A DNA stretch of 64,000 nt from Vitrella brassicaformis CCMP3155 (Eukaryota > Protista > Chromerida): positions 1,564 through 65,563 of the forward strand of contig CDMY01000494.1 in the NCBI GenBank assembly GCA_001179505.1, read 5' to 3'. How positions within the stretch are numbered: the first letter of the stretch is position 1; each line of letters begins with the position of its first letter. The notes below the pieces were generated by a model. The model searched no databases and was not told the DNA's origin. It saw only the letters and a program-made list of their open reading frames with translations. Shown here in pieces: positions 1 through 64,000 of this stretch. A program made the position numbers and the translations under genes.

Positions 1-122
1 ATCCCTTCATGTCGAATAAAAGGCCAGCATCGTCAATCCATCCATCCGTCCATCCATCCATACTTACCCGCAATCCCACCACTACTATCAACATGCACCT
101 ACCCCTGGCCCCCTTGGGCTAC

Positions 123-1986
123 TCACAACAATCCCAACACAACGAACCTCTGCCTCTCCCACCTGGCACCACACCGGTTGACCACACCCAGCTGGCCCCA
201 CACCACATCCACACCGCCACCATACATGGCCGGCATGCCGTGTCGCGCCGCCTCCTCCCTTATAGCCTGCCTCACCACCTCATGCAGACCCACACGCCGG
301 CACCCCACACCCCCCACCACAAAGCACCCCTCCGCCAGCTGCTCCACCCGTCCCTCGTCGGCCGTCACATCCAGCGAGGCAGCCAGGCTGACGAAGTTGC
401 TGAGTATGGTGTGCGATCGACGCCCCAGCGGCCCTGCGCCACGCCCGTTGCCGAAGTACTTCTCGATCGGGTGAGTGTCGGCGAGGAAGGATGCGATGCG
501 CCATGAGTAGATGGGGTCATTGATGGGGAATGGGGGAGGGGGAGTGTTGGGGTGGGCGAGTCGGGGGCTGGGGAGGGTCTCGAGCACTCGCGTGGCCGAC
601 CAAGCTGGGCGAAGCGCACTGTCGATGGCCTCGGTGATGAGTTGCTGTACATCGGCACTGAGGTACTGCAAGTAGGCGTTGCTCATCCACATGGCTCGCG
701 CGCCTTGGGCTGGCGGCAGCGCCATGGCTGGCACAGTCAGCAGCGGCGGCACGGCTCCAAGCTTGATCAGCTTCATCAGCTTCTGGTGCCCGAGGTAGTC
801 ATTCGCGGCGACCAGTGCCAGCGGGGTGTTCCCGTCTAGATTGCTGTCATTGATGTCCTCTGCCGCGCCGCGCTCCAGCAACCAGTCGATGGTCGCATTG
901 ATGGTCCTCGAGGAGCCCGGGGACGCCGCAGCAGCGTGGTGGAGTGGGTAGGACTGGCTGGCGTCATGTGTGTGGATGATGCCCCGGCCGCCCCCCTTGC
1001 TATACAGCAGCTCCAGTAGCCGCAGCTGACACGACGCCTCACCCAACGGCCGTCTGCAGAAGGTGTGGATGGGATGACGGCCGTTGTCGTCCATCTGGGT
1101 GGCGAGTCGGGGCTGGAGGCGGATCAGCCGCTGTGCGATCTGCAGCTTCTCGTGCGGCTCCATCCAGCTGGAGGCCACCTGATGGAGCGTGTTCTGTCTG
1201 AGGACTGGGGAATGGTCCAACAGGACGATAACCACGCCATAATTACCCTGACAGGCAGACAGGCAGGCAGGCAGACAGACAGCAGATCATGACGGCTGCA
1301 CTCGTCCCCATCATCCCCCCCCACACATGCTATGTCCTCACCTGTGCAAGAGCCAGCTGCAGTGGGTCGCCACGGTTGACATCGCTACCTCCAGCGAGGA
1401 GCGCCCGAATGACGCCCGCCATGTGTGGTTTCTCCTCGTGATACTTGACGGCCAACATGACCAGCGTCATGTGCTCCGGTTGCTCCCGGCTGAGGCTCGC
1501 GCACACTCACGATCGTCTTGGTATCGGCCCCCTGGCTGATCAGCCGCCTGGCACCAGCCTCATCTACTTCACCAGACGCCATGGCAGCGACCAGCTGCCG
1601 TGTGGCGGTCGGCATGTCTGATGGAATGGCGACGATGATCTCATGCTGCCCGCCATACAGATCAAACACGCTCTCGACTGTGTCGGAGGGACCACAGACA
1701 GATGGGCACCTGCAAATGCAAATCAGAAGAGAGCAATCAATGAATCGACGAAGCGATGAGTCAATGCATTCATCGGCCGAAGATGTGGTGTGGTTTCCTG
1801 ACCGACCATTCTCGCGGCTGCTGACTCCTGGCGTAGCGCAAAGCCATGCTGCGCTGGTAGTTGGGGACGAAGCAAGTAGCACCGGGATACCAGGGCCTCA
1901 TCTTGCCCAAGAAGTCCTTCATCGGTCGGCAAACGTGATTCGAAGCTCGCAAGCGCCCGAAGTTTGCCCGAGGGAGTTGCCGCCAT
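123..1986 (-). CDS. Ankyrin-repeat protein (spliced; apparent 1-nt frameshift near 1490-1510)
   Basis: The intron at about 1249-1341 joins GSDVNRGDPLQLALAQ to GNYGVVIVLLDH. Further ankyrin motifs are DDNGRHPIH, SYPLHHAAA and DGNTPLALVAAN..LIKLGA. The upstream exon ISQGADTKT is out of frame with the MTLVMLAVKY exon. Confidence 0.72.
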
Positions 1987-2125
1987 CCTCCTTCATTCTC
2001 TCTACTCACAGTCACGTAAGAAAGCAGAAGGAGCGAACATCCATACCGACTTCCTCAGCAGAGCTGTGTGGTGTGTGCATGTGCGCTGTTTCAGGTGCCA
2101 CATCGTTTGTTGGTTAGGTTAGTCG

Positions 2126-3472
2126 ATGGCGTTCCGTGTTACTAGCACACGCCAGCGCCCGAACCCCCGGCCAGTGCCTTCCCTCTGGAGCATCGCACTC
2201 AACAAGGCCGCCTCCATGGCCATGGCCAGCGAGGGCAGCAGCAGGCGTCTGGCCCTCCTCGCACAGCTCAGCAGACAGCCCATGACGGAGATCCCCGCTG
2301 GCGTGACGCTGCCGATGGCCCTCGAGCAGCACAAGGAGCAGATCATGACTCGGGAGGGCCTCCATGGCGTGCTGTCGTTCGCCACAGGCAATGTCCTGGA
2401 GGCGGCCATCAAGACGGTGTACGTGCTGGAGAAGGGCGGGGCGTGGCGGGAGTGGGTGGGGCCCCTCCATCTCGCCAAGCATCATGGGTGCGTGGATGCC
2501 CTGCCCATCCAGATGACGGCGCGCGACCTGCGGCACATCGGCATCAAGTGGCGGTTTGACGGGCGGCCCGAGAGAGTACGCCAGTTCTCCCTCTTCGGCC
2601 ATCGACTCAAGTTACAGAACGGTGAGAAGCTGAGTCTGCGCGAGATGGAGTACGAGGGCTTCTGGCAGTGCCACGAGGCGCCGAAGGCCGGCTGCGCATT
2701 CTCATACGACGCCAAGGACCCGCCATGTGACGACAACATCAGTGGGTTGCGCACGACGACCAACAAACGGATAACACTCATGTGCATGTTGCCCACCTCT
2801 GTGTGTGCAGACTTTTCTGTTCTCACCGGAACATTTTCCAGCTTCCAAGGCGCCGTGCTGTACAGGTATGTAAGGCTGGACACTCACACACCACACACCA
2901 TCAAGCAACCCACCAGCCACAGTCTGCTCTTGGTTCGCCTTCACAGCATTCAAGGCGGCGAGGAGATGGGCGGCATGAAGACGCTCGCCTATAAGGACAT
3001 GGTTAAGGAGCTCGACCCGCAACGATACGCCCGTGCCCTGGCCATCCACCAAGAGCGCTCACCTGCCCGCCTGAAGGTCCAGTACGAGGCCCATGAGGAC
3101 ACCTTCAGGGCCGTCTCCGCGCCACCCGACGAGACGGACAAGATCTCCGGCAGCCGCATCACGCTGCACGGCGACAAGGCGGGCGACGAGTACGCCCTCT
3201 ACTTGGCCATCGAGCTCCGGCAGGAGGAGGACGACCCCTGCATCAACGAGGACGACGACGATGACTTGTTCGGTGTGTTCGATGACCACAACGGGCCGTG
3301 GGAGGTGGTCGTGGTGAAGCTGCTGACGACGGCCAAGGGGACCAGCCAGAAGGAGGCTGCCGTGGCCAAGGCGAGGGAGGTGCTGGGGGAGGCGGATATG
3401 CGGATGCTTTTCAACCGCCTCCTGACGCAGGGTAGTAGCAGCCATGCGCAGCGGGCGTCGGCGGCGCCTTAG
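2126..3472 (+). CDS. Hypothetical protein (lineage-expanded family-like)
   Basis: 448-aa ORF with strong GC3 codon bias. It contains two probable in-frame GT-AG introns (2742-2810 and 2866-2946). The real start may be the ATG near 2216. Confidence 0.6.
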   Translation: MAFRVTSTRQRPNPRPVPSLWSIALNKAASMAMASEGSSRRLALLAQLSRQPMTEIPAGVTLPMALEQHKEQIMTREGLHGVLSFATGNVLEAAIKTVYVLEKGGAWREWVGPLHLAKHHGCVDALPIQMTARDLRHIGIKWRFDGRPERVRQFSLFGHRLKLQNGEKLSLREMEYEGFWQCHEAPKAGCAFSYDAKDPPCDDNISGLRTTTNKRITLMCMLPTSVCADFSVLTGTFSSFQGAVLYRYVRLDTHTPHTIKQPTSHSLLLVRLHSIQGGEEMGGMKTLAYKDMVKELDPQRYARALAIHQERSPARLKVQYEAHEDTFRAVSAPPDETDKISGSRITLHGDKAGDEYALYLAIELRQEEDDPCINEDDDDDLFGVFDDHNGPWEVVVVKLLTTAKGTSQKEAAVAKAREVLGEADMRMLFNRLLTQGSSSHAQRASAAP

Positions 3473-4725
3473 ATTGAACGCCTTTTTGTAAGTGACTTGA
3501 AGTAGATGGGGGGGGGAGTGTGGCCCTTTCTGGGTGCGTCTGCTGCTGCTGTTGGTGTGGTGTGGTGTGGTGTATGTTAGTTGACGGCTTTGTGTGGCTC
3601 GTGTGCGGGTGGCGGCGTGTCTGCGGGCGGCATTAAGCATGCATGTACTGACGGCGGCAGCACGCATGACGGCATCGTCAGAAACGCTGCCGCCGGCCCG
3701 AGACAACACGCCGAACCAACGCCTGTGTCTGGTGGGTGTGCATATGTAAATATAAAAGCATCGTTTATGCCTAGAAGACAGTCTGTCGATCGATGTGTCC
3801 ACGACGGCTGCACATGGCCTCCGTGTATGAATGGATGCCGTGGCTGATTGGTGCGCTGATCGTGCTTTTCTGTCCGGGCTGTGCTGCGTTTGTATATGTC
3901 ATAGCTCTATGGTCAGTGTGGCGCTGCTGATGCAGTGTGGCGGACCAATGGCGTGGTGTACGTGACGTGAAAGAATTGAACGCATTTGCCTTGAACGAAC
4001 TTGATAGATACACATGGGCAGATTGATTAACTTGGGTCCAAGCAACGATGCGACCACTACAAACCGATATCTGCACTGACCACGCGTGTGTCCATATGAA
4101 TGCTCACTCGCAGCCCACCTGATCCATCCACCAATCCATCCATCCATCCATGCATATGCACCCCCACCCATGCAGCAACAAGCACAGGAAAACAGGCCAT
4201 TCCTTTAGGGTTTAGGGGCGTCTCCGTCACAACCAATCAGCCGCAGGGGTGCAGATGAGTGAGTGGGTCAAGTGGGTCAACACTGAGCAGGCCGCGCCAC
4301 GTCAATCCTACAACCGACGGTGCATATCCCATTCAGAGCAGTACACCCTCTTCCCAACCACTGCTCACAGTGCCACACATGCCCCTCCCTCCCTCCCTCG
4401 ATGGCATCGCATGTGTCTGTGTTCCCGTCCTCGTCGTCCTGTTGGCTATCGCGACGGTGCCCTGCGTCGCTGGCACGGCATCGTCTTGATAAGCAACAGC
4501 ATGACGAGGACGAGCCACACAAAACAAACTTCTTGGTGCCATCTCAGACACACTTGCCCCAAATACACACGTACACACCAATACACACGTACACACCAAT
4601 AATACAAAAGGCCGCAACAGCCTCACCAATAAGATAAAAGGCACACACAGTCAGGCGGCGATTCTGACGCTCATCCATTCAGACTTACGTATCGGAACAC
4701 CAAAAAATGGCTCCTCCACTAGGCC

Positions 4726-5853
4726 TCACTCATCGTGGAAGGTCTGCTGGATGCCGAGCCTATCATAGTCCATCCCCATCGACTGCATGAACCCCTCGGT
4801 TGCAGCCCAGCACCGCGGGTACCGACCATGGCCACCCTGCGCACCAGAGATGGGCTGCTCGAACGACCGCACGTCCACCCCAATGGCCGTGGGCCCTTCT
4901 CCGACAGACACCAGGGCTGCGTACGTGTCCTCCGCCTTGTCGCCCGCCAGCCCGATGTAGCGCACCTTGAAGTCCTCGGGCCACATGTACTCCAAGACGG
5001 TCTTGTCGGTGATCGGTTCGTCGAGCAGCTTCATGCCGTCGGCCTCGCTCACGTGCCCCCTGGCCAGCTGGCCTCTGGTCAGGTGCTCTCTGGGCACTGC
5101 AGGAAAGTCCAGGATGCTGATGGAGTGCGTGAGGATCCGCTGGTTGATGTAGCCGCTGAATGAGGGATAGATGAAGGAGAAGACGACATGCCGAGCGAGT
5201 ATGCGGATGGCAGGGTCCTTGGCCTCGAATGCTGCTTGGTATGGGTGGCCCTCGAGGCCTTCACGAGGCACGACAGCGATGTCCTCTGTGCCGATGCGGT
5301 ACTGGCGCCTTCGCAGCCGAGTCAGCCCGAGAGTGCCGTCCTGGTCAGTGTCCAGCTGCCCTCCGAAGGCGGCGAATTGCGCGATGGCGTGGGGCATGTT
5401 GGACATGGCTCTCTTGTAGGGGAAGGTCAGGTGGAGGGATGCGGGGCATATGGGGACGGGCAGGCTGTTGCTGCCGCTGATCATGCGCTTGTTGCGGGCG
5501 ATGTAGATGCCCTTGGTCCATCTCTTCCAGCCCTTGGTGACGTCCAACAGGTGCGCCGACCGCACAAGATAGTCGAAGTAGCTGAGGCCGACGGGCAGAG
5601 GAATGCTGGTCGGCTGACGCGACACGTCGAGCAGTCCGGTCATGCCCTCGGCCGCCAGGGATGCGTCGATGCGGTCGAGGATGAGTGCGGGTGTCACCCT
5701 GCGGTGTCCATCGGCCTTGTTGGTGCGCCGCAGTGCCACGCAGCTGGCCAGATCAGAGCAGAGGAGGATCAGTGAGAAGATGACCTCGTCGATGAGGCTG
5801 AAGAAGCACACGCCATCGGCGGAAGGAACGGACGTCTTGTCAGCTGGCGGCAT
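4726..5853 (-). CDS. Hypothetical single-exon protein with F-box-like N-terminus
   Basis: 375-aa intronless ORF with coding-like codon usage. N-terminal FSLIDEVIFSLILLCSDLASCVALRRT resembles an F-box-like motif. Confidence 0.6.
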   Translation of the reverse strand: MPPADKTSVPSADGVCFFSLIDEVIFSLILLCSDLASCVALRRTNKADGHRRVTPALILDRIDASLAAEGMTGLLDVSRQPTSIPLPVGLSYFDYLVRSAHLLDVTKGWKRWTKGIYIARNKRMISGSNSLPVPICPASLHLTFPYKRAMSNMPHAIAQFAAFGGQLDTDQDGTLGLTRLRRRQYRIGTEDIAVVPREGLEGHPYQAAFEAKDPAIRILARHVVFSFIYPSFSGYINQRILTHSISILDFPAVPREHLTRGQLARGHVSEADGMKLLDEPITDKTVLEYMWPEDFKVRYIGLAGDKAEDTYAALVSVGEGPTAIGVDVRSFEQPISGAQGGHGRYPRCWAATEGFMQSMGMDYDRLGIQQTFHDE

Positions 5854-5914
5854 CGCGCCAAGGGAGAAATACTCCTATTCCTCCTTGAACGAGGAGAGAG
5901 CTTGACTTACGAGC

Positions 5915-6437
5915 TTGCGAACCGTTGCGTTTCTCGCCGAGACGGCCAGGAAAAAGAAAGCGCGCCTAGGAAAGAGCCAGAAAGACAGAGCGCCCTCTTT
6001 TGTTATCCGGCAGTCTGCGCCATTTTCTCTCCACCTCCATGGCTCCACCTCTTCTTCAAAGAGCAAACGGTTGCCCCCTCCCTCGCCGTCTTTCCGCGTC
6101 CTTGCCTCCCCCTGCCCTTCGCACCCGTCTCTTCGGCACACAGGAGACGAAGACCATGAATTGGAGACAGAGATGGTGGAGTCTCTGGGCCTCCCAGAAG
6201 ATTGCAACAAGGAGGCTTGGGCAATCGTACGCACCAAAGCAAAAGAAAGAAAACATGCAGATCATTTCCTTCCATGCACAGACCATTGGCCGGGTTCGAG
6301 AGGCCGTGCACTGGCTCTTTGGCACCGACGCCCTTCTTTTCGGCTCAGCAGCTTACAAGCTGGCTTTATGGGAGAGCGACGTCGACCTGTCAGCTGCCAT
6401 CCCGGCCGACAAGGCCGACCAGCTGCTGAGAGAGGGC
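5915..6437 (+). pseudogene. Rearranged partial duplicate of a Cid1-type nucleotidyltransferase gene carrying an intact catalytic exon (copy A)
   Basis: The exon from 6282 reads TIGRVREAVHWLFGTDALLFGSAAYKLALWESDVDL, the Pol-beta hGS-x-DhD motif. 6301-6437 is near-identical to 7361-7487, and 6081-6118 to 8331-8369. Confidence 0.7.
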
Positions 6438-7339
6438 GTGGTCGACGACCGTCAGCTGGCAGAGAGGGTTCACGAGCTTTCCATGAGGGAGAAGGCAGCA
6501 ATGAAGGAGTACGAAGCCGCCCAAAGGGAGAGGAAGGTTAAACACGATCTGAAACAAGTGGAGGTGAGACAAGAGTGGAAGGAGCAAGAGCACGCGGCGT
6601 TGAAAGCATCTTCTGTTTCATCCCAGCGGGATGTGGTGGACGACGGCCTCAACGGGCTGCTCGCAGGGGCGGGTGAGGGGGCCAGGGCCGGCTGGCGGTC
6701 TGGCCTGGATCACCGATCCGACGACGCTGGAGAGCTGCGCGAATGGGTGTGTTGACAGACAGACAGACAGACAGAAAGACAGTCGGACAGACATCTGCTG
6801 TGTCCGTGCTGGTCGGTCAGGATTCTGATTTCGTTTTGAGGTGACCCCTCTGGGCCAGCTTACGCCCATGAGCAACTCGCAGCTGCCCTCCCCACGGCAG
6901 CACTGGTACGACAACCGGCCCATCCTCTCACCAGTGCCGCCATCGAGGCCGCTGCCGGAGGGGGACGCACGGCTGAGCGGACTGGCGGGCGGCGCGTCTG
7001 CTGGTGGCCATAGCCTGGAGCTGAGTGCGTCGGTTGACGACACCATCAGCAAGCTGCGCGAGATCGCGCGCGGCTGGGGGCGGACAGGGCACTGAGGAGG
7101 GCACTGAGGAGAGCACTATGGCAGCGAGGGAGATAGCAGGTAGGCAAGAGGTCAGACAGACAAATCATGGCCGATAACCCTCACACGAGCCGTTCCCTCG
7201 TCTCCTTCCCTTCCCCGCCCCGCAGCGTTGCGCGAAAGTATCGCATGGCTAGAGAGAGAGTTGCAGACGAGCGGCGAGGAGGTGCTCAGGCTTCAGACGC
7301 TCATCGCCAGCAGCAGGTGGTTGACCAACAACCCACCAG

Positions 7340-9721
7340 AGCCCACGGCGCGGCTCCGATAGGCCGTGCACCGGCTCTTTGGCACCGACGCCCTTCTTTT
7401 CGGCTCAGCAGCTTACAAGCTGGCTTTATGGGAGACCGGCGCTCAGCTGTTCCGGCCGACAAGGCCGACCAGCTGCTGAGAGAGGGCTCGGCCAGGCAGG
7501 GGCGTCAGGATGTCCGGGTGTTGGCCTGTGAGAAGCTGAGGGATGACCTGAAGCATCGGGTGAGTGAAGGACAGGAAGGAACCCAGGAAGGAGAGAAAGA
7601 ACACGGAGACATGTGCGCTGCGTGCATGTCAACAGTATGGGGCCGACATGGCCATCCACGCACGAAATGGGGCGCGTGTGCCGATCGTGCACTGCCACCT
7701 ATCGAAGGTACCAAAGTGACACACATCAGATGATGGTTTGTGTCTGGTGTGTGTCTGGTCAGAGCCAAGGAAGGTGGAAGGCTGATGTGGCCTTTAACAA
7801 CGGCCTGGGAAGCCACAAGGCCAAGATCCTCCTCGCATATATGGAGTCTTCTCCAATTATCAGGGAGCTGGGTAAGCGGAGACACCGGTCACCGACCGTT
7901 TGCAAAACACAGTGTGACAATTCACGGCTTGCTCTGTTCCTCAGCCCTGCTGGTGAAGCGGTGGGCGAAGGGAAGGGGACTGTGCGGTGGCAGAGGGCTG
8001 ACGTCCTTGGGATGGGTGCTGCTTGTAATATACTACGATCAAATGAGGTAGACAAGCGGATGGATTCACACGGGATCACATGTTTCATGTTTTATGTCAG
8101 GACGCCACCTCTACTGCCCAACCTGCAGCAATCGTGTGGTGGCAGTCCTAGACGCGACGAGACGGTCACCACCTACGACTTCGACAAGGACGCATACATC
8201 AAACACAACGTACCTACGGGCAGATTGTAGCATGCAAAACAACTAATGACCCGTGTCTCTCCTGTGACTTAGGTTTACCCACTCGTCGACAAGTCCGACG
8301 CCGCTTTGCCTGCTCCCCCGATGAGCCACCCCTCGCCGTCTTTCCGCGTCCTTGCCTCCCCCCTGCCCTACGAGCACGTCCGTAGTGAGCAGGACAGAAG
8401 GCTCATGGCCTTTGTCAAGGATGCGGAAGACGAGCTCGGGTTTCTCGACCACATGAGGTGAGGCCTCAAAGATATAGGGGCGCAGGAGGGCTGCGCATGA
8501 CTGGCCTGTCTGTGGTCGTGCTGGTCAGGCGACGGCAGAACCGACATGCAGCCAACAGCCACAATCTCAAGCTGCACACAGTATTCTACGAATTTTTTTA
8601 CAGTGAGACAGCCGACTTCTATGCAGAATCAAACAGACCACAAACAGATTAACGCTTCTTCGTTTTTTTTGCTTGCGCCCCAGGTTCTATAGATCGTGGC
8701 TTGACGCCACGAAGCACATCATATCCATTCGCCTCGCCCCGCGCCGCATCACCAAGACGGATTATCTGGCATCTTCGGTGAGCGACAGCAAGAAGGAAGC
8801 GAGAAGAGCAGGACGAAATAGAAGCAAGTCTGTTGGCTTGTGTTTTGCAGGAGATCTCTGACAAAGAGGAATACAGGCAGCGGCTTGACGTGCGGAAACA
8901 AAGTCAGTAGAAAAGACTTGCAGGGATCACTCTCTGTGGCTGACGTTTTCAGCACCTATGGGTTGAGGACCCAATCGAGACAGGCAGTGTCCATTTCGTT
9001 GACGCCATGGTACACATACATACATACATACATACCTATGTGCCGTTCTTCTTCAGAAAAAACGAGAGATGGACCAGGAGATCGCTCGTGCCCTGGAGAT
9101 GCTGGCCCGCCACAATCCCCGAGTCCTGTTTGGTGAGATTGTGGCAGACAAGCTCTTCTACGGGCCTTCTCCTGGCCGCGGCCCGCCCCTCCATCGAGGC
9201 CCTGTACTGAAGACGTTCAAGATGAACTTGCCGGTATATGCAAATGAGACATAAGTCAAACAGATGAGATGAATGCACGGGGGCTCCTGTTTGCTTCAGG
9301 GGGATGGAGGCAGATATGTTGGCACAAAGGCGTGTGTCCTCAATCGCATCAAGGAGCTCTGCTCTCAGTTGGGAGGTGCGTAGACTGACACGTATCAACA
9401 TCGCAGGACACATCCATCCATCTTGACTGCCCTTACCAGGGGTGACCATCGAGACACCGTTGAGAGGCAGCATCAAAACAACTATCAACGTGTCAGGTGA
9501 GCGTCGCCACACGACCCGGACACAGAGCGACACTATCACGCCTCCCTTGCCTGGTTCCAACAGGCCCCGAAGCAGCTGTCTCCGCGGCACTGGGATACCT
9601 CAACATGATCAAAACAGGCAAGCGCCTACCCGACCAGCCGTCCACATCACCAGCCCCTGGTACGTATTCCAACCAGACACCAACCTGGACCACGCGGGGC
9701 CCGCCACGGAAGAAGGGATGA
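7340..9721 (+). pseudogene. Cid1/TUT-family terminal nucleotidyltransferase with C-terminal KH domain (copy B; catalytic exon inactivated)
   Basis: Spliced exons give GARVPIV, ADVAFNNGLGSHKAKILLAY, ALLVKRWAKGRGL..LTSLGWVLLVIYY, RTPPLLPNLQ, YEFF..FYRSWLDATKHIISIR, LWVEDPIE and EMDQEIARALEML, then a KH-like segment. Lesions: TAG at 7360-7362, a net -10 nt change removing DxD, and a T-run frameshift near 8595. Coiled-coil 5' exons probably extend to about 6440. Confidence 0.8.
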
Positions 9722-10573
9722 CATGGGGCGGCACCAAGCACTTCACGGCCGATGACGTGGGGTGGTGTCGGTGTGTGATTCTGTTACTTGCAAGCCGGTG
9801 AAAGAACACAAACCACTTTAACCGAGCCAGGCAGGGAGCCAGCTGGAAGTAGTCGCAGCCTGTATGGCCCGTCGCCCTGCTTCTATCTACAGGTGTTTTG
9901 CTCTTATCGGTGTCTACATTTTATGTTGTGGTGTCTCTTCTCTGCCCATCTCTGCTACGCCTTGCCCTTCTCTGGGATGACTTTCGTTCGGATCTCCCAC
10001 AGGTCTATTGCTTTCAATCGGCGTCTTCTCGTACGTGTGCGTATGGCAAGAGACATGTGAAGAGGTTGTTTAGCTCGATGCCACGCAGAGTATCACTCCG
10101 CTTATGCCTGTGTCTCTTTCAATCGTGCACTATACCAGCTCAGCATACGCTGGCACCCTCTCTCTGTCTCACAGACATCGTTCGCAAAGTCCGTTCGCAC
10201 TAGTGAATGCCGCAAAAACGGAAAGAAACCACTGATGCAGGCGATGACGCAAATGCAACATTTGGCCCTCTTCATGCATGGATGGGGAAAATGTAGGGAG
10301 GAAGCAAGGAGAGGACACATCAACCATAGCCAAGAACTATTAGACACATGGCCCCAGCCAGCAAGGATCATGCCCATACATTCAACACCCAAACTTTGTG
10401 TGACAGTCTGTTTTAGCTGCCACTTGGCATCACTGCAAGCCACACACAAGTACAAACGCATTTGACCGGCAGCTCAGTCGATTCTTGCACTGTTCTCTGC
10501 CTTGCGTACCCATTCATCATCCGATATCGTGTCGCCTGTCGCCGCTGCTGCTGCTGCCGCTGCATAAAGCCAA

Positions 10574-13500
10574 TCAGATATGGATGACGGGTGATGGCGT
10601 GCTTGCTTTGTCTATGGTAGACTGGGTACCGGCAGGTCGTTCTGGTGGCGGTAGGCTGCCCGTCTCTCTCAGGTGTGTCAGCAGTTCCACAGACTTTTTC
10701 ACGGCCCCCTCGGTGCCTGCACATATCAAGGAGAAAAACGATTTCGCATCTCCTTCGATTGACCAATATTTTTCCTATCGATTGACCTTTTATTCTTATT
10801 TTCATGTCCCCGGTTTCCCTCCTCTTGGGCACGTCGATCTTCACCGCGACTGTGGCCCACCACCCACACACGCACAAAGAGCAGACACATACATCTTGCT
10901 TCCTGCTTCCGAATTGTGCACATATCCTCCGCTTACATTGGCCGCCGATTTATGATTTGGTTGATCGTGTCGCCTCTCCGGCCGAGGATCAGCCCCCTCT
11001 CGGTCTGATACAGGAATGAAACCGCCACACACACATGTGTGCACGTATAACTCAGGTATCAGAATGTATTTGCTCACCGGCGAGTTCATCTTGAATTTCT
11101 CGCGGACGAGCTTGCCGGGCCTTGGCGGGTTTGCCGGCAGATGGCCGATGACTTCATCGATGCTCTGGCCCGCCGCCAGGGACTTGAGGGTGCGATCAAA
11201 CTCGTGCATCATCCGGGCGCGCATCTGAAGAGGAGCATCAGAGGCAGAGACATGTGCGTGTGCATTCATCTGTGGCTCCATGCAATCGTCTGTATACCTG
11301 CGGCTTCACCGTGTACATGCGGTCGGTCTCTATCGGGTCCTCGACCCACATGTCCTGAAGAGGCAGGGGAACTTCTCGCTCGCATCAAAGCAGGCCGTTT
11401 GTCCATTCATTTTGTTGCTGTGTACCTCGGGGTGGTCAGTGTAGTCCGTCTCCCTATCGTCGGCCCTCTGTGATGTCTGCACACGCACATGCCAAATGCC
11501 GTGATGTGGTCTCCCCTCTCTCCTTCTCATGTCACCTACACTGGCGCTGTCTGTGTTGATGTATTTCCTCTGTCGTCGGTGTCGCTGCAGGTATTCTTCC
11601 TTGGTGACGACGTCGGGGGCCAGGCGGATGGCGACGACGTATTTGCGGAAATCGAACTGCTCCTTGTAGAAACTAAACAAGACAGAATCAAAGGAGAGAA
11701 GGTACAGAAGCAGGGTTTTGGGCCGTGTCTCCATCCCTCCCTCCATCTCCCTGTGTGTGCACATGTGAAGCTTATTTACCTAAAAAACTCATACATGAGC
11801 TGGGGCAGCTCGAGATTCGCGCCGTTGGCGGCGTAGGGGTTCAGCCGTCGCCTGACACACACACATACATGAGCTCGATAAGTGTCTAAGCGGAAATCCT
11901 GTCTACGGCTCAATTCACCTGAATTTCCTTCTTCCCTCCAGCTCCCGTCTTGCCTCCTTGGTCTGCTGGCTGACCTCGTTGTCGCTGTCGCTGTCGTCCA
12001 TGACGGCGGCCTGCGTGGAGGGGGAGGGAGCAGACGTCTGGCTGCTGGACTGGGTAGCGGGGGAGGGGCCCGGAAGCGATCGATGCGACGACTGTGGGGT
12101 GGAGAGCGGGGGCCGTGTCTCCTCAGTGGGTGGGTCCTGGAACCAGACCTGATGGGGTGATATGAGGGAAAAGGATGAACCGTTGCTGGACCTCTCTCTC
12201 TTGTGCCTCTTCTGTACATCATGTTCGAGGGCAGCCCGCCTCTTGAAGTCATGTGTGTGCTCCAGGTGCTTGGGCGGCGCCGAGCCGTCTTGAGGCTTCT
12301 ATAGATTTGGCAGCAGCGGTGGGCTCCTAATGAAGACACACAAACGCACAGCCGAACACCGGTCAAGTTGTACACTCCCTTCTCAGTTGATGCACTTGAA
12401 TCACCTTGTTTGTGCCCAAAACACCAAGAGCAGCATCCAGACATACTTCGATAAACACCCGCTGCCCGTCTCCGCCAGCGCCCTCACCTTCACCCACATC
12501 TTGATGAGCCACCCTGCAGACAAGGCCCGCAGTGGCGCAAACAAGTCAAGGACTTTGCAATCCGCGTGTATATCAGTTTGTTACCCAGCATGTGTACGGC
12601 TCTCGACGAATGAAAGTAGGCCCGGAGGAGGTGGGAGTTGTGGATGCCCAAAGGATTGTTGAAAGTAATCTCAACCTTCCCATGGGCATCCCCCTAGCCA
12701 GACATGAACGTACACACAGAACACGAGAGGCCACACAATGCATTTATTGTGCTTGTCGGCACTGTATGGTGTGTACATGTCGCAGCGTGCAGCGCACGAT
12801 GGGAGTTCGCGCGCGACTGATGGGCACCGTCTCCATCTCAAAATTGTAATTCTGACAGGAACCCATACAGACAGACAGACAGACAGACAAAGAGAGAGAG
12901 ACAAAGAAACAAAGAGACAAAGAGATCCGTGAGCATCCGATGTGGTGTTTCCGCGTCTTGTCTGTTCTATTCTTCTTCCGTCCTTCAGATACTTGTCCAC
13001 GAGCTCACACGCCCGGCCACGGGGGTCGACGGCTCTCGACCGCTGCCTCTCGTCCATGAGCCTCGCCATCTGCTGTTGGGGGATGGTGGCGACGAGGTCG
13101 ATGTCGCTGCTCTTCATGGCCAAGTTCTAGACGTATGAGCCGAAGAGGGTGATGTTGGCCGTGTCTAAGACGTGCTTGACGGCCACCCGTACTCGGCCCA
13201 TCGTCTGTTTAGAGGGAGACAGAGAAATGTGTGTGCCTTCACTCTTATCTTTCACGTACCTCTGCCCAAGCCTGGATCTCCCGATCTCCCAAGGGGTTCC
13301 GGCGGTTCGCTGTCAGCGCTTCTTGCTGCATGTCGGCCTGCTTCTGTGTGGGGACCGGGAGAAGGACAGTGCACGGCCGGCTCTGCGTCCACAGCCAAGA
13401 ATGGGCGATGGATGCCTTTCTTTCAAGCTTTCATTGCCCACCTCTGTCTTCTTGATGCGCTCGAGGTCCTGCAAAGCCGCTTCGAGATCCTCTTTCTGAA

Positions 13501-14230
13501 GACAAGAAGCACAATTCGTCCTGTGCTGTGCTGGACAGACGTGTCTCTGCCTTTGGCCACTTGTTTGCGAAGAATCGACAGATGCTCGGTGAGCTCGGCG
13601 CTCCGCTTGTGTTGCAGCCGCAGGACTGCCATGAAGTTGTCTGCAGCAGACAGGATGTTTGAGCCCCCTACATGTGAATCCGGGTAGCGTGTGCACATAC
13701 CCTTGTCCGTCGCCCTTGCCCGCTTGTATTCTCTCTTGACGGCCTGGTGGTGCCGCACTGCGGTCTGAAGCCGTCGGACCGCTTCCTCCCTCTCCCTCCG
13801 GCCCCTTGTTTGTTGTCTTCTCTGCGATAGAAAAGGCACAGCATGAACAGAGTGCACATGTGTTTGCTTTCATGCATGTGTTTAGTCACTGTCGTTTTTT
13901 GTTCGGGCCAGTGCGGCACGTGTGCTGGCTGTTTCTGCACGGAACAGAAGATAGGAACGACGCGTGAAAATCGAAGAGTGCCAGCCGACTGATCTCATCA
14001 TTTTACCTCCATCTCCCTCTCCACCGCAGGCCTACGCACACACACGCGCGCACACGCGGAGAGAGAAAGAGGGTCGTGGACTCATCGATGTGGATATTCG
14101 TGGGCAGGTTTACCCCGAGAGGCCAAGGAAACAGCATATGGCGGGCATCCCGTCTGAATGGGCGACGACAAGAGATGTGTGACTTTGCAGCCTTGCTCAT
14201 GTGAAAGGACCGTGTCTTTTCGTGGCACAC
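10574..14230 (-). pseudogene. Second Cid1/TUT-family nucleotidyltransferase-KH paralogue (copy C)
   Basis: Exons read LFGSYV*NLAMKSSDIDL, ISRARTPIVRC, VEITFNNPLGIHNSHLLRAY, WLIKMWVK..GCLSKYVWMLLLVFW, SPPLLPNL*, YEFF/FYKEQFDFRKYVVAIR and MWVEDPIE. The KH part reads GLILGRRGDTINQI..KIDVP..IRIKGTEGAV. In-frame TAGs at 13127-13129 and 12299-12301. The 5' end is approximate. Confidence 0.8.
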
Positions 14231-14504
14231 CGTGTGTTTCGTTGCACTCGAATGTCAGATGTTGTAGATCTTGCTGGTTGGGCTCCACAAGGTGCGTTCA
14301 ATCCTCAACTCAAAAGATCCGCAAATCTAAGCTCGCATGCCGGGGGCCCTGAAACCCCGGGGCCAGCCTCAAACAACGAGGCCAAGTTCACGATGATTCG
14401 ATTGAAGGCAATACACCGTGCAGTCTATCAACACCGCCCCCATACGCAGAGAGTAGCACGCATCCACACATTCTCATCCACCCAGTGTGAGTCGAGTCAC
14501 GCAT

Positions 14505-17500
14505 CTATCGCACGATCTCCCCCTCCTGCTTCATGTGCTCCACCTCCCCGTTGCACTGTGGGCACCGCAGCGGCTCGCCCGTCTGCTTTGCCCGGCCACA
14601 CCAGCCCTCCTTGCATGGGTGGCACAGGCAGATGTGCAGACAGGGGAAGAACCGCCATACGGCATAGGTGTCGTTACCACACACCAGACACTTCGGCTGG
14701 CTGAGGTGGCGGGCTTGCTTGGTCGCCGCTGCGAAGATCTGAGCTAGGTTGGTCTGCTGCTGCGTCGCCATGGCCATGAAGGCGTCCAGCTCCTCGGTGC
14801 TCTGAGTCTCCAGCAACGCATCCACCGTCAGACTGACACGACAGACACCACGATTACAACACATGCACAGTGAGTGGGTGTGTGGGGCACTCGTTGCTGC
14901 TCACTTGGGTCGTTTCTTGACTTCGTTCCGGAGTGCATCGATCTGCCCGATCTGGGCGGCGTAGCTGTCGCGCTCATCCTGACGACGCTGACACTCATCT
15001 ACCAACCTGCACACACATGGCACCGAGGACAGAGGGATTCTGTGGCGGGTGACTGATTCGGTGTCCCTCTCATCTCCCTTTCCACTCACCGGTCGATCTT
15101 GGCCTGCATTTGCTCTACTTGCATGCGATGGACAGCCGCCTCCTGCTCCAGCTGGGCAGACACACTGCACACACCGCATCATAATGAACACCGAGACATC
15201 TGTGAAAGCTGGTGGATGTGGATGTCCATGTCACTCAGGCGACTGACCGACCTCGGGGGCTGCTCCTGGCGTTGCAGCAGTTGGTGACGCAGCTGGGCCC
15301 GCAAGCTGAAGCCAAAACACGTCCCACTCACACACACATGGATCTGCCGGCGCACACAGCCGTGATGGGTCCTACCGCTGGATGTCTTCATCCCGTTGCT
15401 GGCACAACGCCTGCTGCTGCTGCAGCCGCCCGGTCAACCTGCACACAAAAGAGGGCGGAATATGGATGGATGATGGTGCGATCATGTGTGGGACCGATTC
15501 CACTGACCCCTGTATGGTGAACTCCTGCTCGCGTATGTGCTGGCCGTGCACCGCCTCGACAGATCGCAACCTGACAGTGGATGAAGAGGCAGACACGTGT
15601 GTAAGGATGGGTCAGGTCCCCGTTCCCTGTGTGGCGTGGTTGTCTGACTTACTTGTCCTCCTGTGCGGCAAGGGCATCCCTGAGGGCCTCCTCAACCGCA
15701 CGCACACGTTTCTCGCACTCCACCTTGGCCTCACGCAACCTACACCCATTGATGCATCCATGACCATGACGGAGCATGTGTGTTGCCAGCCTCTTGTTTG
15801 GTGTGGATTGATGGGTGGATGGATGGATGGATGGAGCGTGCCTGCTTGTCTATCTCGCCCTGCAGCTCAGACACCACCCTGCACACAAAACAGAGAGACA
15901 AAGCACCTTTTAAATGCACTGCCCAGCCCGTCAGCCCCACGTGCATGTGTGGCCTTTCTGTACCTCTCGTGCAGAGCCCGCGAGACGCCGCCCATGGCCT
16001 CTGTCTGGCCGACCTTGGGAGGCGTTTGGTGCTCGCGTGTCGACTCCGATGCCTTGGACGCACACCGCCCCTTGCTGGTGGGGAGGGGGCTGGCCTTCTC
16101 GGGCTTGGCAGATGGCTTGGTGGTGTCGGTAGAGCGGGTGTCGGTGGGGGTGAGGGCAGCGAAGGGGTTGTTGAGGAGGGGACTGTCAGACGAGATGTCG
16201 TCTTCATCATCAGCAGCAGACACACCCGGTGGGCTGGTCTCCTCCCCGCCGCCGCCCTCCTTACTCCCTCCCTCGCCGCCCCCCACACCACCGTCGCCAC
16301 CAGCGTGGCCCTTGGGTCTTTTTGGTGTTGTTGTGTTTCTTCCGGCCCCCCGTCCTGCCAGACTTGGCCTTGGCCGCCGCCTGGCGGGCTCGCTCGTCCT
16401 TCTCCTTCTCCCTGGCCTCCTCTGCGATGAGCCTCTGCATCATCCGCTCCGCCTCCTTCTCCTTGATGCGCATGGCGGCCGCGCCGTCCTCCTGCTGCTG
16501 CTGCTCACGCTGGCTGCTGTGGGATGGTTGGTGACTGTTCTTCTTTCTCCTGGCTGCTGCTGCTGCTTGAGCCGCGTGCACCCCCCTGAGTCACATACAA
16601 CCAAAGGCAAGATGAGGGACTCAGCCAAAGTGTGTGTGCTATGTCGGTGAAGGGAGAGGTTACTGCAAGGGCAAGAATCGGTAAGGGATGTTGGGGTCGT
16701 CAGGGCACTCCTCCACAATCATGTCCGATCCCAGCACAAGGACATACGGATGGGGCAGCTCCAGGATGTTCAGTCTCTGCTGGATGACATTGGACACAGA
16801 GCTCGCCTCGAGGACATCGCTACAACTGCTCAACACATACACCTGAGAGAGACAAGGCGACAGAGTAGACAGAGGAGCCGAGTTGAGACGTGATGTGCTG
16901 TGCTGTGCTCGCAGACATACCATTCCTGTCTCCATTTGAGTGATTACTGAGGGCCCGTTCAGATCCACACCTGGAACCAAGCCAGCTATCGCCCCCTATT
17001 TACACACACGCGCAGAGAGAGAGAGAGGGAGAGATCCAAGCATAGATTCCCCGCCCCCACGCGCATACATGTTGGTCGATGAGGCCGAGGATGAGGGTGG
17101 CCTTGGTGCTCCCACTGAAAGGAATGCCGACCCGACAAACGCACAGTCCGTAAGCGATCTTTGGTAGTTCTTTCTTACACGGAGTCTCGCACATAGACGA
17201 CTCCCATCATTCGTGCTTTGACGCTGGTTTTGCTCAGGTCTATGCCGGGCTTGAGCTCGTTGGTGCCAACCACACGACGACCGCTGCATCCATCCATCCA
17301 TCCATCCATCCACACACACACGTGTGCGTGTGCATGGCTTCCGTCACTGCCCACTTGCTACGTATGCAGCAACGGGAGCCAGCTGCCACTGCCACTAGCT
17401 CCTCAGGAGTCCTTACGAAAGGCATGCAGACAGACAGGGGCACAGACACATCAACCAGACAATCCACGGTGCTGGCCGCTGCACGTACCCCTCACTTACG

Positions 17501-19988
17501 GCAAATGAGGAATGGCGGGGTCGTCGGGGCACTCCTGGATGGCCGAGAAGGAAGGGAACGCCACCACGTGGTGGTTCGTCATACCTTTCATCTCAGCGCT
17601 GGATGGATAGATTGAACAGTGAGTGATGACACACCCACACACCAGACACACAGCGCCACACCTTACCTTGTGTCAGGACAAACGAAGCCTCCATTGAACG
17701 CATACACCTACAAATCCCCGACACACACACTGTGCCTGCCTGCCCGCCCGCCTGCCTGCCTGACATAGAGCCCTTACCTTGCCAGTCTGCACGCCAAATG
17801 AGGTGGGAATTGTGGCCAAGATGCTGCTGCCCTGTGCGTCGTTGATCACGACGAGCGACTCTTTACCCGAGTCGCCAACGGGAGCCCTGAAATGGGACAT
17901 AATCCATATGTATGGATGTGCATCTGTAGTTGGTTACTCCCTGCTTTGCGTACTTACACGGCAGTGACGCGGCCCCTGATGGCGCATTCGAAGTCCTTGC
18001 AGCCCGAATGCACCTCAGAGATGGGCACAAACCTGACCAGATGAACAAATAGATGACACACAGGCAATGTACCGCCCGGTGAGTGAGCCATCTCACACGC
18101 CCTACCTGTCCTTGCTGGACGCAGAGGTCCCCCCACGGCCTCCACTGGTCCCTTGAGCGGTGAACGGCACCTTGCCGCACCCACGTGCTTCGTCGCCCAC
18201 GTCCTGCCCTCCCGCCACCTCACTTGCTGCCGACGACCTACGCGGATCGTGAAGGGGTGAGAAGGAACCATAGGCAAATACATATCCACCACATCCCCCC
18301 ACCCCTCCCCCTCCCTACCTGTATGTGTTGCCTGTCGCTGCACTGGCAGCGCCGCTGCTACTGCTACTGCTCCTGCTGCTGCTGCTGGTGGTGGTGCTGG
18401 TAGTAGTGGCGGTGCTGCTTGCTGCCCCGTTGGTCTGTTTGGCGGTGTAGGAGGGGGTGGGTGTGGGTGTGGGGGAGGGGGTATTGGTGTCGGGGGTGAA
18501 GTTGGATGCGAAGTCCGGGATGAACATGCCGCCGATCTGGACACTGGTCATGACGTTGCCCATGTTGGAAGAGTTGAGCGAATTGAGTAACTGCTGCACC
18601 TCACCCAGGTCGCTACTGGCCACACACACACACACGTGCAAACACGTTCGTGCATTCCTGCACAAGGGTGTGTGTACCTGACTGACGGGAATAGAAACTG
18701 AGCTTTCGGCATGGCTGGGTCGTCGTCACACACGGAGATCTTGCTGCCGGCACCAAACAGCAGCACACACCGGTGCGAGCACGTCCCCCGCCACGCCTTC
18801 AGCTGGGGAACACTGCAAAGAGCGCCAAAATTGGTGGGGTGCGCCAGATGGAACGACACACAGACAGACATACATGAGCGCATGTGCGTTAGCCACCCCC
18901 CCCCTACACACCTGTCCGAGGGCAGCCCGTTGCCTCCTTCCATCCGGTACACCTGCACCACACAAAGTGGTGTTGTGTTTGCACACACGGCAATTATGTT
19001 AATGTGTGTGTCTGGTGGATGGCACGGCTCGCTGTAGTGACTGACCTTGCCCGCGGCTCCGTCAAACGTACTCGGCAGCAGCACCGGGATGGTGTTCTGG
19101 ACAGAGGCGTGCCAACGAGTCGTTAGTTGCTTAGATGCATTCCTCCCTCCGTCCGTTGCCACACGTCAATAGGTGTGTGTGCTGACTTACATGGCCGTCT
19201 CCAATCATCCAGGCAGCGTGTGCGGGATAGCCCTCAACAGACGAACACAGCCTGACATATATTCACAAGAGAGAATGACCATCGACGCAGTGTGGTGGTT
19301 TGGGTGTGATCAGCGAGCGGCCCTGACGGCTTACTTGAAGAGAAGTCGCGCCTTGACGGCGATGTCAGCCGCGCCGGGGACAATGTCGCTGATACGAACC
19401 ACACGGCTTTAAACACCACACACACATAGATAGATACCCACTCACTCCCACATGTGGATGTTGCAGAGGCGATTGCTTCATCCCTCACCGCTGCTGCGTC
19501 GGTGCGCTGCCGACGCGTTCGTACTCCTGTATGTCCAGCACGTCAGAGCCCACCGAGCTGCACACACGATACATACGCACACACATGGATACATACCATC
19601 GACAGACAGAATGTCACGCGTCCGTGTGCTGTGCGGTGATCTTCTTCCTTCTCGCACAACATGCATTGCATCTCACAATTGTTTGGTGCACTTGGTGACA
19701 CGTATGATGTCGCGCTTCTTGACCGGGCCACACTTGTCCACCACAGCCTGCCGCAACCGAGCAGCGACCGAGTCTGAGCCGTCCGGCCGGTCACTCACAC
19801 GCACATCCCTACACCTGCAGCGACAAACGGACCTCTTGAGCGATCCGATGGCTGGTGCATGATTTGATGGCCTCCTTCCATACCATACCGTTGGGCCCGA
19901 CACATGCGATGAGGAGCATGCCTTCGGTGCGGCTGCCCTCGAGCATCGCCTTCACCGTGCCATGCACCAACGAAGGGGATGCAGCCAT
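14505..19988 (-). CDS. RPA70-like multi-OB-fold protein fused to a coiled coil and C-terminal RING-HC finger (apparent +1 frameshift near 16315)
   Basis: About 25 GT-AG exons, phase-compatible wherever checked (first junctions unresolved). RPA70N-like start (SLVHGTVKAML..VSDRPDG..IIRVTK..DVLDIQEYERVGSAP). Three OB repeats start VRISDIVPG..VKARLLFK, VPISEVHSG..IRGRVTA and VGTNELKPG..VKARMMG; each has a K/M-VY strand and ends C[DP]DDP.[IM]P. The C-terminus is CLVC..FPCLHICLCHPC..CPQC. Confidence 0.75.
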
Positions 19989-20220
19989 GGCGATGAGTGG
20001 GATGGGCCAGATCTCCTCAAAATACCATCAAAACAAGCCTCCAGGACTCCAGGAACGAGCCCTAAAGAAAACCTCGTGAAACCGATTAATCGGTGTCGAG
20101 TCTTCTTCTCGGGGAGCTTCTGCGAGGCAGGCCACCTATCAGGAGCTGTCCTGAAGACCGATTGAGTCGATAAGTCGATAGATAAGTCGATAACCGATAC
20201 CCAAGCCACACACACGAGAT
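19989..20220. promoter_or_regulatory. Probable bidirectional promoter (RPA-like/RING gene vs BI-1)
   Basis: 232-bp spacer between divergent ATGs. It contains three TCGATA copies and the palindrome ACCGATTAATCGGT (20081-20094). Confidence 0.5.
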
Positions 20221-21450
20221 ATGTCGTTGCCATACGCCTCGCCGGCCTCACAGCCGCTCACCGGTGTGTATCACAGCCTGGACGACACGTTGCGGGTGGA
20301 AATCAGACACTCCTTCATCAAAAAGGTCGGAGAGAACAAGAGAGTGGCACGGCAGCAAAGGCATCACGGCGTTGTTCATCTTTGTGTATGTTCCTGCAGG
20401 TCTATGGCATATTGGCGGCGCAGCTGGCCGTCACCTTCGTGCTGGCGGCCTCCCTGACCAGTGCTGCGGCCCTTGCATGGCTCCAATCCCACCCCGCCAT
20501 CCTGTTCATGGCCATAGTTGTGCAGCTGGGCCTCTGCATCAGCTTCATGTGCTGCCCACACCTGCTCAGACAGTAAGAAAGACAGACACACATGCATGGC
20601 GCGCCATGCACTCACTCTGTTGGTGACCAAACAGGTATCCGACCAACTACATCCTTCTGGGCCTCTTCACCGTCGCCGAAGGGTTCCTTATCGGTGTGTG
20701 TAGTGAGAGAGACGAGGGAGGGAACACAAACCAGGCGGCAAGCGTGTGTTGTGTGTGGTGCGTGGCGTGCAGGTGTGGTGTGTGCGGTGAGCGATCCCGC
20801 CATTGTGCTGGTGGCGCTGAGCCTGACGCTGGGCATAGTCATCGGACTCACCCTCTTCGCATTCCAGACCAAGTCAACCAGCCAGCCAGCCACACATATA
20901 CACTATCGAGAAATCTGTATTTGTGCGTGCGTGTGTGTGCGTGTGCGATGTGTCTTCAGATACGACTTCACGTCGTGGGCGCCGTACCTGTTTGTGGTGG
21001 CGCTTGGGTTCTTCCTGACGGGTCTGATGATGGGCATCATGGGCATGTTTGGGGTGCACATCAAGCTGCTCCACATCCTCTACTGCGGCTTCGGTGTCAT
21101 CCTATTCTCGATCTACCTCGTTTTCGACACACAGGTGAGTGAGGTGACCCACCAGCCAGCCAGCCAGCGGAAGGAGCATCCCGGCTGCATATATGCTGTG
21201 TCTGTCTGTGTGGCTCAGATGATCGTGGGTGCCAAGCACGCCAGATTTGAGTTCTCGGTGGACGACTACTGCTTTGCGGCTCTGATGCTCTACATCGACA
21301 TCATCCAGGTTCCTCATGACACACACACGCACACACACACACATACGCAGGAGAACTGATACGCAGAGACGTGCGTCTTTCTGTTGTCTTGTGTGTCAGA
21401 TATTCCTCTACTTGCTCCGCCTCCTCCAAATGCTCAGGAGCTCAGACTGA
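20221..21450 (+). CDS. Bax inhibitor-1 / Lifeguard (TMBIM) family membrane protein
   Basis: Seven exons give IRHSFIKKVYGILAAQL, YPTNYILLGLFT, LTLFAFQTKYDFT, ILFSIYLVFDTQMIVG and FSVDDYCFAALMLYIDIIQIFLYLLRLL, all hallmark Lifeguard motifs. Confidence 0.95.
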
Positions 21451-21927
21451 CACACACCAAGCCGGCCGCATAGCAAACAGACAGACATACAAACGTACGG
21501 CAGAAGCTTTGCGGATTTCTCAATGTGAAGCAACACGTGCCTTCGTGTTCATGTTGTATTGGCGGCTAGCGTAGCCAGGGAGGGATGGATTCGGCGGGGC
21601 GGGGCGGGGGGGGCGGGATCGGCCTGTGCATAGTTTTTCAAGACAGCCAGCCTCCTGTGAATATGTGTGCATTGGTACGTACGTGTCATCCGTCCCATCC
21701 TTCAGTGTGTGCACTTGACGTCGAGTGTGCGGCGCTGCTGCTACTGAATGCACGTCCACTGAGTCTCAGCGGACGGCGATTCCGTCGCAGCGGCACGCCA
21801 TGCCCGACGTCAAAGGCACACAACGTGCAGAGCAGTCGTGTGCTACTGCTTGAGTAAAGGGTATTTTTAGCCGTCTGTGTGTCTGTCTATATGGGACGGA
21901 TTTGCTCGCGAGTGATTCACGTGGATT

Positions 21928-23606
21928 ATGCCCCCGAAACGGAGTATGTTTACGCATGTGAACAAGCGATCCGCCGACCCAGCGGATCACATGGCGTCCC
22001 CGCCGGCTTCTCAGGCCCGGCGGTCGTCCATAGGCGCAAATAGCTGTGGGATTTGCTGCGAGGAGTACTCCGTCGACGGCGCACACCAGCCGCAGATGCT
22101 CAAATGCGGTCAGGGAAGATGCGTGAGAACATGGAGGCAAAGCTGACCATGTTTCCTCGTGCGTGCAGGCCACACCTTCTGCAAAGAGGTGGGATGGATG
22201 GATGGATGGACGGACGGATGGCAAAGAGATCTCTGTGTGTCCTCTCATGTTGTCTTCCTCAGTGTGTGGATCAGCTGGTCAAGAGCCATCGTCATGGTCT
22301 GCCTAGCGCCACATGCCCCACATGCAGGTCAGCCAACGTCTCACGGATCCACACGCACACACCACTCCATGTATCAATGGCATCGTGCATCTGCACAGGA
22401 AGGAGACCCCCGCTTCAGATCTCGTCAAGAACTACGCCGTCATCAAAATGCTCGAGGCCGACCGTGCGCGCCACGACAGGGAGAGGGAGCGGAGGAAGAA
22501 GCTGCAGGAGCAGCTCGACGCACTCAAGCGGCAGGTGGCCGAGGAGAAGATCCAGCGGGCACAAACGTGTGTGTGCGCGCGTGTGTGTGTATGGCACCTG
22601 TTACCGCCCATCGATCTGTTTGAGTACTTCATAGTGGACCTCGAAAGAGTACACACTGAAATTACGCCAAACCTGCTACGTGTTCAGGTCACGCGCATAC
22701 ACATGCACCACATCACCCACACACATGCAGTCACGGTGGATGGGTTCCTTACGCATTGGTGTGCCTCAGCGAGTGACGTCTGACTCATCAACGGGGCCCA
22801 GCGTGTTTGGCGAACAGCACATACGTCTAGCTGATGAAAGGATGAGTGCATTCATCCATCCGTCCAGCCACCCATCCACCCATCCACCCATCCACACAGA
22901 CAAACATCCACCCCCCTCCCTCTCTGCACGGACGCCCGCTCCGACGCTGCTGTGCAAAGGCTCGAGACACCACTCAGGAACAGGTCCATGAAGCTCATCT
23001 ACCGGTGGGCAGTCGACAACGTGGTGTAGGCGCAGCCAATGACTGACATGTTTGTCTCTTCTCTCTGTGTGTGGGGGGTGGGGTGTGGACACAGTGCGAG
23101 TCGTGATGGGTGGGGGTATCGTGACCTGGTGGCCAAGGTCGGCGCCAGGAGGAGCGGCGGGTACGTCTTCCTCATGTGCAAGAACCAGTACCAGTTCGGC
23201 GTCTGTCTGCCCGATGGCGACCTCAAGTAGGGCGGCACTTCCTACGGCTGCAGCATGTGGTTCTTCGCACTCGACGGCGTGTTCTCCCTGCCCGTCCGCA
23301 TCGACATCCCCCCGTGCGACCAGCAGATGGCGGCGGCGGCCAGGGGCGGGACAGTGAGAGGGTACGCTCGACCCATGCCATGAAAGACAGACAGAAAGAT
23401 GCGTCCCTCTCCCACTGTGTGCCCTTTTTTTGCCTTTCCCTTGCAGGTGTGCGCGTCTGTCGTTTGGGAGTGGGTACCTCTACTTGGGGCATGGTGGCAT
23501 GAATGGTGCGGCGGCCGACCTGTCGTACTGCCTGCAGTCGATGTTCCCCGCCCTGCCTGTCGGCCTCTTCACGCTCGACGAGCTGGAGGTGCTGCACATC
23601 GAGTAG
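21928..23606 (+). pseudogene. RING-HC + coiled-coil + TLDc-domain protein with in-frame TAG
   Basis: Spliced CGIC..CGHTFCKECVD..CPTC forms a C3HC4 finger. KLIY/RASRDGWGYRDLVAKVG and FTLDELEVLHIE* match TLDc termini. There is a TAG at 23228-23230 inside TLDc, and the middle exons are unresolved. Confidence 0.7.
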
Positions 23607-23919
23607 GGGGTGGTGGGGTGGGAGGGGACAGTGTCATGACATTGTATAGGAGGGGGACCCCTGTGGGCGTGTGTGTGTGTGTGTGTGTGTGCACATTCTC
23701 ATCAAGGTGGGCCCAACGGATGGACGCAGTGCGAGCGTGTCGATGAATAAATGGGAGCGAAAAGGCCAAGACTGTTTCACGCACTTGCTGACGCTTCAAA
23801 CGGACCCTCAATACTGTCATAAACCATCCTTTCTCTCCGACTTCGATCGGGCTCCAAGGGCTCATTTGCGAGCTTTGCCCCCCAAAAAAAACGCCGAGTC
23901 CCCTCCTCCGCTGCTGTCA

Positions 23920-25283
23920 ATGGCCTTCTTCCTTGCTGGTCGGCGGCAGACGCAGGGGCTGCCCAGGACCAATCTGTTTCAGGTGCCCCAACGGACAGAG
24001 CTGCTGAGATGGAACTCACACGCAGACCTCGCCCAAACCCACCCCTCACCAGCCACCAAAGACGGCCGGCCGTCAGTGCGCAGGGGCCCTGGCAACGGAG
24101 TGAGCACCCAGACGGCCCTGCTGATGGCCGGCATGAACAAACAGCACCGCCAACGGCTGACCAAGAAGAGGACATTCCTTCTCTCTGATGGGCGGAAGTC
24201 TGCTGAGGATCTGGAGGCCGTGTTGAGGGACCACCACCAGAGAGAGGTTAGGGGCAGGACGGTGCGAGACAAAAAGAAGCGGGCCGGTGATCAGGGGTTG
24301 GGCAAGAGAACCGACAAGGGGGAGGTGAGGCGAGTCGGCCACAAAAGGAGGCTGGATGACTGTTATCGAAAGCGGGACGAGCACCTGCAGCTGTTCGACG
24401 GTATGCCGATGCACCACATGATTGAGTCTCCCCTCACTTGTTTGCAATGCATGTTGTGTTGTTGTTTCAGAGACGCGTGTGTGCCTCCGCGAGTGGCGCG
24501 ATGAGATCCGCTATGAGCGTGCGGCGGCGCACCGGTTCATGCGTGAGCTGCACGTGTGGCAGGGGAGGGCCTTTGAGTGGATCATCGACGACAGACAGCT
24601 CTCACAGGCGCTCGAGTCGCCGAGGGGCGAGCCCCTTGTCAGCCCCTACTTCGTGCTGCGGAAGGTGAGCATCCCAACCAAGAAAATCAATTTCTTCTCC
24701 TCTGTCTGTGTGATCTTTGTGTCTGTCCTGTTCCTTCCTTCATTGCCTGCAGGCTCCTCGCCTGCCTCTCCGTCTGGTGTTCTTCCCTAATGGCGACGTC
24801 GAGTCGGGCACCAACAAGGTGAGCATCCACCCATCCACGTGCATCGGTCCTTTGGACACTCAGACATGCAGAGAGGCTTTCTGCGACCAATGTTTGTGTG
24901 CGCAGTGTGCCCTTTACGTCGAGTACACGCCTCGTCAGTGTCTGCTCCCTCAGTCCATCCACTGCGACGGCATCTACCTGCCCCTCGAAGACGCGCTTAT
25001 CTACCACTCCATCTCATGCAGAACGACACACAAGACCACTGACGAGTCAGGCAGCCCTGCGTGTGCAGGGCCTGCAGCTGCTGCTGGTGGTGTGTGTGAT
25101 GGTGGTTGGCCGTTGGTGGGTCCGCTGGATTTGTGGGTGTGTGTGGGCGACGTGGTGAGGGGGCCGGTGAGCTTGTGTGGGGGTATGCACTTCGACGGAT
25201 GGATGGACTTCTGTAGCAAGAGAAGCGTCGTTCGATTTGTGCAGGAGGCGGGATATCTCGCTATCAGGTGTCAGGTGGAGTGA
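23920..25283 (+). CDS. MATH (TRAF-like) domain protein
   Basis: FEWIIDD..SPYF..LRLVFFPNG..CALYV..GWMDFC..GYLAIRCQV follows the MATH consensus. The basic N-terminal exon is spliced in phase. Confidence 0.75.
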
Positions 25284-26177
25284 CCGACCGATTTCTTACC
25301 TAGCCGATGGATGGTGTCTGTCTGTCTGTCTCTTGCTCTGTTCTTGCTGGAAGCTCTAATAGATACATGTACACAACACATACATACATGTATACTGATT
25401 CACTCATCGAGCGCCGCGCCATCTGTGCGCTCTCTCTGTTGGTCTCATTTCTCGCTGTGAGTGAGTATACCCCCTACACACCGGTCAGTCAATCGACACC
25501 TACTTCCTTCCATGCATCTGTCTGTGCGTGTCGGCTTCGTTCCGCTCGGTAAACTGCCTGTCAGGTCTCATTGCACTGGTGCGAATACATAAACATACAT
25601 AACATACAGACATACACGCATACATACATGTGACACCCACTGGTCGGCCTTTTGCCTCTGGAAGACCTTGGGTGAACTAAAGACCTTGAAGGAAGAAGCT
25701 CAGTGTGTGCTCGTGAGTCCGCGTGGATATTGGTGTGAAGGCCGCCCGCCCGTCCGCCGTATGTCATAGAGTATGACTCCCCCATCCGCTCATCCATCCA
25801 TCCACGCCAGGTAGGTCACACACGGCACACACGTCACCACACCACACCACACCACACCACGTCTCAGCTTTAGCTCTGCATGCATACAGACATACGAGAC
25901 GGAGGGAGAGGGAGGGAGGGAGGGAGGTGAAAGATGGCCCGGCCGAGAGACGCGAAAAAACGTATGCGATTACAAAACCTGTGAAGATGGTGTGGATGGA
26001 TGGATAGATAATGTCCCACAAGCTAAGCTAATCAGCCATACCTTCCTGCCAGCCTATTCCAGTTCCCCTCCCCTCCACCCACCTAGGCAAAACCCTAGCA
26101 AAAGGTCCTACGCAGCAAACCAGCCAACCGGTCAGCCAACCTAATGTTAAGTGGTCCCCCTCTCTCTCTCCCCTCTC

Positions 26178-26211
<34 letters not shown>

Positions 26212-26238
26212 CCCTTCCCTGTCTCGCTAGTGATCTGT

Positions 26239-29200
26239 TTATTTGGTACGGTCAAGGCCGACAGTTTCGGCCTTGAGCTGTTGAAACTCCTCCAGCCAGC
26301 ACTTGGCGAGCAGGTCAGGCCGCCTCAGTGCGTGTGTGTCGGCCTGCACAGCGACCAGCATGTGGTCGTGGTAGCTGAACACCGCCAGGCCGACCCCGAC
26401 CTTACAACCCAATAAAGGCAGACACAGACAGAAGAGAGGTGAGTGACATAAGGGCGTTTTGTGGATGCCTAGCCTAGCAGATAGTGCTATGTGTGTGTAT
26501 GTACCTCGTATGGTATGGGGACGAAGAAGAATAGGTCATAGACGGGAAGGCCGCCGAAGACCCTCTGGGTGGTGGGGCCCGGCACGTTCGTCATCACACA
26601 ACTGATCTGCACGCACACACACACACACGAAGGCCACACGGCACACATCTGCCATTGTATGTGCCCCCTTGGTTGCTTGTCTTGTAAGTGTGTCTGTCCT
26701 GACTGACCTTGCGGGTGAATCGCTTGAAGATGGCGCAGAAGACCCATCCCGGGAAGGCGTACATTAAAATCTCAAAGGCCATGAAGGCCGGCAGCAGCAC
26801 ACCCGAATACACCTTCCCCGCCGCCCTCTGCTCCTCCTCGCTCATCCGCCTCCACCCCTTCCCCTTCGCCCGCAGCCTCTTGGCGCACCCAAGGATGTCC
26901 AGCCAGCCACTGGTCTCTGTGGCCCTCGTCCCCCCTGCTTTGCCCGACCCCTCCTTGTATTTCGCCATCTGTGCCGTCACGCGACACAGCCGCTCGACCG
27001 AAGACGACTCCACACATGTGGGGAAGGGCAGTATTCCCCCTCCGTACACGTTGCGCAGCCCGTCGCCTGTCTGGCCCGCCTTGCGCTTGTTGACGGCCAC
27101 CAGCAGGCGCATCTCGTCCTGCAGCCGGACAGGCTTGGGGTCGGTGCTGCGGGCGAACCACGACCGTCTCCCGGGGCTCAATGCGGCCTTGTCGCTGCTG
27201 TCGCCCGTCCGTGTGGAGACCGACTCGTTGCTCATGGAGGGGAAGAACAGCGGCAGGCAGAAGGGGAAGCCGCGATTGGCGCTGCCGTCGGTGGTGCTGG
27301 CCCGGTGTGGCGACCGCTGGAGGGGCGTCCTCTCGGGGCTCAGGCAGCTCCGCAGCGACGACAGGAAGCTGGGCCGACTTCTGTCGTGAGGATGGTGCCT
27401 CGCCGGGCAGGGGGCGAAGAGCGCCGACCTCAGGCTGGGCAGCGACCGGCTCGTGCGGATGGTGTCCTTGCGTGTGTGTGAGGCGGCCACGGGGGTGGTG
27501 CATCCTTGAGGGGTCAAGGTGCCGTAGGACGGCGCCATGACGGCCGTTGGTTCGCTCAGCGGGGGGAAGGCCATCGGGGACGAAACAGCCGAGCCCAGCT
27601 GAGGGGCGTTGACACTCGATGATGACGCCTCATTGGTGGACTTGGGAGAGGCGGCCGTGAGCGGTGTGGCGAGGGAGGGCAGGCGTGAGACGTCCAGGGT
27701 CTCTCCGGTGCCTGTCGAGTCAGCGACCGAGCCCCTGCGGAGGTCGCCGTCCATGAGTGTGGGGGTGGTGACTGGCGTGTCGGTGGTGAGATAGCTGCCC
27801 GGCCTGGGCCGTCGCTCTCCGCTGCCAGAGTGGTTGATGGTGTCCTCCTGCTGCTGTTGGTGCTGTGCATATCGAGTGTAGGCGCCGACGAGGCAGGCCG
27901 TCATGACGTCGTTGACTGTCATGGACTGGGAGCCCCATGAGCGGCCGGCGACTGGAGGGACATACACAGGGGACTTTGGCTCGTCGGGCGACTTGGGCTC
28001 CTCGTCGCTGCTCGTCGTCCCGGTCGTCTCGCGAGAATAAATGGGTCCCTTCCGCTGCCGCGTGCCGCACCCAAAGAGGGACTCGCGGCACCTCTTCTTC
28101 TTGTCGTCGTCTCCCTTGCCGCTCTTCCACTGCTCATGCTGGCCGCTGTTGAAGTAGTCCTTGATGGACTTGACCTCCTGCAGGCTCACTCGCACCGGCA
28201 GACTCACACGCCGCTGATTGGACGCTAGCGGCCGGCGCATCGACGGCGCATCCCAGGACCGCTCCACAGGCCATGTGCAGCTCTGCAGCAGCAGGGACGG
28301 CGCCCGCCACAGACGCAGAAGTGGGCGGATGCGGCTGAGGAGCGAGGGCCCTCGGCGTTTCATGGCTGGGCGGGATGGTGCTGGGGAGGGGGAGGGCGAG
28401 ATGTCGGGGGAGGGGACCAGGGAGGGGCTCATGATGGAGGGAGGGTCCAGCAGGTCGTTCGTGTGGATCTCAACCAGAGCTGCCAAAGCAAAAGGGGATG
28501 GATGACCGACAAATAGTCAATCCGTAGAGCGTTCAATTCGATGCAAAGCAGGTGTGGTTGTTTCTTGTCTCCCTCCCTTACCTATTCCGTCAGCGAGTGT
28601 GTGGTGGTATCTGGCAATTAGCACGGTAAAGGGGCCCCTGAACACGCCATCACTGGTCTGGTCCTCACCAGGGGCTGAGGAGTGGTCAGCGTAGGCGAAC
28701 AGCGGGTCATCGAGCATCACATTCTCTAGCACATGCAGCCGCCTGCACCCACAAGAAGGCAATGACGCATGCCATCTCCCTCGCTCGCTCGCTCGCTCCC
28801 TCCCTCCCTCCCTCCCTCCCTCCCTCCCTCGACCCTTCCTTGTGTGTCTCACGCACCACGGGGGGTGTTCCTTGTGCAGAGGCTTGTTGTTGACCTCAGC
28901 GACGAATGCCTCGAGGTCTCCCCGCTTCACCACCCGGTGGGGCCCCCCGCCGCGCACCACCTCATCCAAGGGCACAGCGCTCACGTGGTAGTCGATATCG
29001 ACGTCATCCTGCGGCACCCAGCAGTACCGCCACAGCTGACGCTCCACGCGACACCGCAGCCTCGGGTGCTTGAGCACCACCCTTTCCTCGTCGCCCGACG
29101 ATGGGCCGTCGGCGGCCGTGGTGGCATTGAGCCACCGGTCGGTGACGAGCTTCTGGATCTCCTTGTGAGGGACGTTGCCGCAGATGAAGCAGCCCGTGAT

Positions 29201-29482
29201 AATGAAGTGCGGCTGCCGCCACAGGTAGTCCTCCTGCCCGTCGAGAGGGATGCGGTCTGTTGGCGGCGGTGGGACGCCATTGCCATTGCTGCTGTCGCTC
29301 TGCTGCCCTCTCTTGTTGCTGCTCCTTGTCCGTGCATTCCTGCGGCAGATGAGGAGCGAGTACAGCTTGTTGACAACGGCCCTCGCGACAAAGAAGAACG
29401 TCAGCGGTCCCGTGAAGATGCTGATGGCGGCGATGAGGACGGTGATGTCCCAGACGAGTGTGAAACAGCGAAACAAACCCAT
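26239..29482 (-). CDS. Wax ester synthase / diacylglycerol acyltransferase (WS/DGAT family)
   Basis: Catalytic HHxxxDG motif (ARYHHTLADGIG), HPPW/RLHVL, TVNDVMTACLVGAYTRY, C-terminal MTNVPGP and VGLAVFSY. N-terminal transmembrane segment. Confidence 0.93.
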
Positions 29483-29744
29483 CGGTGCACGAGGGCGGGC
29501 TGAATCAGCAAGTGGGATTCGCAGACACAAATTGGTCACACTGATAATGCATGTCGGTGCATCTCACGATCGTACAATAGCGAGACGGTCTGGAGAGCGA
29601 AGGTCTCGCGAGAGAAGGTCTGTATCTCTATCCTCCGTGAAACGAACACGTAGCTCGCAGGGCCACGCCCCGGATTTGCGCCTCGCAGCAAGATGGTCTG
29701 ATAGCCGATAGCCTCGGCCTTCCCCGCCCTCCCTTGCGGTGGCG
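29483..29744. promoter_or_regulatory. Probable bidirectional promoter (WS/DGAT vs hypothetical gene)
   Basis: About 260-bp spacer between divergent starts, containing the palindrome TCTCGCGAGA (29604-29613). Confidence 0.45.
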
Positions 29745-32653
29745 ATGGAGTCGCCGAGCAAGCGGCGGAGGCTGAGCTGTGCGGAGGTGAGAGGGGGCGC
29801 GGGACAGCCCGCGTGATGCACGACGTGCATCCACAGCATGTGATCTTGTCGTGTGTGGGTGTGGATTTGATTGTGGTTCAGCTGGAGTCCATCGCCAGCG
29901 TGATGGCGGGTGTGAGGGGCAGGTATGAGCACGTCCTCGACAAGATCAACGCGCTGGACCGACAGGTAAGGGGCAGCCGAGACATGAGCACCGAAGAGTG
30001 AGTGATCCCTAGTGCATGTGTGTGGATCTGTGTGCAATCAGGCCAGCGAGGCGTTGACGCTCAGGGAGAGCCAGGAGCGGACACTGGGCAAAGACATGTG
30101 CCCCAACGTAGCTAAGGTAACGGACCGACATGACGACACACCGGCAGCTTCCTGACCGTTGCCTCCGTGCCTCTCCCTCCTGGTGTGCATGTGCGTGTCT
30201 GTGCAGATGGTGTGTCTGGATTACGAGAGGTTCAAAGTCCTGCTGTCCAAGATAGGACCAGCCGACAACGTCACGCCCAGCACCCAGGACATCCTCATCA
30301 ATATCGCCCAGCAGAAACTCTCTGCCATGACACACAACCTACACCTAGATGTAAGCACGGTCACAAACTGACAGCCGCCCACGTATCTAGACAGGGAGGA
30401 GGCAGCATTCATCCCTTGTGTGTGCGTGTGTGATGTTTTCTGTTCAGTCCTTGGCGCCGTCGCTGCTCACCCTCCCTGACGCGCTCCTGTTTGACCGACT
30501 CGGCCCCCTCCTCGGCACCGAGTCCGTCATCGGCGGCCTCTCGCGGGCCCACTCGTCCTTCCTGGGCCCCTCCCACGACCCCGACATGCACACCACCGTC
30601 ACCTTCATGGCCGACCGCGCCATCGACCTGACCGACGGGCAGCTGGAGGCGTGGCGGCCCCGGCTGGCCAAGACCAAGGGGGCGGTGCTGCGTTGTCACA
30701 TGAACATGGGGATGGTGCGACTCCTGGAGGGCATGAGGGACAGCCTCGAGAGTCTGGAAGCCGACAGCCACAGCGCGCAGGAGCACGAGCTAGAGGGTGT
30801 GGACGGATGGGGGGCGGCGTTCCCTCTTTTGGAGACGGTAGTGGTGGGCGGGCGATGGGGGTGGGTCTCATATCTGCGGGCCTGGGGACTCGGGTGAGTG
30901 ACGAACAACACAACACACACCCAAAGTCCCAGACACCCACCACACCACCTACCCCTGCCTGTCGTGTGAGGCAGGTCGCTCGAGTGTGTCGAGTTGCGCA
31001 AGCTGAGCACGGAGGAGCAGACGGCCCACGACAACGAATTTATGGCTTACGACACATGGTATGGGCGCGACTGGCTGCAGGAGCACGACGGCGTACGCAC
31101 CCTCACCCTCTCGCCCCCATTCGCGTGGGATGCGCGTGAGGCGATGATGCTTGTCGAGCGGACGAGCGTCGACACGGTGAAGAGCTTCAGCGTGACGGCG
31201 GACGAGCCGGACCTAGAGGGGTGGGTTAACTATAAGGTCGGGAGGACCTATAATGACATGGAAGTGGAGCCGCTAAGGTCGCTCGAGGACATCGAGGCCA
31301 CCATCAATGCCAAACAGATCACCCCAAGCATCATATCGGTGAGAGACCAATGCGCGTACACACAAGGGAGTGGTCATTTGCACCCTGTCCGTTGCCTGTG
31401 GTGTCACACAGTCACTGAACGCGGTCCACAAGTACTGTGTGGACCCTGAGGGCAATGAGGACTACAGCAGCAGCACATTCGACTTCCCCTTCGCCATCCT
31501 CTGGCCCGCACAGCCCGGCAGCCCCATCCGCAACATCTACGACGACGAGAGCCCCGCATTCGCGTCATCCACCCTCACCCTGGCGGCCTCGCTCGCCACA
31601 TCGGTGACCTTCCCCACCAGCCTCGCACAAGACAACATCATCCAGGCCTTCTACTCCCTGCTGCCCAAGCTGGTCTTCACATCAGCCCGCACCCTCACCC
31701 TGCAGAAGGCCAGGGACACCAACAACCCCCTCCCACAGCCACTGCTCTTCAACCTCGGCCGCGTCTTCCCATCGGTGCGGTCCATCGACATGGGCAGGGC
31801 GCGGCAGCTGGGCGAGGAGGCCGTCGTCAAGGCGATAGACGACCTCCCATCGCTGCGAATTTTGCGCTTCGCACGGCAGCCCTCTTTTCATGGGAAGCCG
31901 TTTTTCCTTCCATCGTACTTGAGGAACTGTGCCGGTGCTGGCCCACTGCTGCACATCAAGTGTGCGTTCTACACGGGTATGAATGGCAGTGAGGATTGGT
32001 CGGTGTGGGAGGGGCAGCCAGATGAGGGCGGTGAGGATGGGGCGGGTGGGGCGGATAGCGGCAGCAAGATGGATATGGATGTGTCGTTGGGGGAGGCAGA
32101 GGGCGACAAGGGCAGCAGCAACAAGGGCAAGGGCATAGAGCGCCGCATCCGGCACATCAGCGTGTTTTTCGCTACCCCACTCTTCTGGGGTGCTGCGGAA
32201 GCCGGTGTGGGAGATGGGGAGCTGGGGCGGGGAGGGAGATGGGGAGTGAGATGGGAGGCAGATGGATGGAGATGGCGTGTTTTTCGCTACTTCGCTGCAG
32301 AGGGCGGAGAGGGAGGTGAGGAGGGAGAGGAAGACGAGGAATGGGAGGCAGACAAACCCGAAATGCTAGTCTGGTCTCGGCTGTTTCGCACATGCGTCAA
32401 GGCCATCGCCACTCTGCCCAAGCTAGATTACATCACACTCACCACCGACGATACACTCCCTGTCGAGTCGCTGCACGAGGATGGGGAGGCAGGCGTAGCC
32501 GAGCGGCTGAGCCCTCACGGGTTCGCCGCTGTGCAGACAGGACCCTGTAGCGTTGAGCTGTATCGGAAGGGGCTGCCCGTCACGGCGGGCCAGCGACTGA
32601 TCACTGACTACTTCTCGCCTATCTGTGTCGATAATAGCAACGGGATGGAGTGA
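29745..32653 (+). CDS. Hypothetical protein, F-box-like/LRR-like lineage-expanded family
   Basis: Spliced exons start MESPSKRRRLS. LLTLPDALLFDRLGPLL is F-box-like, and the long last exon has LRR-like repeats (VFPSVRSIDM, LPSLRILRF, LPKLDYITL). Confidence 0.6.
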
Positions 32654-34549
32654 GACCGTCGTCAGATTAGTGGTGCCGGCGTTTCCTCTGTACCTTGATG
32701 ATGTCATCAGTCTCGTTTCTGGCGATTCCATCGGCCATGAGCGATCCCGATGGCATTCGATGAGGTGCAGGGGAGCGCATTTGGCCCACTCATGTGCCTT
32801 ACTGACTTGACGGTTACATGAGTCACTCACTGATCATCAGAGAGCTGGGGGCACACGGATGTGGTGTACAGATTGACTCGTGCTTCCGTGTGCGCCTGCT
32901 TTATCCATATCTCTCTCCTTGTGTTGTGTCTGGCTGGAGCGCACTGTTTCTTCTCCATCTCCTCTCTCTCGAGCTCGCCTGTCGTCCTCTCTCTCGAGCC
33001 TGTCTCTGAGTCTGTCTGCCTGGTCACTGACTGTGTGTGTGGTCGTGGCGTTCAAACCGAAACAGCGGCAGTCCCCACAAGTGTCCATCCGCTGTCTCAG
33101 AAGCACTGGACACCCTACACACACACACACACACACACGCAGAGCCACCCATCCACCCCCTCAGCACATCACACAGACACCTTTTCCGTGTCTGACGACT
33201 GACTGATTGTACGGTACGACAGCACTTTTTTCTACCTGCCTCTCTCTCGCCCTCTCTGTGTTGGCTGCCGTCCCCTGCCAACGCAGAGTCTCGTAGCTGC
33301 TCACTCGGCGCTGTTTTGCCTCTCCTTTCCCTCTGGTGAGCTGAGCTGTGACGTTTTCGTGTGCGCCGCTTGTCTGCCAAGAAGTGGCGCACACTCGCCG
33401 GTCCGGATCTTCCTGGTGTCATGTCTGCATGGATCATCTGTCCCCGAGGGCCGCCGATTCTCTCACTCAGTCACCTGCTGTGCTGCTGCTGAGAGATGTG
33501 TGCTCGGTGTGCTGTCTTGGGTGGGATGATCCATGCAGATATCCCGCCAGCACCGGACTCGAGTGGCCATGGCCGCTGGGGGTTTAGAAAACCCTCGCGG
33601 CCGGCGGTCTGCGGTGACGTGCGACCTCGTCGTCGTGGGCCGTTCGAGAGAGCCAGGCAGGCAACTCACACAGCTTGGAATCGAATCACGCAGCGGTGGT
33701 GCTGCATTGGCAGGGTGGGCTCGTCTCATCCGCGGTACCACTGTGGGGATCACTTACTGGCTGGCTGTATGGTCGTACGTATGAGGGAGAGGGAGTGGTG
33801 GTCGGGGTGTGTGTGTGGGTGTAGGGGGGACGTTCAAATGGCGCGGGCTTTGTTGTGTGTCCGCATACAGACACGTCCATGCATGCGCCAATGTCGGGCG
33901 GCAGCCACGGTCAAGGCCCATCCGCGGTCTGGGGAGCAAGGGGCCACCACACACACACACACACACACACATCCAGGCATGGCCAGACAGACACACAGAC
34001 AGACAGACAGACAGGGGCTCTCTTCTTCTCTCTATCCTCCGTGCGTTTGATCTTCTGACTTGACCCGACTCGATGTATGCTGTCTGTTTGTCTGTCCTGT
34101 TCTGTGCAGTCAGTCACGTGTTTGTCCATCTGTTTGTCCATGGATGTGGGATGCTCCGTGATGATCTGCTGGTCGACAAGCCGGGATACTCATCTTTGTA
34201 GATTCTTTGCGCAGTGGTGTTGTTGTTCTTTCTGGCTTTGACTCGCTCCCTCGCGATGGAGATGGTGCACTCTCGTCGATCGAGTGCATCGTCACCATCG
34301 CGAAGCAGCGAGTTGAGGACACAAAGACACACCAAGGTGCAGCTCTTGGATATGGTATTATGACCTACCGGCCAGAAGAAAGGAGGACAATACCTTCAAC
34401 GGATGCTCGCCATGCACTGGGGGGCCGGCCCCCTCCGTTCTGTCCCGGCCGCCGTCACAGCCCGCGTCTTACGGTCTTCTTACGACACATTACAGGGCAA
34501 ATCTCTCAGCTGCCGCACAGCTGTTGTACACATGAGAAATCGGCCGGCG

Positions 34550-37500
34550 ATGCCCATGATGATTTCCTTCTCTTGGCTCCCTCTTGCACTCCTCCTGTAC
34601 CACTGTGAGGCTCACAGATGGGAAGGGGGCAGGTGCATCACCCCTGTTGGCTCCTGCTGCACCTGTTCTGTTCAGGCCGGCGTGCATGGACCTCCGAAGC
34701 CACCCCGGGCCGCTCTCTGGGGAAACAGTCACCTCAGGCAACGAAGAGCCTCAAAGCCACTGCAGGTGGGAAACTGCTCAGTTCCTTGTGCATTGTTCCT
34801 CACGTGCTCTGTTGCAGGCCCCATAAGTCGGGGCGCCGTTCGCCTGTTTTCTCCCCCCTCTGTGCAGCACCCGATGAGCACACTCAGCGTTCCTTCTCGA
34901 CGGAGAAGTTTCACGAGCAGAGCCGCCGACAAGAGGACACAGCCCCTCGCCAGCGCCGTTCAGATGAGGCGACCTCCCGTGGAGAGGACGGGGGAAGGAG
35001 GCCCTAATATTGATGAGGACACAGCGGCTCTTCCGGCCAGCCTCATCGACGAAATGTCCGCCGGCCTGCGCGAGAAGGCTCTCTCCTGGCTGCAGCACAG
35101 GGAGGAGGCGTCTACGGATGTATTATCGCTGGAGCGCCGTGTTGAGCGGCTGCTCGATGAAAACCCCCTGCCGACTTTGTTGAAGGCCAGCCAGCTGATC
35201 AACGAGGGCCTGCCTTTGGATAGTGCCAAGCGCATGTCGTGTGGGCAATGCACCAAGACATATGACGACTGGTACGAGGTTCTCTACGGGCGGCATCCAT
35301 CTGACGTACCAGCAACGGAGGATGAGCAAGCGCCGGTCGGCGCCGATCATAAAGAGACACAGAGTTCTGTCCAGGAGGGTGAGAGGGATGACGCAGAGGA
35401 CGTCGAGAGGGCCGTGGACGCCCTGCTCGAGAGCGGCGATGTCTCCGACACGGTGCCGTCTTTCTTCTTCTGCATGTCGTGTCTCCTCGACGGCACAGAG
35501 GTCCGGAACGCGACCGACAAACGCGAACCAGCTGCCACCGCTGGAGCTTTCACACAGAACGCCACTGCATCTGCCGACAACAAAAATGGGACGGCGACAA
35601 AGGAGGAAGCCGCGGGCACGACTCACAGCGATAATGACATTGAGGGAGAGGGAGATGTGGTGATCGAGGTGCTCACGATGCCTGGCGTGCCCGAGAAGGG
35701 ACCCGTGAGCATGATGCGCATCAATGGGACTGAACAGCAGTTGGGCAAAGACGACACAAACAAGGAGGAGAAGGAAGTTGACAGCAAGGCAGAGAGGGCT
35801 GACGCGATGGCCGTGATGGCATCCCTCGACCGCATCCTCGCGAGAAGATGCCCGTGCGGCGATGACGACGATGACAAGAAGCAGGGCGGCAAGCCCAAGG
35901 GCCAGAAACACGCTGCAGCCTTCATCCAGACCACGATCAAGGTCAGGAGGCATGCGATGCGCAAGCACCACCGGCAGCACAAGAAGCGACCGACCCATCG
36001 CAGCAAACCGGCGCCCTCGCCTATGCCGTCTCTGCTGAGGATGGAGGAGAGACATGAAGACACCGCAGACTCGCAGCTGCAGCTCTTCTGCGACCTCTAC
36101 TGCCAGACCATCAAGCGAAGAAAACAGCAGCAGCAGCAGCCTCCCCCTCCTCCGTCTTTCCTGGAGCTGGACAGCCATCGAACCGCCGTGAACCTCTCCC
36201 TCACCCGCCCCACGCCGTACCTCGTACCCACATACCCCCGGCCATACATCGCCACCGCCTCCCTCCAGATGGTGCCTCTTGGCGGCCAGCCCGTCTCTGC
36301 CTTCCACCAGCAGGGCATCGATGCGTCTCCTTACCTGCTGTCTCCGTTGCGCAAGCCCAAGCCGGTCGAGATCAAGAAGGAGGACGTCGAGCGGACGAAG
36401 CCGAGTGACGTCAAGGAGGAGGCAGAGGAGGCGGACCCCCTCAAGAATGATGAGGGCAACAGCAAGAAGCTTGCAGAGGTGCATGTTATGGCCGAGAAGG
36501 CGCTCAATGAGGCTGACACAGCTGTTACCAAGATGAAGAAGGACATCGGACAGCTCAGTGCTGACAAACAGGCAAGCAAGGATGCAGTGCAGTAGTTGGC
36601 TGGCGATGGTGGCTGCCATCGTGTATATGGCTCGATGTGGCAATGCAGCGTGAGATCCACACCAACTTCAAGTTGGTGTTCGACGTCAAACAGATCGCCC
36701 TCCTGGAGAGGCAGAGACGCAAGAAGATACTCGCGGCAGAGGCACACCTACAACGAGTGGGCGACGGTGCCAAGGACCCAAACACGCCACTTGTGTGCGC
36801 GCGCGTGCGTGTGTGTCAGCTGGTGGACCTGGTTGACGTCTTGAAGCAGGCATATCTCCGGGCGAGCAAGAAGTTCTGCAGAGACAGACGTCAGACACAC
36901 ACCAGACCGTCCATCCAATATGTTCACACATAATGCTTGCTCTTTCCCTCGCTTCAGCTCGCGTGTTGAGTGAGGAGGGTGCCTTGCCTGTGAAGCGACC
37001 AACAGCCACAGTACGAGAGACACAACACACATGAGGACGAAGGACACCACACCCACATGCATATGCATGTCTTTTCCTCACTTGTGTGTGTGTGTGTGTG
37101 TGTGTGCGCTGCGCTGCTGTGTGTCCAACCAGTGCGTCAAGAACCCCAAGGTGCCCGGCATCATCGCCATCAAGGTGAGCAGTAGAGATAAAGATGGACA
37201 GACAGAGACAGGGCATACGAGTCACTTCACGCAGGGTGAGAATCTGCACCGGTGTCTCGGCCTGGAGCTCGTCAGCACATCAGGCGAATGCGGATAGCCG
37301 AACCTGCCTGAAGGAACAAACACACAATTGTATACCTACCGTGTCGTGAATGCTGCCCACTATCTATCTCGCCTGCAGAGTTGACAAGGTCCAATCCATG
37401 TTGGAGAAAAACCAGAGCATCACATTCGGTCGGTGGATCCAACACAAGCACATCCGCTCACCCAGGCATACTGACTGACCCGTGTTCGGTGCGGTGGGCG

Positions 37501-37709
37501 TGTGTTCAGGTCAGAAGAAGTATCCTCGTCTGGACAACAATCATGCCATCTTCGACGACATCGAGGTCAGGGACCTACGACCGAGAAACGTGCATACCCT
37601 CTGTATGTGCACGCGTGTCTCTCTCTCTCTGTTTCCTTCACAGGTGCGCCAGACGGGCGAGTACATCCTCTGTCTGCTCCAATACCGAAAGAAGGAGAAC
37701 CTGCCTTAA
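34550..37709 (+). CDS. Predicted secreted protein of unknown function
   Basis: Hydrophobic leader MPMMISFSWLPLALLLYHCEA, a 1.7-kb coding exon, a coiled-coil region, and 3' exons ending GQKKYPRLDNNHAIFDDIE/VRQTGEYILCLLQY. One 3' exon has an unresolved TAG (37295-37297). Confidence 0.6.
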
Positions 37710-38204
37710 GCAGGGGCGGCCTTAACCCAGGTGCTGGAGGGACCGCAAAAGGCATCCGCCGCCACCTTCTCGGTCATGTCGGTCGAACCCGTCGGCACAG
37801 TCGTTGTCGCAAAACGTGAGAGAGCGGATGAGAGACACCGGCGGCTTGGCTTCCTTTCTTGATCGTCGCTCTCTCGTCTGTGTGCGCGTGTGTGTGCAGC
37901 ACTGGGCTCGAGTGCTTTCAGTGTGTTTGGGAGGGGTGGAGGCATGTTCATGGTCGTGTCGATTGTGGCGGTCGTCCCCCACTTATTGGGGTTTGTTTGA
38001 GTCGAGTCGTCGCGGCGGCCATGCCATGTGGCTGTGTGGCCCGGTGCGATGTCATGTAGAGGACGTGTGGATGGATAAGCACTTGCCCATGCTCACAAGG
38101 ACCTCTACCATAGGCCGTCGGAACATGTGTCAAGCCATTGCATTGTAAACGCATCGCGTCCGTCCTATCGACGTAGAGCCCACCCACAAGCCAGCTATGT
38201 ATGT

Positions 38205-39752
38205 CTATGTCTCTTCATCAAGTGCCGCCCTCCTCAGTCTCCTGCCGCCCCGTCTCTTCCAAAATGCCAATCTCTGCAGCAGCGACACCTGCAGGACAGA
38301 AACATGTACATGGCTCATCCACGTGTCGATCTCGCTCACTTCTTACCTTATAGAGAGCCGGTGGGATGTCCTGCAAACTTCGCTGCACATGCCTGTACTC
38401 CTGACACAGCTGTGTCCATGACCAGATGGACGAACAACAGTGAGAGTGCCTCCATGGCGGGGGGGGGGGGGGGGGGGGGNNNNNNNNNNNNNNNNNNNNN
38501 NNNNNNNNNNNNNNNNNNNNNNNNNNNNNNNNNNNNNNNNNNNNNNNNNNNNNNNNNNNNNNNNNNNNNNNNNNNNNNNNNNNNNNNNNNNNNNNNNNNN
38601 NNNNNNNNNNNNNNNNNNNNNNNNNNNNNNNNNNNNNNNNNNNNNNNNNNNNNNNNNNNNNNNNNNNNNNNNNNNNNNNNNNNNNNNNNNNNNNNNNNNN
38701 NNNNNNNNNNNNNNNNNNNNNNNNNNNNNNNNNNNNNNNNNNNNNNNNNNNNNNNNNNNNNNNNNNNNNNNNNNNNNNNGGGGAAGGAATTGTCTCCCTG
38801 ACTTACCGCGCACGGCCAACAGCAGCACACGATGCCCAGATCGTATGCATGATCGATGGCGGGTATCCGAAAGACATAGCGGATTTTGCCGCGCAGCCAC
38901 GCACAGATGAGACACAGGATGATCAGGTGCAGGAGTATCAACCCCTGGTACAACAATATGACCAGCGAGAGATCGCTGTCGCTGGCCAATTCATCCATCT
39001 CGGTGGAGGCGCATTCCTTGTGCAGCCGCTTCATCGACTCATCAAACAATGTCCTCTCCGTCTGCAGCACACACCCACACCGAGAAAGAAACATGGGCAC
39101 TCACTCATTGAGGCGGATGGGCCCGTCCGTCGAGTCGACTGACCTGATTGGCTCTGTATCTCTGAGCATATACCCAGGCGGATGGCCAGTCCATCAGCCC
39201 CTCGTAGACACCAGACACCCTCTCGCCCAGCAGCTGGCTGTGCCACACCACAGACATCCTCGATGGGCACCCGGCAAGGATGGAATACGTGTGCTCGAAA
39301 TGACGCTGCCCACACGCGTAGAACAGATACGTGTACCCACAGGACACGAGAAGCGAGAAGAGGGGGACCACCAGAACGGCACAGCAGTGGAGAGTTCTGG
39401 CCTTGTGGTGGGTGATGCCGGCGAGGCACCAGGGGCAGCAGCAGTGACACCCCACAAGGCACGACAACGCATCCAAATCGCAGCTGCATGCAGTACAGGC
39501 AACACCAAACAGTTTCAACACCGTGTGACACACGATGATCCTGCAGCTGTTTCTGCAGGCACTGGTGTGGCATTCTTACTCGAAGAGGCCGTCCCCCCAT
39601 TGGCCCTCCCACCCTTCAACATCCACCAGGTGCTGCTGTTCCTCGCCTGCTTCAGAGCCTCCCGTTCCGCTTTGTGTCTGTCGTGGCGGCGGTGGGGAGC
39701 CGATCAAACTCCAGCGATGCAGCGGCAACGAGAAATTGGACGTGTCATTCAT
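38205..39752 (-). CDS. PLAC8 (Cys-rich) family membrane protein
   Basis: Spliced WGDGLFD/CDLDALSCLVGCHCCCPWC and LRGKIRYVFRIP..D..VCCCWPCA/LCQEYRHV match the PLAC8 consensus. One intron spans the gap. Confidence 0.85.
38480..38779. other. Assembly gap (300 N) next to a G21 tract
   Basis: N run preceded by poly-G at 38459-38479. Confidence 0.99.
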
Positions 39753-39854
39753 CAGAAAGAGCCGCGTATTGGATTCATCCGCGCAGAAAGAAAGACGCCC
39801 CCAAGCAGCCCCCAAGGCTCATAAGCTCGCTCAAAAGAGCTGGGAGGACAAGGG

Positions 39855-40810
39855 ATGAGTGTAGGTTGGGCAGTGGCGTCAGGCATCATCACGCAGCGAT
39901 TCCTTGCCCTGCAAGACAAGGTAAGTGGGGGAGGAATCATGATCGGAAAACGGAGAAGAGATCTTTGAGGTGGTGTCCTCTCTGTCCGTTCCCTTCAGTG
40001 TATGCTCGATGCTGAGTTCCAGGACCTAGTGAACGACCTGCAGGTCAGCATCGCACACGCCCCAGTCGCTATTTCACATTCCGTGAGCTTCTGGTCGCAG
40101 GAGAATTTCGATGTGGAGGGTGACTCAGTAGCGGATGTGGTCAAAGAGATCAATGACCGTCTGACCCCTCTGGGACTCAGGCTAGACGTACGCTGCACTC
40201 ATGCACACACACACGCACAGAGAGAAAGAGAGAGAGAGAGGTGCATGGCCCTTGAGGCATGTGGTACAGTACGGTGTGTTGTGTGCTATTCCATCCATCC
40301 ATCCATGCATTAGCACGTGCGTCTCGACTCGGGTGACGTGATATGGGGCCTGAAGCTCACCAGCAAGGAGGACGGCCAGAAGATGAGGCAGGCCGCACTA
40401 CTCGACCACGCGCAGCTGGAGGTCGGCAAACCAGGCAACAGAATGCTCACCGTCGAAGATGTCAAGTTTTACAAGGGTAGGGCATTAGAAATGGGAGGGA
40501 GGGAGGGAGGGAGGGAGGGAGGGAGGGGGGAGCGGCCCATCGCATGCCATCCACCCACTTGAATGATTCATTCATGTCATGTAGGTGTATGTGACCGGTT
40601 TGTGAAGGACCGCAGCGCGTTGGACGACAAGGCGCTCGAGGAGGTGGCCGAGAGTGTGTTGGGTGCAGGGGACGCCAGGAAGTACACGAAGAAGGAGCAC
40701 GTGTGCTGTGGCCACACCTACTCTGACATGGACTTCGCTCGTGAGTGGGGTGCTGGGAGGGCGGCCCTGCACTTGTGTGATGTGTGGTCGATGCACACAT
40801 AATCGACTCT

Positions 40811-40842
<32 letters not shown>

Positions 40843-41358
40843 ATGATGCAGTGGACACGTTGAAGAAGAACGGCTGGCTCGTGTACGTGACGTGAAGAAG
40901 AGCTGTGTCCGACAGACAGACAGACAGACAGAAAATCGGAATCCTGTGTCCATCCATCCTTTCATCCGTGTGTGAATGCAGCCCTGCTGACCTCGACGCT
41001 TCCGGGCGCTTTGATCACTTCCTGCCCGGCCCACGCACATACCTGGTAGTCACATAGGCCCAGCTAGCTGCATTTGGCAGACATGATGCCAACCACGCAC
41101 CTGTGTGCCTTTGTGTTGTGTGTGCAGGAGATCTTCAGTGACGACGACAGCGTGTCGGATTGCCCTCTGTGCGAGCAGAAGACCGTGATAGGGGGCGAGA
41201 GCTGCCCCAACGGGCAGTGCCCCCAGTGGTTCCACACACAGTGCATTCAGGAGTATTTCCAGCAGTACCCCGATCGCAGTTGCCCAAGCTGCCGTGTGAA
41301 GTGGCCCGAGGAGGGGGGCGGCCGTCATGGTGACGACGACGACATGATGGGATCATGA
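39855..41358 (+). CDS. NSE1: NSE1-like subunit of the SMC5/6 complex (winged helix + RING-like)
   Basis: LDTLKKNGWLV..FLPGPRTYL/EIF then CPLC..CPNGQCPQWFHTQCIQEYF..CPSCRVKW, the NSE1 RING-like signature. N-terminal VVKEINDRLTPLGLRLD. Confidence 0.8.
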
Positions 41359-41823
41359 CAATGATGGATGACGACAGAAATGTGAATAGAGCGGGTGTTC
41401 GGTGTGTGTACAGAGCGGGTGGTGTGGTGTGATGTCATGCGTTTCTATGAGGTGTTCTGTGCGTGACGATGCTACTTTATGCACTTCATCCATCCATTCA
41501 TCCATCAGTGTCTGTGTCCACCCCACCTGTCCATGCACATGGATGTAATTCTAAGCTACCACAAGCATATGCAGTATGTGCACCCCGCGCCCTCCCGGCC
41601 GAAAAAGGCTCTCTGTCGGCAGGCCAGCCATCAGGTTTCTGCAATAGCTACGTCTCAGAGAGAGGTACAGAGACAGATAGAGAGGGTCCGAAAAATTTGA
41701 AGATCTGCAGCAGCCCAACGTAGCTATGCATGTTGAGCCCTCTCCGAGTCGTAGGCAGGCTACAGCTACCCCTGGCTGATTCGTCTGTACCTGTCTGTCT
41801 GTCTGTCTGTCTCATTCAGTCAG

Positions 41824-44800
41824 TCAGAAGGCAATCCGGGACTCGTCGATGTCCACCCGCACCACATAGCGCATCCTGATCTGATTCTGGGGAGGGACCA
41901 ACACACAACACAACCAAGACACGCACATCCACATGTCTGTCTACCTCTGTGTGTGGTGTGTGACCGCTTAGCTTACGGTGTTGTATACGATGAACTCGTT
42001 GTAGAGGAGGTCCGATTGGGGCTGCAAGCCGGCCGCAGCAGCAGCAGCGGCGCCCATGTTTTGATGGCCATAGGTTCTCGCATGGGGGTCGTTCCACGCC
42101 TGCAGAGGGGCCACACACATGCCGACATCGATCGCATCAGACGTGTGTGGGGTGGGGAGGGGTGTGTGTGTGACCTCTTGGATGTTCTTGGTGTTGGGTG
42201 TCTGTTTGCCGTAGGGGACGTGTATCTCCCCATCGAGTGTGGTGTAGTCGTTAGGGTCGGGGTGGCAGCCGCCGATGCCCCACGTCGAGTGACACCCTGT
42301 CAGACACACAACACACGTCACACACATGATAGAGTGGATGGACGGCCGGCAGGCTTTGGCGTATTTTGTTTGTGTGGGACGCACCTCGTGATTTGCAGGC
42401 CGTGGCGGCCGCGGGGTCGGACTGCAGACGCTTGTAGTGGTCGCCACACGCCACTTCACACTGCACCATATGTGGGTGACATGAGAAGCCCACTCACTCT
42501 GTGTGCCATTCATTGGTGTGCGTGTGTGTGCCTCTAGATAGATGTACCAGGACCAGCACGGCTTTCCCGCCAGCCTGGCTCGCCCAGCAGTAGTTGGAAC
42601 TCTTGGTCACCTGCACACACATACACATACACACACGCAGAGAGAAAGAGAGAAAGCGGCGAGTGTGTGGAAGCCTGTGTATGTGTTTGGTTCGTGTGTG
42701 TGCGTGTGTGTGGCTGTCTGTCTGTCTGTCTGACCATGTCGGCGAAGTAGACGCCCTTGTCAAACATATAACCACTGACACACACCACCAGATGGAGTCA
42801 GCTGCAGCGCAGCGACGGGTGGGTGTTGGTTCTATCTACGTCTCTCTCAAGTAATTTACGCGTGGGGTGCCTCTGGCGGTGCGATCCTCAGGCCCTGGCT
42901 CAAGATGCCCACCCAGTTGGTCTGCAATGACAGTCACGACTGACTGCAGACAGAGCTGTGTCTGTCGCTTGGTGGGTGTCTGTCAGCGGCTGGCTGGCTG
43001 GGCTGGCTGACCAGTCGTGACCCGTGCCAGAGGAGCTTCTTGCAGTGGAGGCTCTTCCGGTACTTGCGGGTCTCAATCTCACGCTCAGCCCTGTGCCACA
43101 CACACACACACACCAGACACACTGACTCATGTGACGTCATGCTGTGTGGGTGGCCATTGGTGCGGTTTGCAAGCTTACGCGAACACGTCGACAACGGTGA
43201 CTTTGCTGTAGTGGGTCCCGCCGTGGGTGTCGTTGACGTACTTCTCGACCATCTGCAGATGGAGGGAGGGAGGGAGGGACAGACAGACAGACACCAACAC
43301 ACACACATCCGTCCATCGTCTGATGGGTGGGTGGTTTGATGTGCGGCTGCCAGTACTGCGTGCCTTGCTTGCCTTGTATTGCTCGTCGTCCTTCTCCAAA
43401 GGTGTGAGGTCTATGTTGAGCTTCTCGTACTGAAGCACCACGGGGTCCACCTCCTTCCTCTGAGCCACCAGACCAGACACACACATGGATGGATGGACGG
43501 ATGGCTGTATGGCACTGCAGCCAGGGGTTGTTCTGTTTAGAGACCTTCTTCTCCTTCTCCGCTTTGTCCAACAGCTCGTTCGCTACGCCATACTGATCAC
43601 ACACACAGACGCACACACACAGAGGCATCGCATCCACGTGTGTGTGTTGCCCTGCGCGGCGCGCATCCACCTCGTAGAGCGACTCCATGAGTTCGATCTT
43701 GTCCTTGAGTGCATTGGCCGTGTCGATGACCGGGGGCGTCTCCTTGACCTTGAACTGATGTGGTATCACCTACACACACACACACACAGAGAGAGAGAGG
43801 GAGAGAAAGAGAGAGAGAGAGACTGCCCTTCTGCTCCATATATGTGTGTGTGTCTGTCTGGAAAGGTGGATACATACGGTGTAGAATTGGTTGCTCATGT
43901 CCTTCAGCCTGGCCCTGAGATGACCGAATGAACCAGGCGGACGATGCGTGTGTGTGCGACGACAGTCTGTCTGTCTGTCTGTCTGTGTGGGGTGAGTGTG
44001 AGTTACTACTGACTGGAATCGCAAGTTGGTGATGTCCTGCCCGGTGTCCTTGGCCTCCTTGAGCAGGCCGTCGATCTGGTTCAAAATCTTGTAACCCGAG
44101 TTGAGCGTGCGCTTCGACAAGCCACCTACACACAGCACACACACACACACATACACAATACCGGTACCGGTATATGTGTGTGTGTGGTGTCTGCGCACCG
44201 AGGGGCATTTTGTTGACGTCAATGCGGCTCTCCTCCAGCACGTGGCGCATCATGTCACCTGCACACAAGCCACCCCCCGCCCCCCCACACAGACACAGAC
44301 ACACAGACACATTCACACACACACAGACGGTAGATGCTGCATAGCCCCTCCCTGCCCCTGCCTTTTACGGTCGCAGATCATTTCGATGAAGTCGCGCAGC
44401 CGGGGGTGCAGCTCAACCACCACCTCCTCATCCTCACCTGCACCCTTCTCGCCCTCAGCACCAGCAGGGTCCGCCCTGCACACACACACCACACACCACA
44501 CACACCCACACAACGAAGACACAGATGGCACAGATGGATGGTGCGGCTGAGTGTCCGTCTGTCGGTCTCTCGATCTTACAGAGCCAGAGATGACGCGGCG
44601 GCAGCTGCAGCAGCGGCAGCAGGTGCTGCTGCCTCCCCCTGCCCCTCCATGTCCTCGTCGTCTGCCTCTTGGGCCTTGAGCTTCTTCCTGAGCGGTGTGG
44701 GCATGTGCTCGTCCTCATCCTCGTACTCATGACCCTCCAACTCCAACACACGGTACCTAGCACCACCACACCACACACCACACACACACCAGACACACAA

Positions 44801-47800
44801 CACATAATGGGTAGGAGGACGGGGGTAGTGGATTTCTTTACTTGTCAGGTTTTTGCTGCGCGTCGAATCTGTCGACCCAGTCGATGCCCGTGCGCTCCTT
44901 GAACTTCTCCTCGTAGTCCTTCTTGGCCATCGCCAGATTGCCGCCGTAGGTCTCTATCCTGCACACCATGTGTGGACAGACACACACACACACACACACA
45001 TGTACTATGTATGTGTTTCGGCGTTTGTGGGAGGGTCAAGTCAGTGCCTAAGCAGTGACTTACATCTCCCCCGCATTGCCAGGTCTGTCGCTCATCCAGT
45101 ACTTGGCTCGGTGCTGGAAACCGCCGCCTCCCTCGTCGCCCGTGCGGCCCCACTTCTTGAACACCTGCACACACACACACACACACGCACACACACACAG
45201 GTGGTTGGTCGATGTGCGTGTGGCTGGGGGGGGGGGGGGGGGGGNNNNNNNNNNNNNNNNNNNNNNNNNNNNNNNNNNNNNNNNNNNNNNNNNNNNNNNN
45301 NNNNNNNNNNNNNNNNNNNNNNNNNNNNNNNNNNNNNNNNNNNNNNNNNNNNNNNNNNNNNNNNNNNNNNNNNNNNNNNNNNNNNNNNNNNNNNNNNNNN
45401 NNNNNNNNNNNNNNNNNNNNNNNNNNNNNNNNNNNNNNNNNNNNNNNNNNNNNNNNNNNNNNNNNNNNNNNNNNNNNNNNNNNNNNNNNNNNNNNNNNNN
45501 NNNNNNNNNNNNNNNNNNNNNNNNNNNNNNNNNNNNNNNNNNNNGCACCCACACACACACCCGGTATGAGAAGCCCTGTTTGTCTCTCTGTGCGCCGCCG
45601 CCCGATCTCGGCTTGGTCTCGTACTCCTCGATGCCGCCCTTGCCGACGAGGAGCTGCATGATGTAGAACTTGTTGATGGAGGTGTCCATCTCGACCTTGG
45701 TCAGCGTCACGTTGTAGGCGTTGTTGTCCTCATCGACGTACACCTTGTTCCACCGCTTCATGCCGTCGTGCTTCACCTGCACACAACACACATGTGAGAT
45801 GTGGGGGGTGTTGGGGCTTTGGTTCTCTCTCACCTTGAGAAGTTCTGAGTTGGGTTTGATGGGGGGTCGTTTGCGCTTGGCCTGGCGGGCGGCCTCCTGC
45901 TTGGCCTCCTCCTCCTTCGCACGCTCCTCGTCAGCCAACAAATCCTACAGTGGGGGGAAGGAACAGACATACAGACACACAGATACAAGCAGTCCTCTCC
46001 CTCTCCCTCTCCCTCTCCACCTCCACCTCCACCTCTCTCTCTCTCTCTGCGTGTGTGTGTTTGGGATGAGGGGAGGGGTGTGGGTACCTTGACTCTGCCC
46101 AGTTTGTCGCCGTGTCCTCCGCCGAGCAGGTACGGCTGCAGGTATTTGCGCTGCCGCAGCAGGATGCCCTGCATCATTCACCACACCACACCACACCAAA
46201 CCGAGAATGCAATGCATAGTACCATACAAGCATGGATACAGAGGATGCCTTCCATCCCCCGACCTACCTTGGCTTTGGGATCCTCCTCCTCCTCGTCATT
46301 GTCATCATCCTCCTCATCCTGACAGTCAGTCGGCAGCAATGAAAGATGGCATGCCGTCCCACCCTGCCCCGCCCCGCCCCTCCCACCCCGGCTCACCTCA
46401 TCGTCCTCTTCCTCATCGTCCTTGGCCGCCGCCGCCGCCATCGCCTCGTCACCGTCATCGTCCTCATCCTCGGCGACGACCTTCTTGCGACCGCCACGAC
46501 CACCACGGCCGCCGGCCTTGCCCTTCCGAGCAGCCTTGCGGACAGGCGCACGCCGTGCTGAGCGGTGAGAATGAGATGACAATGACACGAGAAGATGCAG
46601 GGTGTGTGTGTGTGTGTGTGGTGGTTGTGTGGCTGTGGCACCTTTGGGCTTGGCTTTGCGCTTCTTGGCGGGCGGTGCCTTGGCGCCAGGGGGGACGGGA
46701 TTGCGGAGCGCCAGCGCCAACACAAAGTCAGACTGACGGACCGACAGGCAGCCAGGAGAGAGGCAGGTACAGAGAGAGGCATACGGGCGCAAAAACGTTC
46801 NNNNNNNNNNNNNNNNNNNNNNNNNNNNNNNNNNNNNNNNNNNNNNNNNNNNNNNNNNNNNNNNNNNNNNNNNNNNNNNNNNNNNNNNNNNNNNNNNNNN
46901 NNNNNNNNNNNNNNNNNNNNNNNNNNNNNNNNNNNNNNNNNNNNNNNNNNNNNNNNNNNNNNNNNNNNNNNNNNNNNNNNNNNNNNNNNNNNNNNNNNNN
47001 NNNNNNNNNNNNNNNNNNNNNNNNNNNNNNNNNNNNNNNNNNNNNNNNNNNNNNNNNNNNNNNNNNNNNNNNNNNNNNNNNNNNNNNNNNNNNNNNNNNN
47101 GGGGGAGGGGCTAGGTGCGGGTGTGTGCCTACCACTACGATAGGAATGTTGAGGTCCTCGGCCTCCTTCCACCGGGCCGTCTTGGACGAGGCACGGCTCG
47201 CGGCAACCAGATGGGTAACAGAGGGGCCACACGTCTTCTCCCTGCGTGTGTGTGTGTGCGGGTGGAAGCAAACACACATACACACAAATGGATGGATGGA
47301 TGGATGGATGGCTGTGTGTGCTGTGGATGCTTACTCTACTTCTCCGCCGTGCTGCTCGACCTTCTTCATGAGGTGTGGCCTCTTGGGGTTGCTGAAGCTG
47401 CCGATGAAGCTGAACCGCATCCCGATCATCTCGCTACCCTCCGGCACCTCTGACAAATCCTACACACACACACACACACACGCACACACACAAGTGACAT
47501 CCATACAAGCATCAAGCAGGTGTGGATGGGATACCTCATCCTCAGAATCGTATACGACGGCAGCGGCAGCGGCAGCTGCCGGCTCGCCCGCCTCACCGCC
47601 GCCACGCTTCCCTCTCCTGCACACAAATGTACATGTCCTTATTTCCTGCCTCTCCTCTGTGTCTTTTGCTTCCTGACTGGCACGGCACACACACACGCGC
47701 GAACGTACCCCTTCCCTCCCCCGGCACCCCCAGCAGCAGCAGCGGCGGCCGCACCACCACCACCACCACCGCCCCCTGCGCCGCCCCAGGGGTCCCCCCA

Positions 47801-49406
47801 CTTCTGTTTGGCTGGGTAGGTCTTGGGCTGCTTCCACTCCTTGGTGAACACGGCCATGCGCTTCGCCTCATTCTACACCCACACAGTCCGTGTGCGTGTG
47901 ATGTCTGAGGTTTGCTGTGGGGGTGTGCTGTGGTGTGCCTGACGTACGGTGAATTTGAAGGGCTCGGTGCGTTCGAGGTCTGAGGGGTCCTTGACGCCGG
48001 TGGCGGAGTTGTCGTAGGGCGTGTCGGGGTCACACAAGTCCACCAACACATACCTGTGGAGAGGTAGAGGGGTGTGTGTGTGTGTGTGTGCACGTCACAG
48101 ATCGGCATAGATCGGCATTCATTCATTTGTGTGTGTATGTCACTTGAAGTCGCATTTGGTGGCGCCGCTGACGTAGCCGCGGCAGCGGATGGTGCCGCCC
48201 TCCTAAATGAAGCCCACACAGACACCACAGACACACGGACACACAAACAACGGCAGGCAACACAGAATGGGCGGCTTGTTGGTGCGTGGCTGTTGCCTAC
48301 CTGCATGAGGGCTCTGCAGTCGCATATGGGACACTTGGGGAGCAGCCCAAACACCACCGCGTCGGCAACGTACAGCGCGGCCTGGGCCGGCTGCACCACA
48401 CACACACACACACACAGACACACACACAGACACAGACACACAGACACAGACGATTGGCAACGTATCCATGTGTGTGTTTCTTCTCTGTAAGTGAGAACTC
48501 ACTTTGGTTTTCTTTTCAATGTAGAAGAGGCCATTGGACTGCAGCAGCGGCTCGAGGACGTTCATCTTCTTGGCCTGCAGGACCGTTGCGAGCGACCACA
48601 TCAGCTCGCTGGCCTCCTTGATGGGACGAACACTCGGACTAACACGCACACCACACACATATCATTGGATGGATGGATGGATGGATGGATGGAGGGGGCG
48701 GTGTGCCCCCCTCCCGGCCTCCTCCCGGCCTCCCGGCCCTCTCACTCACTGGTTCTCGTCGATGTGTTTGTCGAACCGCTCGGCCACCGACACTGCGTCT
48801 GCCCAGCGCACTGCCTGCCAACCTGCACAACACAACACACACAACACCACACCAGGACCGATGGCAAATGGACAGACACAGACACAGACACCCGCACACG
48901 CCCACAGGCCCGTCAGGTCGGCCTGCATCACCTTTGAGTGAGTTGATGTCTTTTGCGAGTTTGGGTATGGCGCATTTGGTGTGGTAGAACTTGTCGTCGA
49001 ACCCGTCGTGGAAGTCGCTGCGCTTCGGGACATTCAGCCGCAGGGCGCCCTGCTGAATGGCCAAGCCGCACAACTGAAGGAATGAATGGACGAAGGAATG
49101 GACGAAGGAAGGGAGCTATGCGGGGTGGTGTTGGGGATGATGAGATGCTCTCTGTCCATCCATCCATCTGTGTGCCTGTCTGTCTGTCTGTGTGTCTGTC
49201 TGTCTGTGTGTCTGTCTGCGTACCTACCTGGCAGCTCGCCCGGCCAGTCGGGGCATAGTCCACCTGCAACCACACACACACACACAAAATGCTCCAAGAC
49301 GTCAGGGAGGGCACTGAGCGTGGCGTCGTGTGTGTGGCGTCATATATCCATGGCAGCCGTGCTGTGTGCCTACGGTACCCACCTCAGGGTCAGGTTTGTG
49401 CGTCAT
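41824..49406 (-). CDS. PARP1: Poly(ADP-ribose) polymerase, PARP1-like (zf-PARP, PADR1, BRCT, WGR, regulatory, catalytic)
   Basis: About 30 exons. zf-PARP: VDYAPTGRASCQ..FYHTKC. PADR1: ADAVVFGLLPKCPIC. BRCT: FSFIG..VTHLV..AEDLNIPIV. WGR: NKFYIMQLL..FKKWGRTG. Regulatory: DVNKMPLG, VIPH. Catalytic: [58 protein letters not shown], so the H-Y-E triad is intact. Confidence 0.96.
45245..45544. other. Assembly gap (300 N) next to a G19 tract, within the PARP WGR region
   Basis: N run preceded by poly-G at 45226-45244. Confidence 0.99.
46801..47100. other. Assembly gap (300 N) at the PARP BRCT end
   Basis: N run followed by a G-rich stretch at 47101. Confidence 0.99.
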
Positions 49407-51658
49407 CTGTATGTGTATGCGCGGTCACCCGGCACAGCACGCCCTCGAGCTCCTCTCAGAAAGCCTCAGCTAGTCACGCGATGCGATTCGTGTCGATGAA
49501 TGAAAGGACCTCCAGCATCCACCGCTTAGATTTCGGGCGGCACGTAAACTTTTGTGAGGCCGGAAGTGAAGATGGGATTCAATTCAAGCAAACACGTTGG
49601 TTGGTCCTTACTCCCCAGCCCTTCGGCAGGCAGGTAGGCAACCGACCACGCCACACAGACCACATAGATAACACACACAAGGACACAGCCAGTGCCAGAC
49701 TGAGTCATCATATGCCACGGAGCTGAGCTGTCAGCCACACGAAAACCGGTGGAAGTCTTGCTGGTGTGCCACCGATGTCCATCCATCCATCCATCCATTC
49801 ATCCAGTCAGCAACGCAGGCAGGACGAAAGCGCCCGGTGAGTGAGTGAGTGACCGATACACAGACATGCAGACATAGACAGACAGACAGGCAGGCAGGCA
49901 GACACTGAATGCGATGACTGAATGATGCAGAGAGATAGGGAGGGAAAAAGAACCCGAGAAGGGGCCCAGCAGCCATGCCACGGAGAAATAGATAAAGACT
50001 TGATATACATAGTCATTCAGAAAGCGATTCGGCCACACCACACCATACACACAGATAGATTGCCCCGGTCCGTCATGAGAGCGAGAGCATGACACACACA
50101 CACACACACACACACACATATGTATCCCTTTCCCCGCCCGCCATATTGGTACCACACCCCCGTAATCGATACCTACCGTCAGTCAGTCAGCTGTTCTCCC
50201 CACCCCAGCGCATCACTCACTCACACCCACACTCACACTCACACGCATCCATCCATCCATCCATCAGCATGATGTAACATACATAGCACGGAGAGATACT
50301 TACCTATGCATTGCTATGATATCGATCACCGTCAGTCAGTCACAGTCACGCCGCCACTCATTGCCGGTCTGTCTGTAATGAATGGTAGGGAGGGAGGGTG
50401 CCGGTCAGCACCATCTTCCATCCATCCATCCATTTATCAAGCTGTACACACACACGCAACACATGACGAGTCGTCCTATTTTCCGCCGGACGGGGGGGGC
50501 AGCCACCGGCCACAAATATGACTAATCGCATCTCAGCCCCAGCCCCAGCCCCCTCGCTCGCTCGCTGCTGCTGCTGTCATCTTTGTGTTTGCTGCCTGCC
50601 TGTAAAAACAAACAGCCGTTCGTCATCGGCAGAAAAGGGCTGGGCTGGGCTGGGCTGCCTGTCTCCTCCTCCCCCATTTGGATAAAGAACCTTTAAGCCA
50701 TCCATGCATGAAGGCACTCGCTCACGCACTCGCTCTTGCTGTGTTCAGTAGACAGTTAGTGGTAAGAAGACAGTAATCGATATGTTTATGTGTGGCTTGA
50801 CAAACAACAAGGGAGCGAAAACAGTTGCCGCACGAAAAACGGCCTTCTTCCTTCGTTTGTTCGTTCGTTGGTTCGTTCTGGCAGGCAGGCAGACAGGGAG
50901 GCAGACAGGCAGGGAAGCAGAGGAAGTGCAGGCTGGCTCGCGCGCGCACACTCGTCACCATAAAGATCACATCACACCACACGCACCACATACATCCATT
51001 CATCCATCCCCCCATCCATCAACACGAGGCGAGTCATCATCAGTCGTGTCGTTCTCTCTCCGTCCGTCCGAGAAACTGACAAAAGCCCCCCATATGATGG
51101 TCCTTCCAGCCGTCCGTCCATTGAGCTGCATCCGCCACAGTGGTAGCCCACTACCGCCAACGCAGCACAGCGCAGAACTGTAGACCAGCCACGCTTTGCG
51201 ACGGAGGTCGGCGCTGCGCTACCACTTGTTGAGAGAATTAGCTCTCTGATGACGCTCCCCCCGTGGATGATGTGAGCGGCCAGACAGACATACACACACG
51301 CTTCCATCCATCCATCCATCCATTCGTTCGTTTCTTAGACAACGACACCACTCTGTCAGCCAAGCCACATGTGTATCAGCCAGCCACCGGATGAGTGAGT
51401 GAGAGGGGTTGTTTAATTACAAAAATCGGCACACTCGAGGCAGCCTGCCCAGCATCGACTATCTGGAGAGCAAGCTGTCTCGATTGGCCTGACGAAATAC
51501 GATAGATACGTACAGACATACACAGCGCACCACAACACACGTACACATAACAACACGCACACACAGGCAGGCAGCCAGCCAGACAGACAGACAGCCACAT
51601 CAACTACACCCAGATATGCACTCGTCTATATAGCCACTCCCCCTCCCCTCCATCTCCC

Positions 51659-54078
51659 TCACTCCATGCCGCCATCCATGCGCTCGTCCCCTGCTTCTGT
51701 CTGGAAGCTCACGCGGTGCTGCTCGAACGCCCCACGGTCGTCGTCGCCCTCACCGTAGCCGATGGCGGGCGCGCCGATGCGGTGGTCGATGGACGGAGGG
51801 GAGGTGGGGAGTGTGGGGACGATGGGGCCGATCATGGTGCCCACGTCGAGCGCCATGTGGTCGTCCTCCTCCTCGTCCCCCACATACTCTGACTTGATGT
51901 AGGGCAGCGGCCGGCCGTACGATGAGCCACCAGCCACCTTGGTGTGCATGTCCTCTCCTGCACACGTGTGCACACACGCACGGTAGAGGTAATGACGGAC
52001 AAAGATTTTCTTGCCATTCTCTGCCTTGTGTTTTTTTTCCCCTTTTCTCACCTGTGTATGGCTGCATCATCTCTTGCTCCGGTGCCAGCTGCTGCTGCTG
52101 CAGCTGCAGGGCGGCCTGGACGTGCTGCATCTGCAGGAACGGCGAGGTGGGCGGCGCGGAGAGCTCCTGCAGGGGTCCATCGGCAGGGGGCGGCAGCACC
52201 GACAGCTGCGGCACGTGCTCGTGGTGGTTGACGCCCATGACGGGCGGCGTGTCCGCACCGCCGTCGGACGCCATCTCGATGCGTCTCCTCACCATCCGGG
52301 GACTGCCCACGGGCGATCGTGAGCCGACGGGGCTCCCCGGGGGCGCCGACTTGGCGCGCGATATTGGGAAGATCGTCGGGTCGATGGGCAGGTGGCCCAT
52401 GAGGTCGCTGATGTTGCTGATCCGGGGGAAGGCCGGCCCGTTGTTGTTGTTGTTGTTGTTGTTGTTGCGGTGGAGGGGGGACGTGGAGGGCGACCCGGGC
52501 ACGCTTCTCACACCCTGCAGCAACGTGCCCGGGGGCTGCAGCGTGTTGCCGCGCGTCTGTTGGGGTGAGGGGATGGGTGTCGATGGCGACCATGGTTGCG
52601 CGACGGGCGTGCGGGTGTCGCTGGGCGCGCTGGGCGAGGGCGACGATGAGCCGCCGCTGGTCGACAGCTGGATGATGGGAGGGTGGTGGGGGAGGAGGGA
52701 GGCGGGGAGGCTGCTCTGGCAGTACTCCTCTGCCGTCTGGTAGGAGAACACCATGCCCTCGGGCGCCATGGCCTCGTAGTAGTGGCAGGTGTTCTGCGGG
52801 ATGCGCACTCGGATCCTCACTGAGCCGGGCGGCTTCTGCGGCACGACTGTACGGATGAAGGCGAAGCCCTGGTTGACCACGCTGTCGAAGTCGGGGTCGT
52901 CGTGGTTGCTGCTGAGCTGCTGCGGGTCGGCCTCGCGGAGCGTGAAGCGCCGGCCCTGTGCCAGGATGCCGTCACCGAAGTCGATGAGGAACTCGTGATC
53001 GTCGACAAACAGATGCCGCAGGAAGTGGGCACCAGCACGGTTGAACCTGACACACATGAGGCACCACATGAACGAACCAGCGATAAGCTGTGGGTGTCGC
53101 GACGTACCTGAGTTTGATGTATGAGTAGTTGAAGTTGCTGGATCTGTTGGCCACCATGGCGTTGGGGAAGAACATCTCGACGCGGAAGAAGGGGTCGATC
53201 GTCGGGTTGCCCTCCAGCAGCGTATCCACATACACACTGTCCTCGTACCGGGCAGCAGGGGGACACTGACCCCCTTCAGCAGCCCCGGCAGCAGCAGCGG
53301 CAGCAGCAGCAGCATAGTTGAGCAGCTCCTGTGTGGCCGACACGTGTGCCTTCTCATACAGACTGTGTGCCTCGGAGGTCACCATCCCGTCGATGACTTC
53401 AGTGGGGTCGAGGGATGCGTGGCGGCGCTTTGACCGGCCGGTGGAGCTCTGGGCTGAGGGGGAGGGAGGGGGTGGGGCGGGGGAGGGGGGCTCGGGCGAC
53501 CGCTCGTTCTCGGGAATGTTCAGTCTGCGAACCACCTCCAGCCAGCACCCCCAGGAGTTCTGGTAGTGATTTGTCGCGAACTTCTGCTTCAACACGTGCT
53601 TGCCGCACACGCGACACAGCGTCCGCTCGGCGCCACTGAACGGCCAAGGAGGGAGGGAGGGAGGGAGGGATACAACACAGACAGACAGACAGGCAGGCAG
53701 ATATTGGCTGGTGTGTGGTCGTGGAGCTGACTCAGTGTGGTCTCTCTCTTGTCAAGCGGGCCTTACTTGTACTCGAAGTCGAGCCGCACGTCGCCGACGA
53801 AGTCATTGCCCCGAGTCACCTTCCGCTCGCGAATCGTCGTCTGCGGAAACTCCCACACCTGATAGATAGATCAGATCAGGTGACAACCGACACACACACG
53901 TCACACCGGCTCCTTCCCTCCCTCCCTCCCTTCCTCCCTCCCCAATGCGTCTGTGTACCTTTTCGAAGGCCTCGTCGATGAGGACGTGGTCCGAAGCGAT
54001 GCGCTGGTTGAGTGGACGGCACTGCTTCATGAAGTATTCGGGGAGCGACCCCATCTCCTCCAACCGGTACGCACACAT
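51659..54078 (-). CDS. Putative nuclear protein with C2HC-like zinc finger, IPT/TIG-like domain and low-complexity tail
   Basis: Five phase-compatible exons. Motifs: LCRVCGKH..NHYQNSWGCW, basic RSKRRH, the Ig-like FRVEMFFPN..FLIDFGD..IRTVVPQKPPGSVRIRV..VFSY, and P/S/N/Q-rich tracts. The start codon is uncertain. Confidence 0.65.
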
Positions 54079-54355
54079 CGTGGAGAAGCTTCCTCGCCCA
54101 CCCGACGGACCCTCCGTCGCTCGGTGGGGTCACGTTGGCCTCGTGAACGGCTTCCGGTAACCACACAGATCTCCCGTGGTGCTCCAGCGGGATCTCGCAC
54201 AACGAGGGCGTCCTTTCGGCTATGCCTGTGTGCGGCTCATAGCGGTGAGGCGTTCCCTGCTCCTGCGCCAGGGATCCCGGATCAGCAACTGCGAGCTTGT
54301 CGGCAATTCCGATGCGAGCTTTGACGTTTTTCATATACCTTGTCTCTGGAATCGC

Positions 54356-55207
54356 ATGTCTTGTCCGGATGCCCCCTTGTATGATCACGAGGAGATCTTT
54401 TGTGGAGAAGCGTCCAGCATTGCTTGTGGCTCACTCATTGTTTTGTTGTGCCATGTTCAGGGGTGTATGGGAGAACAGTGAGGGCAGTCTGCTCCCGCCT
54501 GCCCAAGATCCTCAGAACTACAGGGCAAATGGGCGAGGTGGGCAGGGCAGGGCAGGGCAGCAGCAATGGTGTGGCGCGACCGACGATGGTTGCTTGTGTG
54601 TCTGTTGCTTATCAGGACTCTGTGGCTGCTGGACATTGGCTCTGGGCGGGCATCCAGGAGTAAGTGCGGTGCACACGCCCACACACTGAGACCGACGGCA
54701 TCTCTCTACTGTGTGTATGTCGGTATCTGTGTCCAGTTTTGGTTTGTGTGGCGACCGGCACACGGCATACATCTACATCAAGCCTGACGCGTCGAACACC
54801 GACACACACGTGTCATCGAGCGGCGGCGATGAGCAGAGGTATGTGACCAGATGGATGGATGGAGGACGCAGTCGTGACTAATGAACCACACCGGCCGATG
54901 TGTGTATGTGTGTCTCTCTGTGTTGCAGTGTTCTCTGATTGCGCTGACACGGATGGCGAGAGCAAGCATCGCTGAGCAGATAGCCCGATGCGAGAACATC
55001 CTCGAGGTGAGGAAGCATCACTCCTTCATTCATCCCTCCCTCCCTTTCTCCCCCATCCGATGTGTGGCTGTATCTGTACCTCAGTGCTGGTATTGCGGCC
55101 CTCGACCTCGCCGAGCGTATCGCGTTCCCTCCGCTGCCGCATCAGTGTCACACAAGAAGAAGCGGAAACACGAGGGCGGCTTCAAGCGGTCGATGGATGG
55201 GCAGTGA
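54356..55207 (+). CDS. Small spliced hypothetical protein (uncertain model)
   Basis: Several canonical introns link short coding-like exons (GVYGRTVRAVCSRLPK../DSVAAGHWLWAGIQ/DFGLCGDRHTAYIYIKPD). The ends are unresolved. Confidence 0.3.
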
Positions 55208-56154
55208 CAAACAGGCATCAAGCGGCGAAGGGTGTAGTGGGGGGCGCTTGGGATGGTGAGTCGTGTGCTTGGCGGGGCCTTTTGCAAGCAAGTGCGATAT
55301 GCATCATATGCACGTGGGTAAGTCTAGTAAGCAAGCAGGTGTGGGTGCTAAGTGGCGCCCGCGTGCGCCGTAGCTTGGCAAGGTGTAGCCGACGTATATC
55401 TATGTGTACGTTCGTGGATCCATAGACCTGTCATACTGTACTCAGTTAGGCAGTCAGGCAGGCAGGCGGGCAGGCAGGGAGACGTGTATTAATGGTGTTT
55501 TGCAGATGGATATGGCCATTAACTCTCTTGGCTGGGTGGGTGGATGGATGGATGGATGTTCCTGCTTGCTGATAATTCATTGGGGCCGGTAATCAAGAGG
55601 GGAGAAAGGTCCCTCGAGCCCGGCCGGCAATGAATAGCTTCATATATCCATTCTGGACTGTACCCATGTCCATGGACCCGAGTCGTGCGCGTCGTGTAGG
55701 GGTGTGGGCTCGTCTGCATGACCGTCTATGAGAGAGACAGATATGGATCGGTTCCCTTCACACGTTGGACAGGGTCGGTCACGTCAATCAATCACTTACA
55801 AGCTCCACCAGCAGCTGTCTCCTCCAACATTCAACACAAAATCAGTCGCACATGAGAGAGGAGCTACTCTGCATGCTCGGTTGAAAAAGACTCTCGGATA
55901 TAAAATGTAGGCACCGATCGATGGCCCCTGACCAACAAGCACACACACACACATAATCAATCACCACACACGACGCCATGTCTCTCTTTCCTCCGCCCTT
56001 GTCGCACTCTCCATCATACCTCGCTTTGTGGGCTGTCGCAGAGAAGCTTGTCTGAGACACAAGCTGAGCAGCATGAACACCAGGTATGACGAGATGCAGG
56101 GGCAGAGGCAGCCGGCCCAGCGGATGAAGGCGATAGCGATGGCCGGCCGGCAGC

Positions 56155-56830
56155 TCAGTACCGTCGGACATTAAAGGTACCGTCGTTGTTCTGTTGCAGC
56201 TGCAGGCTGGTCCCCTGGTAGGTGAGGCGGTGGCCAAAGGTCTTGTAGATGGCCAAGATCAGGGGCAAGTGATGTAAGGCTGTTGCTGTGGGCAGCGAGT
56301 CGGCCGATATCTGCAGGGGCCGCGTGGTCAGCCGATAGATGAATGCCAGCCGAAGGAACTGACCCATTGCCCGCCATTCCTCGCCAGTGCCTTGATCCAG
56401 GAGATAGACGAATCTGAAGCCGCCCTCCACATCGTCACCGCAGCACCGTCACCGTCCCCCTGTCGATGACGTCACTCTCCAGCTCGAACCGTGCCAGCAG
56501 ACACCAACCAACACAGGGTAGCAGACGGCGAGCGGCTGACCGTTCCTCGGCGGGCAGCCCCTGGAAGAATGCCGGCAGGGGGCGGACGCTGGCCGAGCTG
56601 CTGGATGTCAGGTTGTTGTTGGCCTTGTCGGGCAGGTTGACGGCGCTGCGCTGGGCGCAAGGAGACGGCAGCGTGTTGAAGGGCGTCCGTGGCATAGAAC
56701 CCTCAGCTTTGTCAGCCGAGGGCGGCTTGTCGTGGGTGACCGTCTTGTCGGGCGAAATGACGATATTCGGTGAGCCCTGGGAACCTGATCCAGTCAGCAC
56801 AGAGACATTTACGATATGAGACATAGTCAT
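56155..56830 (-). pseudogene. Degenerate member of a lineage-expanded hypothetical family
   Basis: Coding-like LARFELESDVIDRG is broken (stop/frameshift) before GGFRFVYLLDQG..FLRLAFIY..LPLILAIYKTFG. Confidence 0.5.
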
Positions 56831-56944
56831 GGGTGCAGGTTGAGGGCTGTGTTCACTAGCTCACCGGTATTCTTGGCGAGAGCCGTGGCGGTCGAGGCGA
56901 CGGAAGAGCAGGACATCGAGGGAGGTGAAGTGCACGAACTGCCG

Positions 56945-59365
56945 TCACTGCCGCTCATGGACTGGTTTGCCGAAGATCTGGTCGTTGACGCTGAGCTGAA
57001 GGCGACGCAAGCCTCTCAGACGCAGCAGCGATGTCGACGTCAGATTGCCCACACTGGCTGCGTCTACATCCTCCGGTACTGCATGCACGAACACATACAG
57101 ACATATACACACCCAACACGTCACCCAACCATCCCTTCCCTCACTCACCTGTGATGCTGATGATGAGCAACCCAACCGGCGGCAGATTGTCCGCTTTGTC
57201 ACCCCACGTGATGCCCTCAGCTCCCACATCCTCCACCCCCAGATTCGCGTACGTCAATTCGCTCTCGACGCTGGCCTCGAGCACACGTAGGGCCTGGCTG
57301 GCCGTCACGCCACGACATATCAAATCGGCGCACTTGAGTTTGCTGGCCAGCTGGCAGGCGATCCGGCAGCCGAGGCGGCTGGACAGCGTCAGCCTGCATT
57401 CAGCCCGAGGGAAGCAATCGGGCAGGGCTGAGATTCCTGGTCGGCCACGCCGCATCAAATATGTCTCTGAGGACGAGGATTGGGAGGCCCTCAAGAGAAG
57501 CCACACACCCACCACGCGTCAAGACGTTCTGAAAGCAAGCAAACAAGTGTGCAAGTAAAAAGGCACGCGACACGCTGACTGCATTTGGTTTACCTTGAGC
57601 GCAACAAATGCACTCCAAATGAGCCCTGGATCCCCCTCGAGCATCAGAGTGCCGATGCTCGCCAGCCGTGCAAAGGGTTGCCCGTCCTCAACGCCGTCGC
57701 CCGACCACTTCGCCGCAAAGGACGTGAAGAGCGCTGCCTTCTCCTGAGGAGCTGCAAGGCCTGGCAAGTGGGTCGGCGTGCGAGTAGAGTGGCGGAAGAA
57801 GTGCATCACGCCTGCCGAAGAACTCTCTGACAGGTATCCCGGCGCGAAAGTGAGGGATTCAAGGGATGGCATTCTCGACAGCTGCAGTAGCTTCTGCTTG
57901 GAGAATGCAAGTGTTTGGAGCCGTCCTTCAGTCCGCAGGTTTCTCGGCTCGACAGTGCCACCCGAGACCGTGAGCTCTCTGCTGTCCCTACGCTGAAGAG
58001 CCTGAAGAAACAGAGATCAAGAGCGAGCACATCTGCAGGTCATGTGCATTGTCTATGCGTACCAGTGGCGAGTCTCCGCCCTGTGCTCCGGAACAATCCT
58101 TGTCAAAGACACCAGCCAGATGGGAGACGTCCTGCATTAATGCCAAGGACACGCAATGATGGACAAGGTGAGTGAGTGGAGCTCGCCATGTCGCCATGGA
58201 TTCATCGTAAGCGTCTTTTGGTCTGTGTGTGTCTCTGCATACCTCTGTTTTGGTTTGAAGTCGCCAAATTGTCTGTCTGTCTGTCTCAGTCGGCAGGAGG
58301 GAACCCAGGTCCATCACCGTGGGTGAGAGGAGAGAGCTAATGTTCGGGGCTGACATATATGGTCGGCAGAGGGTGGAGTGGAAGTTCTCAAGAGAAGAGA
58401 TCAAACATTTCTGCTGGGAGGCTGATTGAGAGGTCCTCAAGAGATGTCGCACATCCACCACGCGTCAAGACATCCTGTAGAGAAAAAGAAGAAAGGGCAT
58501 TTTTTGATCACGGGTATATCATGCTCAAATGGGAGGGAGGCAAGAATCGATACGCTGACTACACTTTGCAACCTACCTTGAGCTCCACCATTGCATTCTC
58601 AGTTTCCAAAGGATCGCTCTTGAGATCCAGACTGCCGATACTTGCCAGCCGTGCAAATAGCCTTCCATTCTCGCCTCCATCGCCGCGCCAGTTTGCCGCA
58701 AACGACTTGAAGAGCGCTGCCTTCTCCTGAGGGGTATCCAAGCCAGGCAAGTGGGTCGGTCTGCGAGTAGAGTGCTGGAAGAAACGGATCACGTCCGCGG
58801 AACCAACAAAGCCTGACAGATCTTCCGGCACGAGAGTGAGGGTTTCGAGGGATGGCATCTCGAAGCAGTCAGCAAGACCGATGGCATCAGACGGCAGGTT
58901 GACGATGCTGGTGAGAGCGTGAATATGGGGGAGAGGGCCACGCTGGCCGCCCTCACATGGGAAGTACCCATTGATAGTGGTCAGGCTCCCGTCGGGAAGT
59001 AGAGCTGATGAAGCAGGGTCTCGGCCTGACTCCTCCGCATCACGCCGCTTCGTCTCGATCATCTCCCTGCGCCCCTCAACGTGTCCTTGCAACAGCGAGT
59101 TGAGATCGTCGAAGCGCCGCGACCGGCGGTCGCGACGAACGGTCAGTGTGGTCAGGTTCGTCAGGCGCCTGCCCCACTGCATGGCCTCCCGCTCTGATAT
59201 CTCAAGTTTGTCTCTGAGGAAGGCCTCCCCCGCGGAGGTGTCGATGACCACATGGCGGTAGTGCGGGGTCACAGCTGCGACAAGCTCCTCGGGAAGGGCG
59301 CGGACGCACCACATGGGAAGGTACGCCAGTACGCCACACAGATGGACGTCCTGCGTTAATCCCAA
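56945..59365 (-). pseudogene. F-box-like/LRR-like family gene with internal tandem duplication, disrupted
   Basis: The first exon (58575-59365) is open. The module MPSLE..PQEKAALF.SFAA.W.GDG..FARLASIG..LK / VLTRGGC..SLE.L.I occurs twice, and the downstream exons contain stops and frameshifts. Confidence 0.55.
57400..58860 (-). repeat. Direct duplication of a two-exon module (about 57400-57870 and 58390-58860)
   Basis: Visibly aligned segments, e.g. gagcgctgccttctcctgagg...ggcaagtgggtcgg..tgcgagtagagtg at about 57729 and 58711. Confidence 0.8.
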
Positions 59366-59533
59366 GGATCACACAAAAAAGTTGGAAGCTGGCCGTCTCG
59401 TCGAGAATTCTCTTATCGTGCGAGCTTGGAAGAAGAAGTTACTGAGGACTGGAAGGGGCTGATAGCGTAAGATATAGCGTCAGCGATGGCATTCCGTGTG
59501 ACTGCTGTGCGTTCGTGGCAGGTTTGACTCATA

Positions 59534-62460
59534 ATGGCACTGGTAGAGCGCGACCTGACGATTCGCTTTGCGGGTGACGGAGCGGCAGGTGCGCCACTCG
59601 TCATCAAGGAGAGCGTCGCGCGGCTGTTCAAGTACTTCGAGTCGGTGAGGAAGAAGGGTACGAGGGTGGGAGGCAGATCGCTGATGCATTCTGGTGGTCT
59701 GTATTCCTGCAGATGTTAGACGGCCCGTTCATAGAGGGCCAGGAGGGCGAGATCTGCTTAGATGGGCTGGTCAGCAGGCGCACCGCTGAAGTGGTGCTGC
59801 GCCCCGAGCCCGACATAGTCACGGCCATCACGAAGGACACCTTCATCGAGGCGCTCGTCGCCCTCGATTTCTTCCAGTTCGAGTGGGACAGCGACACACG
59901 TCGGGTCACTGGGCAGAGCCTGCTCACACGGATCCAGCGAAAGGTATGCGAGCAGAGCAAGGAGGTTGTGGCAAACCACACTGGGGCAAGGCACCTCTCT
60001 ACTCCTGAATGGGTGTATGTATCTTGCATGCCCTGCAGGCCCTGCTGTGCGGCCGGCTCGATGACGCAGACATCGCCAACGGGCTACTCGACAGCTTCGG
60101 TACACACGGCACGCAACAACATCCCCTGTTGTGAGAGGGCGTGAGAGATCGATGCAATGATACCCCCATCAATGCTACCCCCTGTGCTGTGCTACCCTGT
60201 TATGATGGGTGCGGTGCAGGCGACAACGCGTGTGTGGCCGAGCTCATCCTCGGGAGCGAGGATGTGCCGAGGTGTCTGGCGCCGTGGCTCATCAACAGAC
60301 CGTTGGTGATTCAGGAGCACTGGCAGCGGAGACTCGGTCACGAATGGCAGTGGCAGCGGTGCTCCCACGCGGCGATCTGGCTGCTTAGCGGTATTGCGAG
60401 GGCGATCTCCCATGGCCAGTTTGACGTGTCGAGGCAGCAGCTGGATGACTTTCTCACCGCTGCCACCGGATCGTCAACCATCGCAGAGGCGCATGGTCAG
60501 CCCAGAGCAAAATCGTGTGCACAAATGTATGTATGTCCTTCTTTGCATCTGTCCTTTTCCAGCCAGTGTGTGGGAAGAGCCGACCTTATCGTGGTCCCTG
60601 GATATCATCGACCTGTACCCCTTCGACGACAGCACAGACCACCCCCTCGTCACCGACCTGCCCTCCGTCATCCTCACGGCAGGCGGGTACGATGAGGAGG
60701 GGCACAACCCTGGCTTCGGCCTCGCCCTCGAGCCCTCCCGCCCACCCGAAGACACAATGGTGTCGGAGGTCAGGACCTGGTCGGTCAGCCTGACGAGCTG
60801 CCAGGAGCACGCGAGCCGAACGCGATTCGCCGACTGCTTCGGCGCGTCGTCGGTCGTGTTCGAGGTGGACGTGCCCGACAGCGGTGACCCGGCGAGAGTG
60901 GTGGTGCTGCACGATGCGGCCAACGCTGCTTGTGGGATCGACTCGGACCCCGCCAGCTCTGTCACAGGCTTCGGTGTCACATTGCTGCAGGCCAACAAGG
61001 GCATGGCCTTCACCGTCGACAACCTGACGCCCGAGGCACTCCAAGAGATGGGGGTGAGGGAGGTGACTCTCAAGGACGTGCGGATGAAGGTGTGGATCCC
61101 GCACTTCCCCATGCGGGCGCTGTCGCTGCACTGCCTGCGCAAGTGCGTCGAGGACAACCACTGGGAGGGCGTCGCACAGATGGCCAGGTACGCACGCACG
61201 TGGACAGAGAGAGAATCAATTGACGCGTCGCTTTTCCCTTTGTGTGTGCATGGTTCAGTGCCATCGATTCGGAGGTTGCCAAGTTGCTGCTGGTGCACCT
61301 GTCACACACGAAGCCCCGCCCATACGCCCTCATGGCCTCGTGGGCGAAGGGCATCCGCGGCGCACCGTCGGTCGACAAGTGGACATGGGACGAGCTGCAG
61401 CACGCCCTACCCAACCCGCCACGGATCGAGCACCACATTGCCGACATCCCCGCGCTGATCCCGTCGGTGCTGCCGATGCTGGACGACCACCAGCGGAAGG
61501 CCTTGTGGTCCGCAGTGTCAGCAGGGACAGGCCACCGGCCGCTGCACCTCGTCAAGGCCCTCATGGAATACATGACAGCCAAGGAGGTATGTAAGGGTCG
61601 ATGGGCGGCTGCACTCGCTTCTGTGTCGACAGAGTGTGTTCTTGTGTGTTCCATCCCGTGTGCAGGCAGAGTTGCGTTCGGTGCGTTTGGAGTCGCTCAG
61701 GCAGCAGCAGACGGCCACGGAGGCCGCACACTGGTCGGGCAAGCTAGAAGACATTGACGGGTACGCTGCAACGCCCTTACACACGCGCACACACAGGAGC
61801 TGACACGCCCACGAATTCACGCTCGTTGGTGGTGGGTGTTGGTGGGTGTCTCAGGCTGCATGACGAGCTGCACCAGGTCAAGGAGGCGAGAGAGGCCATC
61901 GACAAGGGCGGTCGATCGCCGACCCCACTGACGGCCGCCATCACCAACGACCTGCCCATCTCGCGTCAGCTACACAAACGGGCCAAGAGGAGAGCACTGC
62001 ATGGTCCATCTCATCTGCCGCGGTGCTGTTGTCCTCTTCCTTCCAGATGGGATGCGGCTCCTCAAGCAGCACCTGCATCAGATCGACGATGAGAAGAAAC
62101 AGGTCGGCCTTGACTGACAGGAATGTTGTAGGCATTGCAATGCACGTGACATGTCAATTGGCCCCACGAGTATCTGTGTCGTGTGGTGCAGATGGCTGTA
62201 GAGGTCGATAGGCTTCGGTGCGAAATCGACTCACTCAAGCAACAGCACCAGCACCAGGTGGGTATTGACGCACTGACACCAACACCTGCGGGCCTCACCC
62301 TGTGTGTCACCTCTGTGTGTGTGTGTGACGGCTGCAGGTATCGGGGCCGGCCAGCGGGTTGCCCAGCCACCTACCATCGCCGCGAGAGGACCACCTCGAC
62401 ACATCCTTCACATCGGCACCATCACCAGCACAGCATTGGGTGTGGCCTCCGCACGAGTAG
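59534..62460 (+). CDS. BTB/POZ-domain protein with C-terminal coiled coil
   Basis: Spliced LFKYFES/MLDGPFIEGQEGEICLDG is a typical BTB motif, followed by about 8 further exons. It lies head-to-head with the gene starting at 59365. Confidence 0.7.
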
Positions 62461-63701
62461 CCATAGCACACATACACTTAGACAGACCGACCGCAGTGAG
62501 TGGGCAGCCAGTGGGGGGCGTGTCACTGCATGAGTGGAGTGGATGGATGCATGGATTGGTTTGTGCGCTTTCCCCCCTTGCTGTCGACTCACTGGCATGG
62601 CTGTATGTTCTCTTCTCGCCTGACTCTACTATCTACTATGTTGGCTCCACGGCGCACCTGCATGCGAGGCACATGGAGCACATGCACAAAATGCATCATC
62701 CTTTTCCGACCGATGTGCGTGTGCGTGGCTCTGCTGTGCGTCAGCCAGTGAGGCTAGAGAGGAGATATCGTGTGTGGCGGCGGCACAACGCCGACTCACT
62801 TCACTTTCTCCCTCTCCTTCCCCACCGGCAGCTGCATGTTGTGCGTGAGATTGAGCGTTCCATTTTACATGCATACCAGCCGAAAGGCAATGTGTACGAC
62901 AATCCATGCCCACACTTTGCTGCGAGGGCTTTTCACGTTGCCTTGGTGGGTGGTGGTGTGCACAGAGGCAGGCCTGGCTCCTGGCGGCGCCGACGCATGG
63001 ACAGTGGCTCTCTCTCCACTCACTTGGATGCCAATATGTACAGAAAAGGGCTAGAGTCATCGCTAGTTGACCGCGTTGTATGTCGGTTGCGTCGTGTGCC
63101 CCCCTCTGTGCATGCGCCCCCTGGCTTTGACCCCCTCCCTGTGCACGAGCCGTGGCAGCCTGCTGAGCTACTCTGCCTCTCTCTCCCCAGCCCTTTTGCC
63201 CTTAGCAGACACACATGGCGGTGGGGTAGCTACAGTCAGGCGTCGCAGGCATGGCAAGAGCGGCATCCAGGTCGTGCAATCGACCTGTATTCTGACTCGA
63301 GCTGTGCTCCGCTGCTAGTCTGTTTTGCGGCCCAGAAGGGGACACATGTTGAGTGGAAGCGGGTGCCTGACGACTCTCTCTTCCGTCTCTTGCGCTTGGG
63401 GTATCGGTTGCGTGTGTGGGGGAGGCGGATGCACTTCCTGCGCCGCCTGAAAGGTGTCTTTAAGCACCGTAATCTAGTCTGGCCTGAGCGTACCAAGCTG
63501 CGTGTGCCTGCGAGTATCTTTGTTGCTGCCCGTTTACGTGCCCATTTGCGTGATTTGGTTCTTGCTCAAGGGGTGGGCAGCGAGAGGTGTCGTGCTGTTT
63601 TGTCGAGCACATCTTTGTGCAATTCACCTGCCCGGTCATATCGGCGGGTGCTATGCAATCACATTGCATACGCCAAGAGTGTCAGCGAGGAAGAGATAGC
63701 G

Positions 63702-64000
63702 ATGGCCGACACGTCGTTTCCCCTGCCTAATGGTGCGTGTGCGCGCATAGAGGATAACATGGCTCTTCCTGCGATGCATGAGATGCACAGAGAGCACCAC
63801 GCCCTGGAGAGAGAGCTGCGTGTATGGGTGGACACGAATGCGATCGATTTGCCTGCCTCTCTCCTCTCCTCCATAGTGACGGACTGCTCGCTACCGTCGA
63901 AGTACATCACTAAGGAGGAGATGGAGGTTGCAGATCGTATCAATCGTGTTGCCGGCGATGTGAGTGAAGGGCGTATATGCGTACCGTTGGATAAGAACAG
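63702..64000 (+). CDS. Partial hypothetical gene running off the window
   Basis: Open frame from the ATG at 63702 (MADTSFPLPNG..EMEVADRINRVAGD) with a gtgagt donor near 63960. Confidence 0.35.
   Translation, partial: MADTSFPLPNGACARIEDNMALPAMHEMHREHHALERELRVWVDTNAIDLPASLLSSIVTDCSLPSKYITKEEMEVADRINRVAGDVSEGRICVPLDKN

What the first reader, a model, noticed from the sequence alone, without database searches (positions are those of the whole stretch)
7340..9721. Cid1-type terminal nucleotidyltransferase fused to a C-terminal KH RNA-binding domain
Seen: hand-splicing gives the ordered Cid1/TUT motifs (ARVPIV, D..FNN, LLVKRWAK, PPLLPNL, FY..IISIR, WVEDP, final helix). These run in phase through three more introns into FKMNLP/GDGGRYVGTKACVLNRIKELCSQLG/GVTIETPLRGSIKTTINVS/GPEAAVSAALGYLNMI, which has type I KH spacing. 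Known: TUTases and non-canonical PAPs usually gain RNA specificity from CCHC zinc knuckles, RRMs or partner proteins; C. elegans GLD-2 partners the KH protein GLD-3. Inference: this family builds its RNA-targeting module into the enzyme, a possibly undescribed RNA-tailing system. I do not recall this fusion, but I have not searched for it.
Basis: partly seen in the sequence, partly recalled or inferred. Interest (0 to 1): 0.82.

Follow-up and report, generated by a model that had tools for sequence, protein, structure and literature searches.

The report
Decayed RNA-tailing enzyme with KH tail
This gene of the alga Vitrella brassicaformis descends from an RNA-tailing enzyme (Cid1/TUTase type) joined to a KH RNA-binding domain, a pairing I could not find described, but this copy has lost its catalytic motif and every related copy found is also broken.

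Summary
The window is Vitrella brassicaformis CCMP3155 contig CDMY01000494.1. The finding matches public gene model CEM17692.1 (465 aa, window 7428-9721).

The Cid1-type motifs are present in order. A GT-AG path runs them in phase through three short introns into a KH-like tail.

The tail is KH-like by several weak but agreeing tests:
- The four best PDB sequence hits are KH domains.
- The top fold matches are KH type I.
- Pfam KH_1 is below threshold.
- The GxxG loop reads GTKA.

A convergent paralogue at 10574-13290 has the same exon and intron layout and a canonical GRRG loop. The fusion therefore predates their split.

This copy cannot be an active enzyme:
- Its first NTase exon (7337-7487) duplicates 6277-6437, with an in-frame TAG and a 10-bp deletion that removes the DxD motif.
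- Two exons conserved in the paralogue break the reading frame.
- The public model reads the PAP-associated region out of frame and skips the WVEDP exon.

The paralogue has two in-frame TAGs and a 5-nt deletion in its KH exon. Copies on another contig are fragments. No intact NTase-KH protein turned up in my searches. No RNA data were available.

Verdict: a real, apparently undescribed fusion, seen here only as decaying copies. Another first-stage note in this scan covers the same stretch.

The parts
6173..6437 (+). Upstream 5' exons plus intact copy A of the first NTase exon (6282-6437: ...LFGSAAYKLALWESDVDLSAAIPADKADQLLREG). It forms the start of a separate public 257-aa model (6173-7095).
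   Evidence: Pfam NTP_transf_2, E 2.6e-4, 21.7 bits against a cutoff of 21. It is 44% identical to the paralogue's first NTase exon and shares an intron position with it. Annotation.
6438..7336 (+). Coiled-coil and low-complexity N-terminal module lying between the two NTase exon copies. It is colinear with residues ~27-300 of paralogue CEM05504.1 (P0006) and with a repeated module of CEM35440.1 (P0008).
   Evidence: tblastn of P0006 against the window; blastn at 84.6% to L002 10101-10975; P0008 sequence.
7337..7559 (+). Damaged copy B of the first NTase exon. It has TAG at 7360-7362 and a 10-bp deletion after 7443 that removes SDVDL (the DxD) and shifts the frame. Public model CEM17692.1 starts at the ATG at 7428.
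   Evidence: Repeat D1/D2; alignments; P0001 sequence.
7636..8457 (+). Five NTase-core exons: 7636-7707, 7763-7871 (third carboxylate, KADVAFNN), 7945-8047 (LLVKRWAK), 8101-8209 (PPLLPNL) and 8273-8457.
   Evidence: GT-AG sites and phases; alignment with S. japonicus Cid16 and P0006; paralogue matches.
8529..8602 (+). Exon conserved in the paralogue (RRQNRHAANSHNLKLHTVFYEFFY; 56% identical). It leaves in phase 1 where the next exon needs phase 2. The donor region reads acagtgagac, against ttag|gtaaat in the paralogue.
   Evidence: The DNA is confirmed by independent contigs.
8684..9009 (+). PAP-associated region: 8684-8777 (FYRSWLDATKHIISIR), 8851-8906 (EISDKEEYRQR..., with 2 extra nt 'ca' before the donor) and 8953-9009 (HLWVEDPIETG). 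The public model reads the first two in shifted frames and skips the third.
9057..9233 (+). Last helix of the PAP-associated region, a linker, and KH strand beta1 (KTFKMNLP).
   Evidence: 100% match to P0001 residues 311-369; the KFKMN.P motif and the intron position are shared with the paralogue.
9300..9721 (+). KH-like tail in three exons: 9300-9375 (the GxxG position reads GTKA), 9440-9496 and 9564-9721 (stop codon 9719-9721).
   Evidence: PDB phmmer top 4 hits are KH domains: vigilin E 0.007, then PCBP2, hnRNP K and PCBP1. Pfam KH_1 E 0.05. AF2 model pLDDT 75.6. Foldseek and VIA top hits are KH type I.
10574..13290 (-). Convergent paralogue (gene 2) with the same layout and a canonical KH loop (GRRG). 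Its lesions are TAG at 13129-13127, TAG at 12301-12299, no usable GT donor after the first NTase exon, and a 5-nt deletion in KH exon 1 (11004-10937). The public annotation splits it into 101-aa and 204-aa models.

Best explanation
The gene at 7337-9721 is a decaying, catalytically dead duplicate of a lineage-specific Cid1-family non-canonical poly(A)/poly(U) polymerase that had a type I KH domain fused to its C-terminus.

Inferred history. The ancestral gene ran: 5' exons, NTase palm, PAP/OAS1-type substrate-binding (PAP-associated) region, linker, KH. In such an enzyme the KH would hold single-stranded RNA next to the active site, so the enzyme would choose its own substrates. That function is inferred from what the domain families do; nothing here tests it. 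The gene duplicated into two types, gene 1 and gene 2. Pieces were later copied to at least one other contig.

Shown for this copy. The first NTase exon is a damaged duplicate with an in-frame TAG and a 10-bp deletion of the DxD. Two conserved exons no longer fit the reading frame. The KH loop has lost its second glycine.

Inferred outcome. At most, the locus yields the annotated 465-aa product: no metal-binding DxD, a partly out-of-frame PAP-associated region, and a KH-like tail. That product cannot add nucleotides.
For: 1. Organism and gene model.
2. Damaged first NTase exon. 7337-7487 duplicates 6277-6437. Copy B has TAG where copy A has GAG and the L002 copy has AAG, and a 10-bp gap exactly over SDVDL. 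P0001 starts after the deletion and scores only 15 bits on MTPAP-like_central.
3. Frame breaks. Exons 8529-8602 and 8851-8906 are conserved in gene 2 (56% and 55% identity) but break the frame. The DNA there is confirmed with 0 differences by contigs from two studies.
4. No sign of constraint. Exons of gene 1 diverge from its closest paralogue about as much as introns do, 8.4% against 10.4%.
5. The fusion is ancestral. Gene 2 has the same exon order, and the introns flanking and splitting the KH have the same phases: 0, 1, 1. The closely related L002 copy shows the undamaged phase 1.
6. KH identity. The L002 KH exon hits FUBP, KHSRP and Nova KH domains, best E 6.3e-5. Gene 2's KH exon gives Pfam KH_1 E 0.0084.
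7. Every copy seen is defective. Gene 2 has two TAGs and a 5-nt deletion. P0006 lacks everything after the LLVKRWAK exon. The gene-2-like copy on L002 lacks the NTase part and the last two KH exons.
Against: - No RNA data could be laid on the locus, so the real splice pattern and expression are unknown.
- About 155 codons from 9057 to 9718 are still open and all splice sites there are intact. That fits a very recent loss, or continued use of the tail.
- An in-phase path exists if the two frame-breaking exons are skipped.
- Copy A, 1 kb upstream, still encodes an intact G-S/DxD motif.
- Gene 2 exons diverge less than its introns against the L002 copy (3.7% against 9.9%), so that type was under constraint until recently.
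- The searches for intact relatives were word-based or used one 59-aa exon, so an intact copy could have been missed.
Confidence: 0.67

Rival explanations
1. The locus is expressed roughly as annotated (CEM17692.1). It works as a pseudoenzyme: a catalytically dead NTase/PAP-associated scaffold with a KH-like tail that binds RNA or partner proteins, as dead TENT-like or GLD-3-type KH scaffolds do.
For: The tail from 9057 to 9721 is open with intact GT-AG sites. A public model exists. The third carboxylate and the core helices are kept. KH domains without GxxG are known as protein platforms; GLD-3 (3n89) is among the structural matches at Z 7.2.
Against: The annotated product reads about 50 residues of the PAP-associated region out of frame and drops the WVEDP exon, which would probably disrupt the fold. 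The Atlas model of it is poor, pTM 0.42. Exon and intron divergence are similar. There is no expression evidence.
Confidence: 0.2
2. An active NTase-KH enzyme is still made here. The intact upstream NTase exon (copy A, 6282-6437) is spliced across about 1 kb to the sequence after the damaged copy B, and the two frame-breaking exons are skipped.
For: Copy A has a perfect FGS...DVD motif. A GT sits directly after its last codon at 6438. In-frame AG acceptors exist at 7497-7499 and 7506-7508, read from the sequence. The exon-skipping path is open.
Against: - The 1 kb that would have to be an intron is coding sequence in paralogue P0006 and is annotated as a separate gene.
- The candidate acceptors lack the pyrimidine tract seen before every other acceptor of this gene.
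- Skipping 8529-8602 removes the first helix of the PAP-associated domain, which is conserved in the paralogue and in Cid16.
- Three unusual splicing events would all be required.
Confidence: 0.06
3. The C-terminal tail of this gene is not a KH domain. It is a small alpha/beta segment that resembles KH by chance, so no RNA-binding module was ever fused here.
For: Pfam KH_1 is below its gathering score (13.8 against 21.5 bits). No Foldseek hit reaches E 1e-3. VIA Z scores of 7-8 are shared with ferredoxin-like and designed folds. GxxG is absent. Exon-level similarity to gene 2's KH is weak, E 0.01 to 0.8.
Against: The four best of 177,635 PDB sequences are all KH domains, aligned from end to end. 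About half of the top 50 structural matches are KH type I. The tail sits at the same place, with the same three intron phases, as a canonical GRRG/GRGG KH in the paralogue type.
Confidence: 0.07

Closest known systems
Cid1-family non-canonical poly(A)/poly(U) polymerases (S. pombe Cid1, S. japonicus Cid16, HESO1/URT1, TENT2/GLD-2)
   Same: The NTase palm and PAP/OAS1 substrate-binding motifs are colinear with Cid16 (FGS..SD.D, D.xFNN, VK.WAK, PPLLPNLQQS, FF.FY...IS.R). The nearest Atlas clusters are MTPAP-like_central plus PAP_assoc.
   Different: This copy lacks the FGS/DxD exon content and has frame breaks. The family members listed here carry no KH domain. The ancestral Vitrella gene had one at its C-terminus.
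GLD-2 with GLD-3 (C. elegans) and PAPD4 with QKI-7 (human): a non-canonical PAP recruited by a separate KH protein
   Same: The same two activities are combined: a Cid1-type polymerase and a KH-type module, presumably for RNA selection. This rests on established knowledge of those pairs, named in PMC7470959 found. GLD-3 KH domains are among the structural matches.
   Different: There the KH protein is a separate polypeptide. Here the KH is in the same gene, which would be a 'Rosetta stone' fusion. No function has been shown here.
TUT1/Star-PAP (RRM fused) and TUT4/TUT7 (CCHC knuckles fused)
   Same: A Cid1-type polymerase carries its own RNA-binding module in cis (the Atlas rows for Star-PAP show RRM_1).
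   Different: The fused module here is KH type I rather than RRM or a zinc knuckle, and it is C-terminal. I found no cluster of 50 or more proteins with PAP_assoc plus KH_1.
Unprocessed pseudogenes from segmental duplication
   Same: The copies retain introns, carry nonsense codons, small frame-shifting indels and a lost splice donor, are truncated on another contig, and show exon divergence close to intron divergence for gene 1.
   Different: The C-terminal third is still open and spliceable. Public annotation calls the locus protein-coding.

Membership tests
Cid1/TENT family (Pol-beta-type NTase with PAP/OAS1 substrate-binding domain) | Helix-turn motif hG[GS] followed by the first two catalytic carboxylates (DxD/E) | tested here: not met
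   Deleted or shifted in the gene's own exon at 7337-7487, and absent from P0001. Present only in upstream fragment 6282-6437 (NTP_transf_2, E 2.6e-4).
Cid1/TENT family (Pol-beta-type NTase with PAP/OAS1 substrate-binding domain) | Third catalytic carboxylate on the next strand (D.xFN motif) and the core VK.WAK / PPxLPxL helices | tested here: met
   KADVAFNN, LLVKRWAK and PPLLPNLQQS align with Cid16 CDMSFNG, MVKFWAK and PPLLPNLQQS. phmmer P0001 against Cid16: E 1.6e-7.
Cid1/TENT family (Pol-beta-type NTase with PAP/OAS1 substrate-binding domain) | Intact PAP-associated domain (Pfam PF03828) | tested here: inconclusive
   No PF03828 hit for P0001 or for single exons at E<=1-10. The motifs FYRSWLD..IISIR and WVEDP are visible in conserved frames but cannot be joined in frame with exon 8529-8602. 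Gene 2's 204-aa model carries a weak precomputed PAP_assoc hit.
Cid1/TENT family (Pol-beta-type NTase with PAP/OAS1 substrate-binding domain) | Template-independent nucleotide addition to RNA 3' ends | not testable with these tools
   This needs a biochemical assay.
KH type I domain (PF00013) | Score above the Pfam gathering threshold | tested here: not met
   P0001:355-440 scores 13.8 bits, E 0.05, against a cutoff of 21.5. Gene 2's KH exon 1 alone scores 16.3 bits, E 0.0084. The joined exons of gene 2 were not searched (see referred steps).
KH type I domain (PF00013) | GxxG loop between helices alpha1 and alpha2 | tested here: not met
   Gene 1 reads GTKA, aligned to GTKG of vigilin KH8. The loop is present in gene 2 (GRRG) and in the L002 copy (GRGG).
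KH type I domain (PF00013) | beta-alpha-alpha-beta-beta-alpha topology | tested here: inconclusive
   The AF2 single-sequence model (pLDDT 75.6) gives beta, loop, alpha, beta, beta, alpha, and alpha1 is not helical. Foldseek top hits are KH at E about 1e-2 and TM 0.5-0.6. VIA gives Z 7-8 for KH domains but also for other alpha/beta folds.
Unprocessed pseudogene | Disabling changes relative to intact relatives, in verified sequence | tested here: met
   TAG at 7360-7362 and the 10-bp deletion; frame clashes at 8602/8684 and 8906/8953. DNA 8333-10900 was confirmed by independent contigs, and no indel was reported elsewhere.
Unprocessed pseudogene | Lack of a functional transcript or protein | not testable with these tools
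   No RNA run holds the stretch. The runs laid were DNA contigs.

The most novel reading that the evidence does not exclude
Vitrella, and perhaps other chromerids or alveolates, still makes an intact Cid1-type polymerase with a built-in KH domain. It would come either from an unannotated or unassembled paralogue, or from this locus by splicing from the intact upstream NTase exon. It would be a self-targeting RNA-tailing enzyme, fusing in one chain the polymerase and KH partners that animals keep as GLD-2/GLD-3 or PAPD4/QKI-7.
Probability: 0.15. Interest if true: 0.6.

Novelty: new variant of a known kind. Interest (0 to 1): 0.35.

Why it matters
A polymerase-KH fusion would be a natural 'Rosetta stone' for the link between non-canonical poly(A)/poly(U) polymerases and KH proteins, known in animals only as separate partners. 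It would show that a protist lineage solved substrate targeting in cis. As found, the value is mostly evolutionary and for annotation. It documents a shuffled, decaying Cid1-like gene family in Vitrella. It also shows that CEM17692.1 and its neighbours (the 257-aa model, CEM17694.1 and the 204-aa model) are fragments of two broken genes rather than four genes. It becomes functionally interesting only if an intact member is found.

Tried and rejected
- RNA evidence. The look-up of sequencing runs found only DNA-type holders, and the one run guessed to be RNA held none of the stretch. Read laying showed contigs running through introns, so splicing could not be tested.
- Exon-by-exon Pfam scans. 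Most exons are too short, and only two gave hits.
- MAFFT alignments of single exons to full-length proteins (A3, A4). Fragments were misplaced, so I did not use these as profiles. A cleaner one (A6) found no new relative with KH.
- TAG as a sense codon. I considered this because three in-frame TAGs fall at sense positions (E/K, Y and Q in relatives). I rejected it as the main reading. The three positions correspond to different residues, each is one base away from the relative's codon, the same genes also carry indels, and the annotators ended model CEM17694.1 at one of these TAGs. It was not tested genome-wide.
- Non-canonical splicing as a rescue for the frame clashes. Every other intron of both genes is GT-AG. 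The clashes match small indels seen against the paralogue or the L002 copy.
- Ka/Ks. There are too few differences for a firm value, so I report only exon-against-intron divergence.
Full report
**Identity of the locus.** A phmmer search with the 59-aa exon 9057-9233 against 1.84 billion representatives found one full match, P0001 (465 aa, residues 311-369). P0001 is CEM17692.1 / A0A0G4FSK1, 'PAP-associated domain-containing protein' of Vitrella brassicaformis CCMP3155. It lies on contig CDMY01000494.1, and the window begins at contig base 1564. The public model spans window 7428-9721. Its neighbours are a 257-aa model at 6173-7095 (+ strand), and 204-aa and 101-aa models on the minus strand at 10933-12001 and 12299-12836.

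**Check of the observation.** I mapped the exons by hand and checked them by script. One path runs 7452-7559, 7636-7707, 7763-7871, 7945-8047, 8101-8209, 8273-8457, 8684-8777, 8953-9009, 9057-9233, 9300-9375, 9440-9496, 9564-9721. Every junction uses a GT donor and an AG acceptor, and the only stop is the terminal TGA. The three introns inside the tail are 66, 64 and 67 nt long, with phases 0, 1 and 1. DNA contigs from three runs in two studies match 8333-10900 without a single difference. The in-phase run into the tail is therefore real and not an assembly artefact.

- 7337-7487 is a direct repeat of 6277-6437.
- The upstream copy A reads ...LFGSAAYKLALWESDVDLSAAIPADKADQLLREG. It passes Pfam NTP_transf_2 (E 2.6e-4, 21.7 bits, cutoff 21).
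- Copy B, the one that belongs to the finding, has TAG at 7360-7362 where copy A has GAG and a close paralogue has AAG.
- Copy B also has a 10-bp deletion after 7443 that removes SDVDL and shifts the frame.
- The public model therefore starts at an ATG just after the deletion and has no G-S or DxD motif. It scores only 15 bits on MTPAP-like_central.

Exons 8529-8602 (RRQNRHAANSHNLKLHTVFYEFFY) and 8851-8906 (EISDKEEYRQR...) are conserved in the paralogue but break the frame.
- The first leaves in phase 1 where exon 8684 needs phase 2. Its donor region reads acagtgagac, against ttag|gtaaat in the paralogue.
- The second has two extra bases before its donor.
- Including both gives three stops downstream.
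- The public model copes by reading 8684-8777 and 8851-8902 in shifted frames and skipping the WVEDP exon.

**Is the tail a KH domain?** For this copy the evidence is weak but consistent.
- Pfam KH_1 gives E 0.05 and 13.8 bits, below the cutoff of 21.5.
- phmmer against PDB puts four KH domains on top: vigilin KH8 (E 0.007), PCBP2, hnRNP K KH3 and PCBP1. All are aligned from beta1 to alpha3.
- A single-sequence AlphaFold model has mean pLDDT 75.6 and the order beta, loop, alpha, beta, beta, alpha.
- Foldseek's top hits are KH type I at E about 1e-2, with none at or below 1e-3.
- VIA-align gives Z 7-8 for the KH domains of MEX-3C, N4BP1, Nova-1, KHNYN and GLD-3. Other small alpha/beta folds score at the same level.
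- The GxxG loop reads GTKA.

**The paralogue settles the homology.**
- It has the same exon order and the same intron phases through the core: phase 1 after the FNN exon and phase 2 after the WAK exon.
- It also matches around the KH: phase 0 after KFKMNSP and phase 1 after the second KH exon.
- Its first KH exon reads TERGLILGRRGDTINQI and gives Pfam KH_1 E 0.0084 from 22 residues alone.
- A 91%-identical copy of that exon on contig CDMY01000359.1 (L002) reads TERGLILGRGGETINKITRMCGGL. It hits FUBP1, FUBP2, Nova-1, KHSRP and IGF2BP KH domains, with a best E of 6.3e-5.
- Exon-by-exon similarity between the tails of the two gene types is low but in register: E 0.024, 0.010 and 0.82.
- I conclude that the NTase-PAP_assoc-KH arrangement existed before the two types diverged. 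They are about 40% identical in the conserved exons.

**All copies seen are damaged.**
- Gene 2 in the window has TAG at 13129-13127, where gene 1 has Tyr, and TAG at 12301-12299, where gene 1 has Gln.
- Gene 2 has no usable GT donor in phase after its first NTase exon.
- Gene 2 has a 5-nt deletion in KH exon 1 relative to the L002 copy. This changes the exit phase from 1 to 2 and throws the last two KH exons out of frame. The annotators split it into two short models, one ending at a TAG.
- On L002, the gene-1-like copy (P0006, CEM05504.1) has an intact DxD and a long N-terminal module. Homology stops inside the LLVKRWAK exon, and no later exons follow.
- The gene-2-like copy on L002 covers only 1.1 kb, from the end of exon 5 to KH exon 1.
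- Two more degenerate NTase-exon fragments lie at L002 8760-8870 and 9661-9771.
- Gene 1 exons differ from P0006's by 8.4% against 10.4% for introns, which is about neutral.
- Gene 2 exons differ from the L002 copy by 3.7% against 9.9% for introns, which suggests more recent constraint.

**Structure of the 5' region.** The 0.9 kb between copies A and B (6438-7336) is colinear with the N-terminal ~300 residues of P0006. Part of it is a module repeated twice in an unrelated protein, P0008 (CEM35440.1). Gene 2 has no such insert. The simplest reading is that a module was inserted into the first NTase exon together with a 150-bp duplication. After that, one of the two exon copies decayed at each locus: copy B here, and the upstream copies on L002. 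This is inference.

**Search for intact relatives and prior description.**
- Three word-based searches used P0001, P0006 and a profile of both gene types. Together with the exon phmmer search, they returned only Vitrella fragments, S. japonicus Cid16 and one 711-aa Logan protein without KH.
- The ESM Atlas neighbours are ordinary MTPAP-like_central/PAP_assoc clusters. Separately there are KH clusters. None has both domains.
- Full-text searches for KH with TUTase, PAP-associated or Vitrella terms found only papers where KH proteins are separate partners of GLD-2-type enzymes.
- These searches have limited reach. They show that the fusion is not widely annotated, not that it is unique.
- Other first-stage notes of this scan mention further shuffled Cid1-like genes in this genome. 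I did not test them.

**Limits.**
- No RNA data were available.
- All exon work was done by reference, exon by exon. Whole-protein tests used only the public model P0001.
- As a result, gene 2's complete KH and the conserved-frame PAP-associated region of gene 1 were not scored as wholes.

**Verdict.** The gene at 7340-9721 is most likely an unprocessed pseudogene (about 0.67). It could instead be a dead paralogue with a residual KH-like tail (about 0.2). It is not an active tailing enzyme.

Noticed in passing
window 10574-13290 (minus strand): A convergent paralogue has a canonical KH loop (GRRG) but two in-frame TAG codons (13129-13127 and 12301-12299), a 5-nt deletion in KH exon 1, and no in-phase GT donor after the first NTase exon. 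Public annotation splits it into CEM17694.1 (101 aa) and a 204-aa model.
   Followed up: yes
window 7360-7362, 13129-13127, 12301-12299: All three premature stops in the two genes are TAG. Both genes end in TGA. Other notes of this scan mention in-frame TAGs in other Vitrella genes. I read them as nonsense mutations, but TAG read-through or recoding in Vitrella was not tested genome-wide.
   Followed up: partly
window 6080-6112 and 8330-8362: An identical 33-bp direct repeat encodes PSPSFRVLASP both upstream of the gene and inside exon 8273-8457. It is another sign of small-scale sequence shuffling at this locus.
   Followed up: partly
window 6640-7100; P0008 (CEM35440.1): The module ...DDGLNGLLAGAGEG...QLPSPRQHWYDNRPILSPVPPSRPLPE...SLELSASVDDTISKLREIA... 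also occurs twice in tandem in an 891-aa protein with no NTase domain (only weak Pfam hits, e.g. FOP_dimer at E 0.17), and in P0006. It looks like a mobile coding module.
   Followed up: partly
L002 (CDMY01000359.1, reversed) 6401-7482 and 8760-12196: A second contig carries fragments of both paralogue types next to each other, plus two degenerate copies of the first NTase exon. Public models there (568 aa and 572 aa) look like chimaeras of fragments.
   Followed up: partly
window 5171-5290: DNA contigs of all three genomic runs skip 118 bases here (ends TG..GT). The contigs overlapping 5290-5552 carry 5-10 base differences. This is a structural difference between the assembly and the reads, or a collapsed repeat.
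   Followed up: no
window 6773-6969: No Logan contig from any of the three DNA runs lies on this stretch, and reads seem to be cut at the repeats 6744-6793 and 9007-9044 (tetranucleotide repeats such as CAGA and CATA). The hole is unexplained.
   Followed up: no
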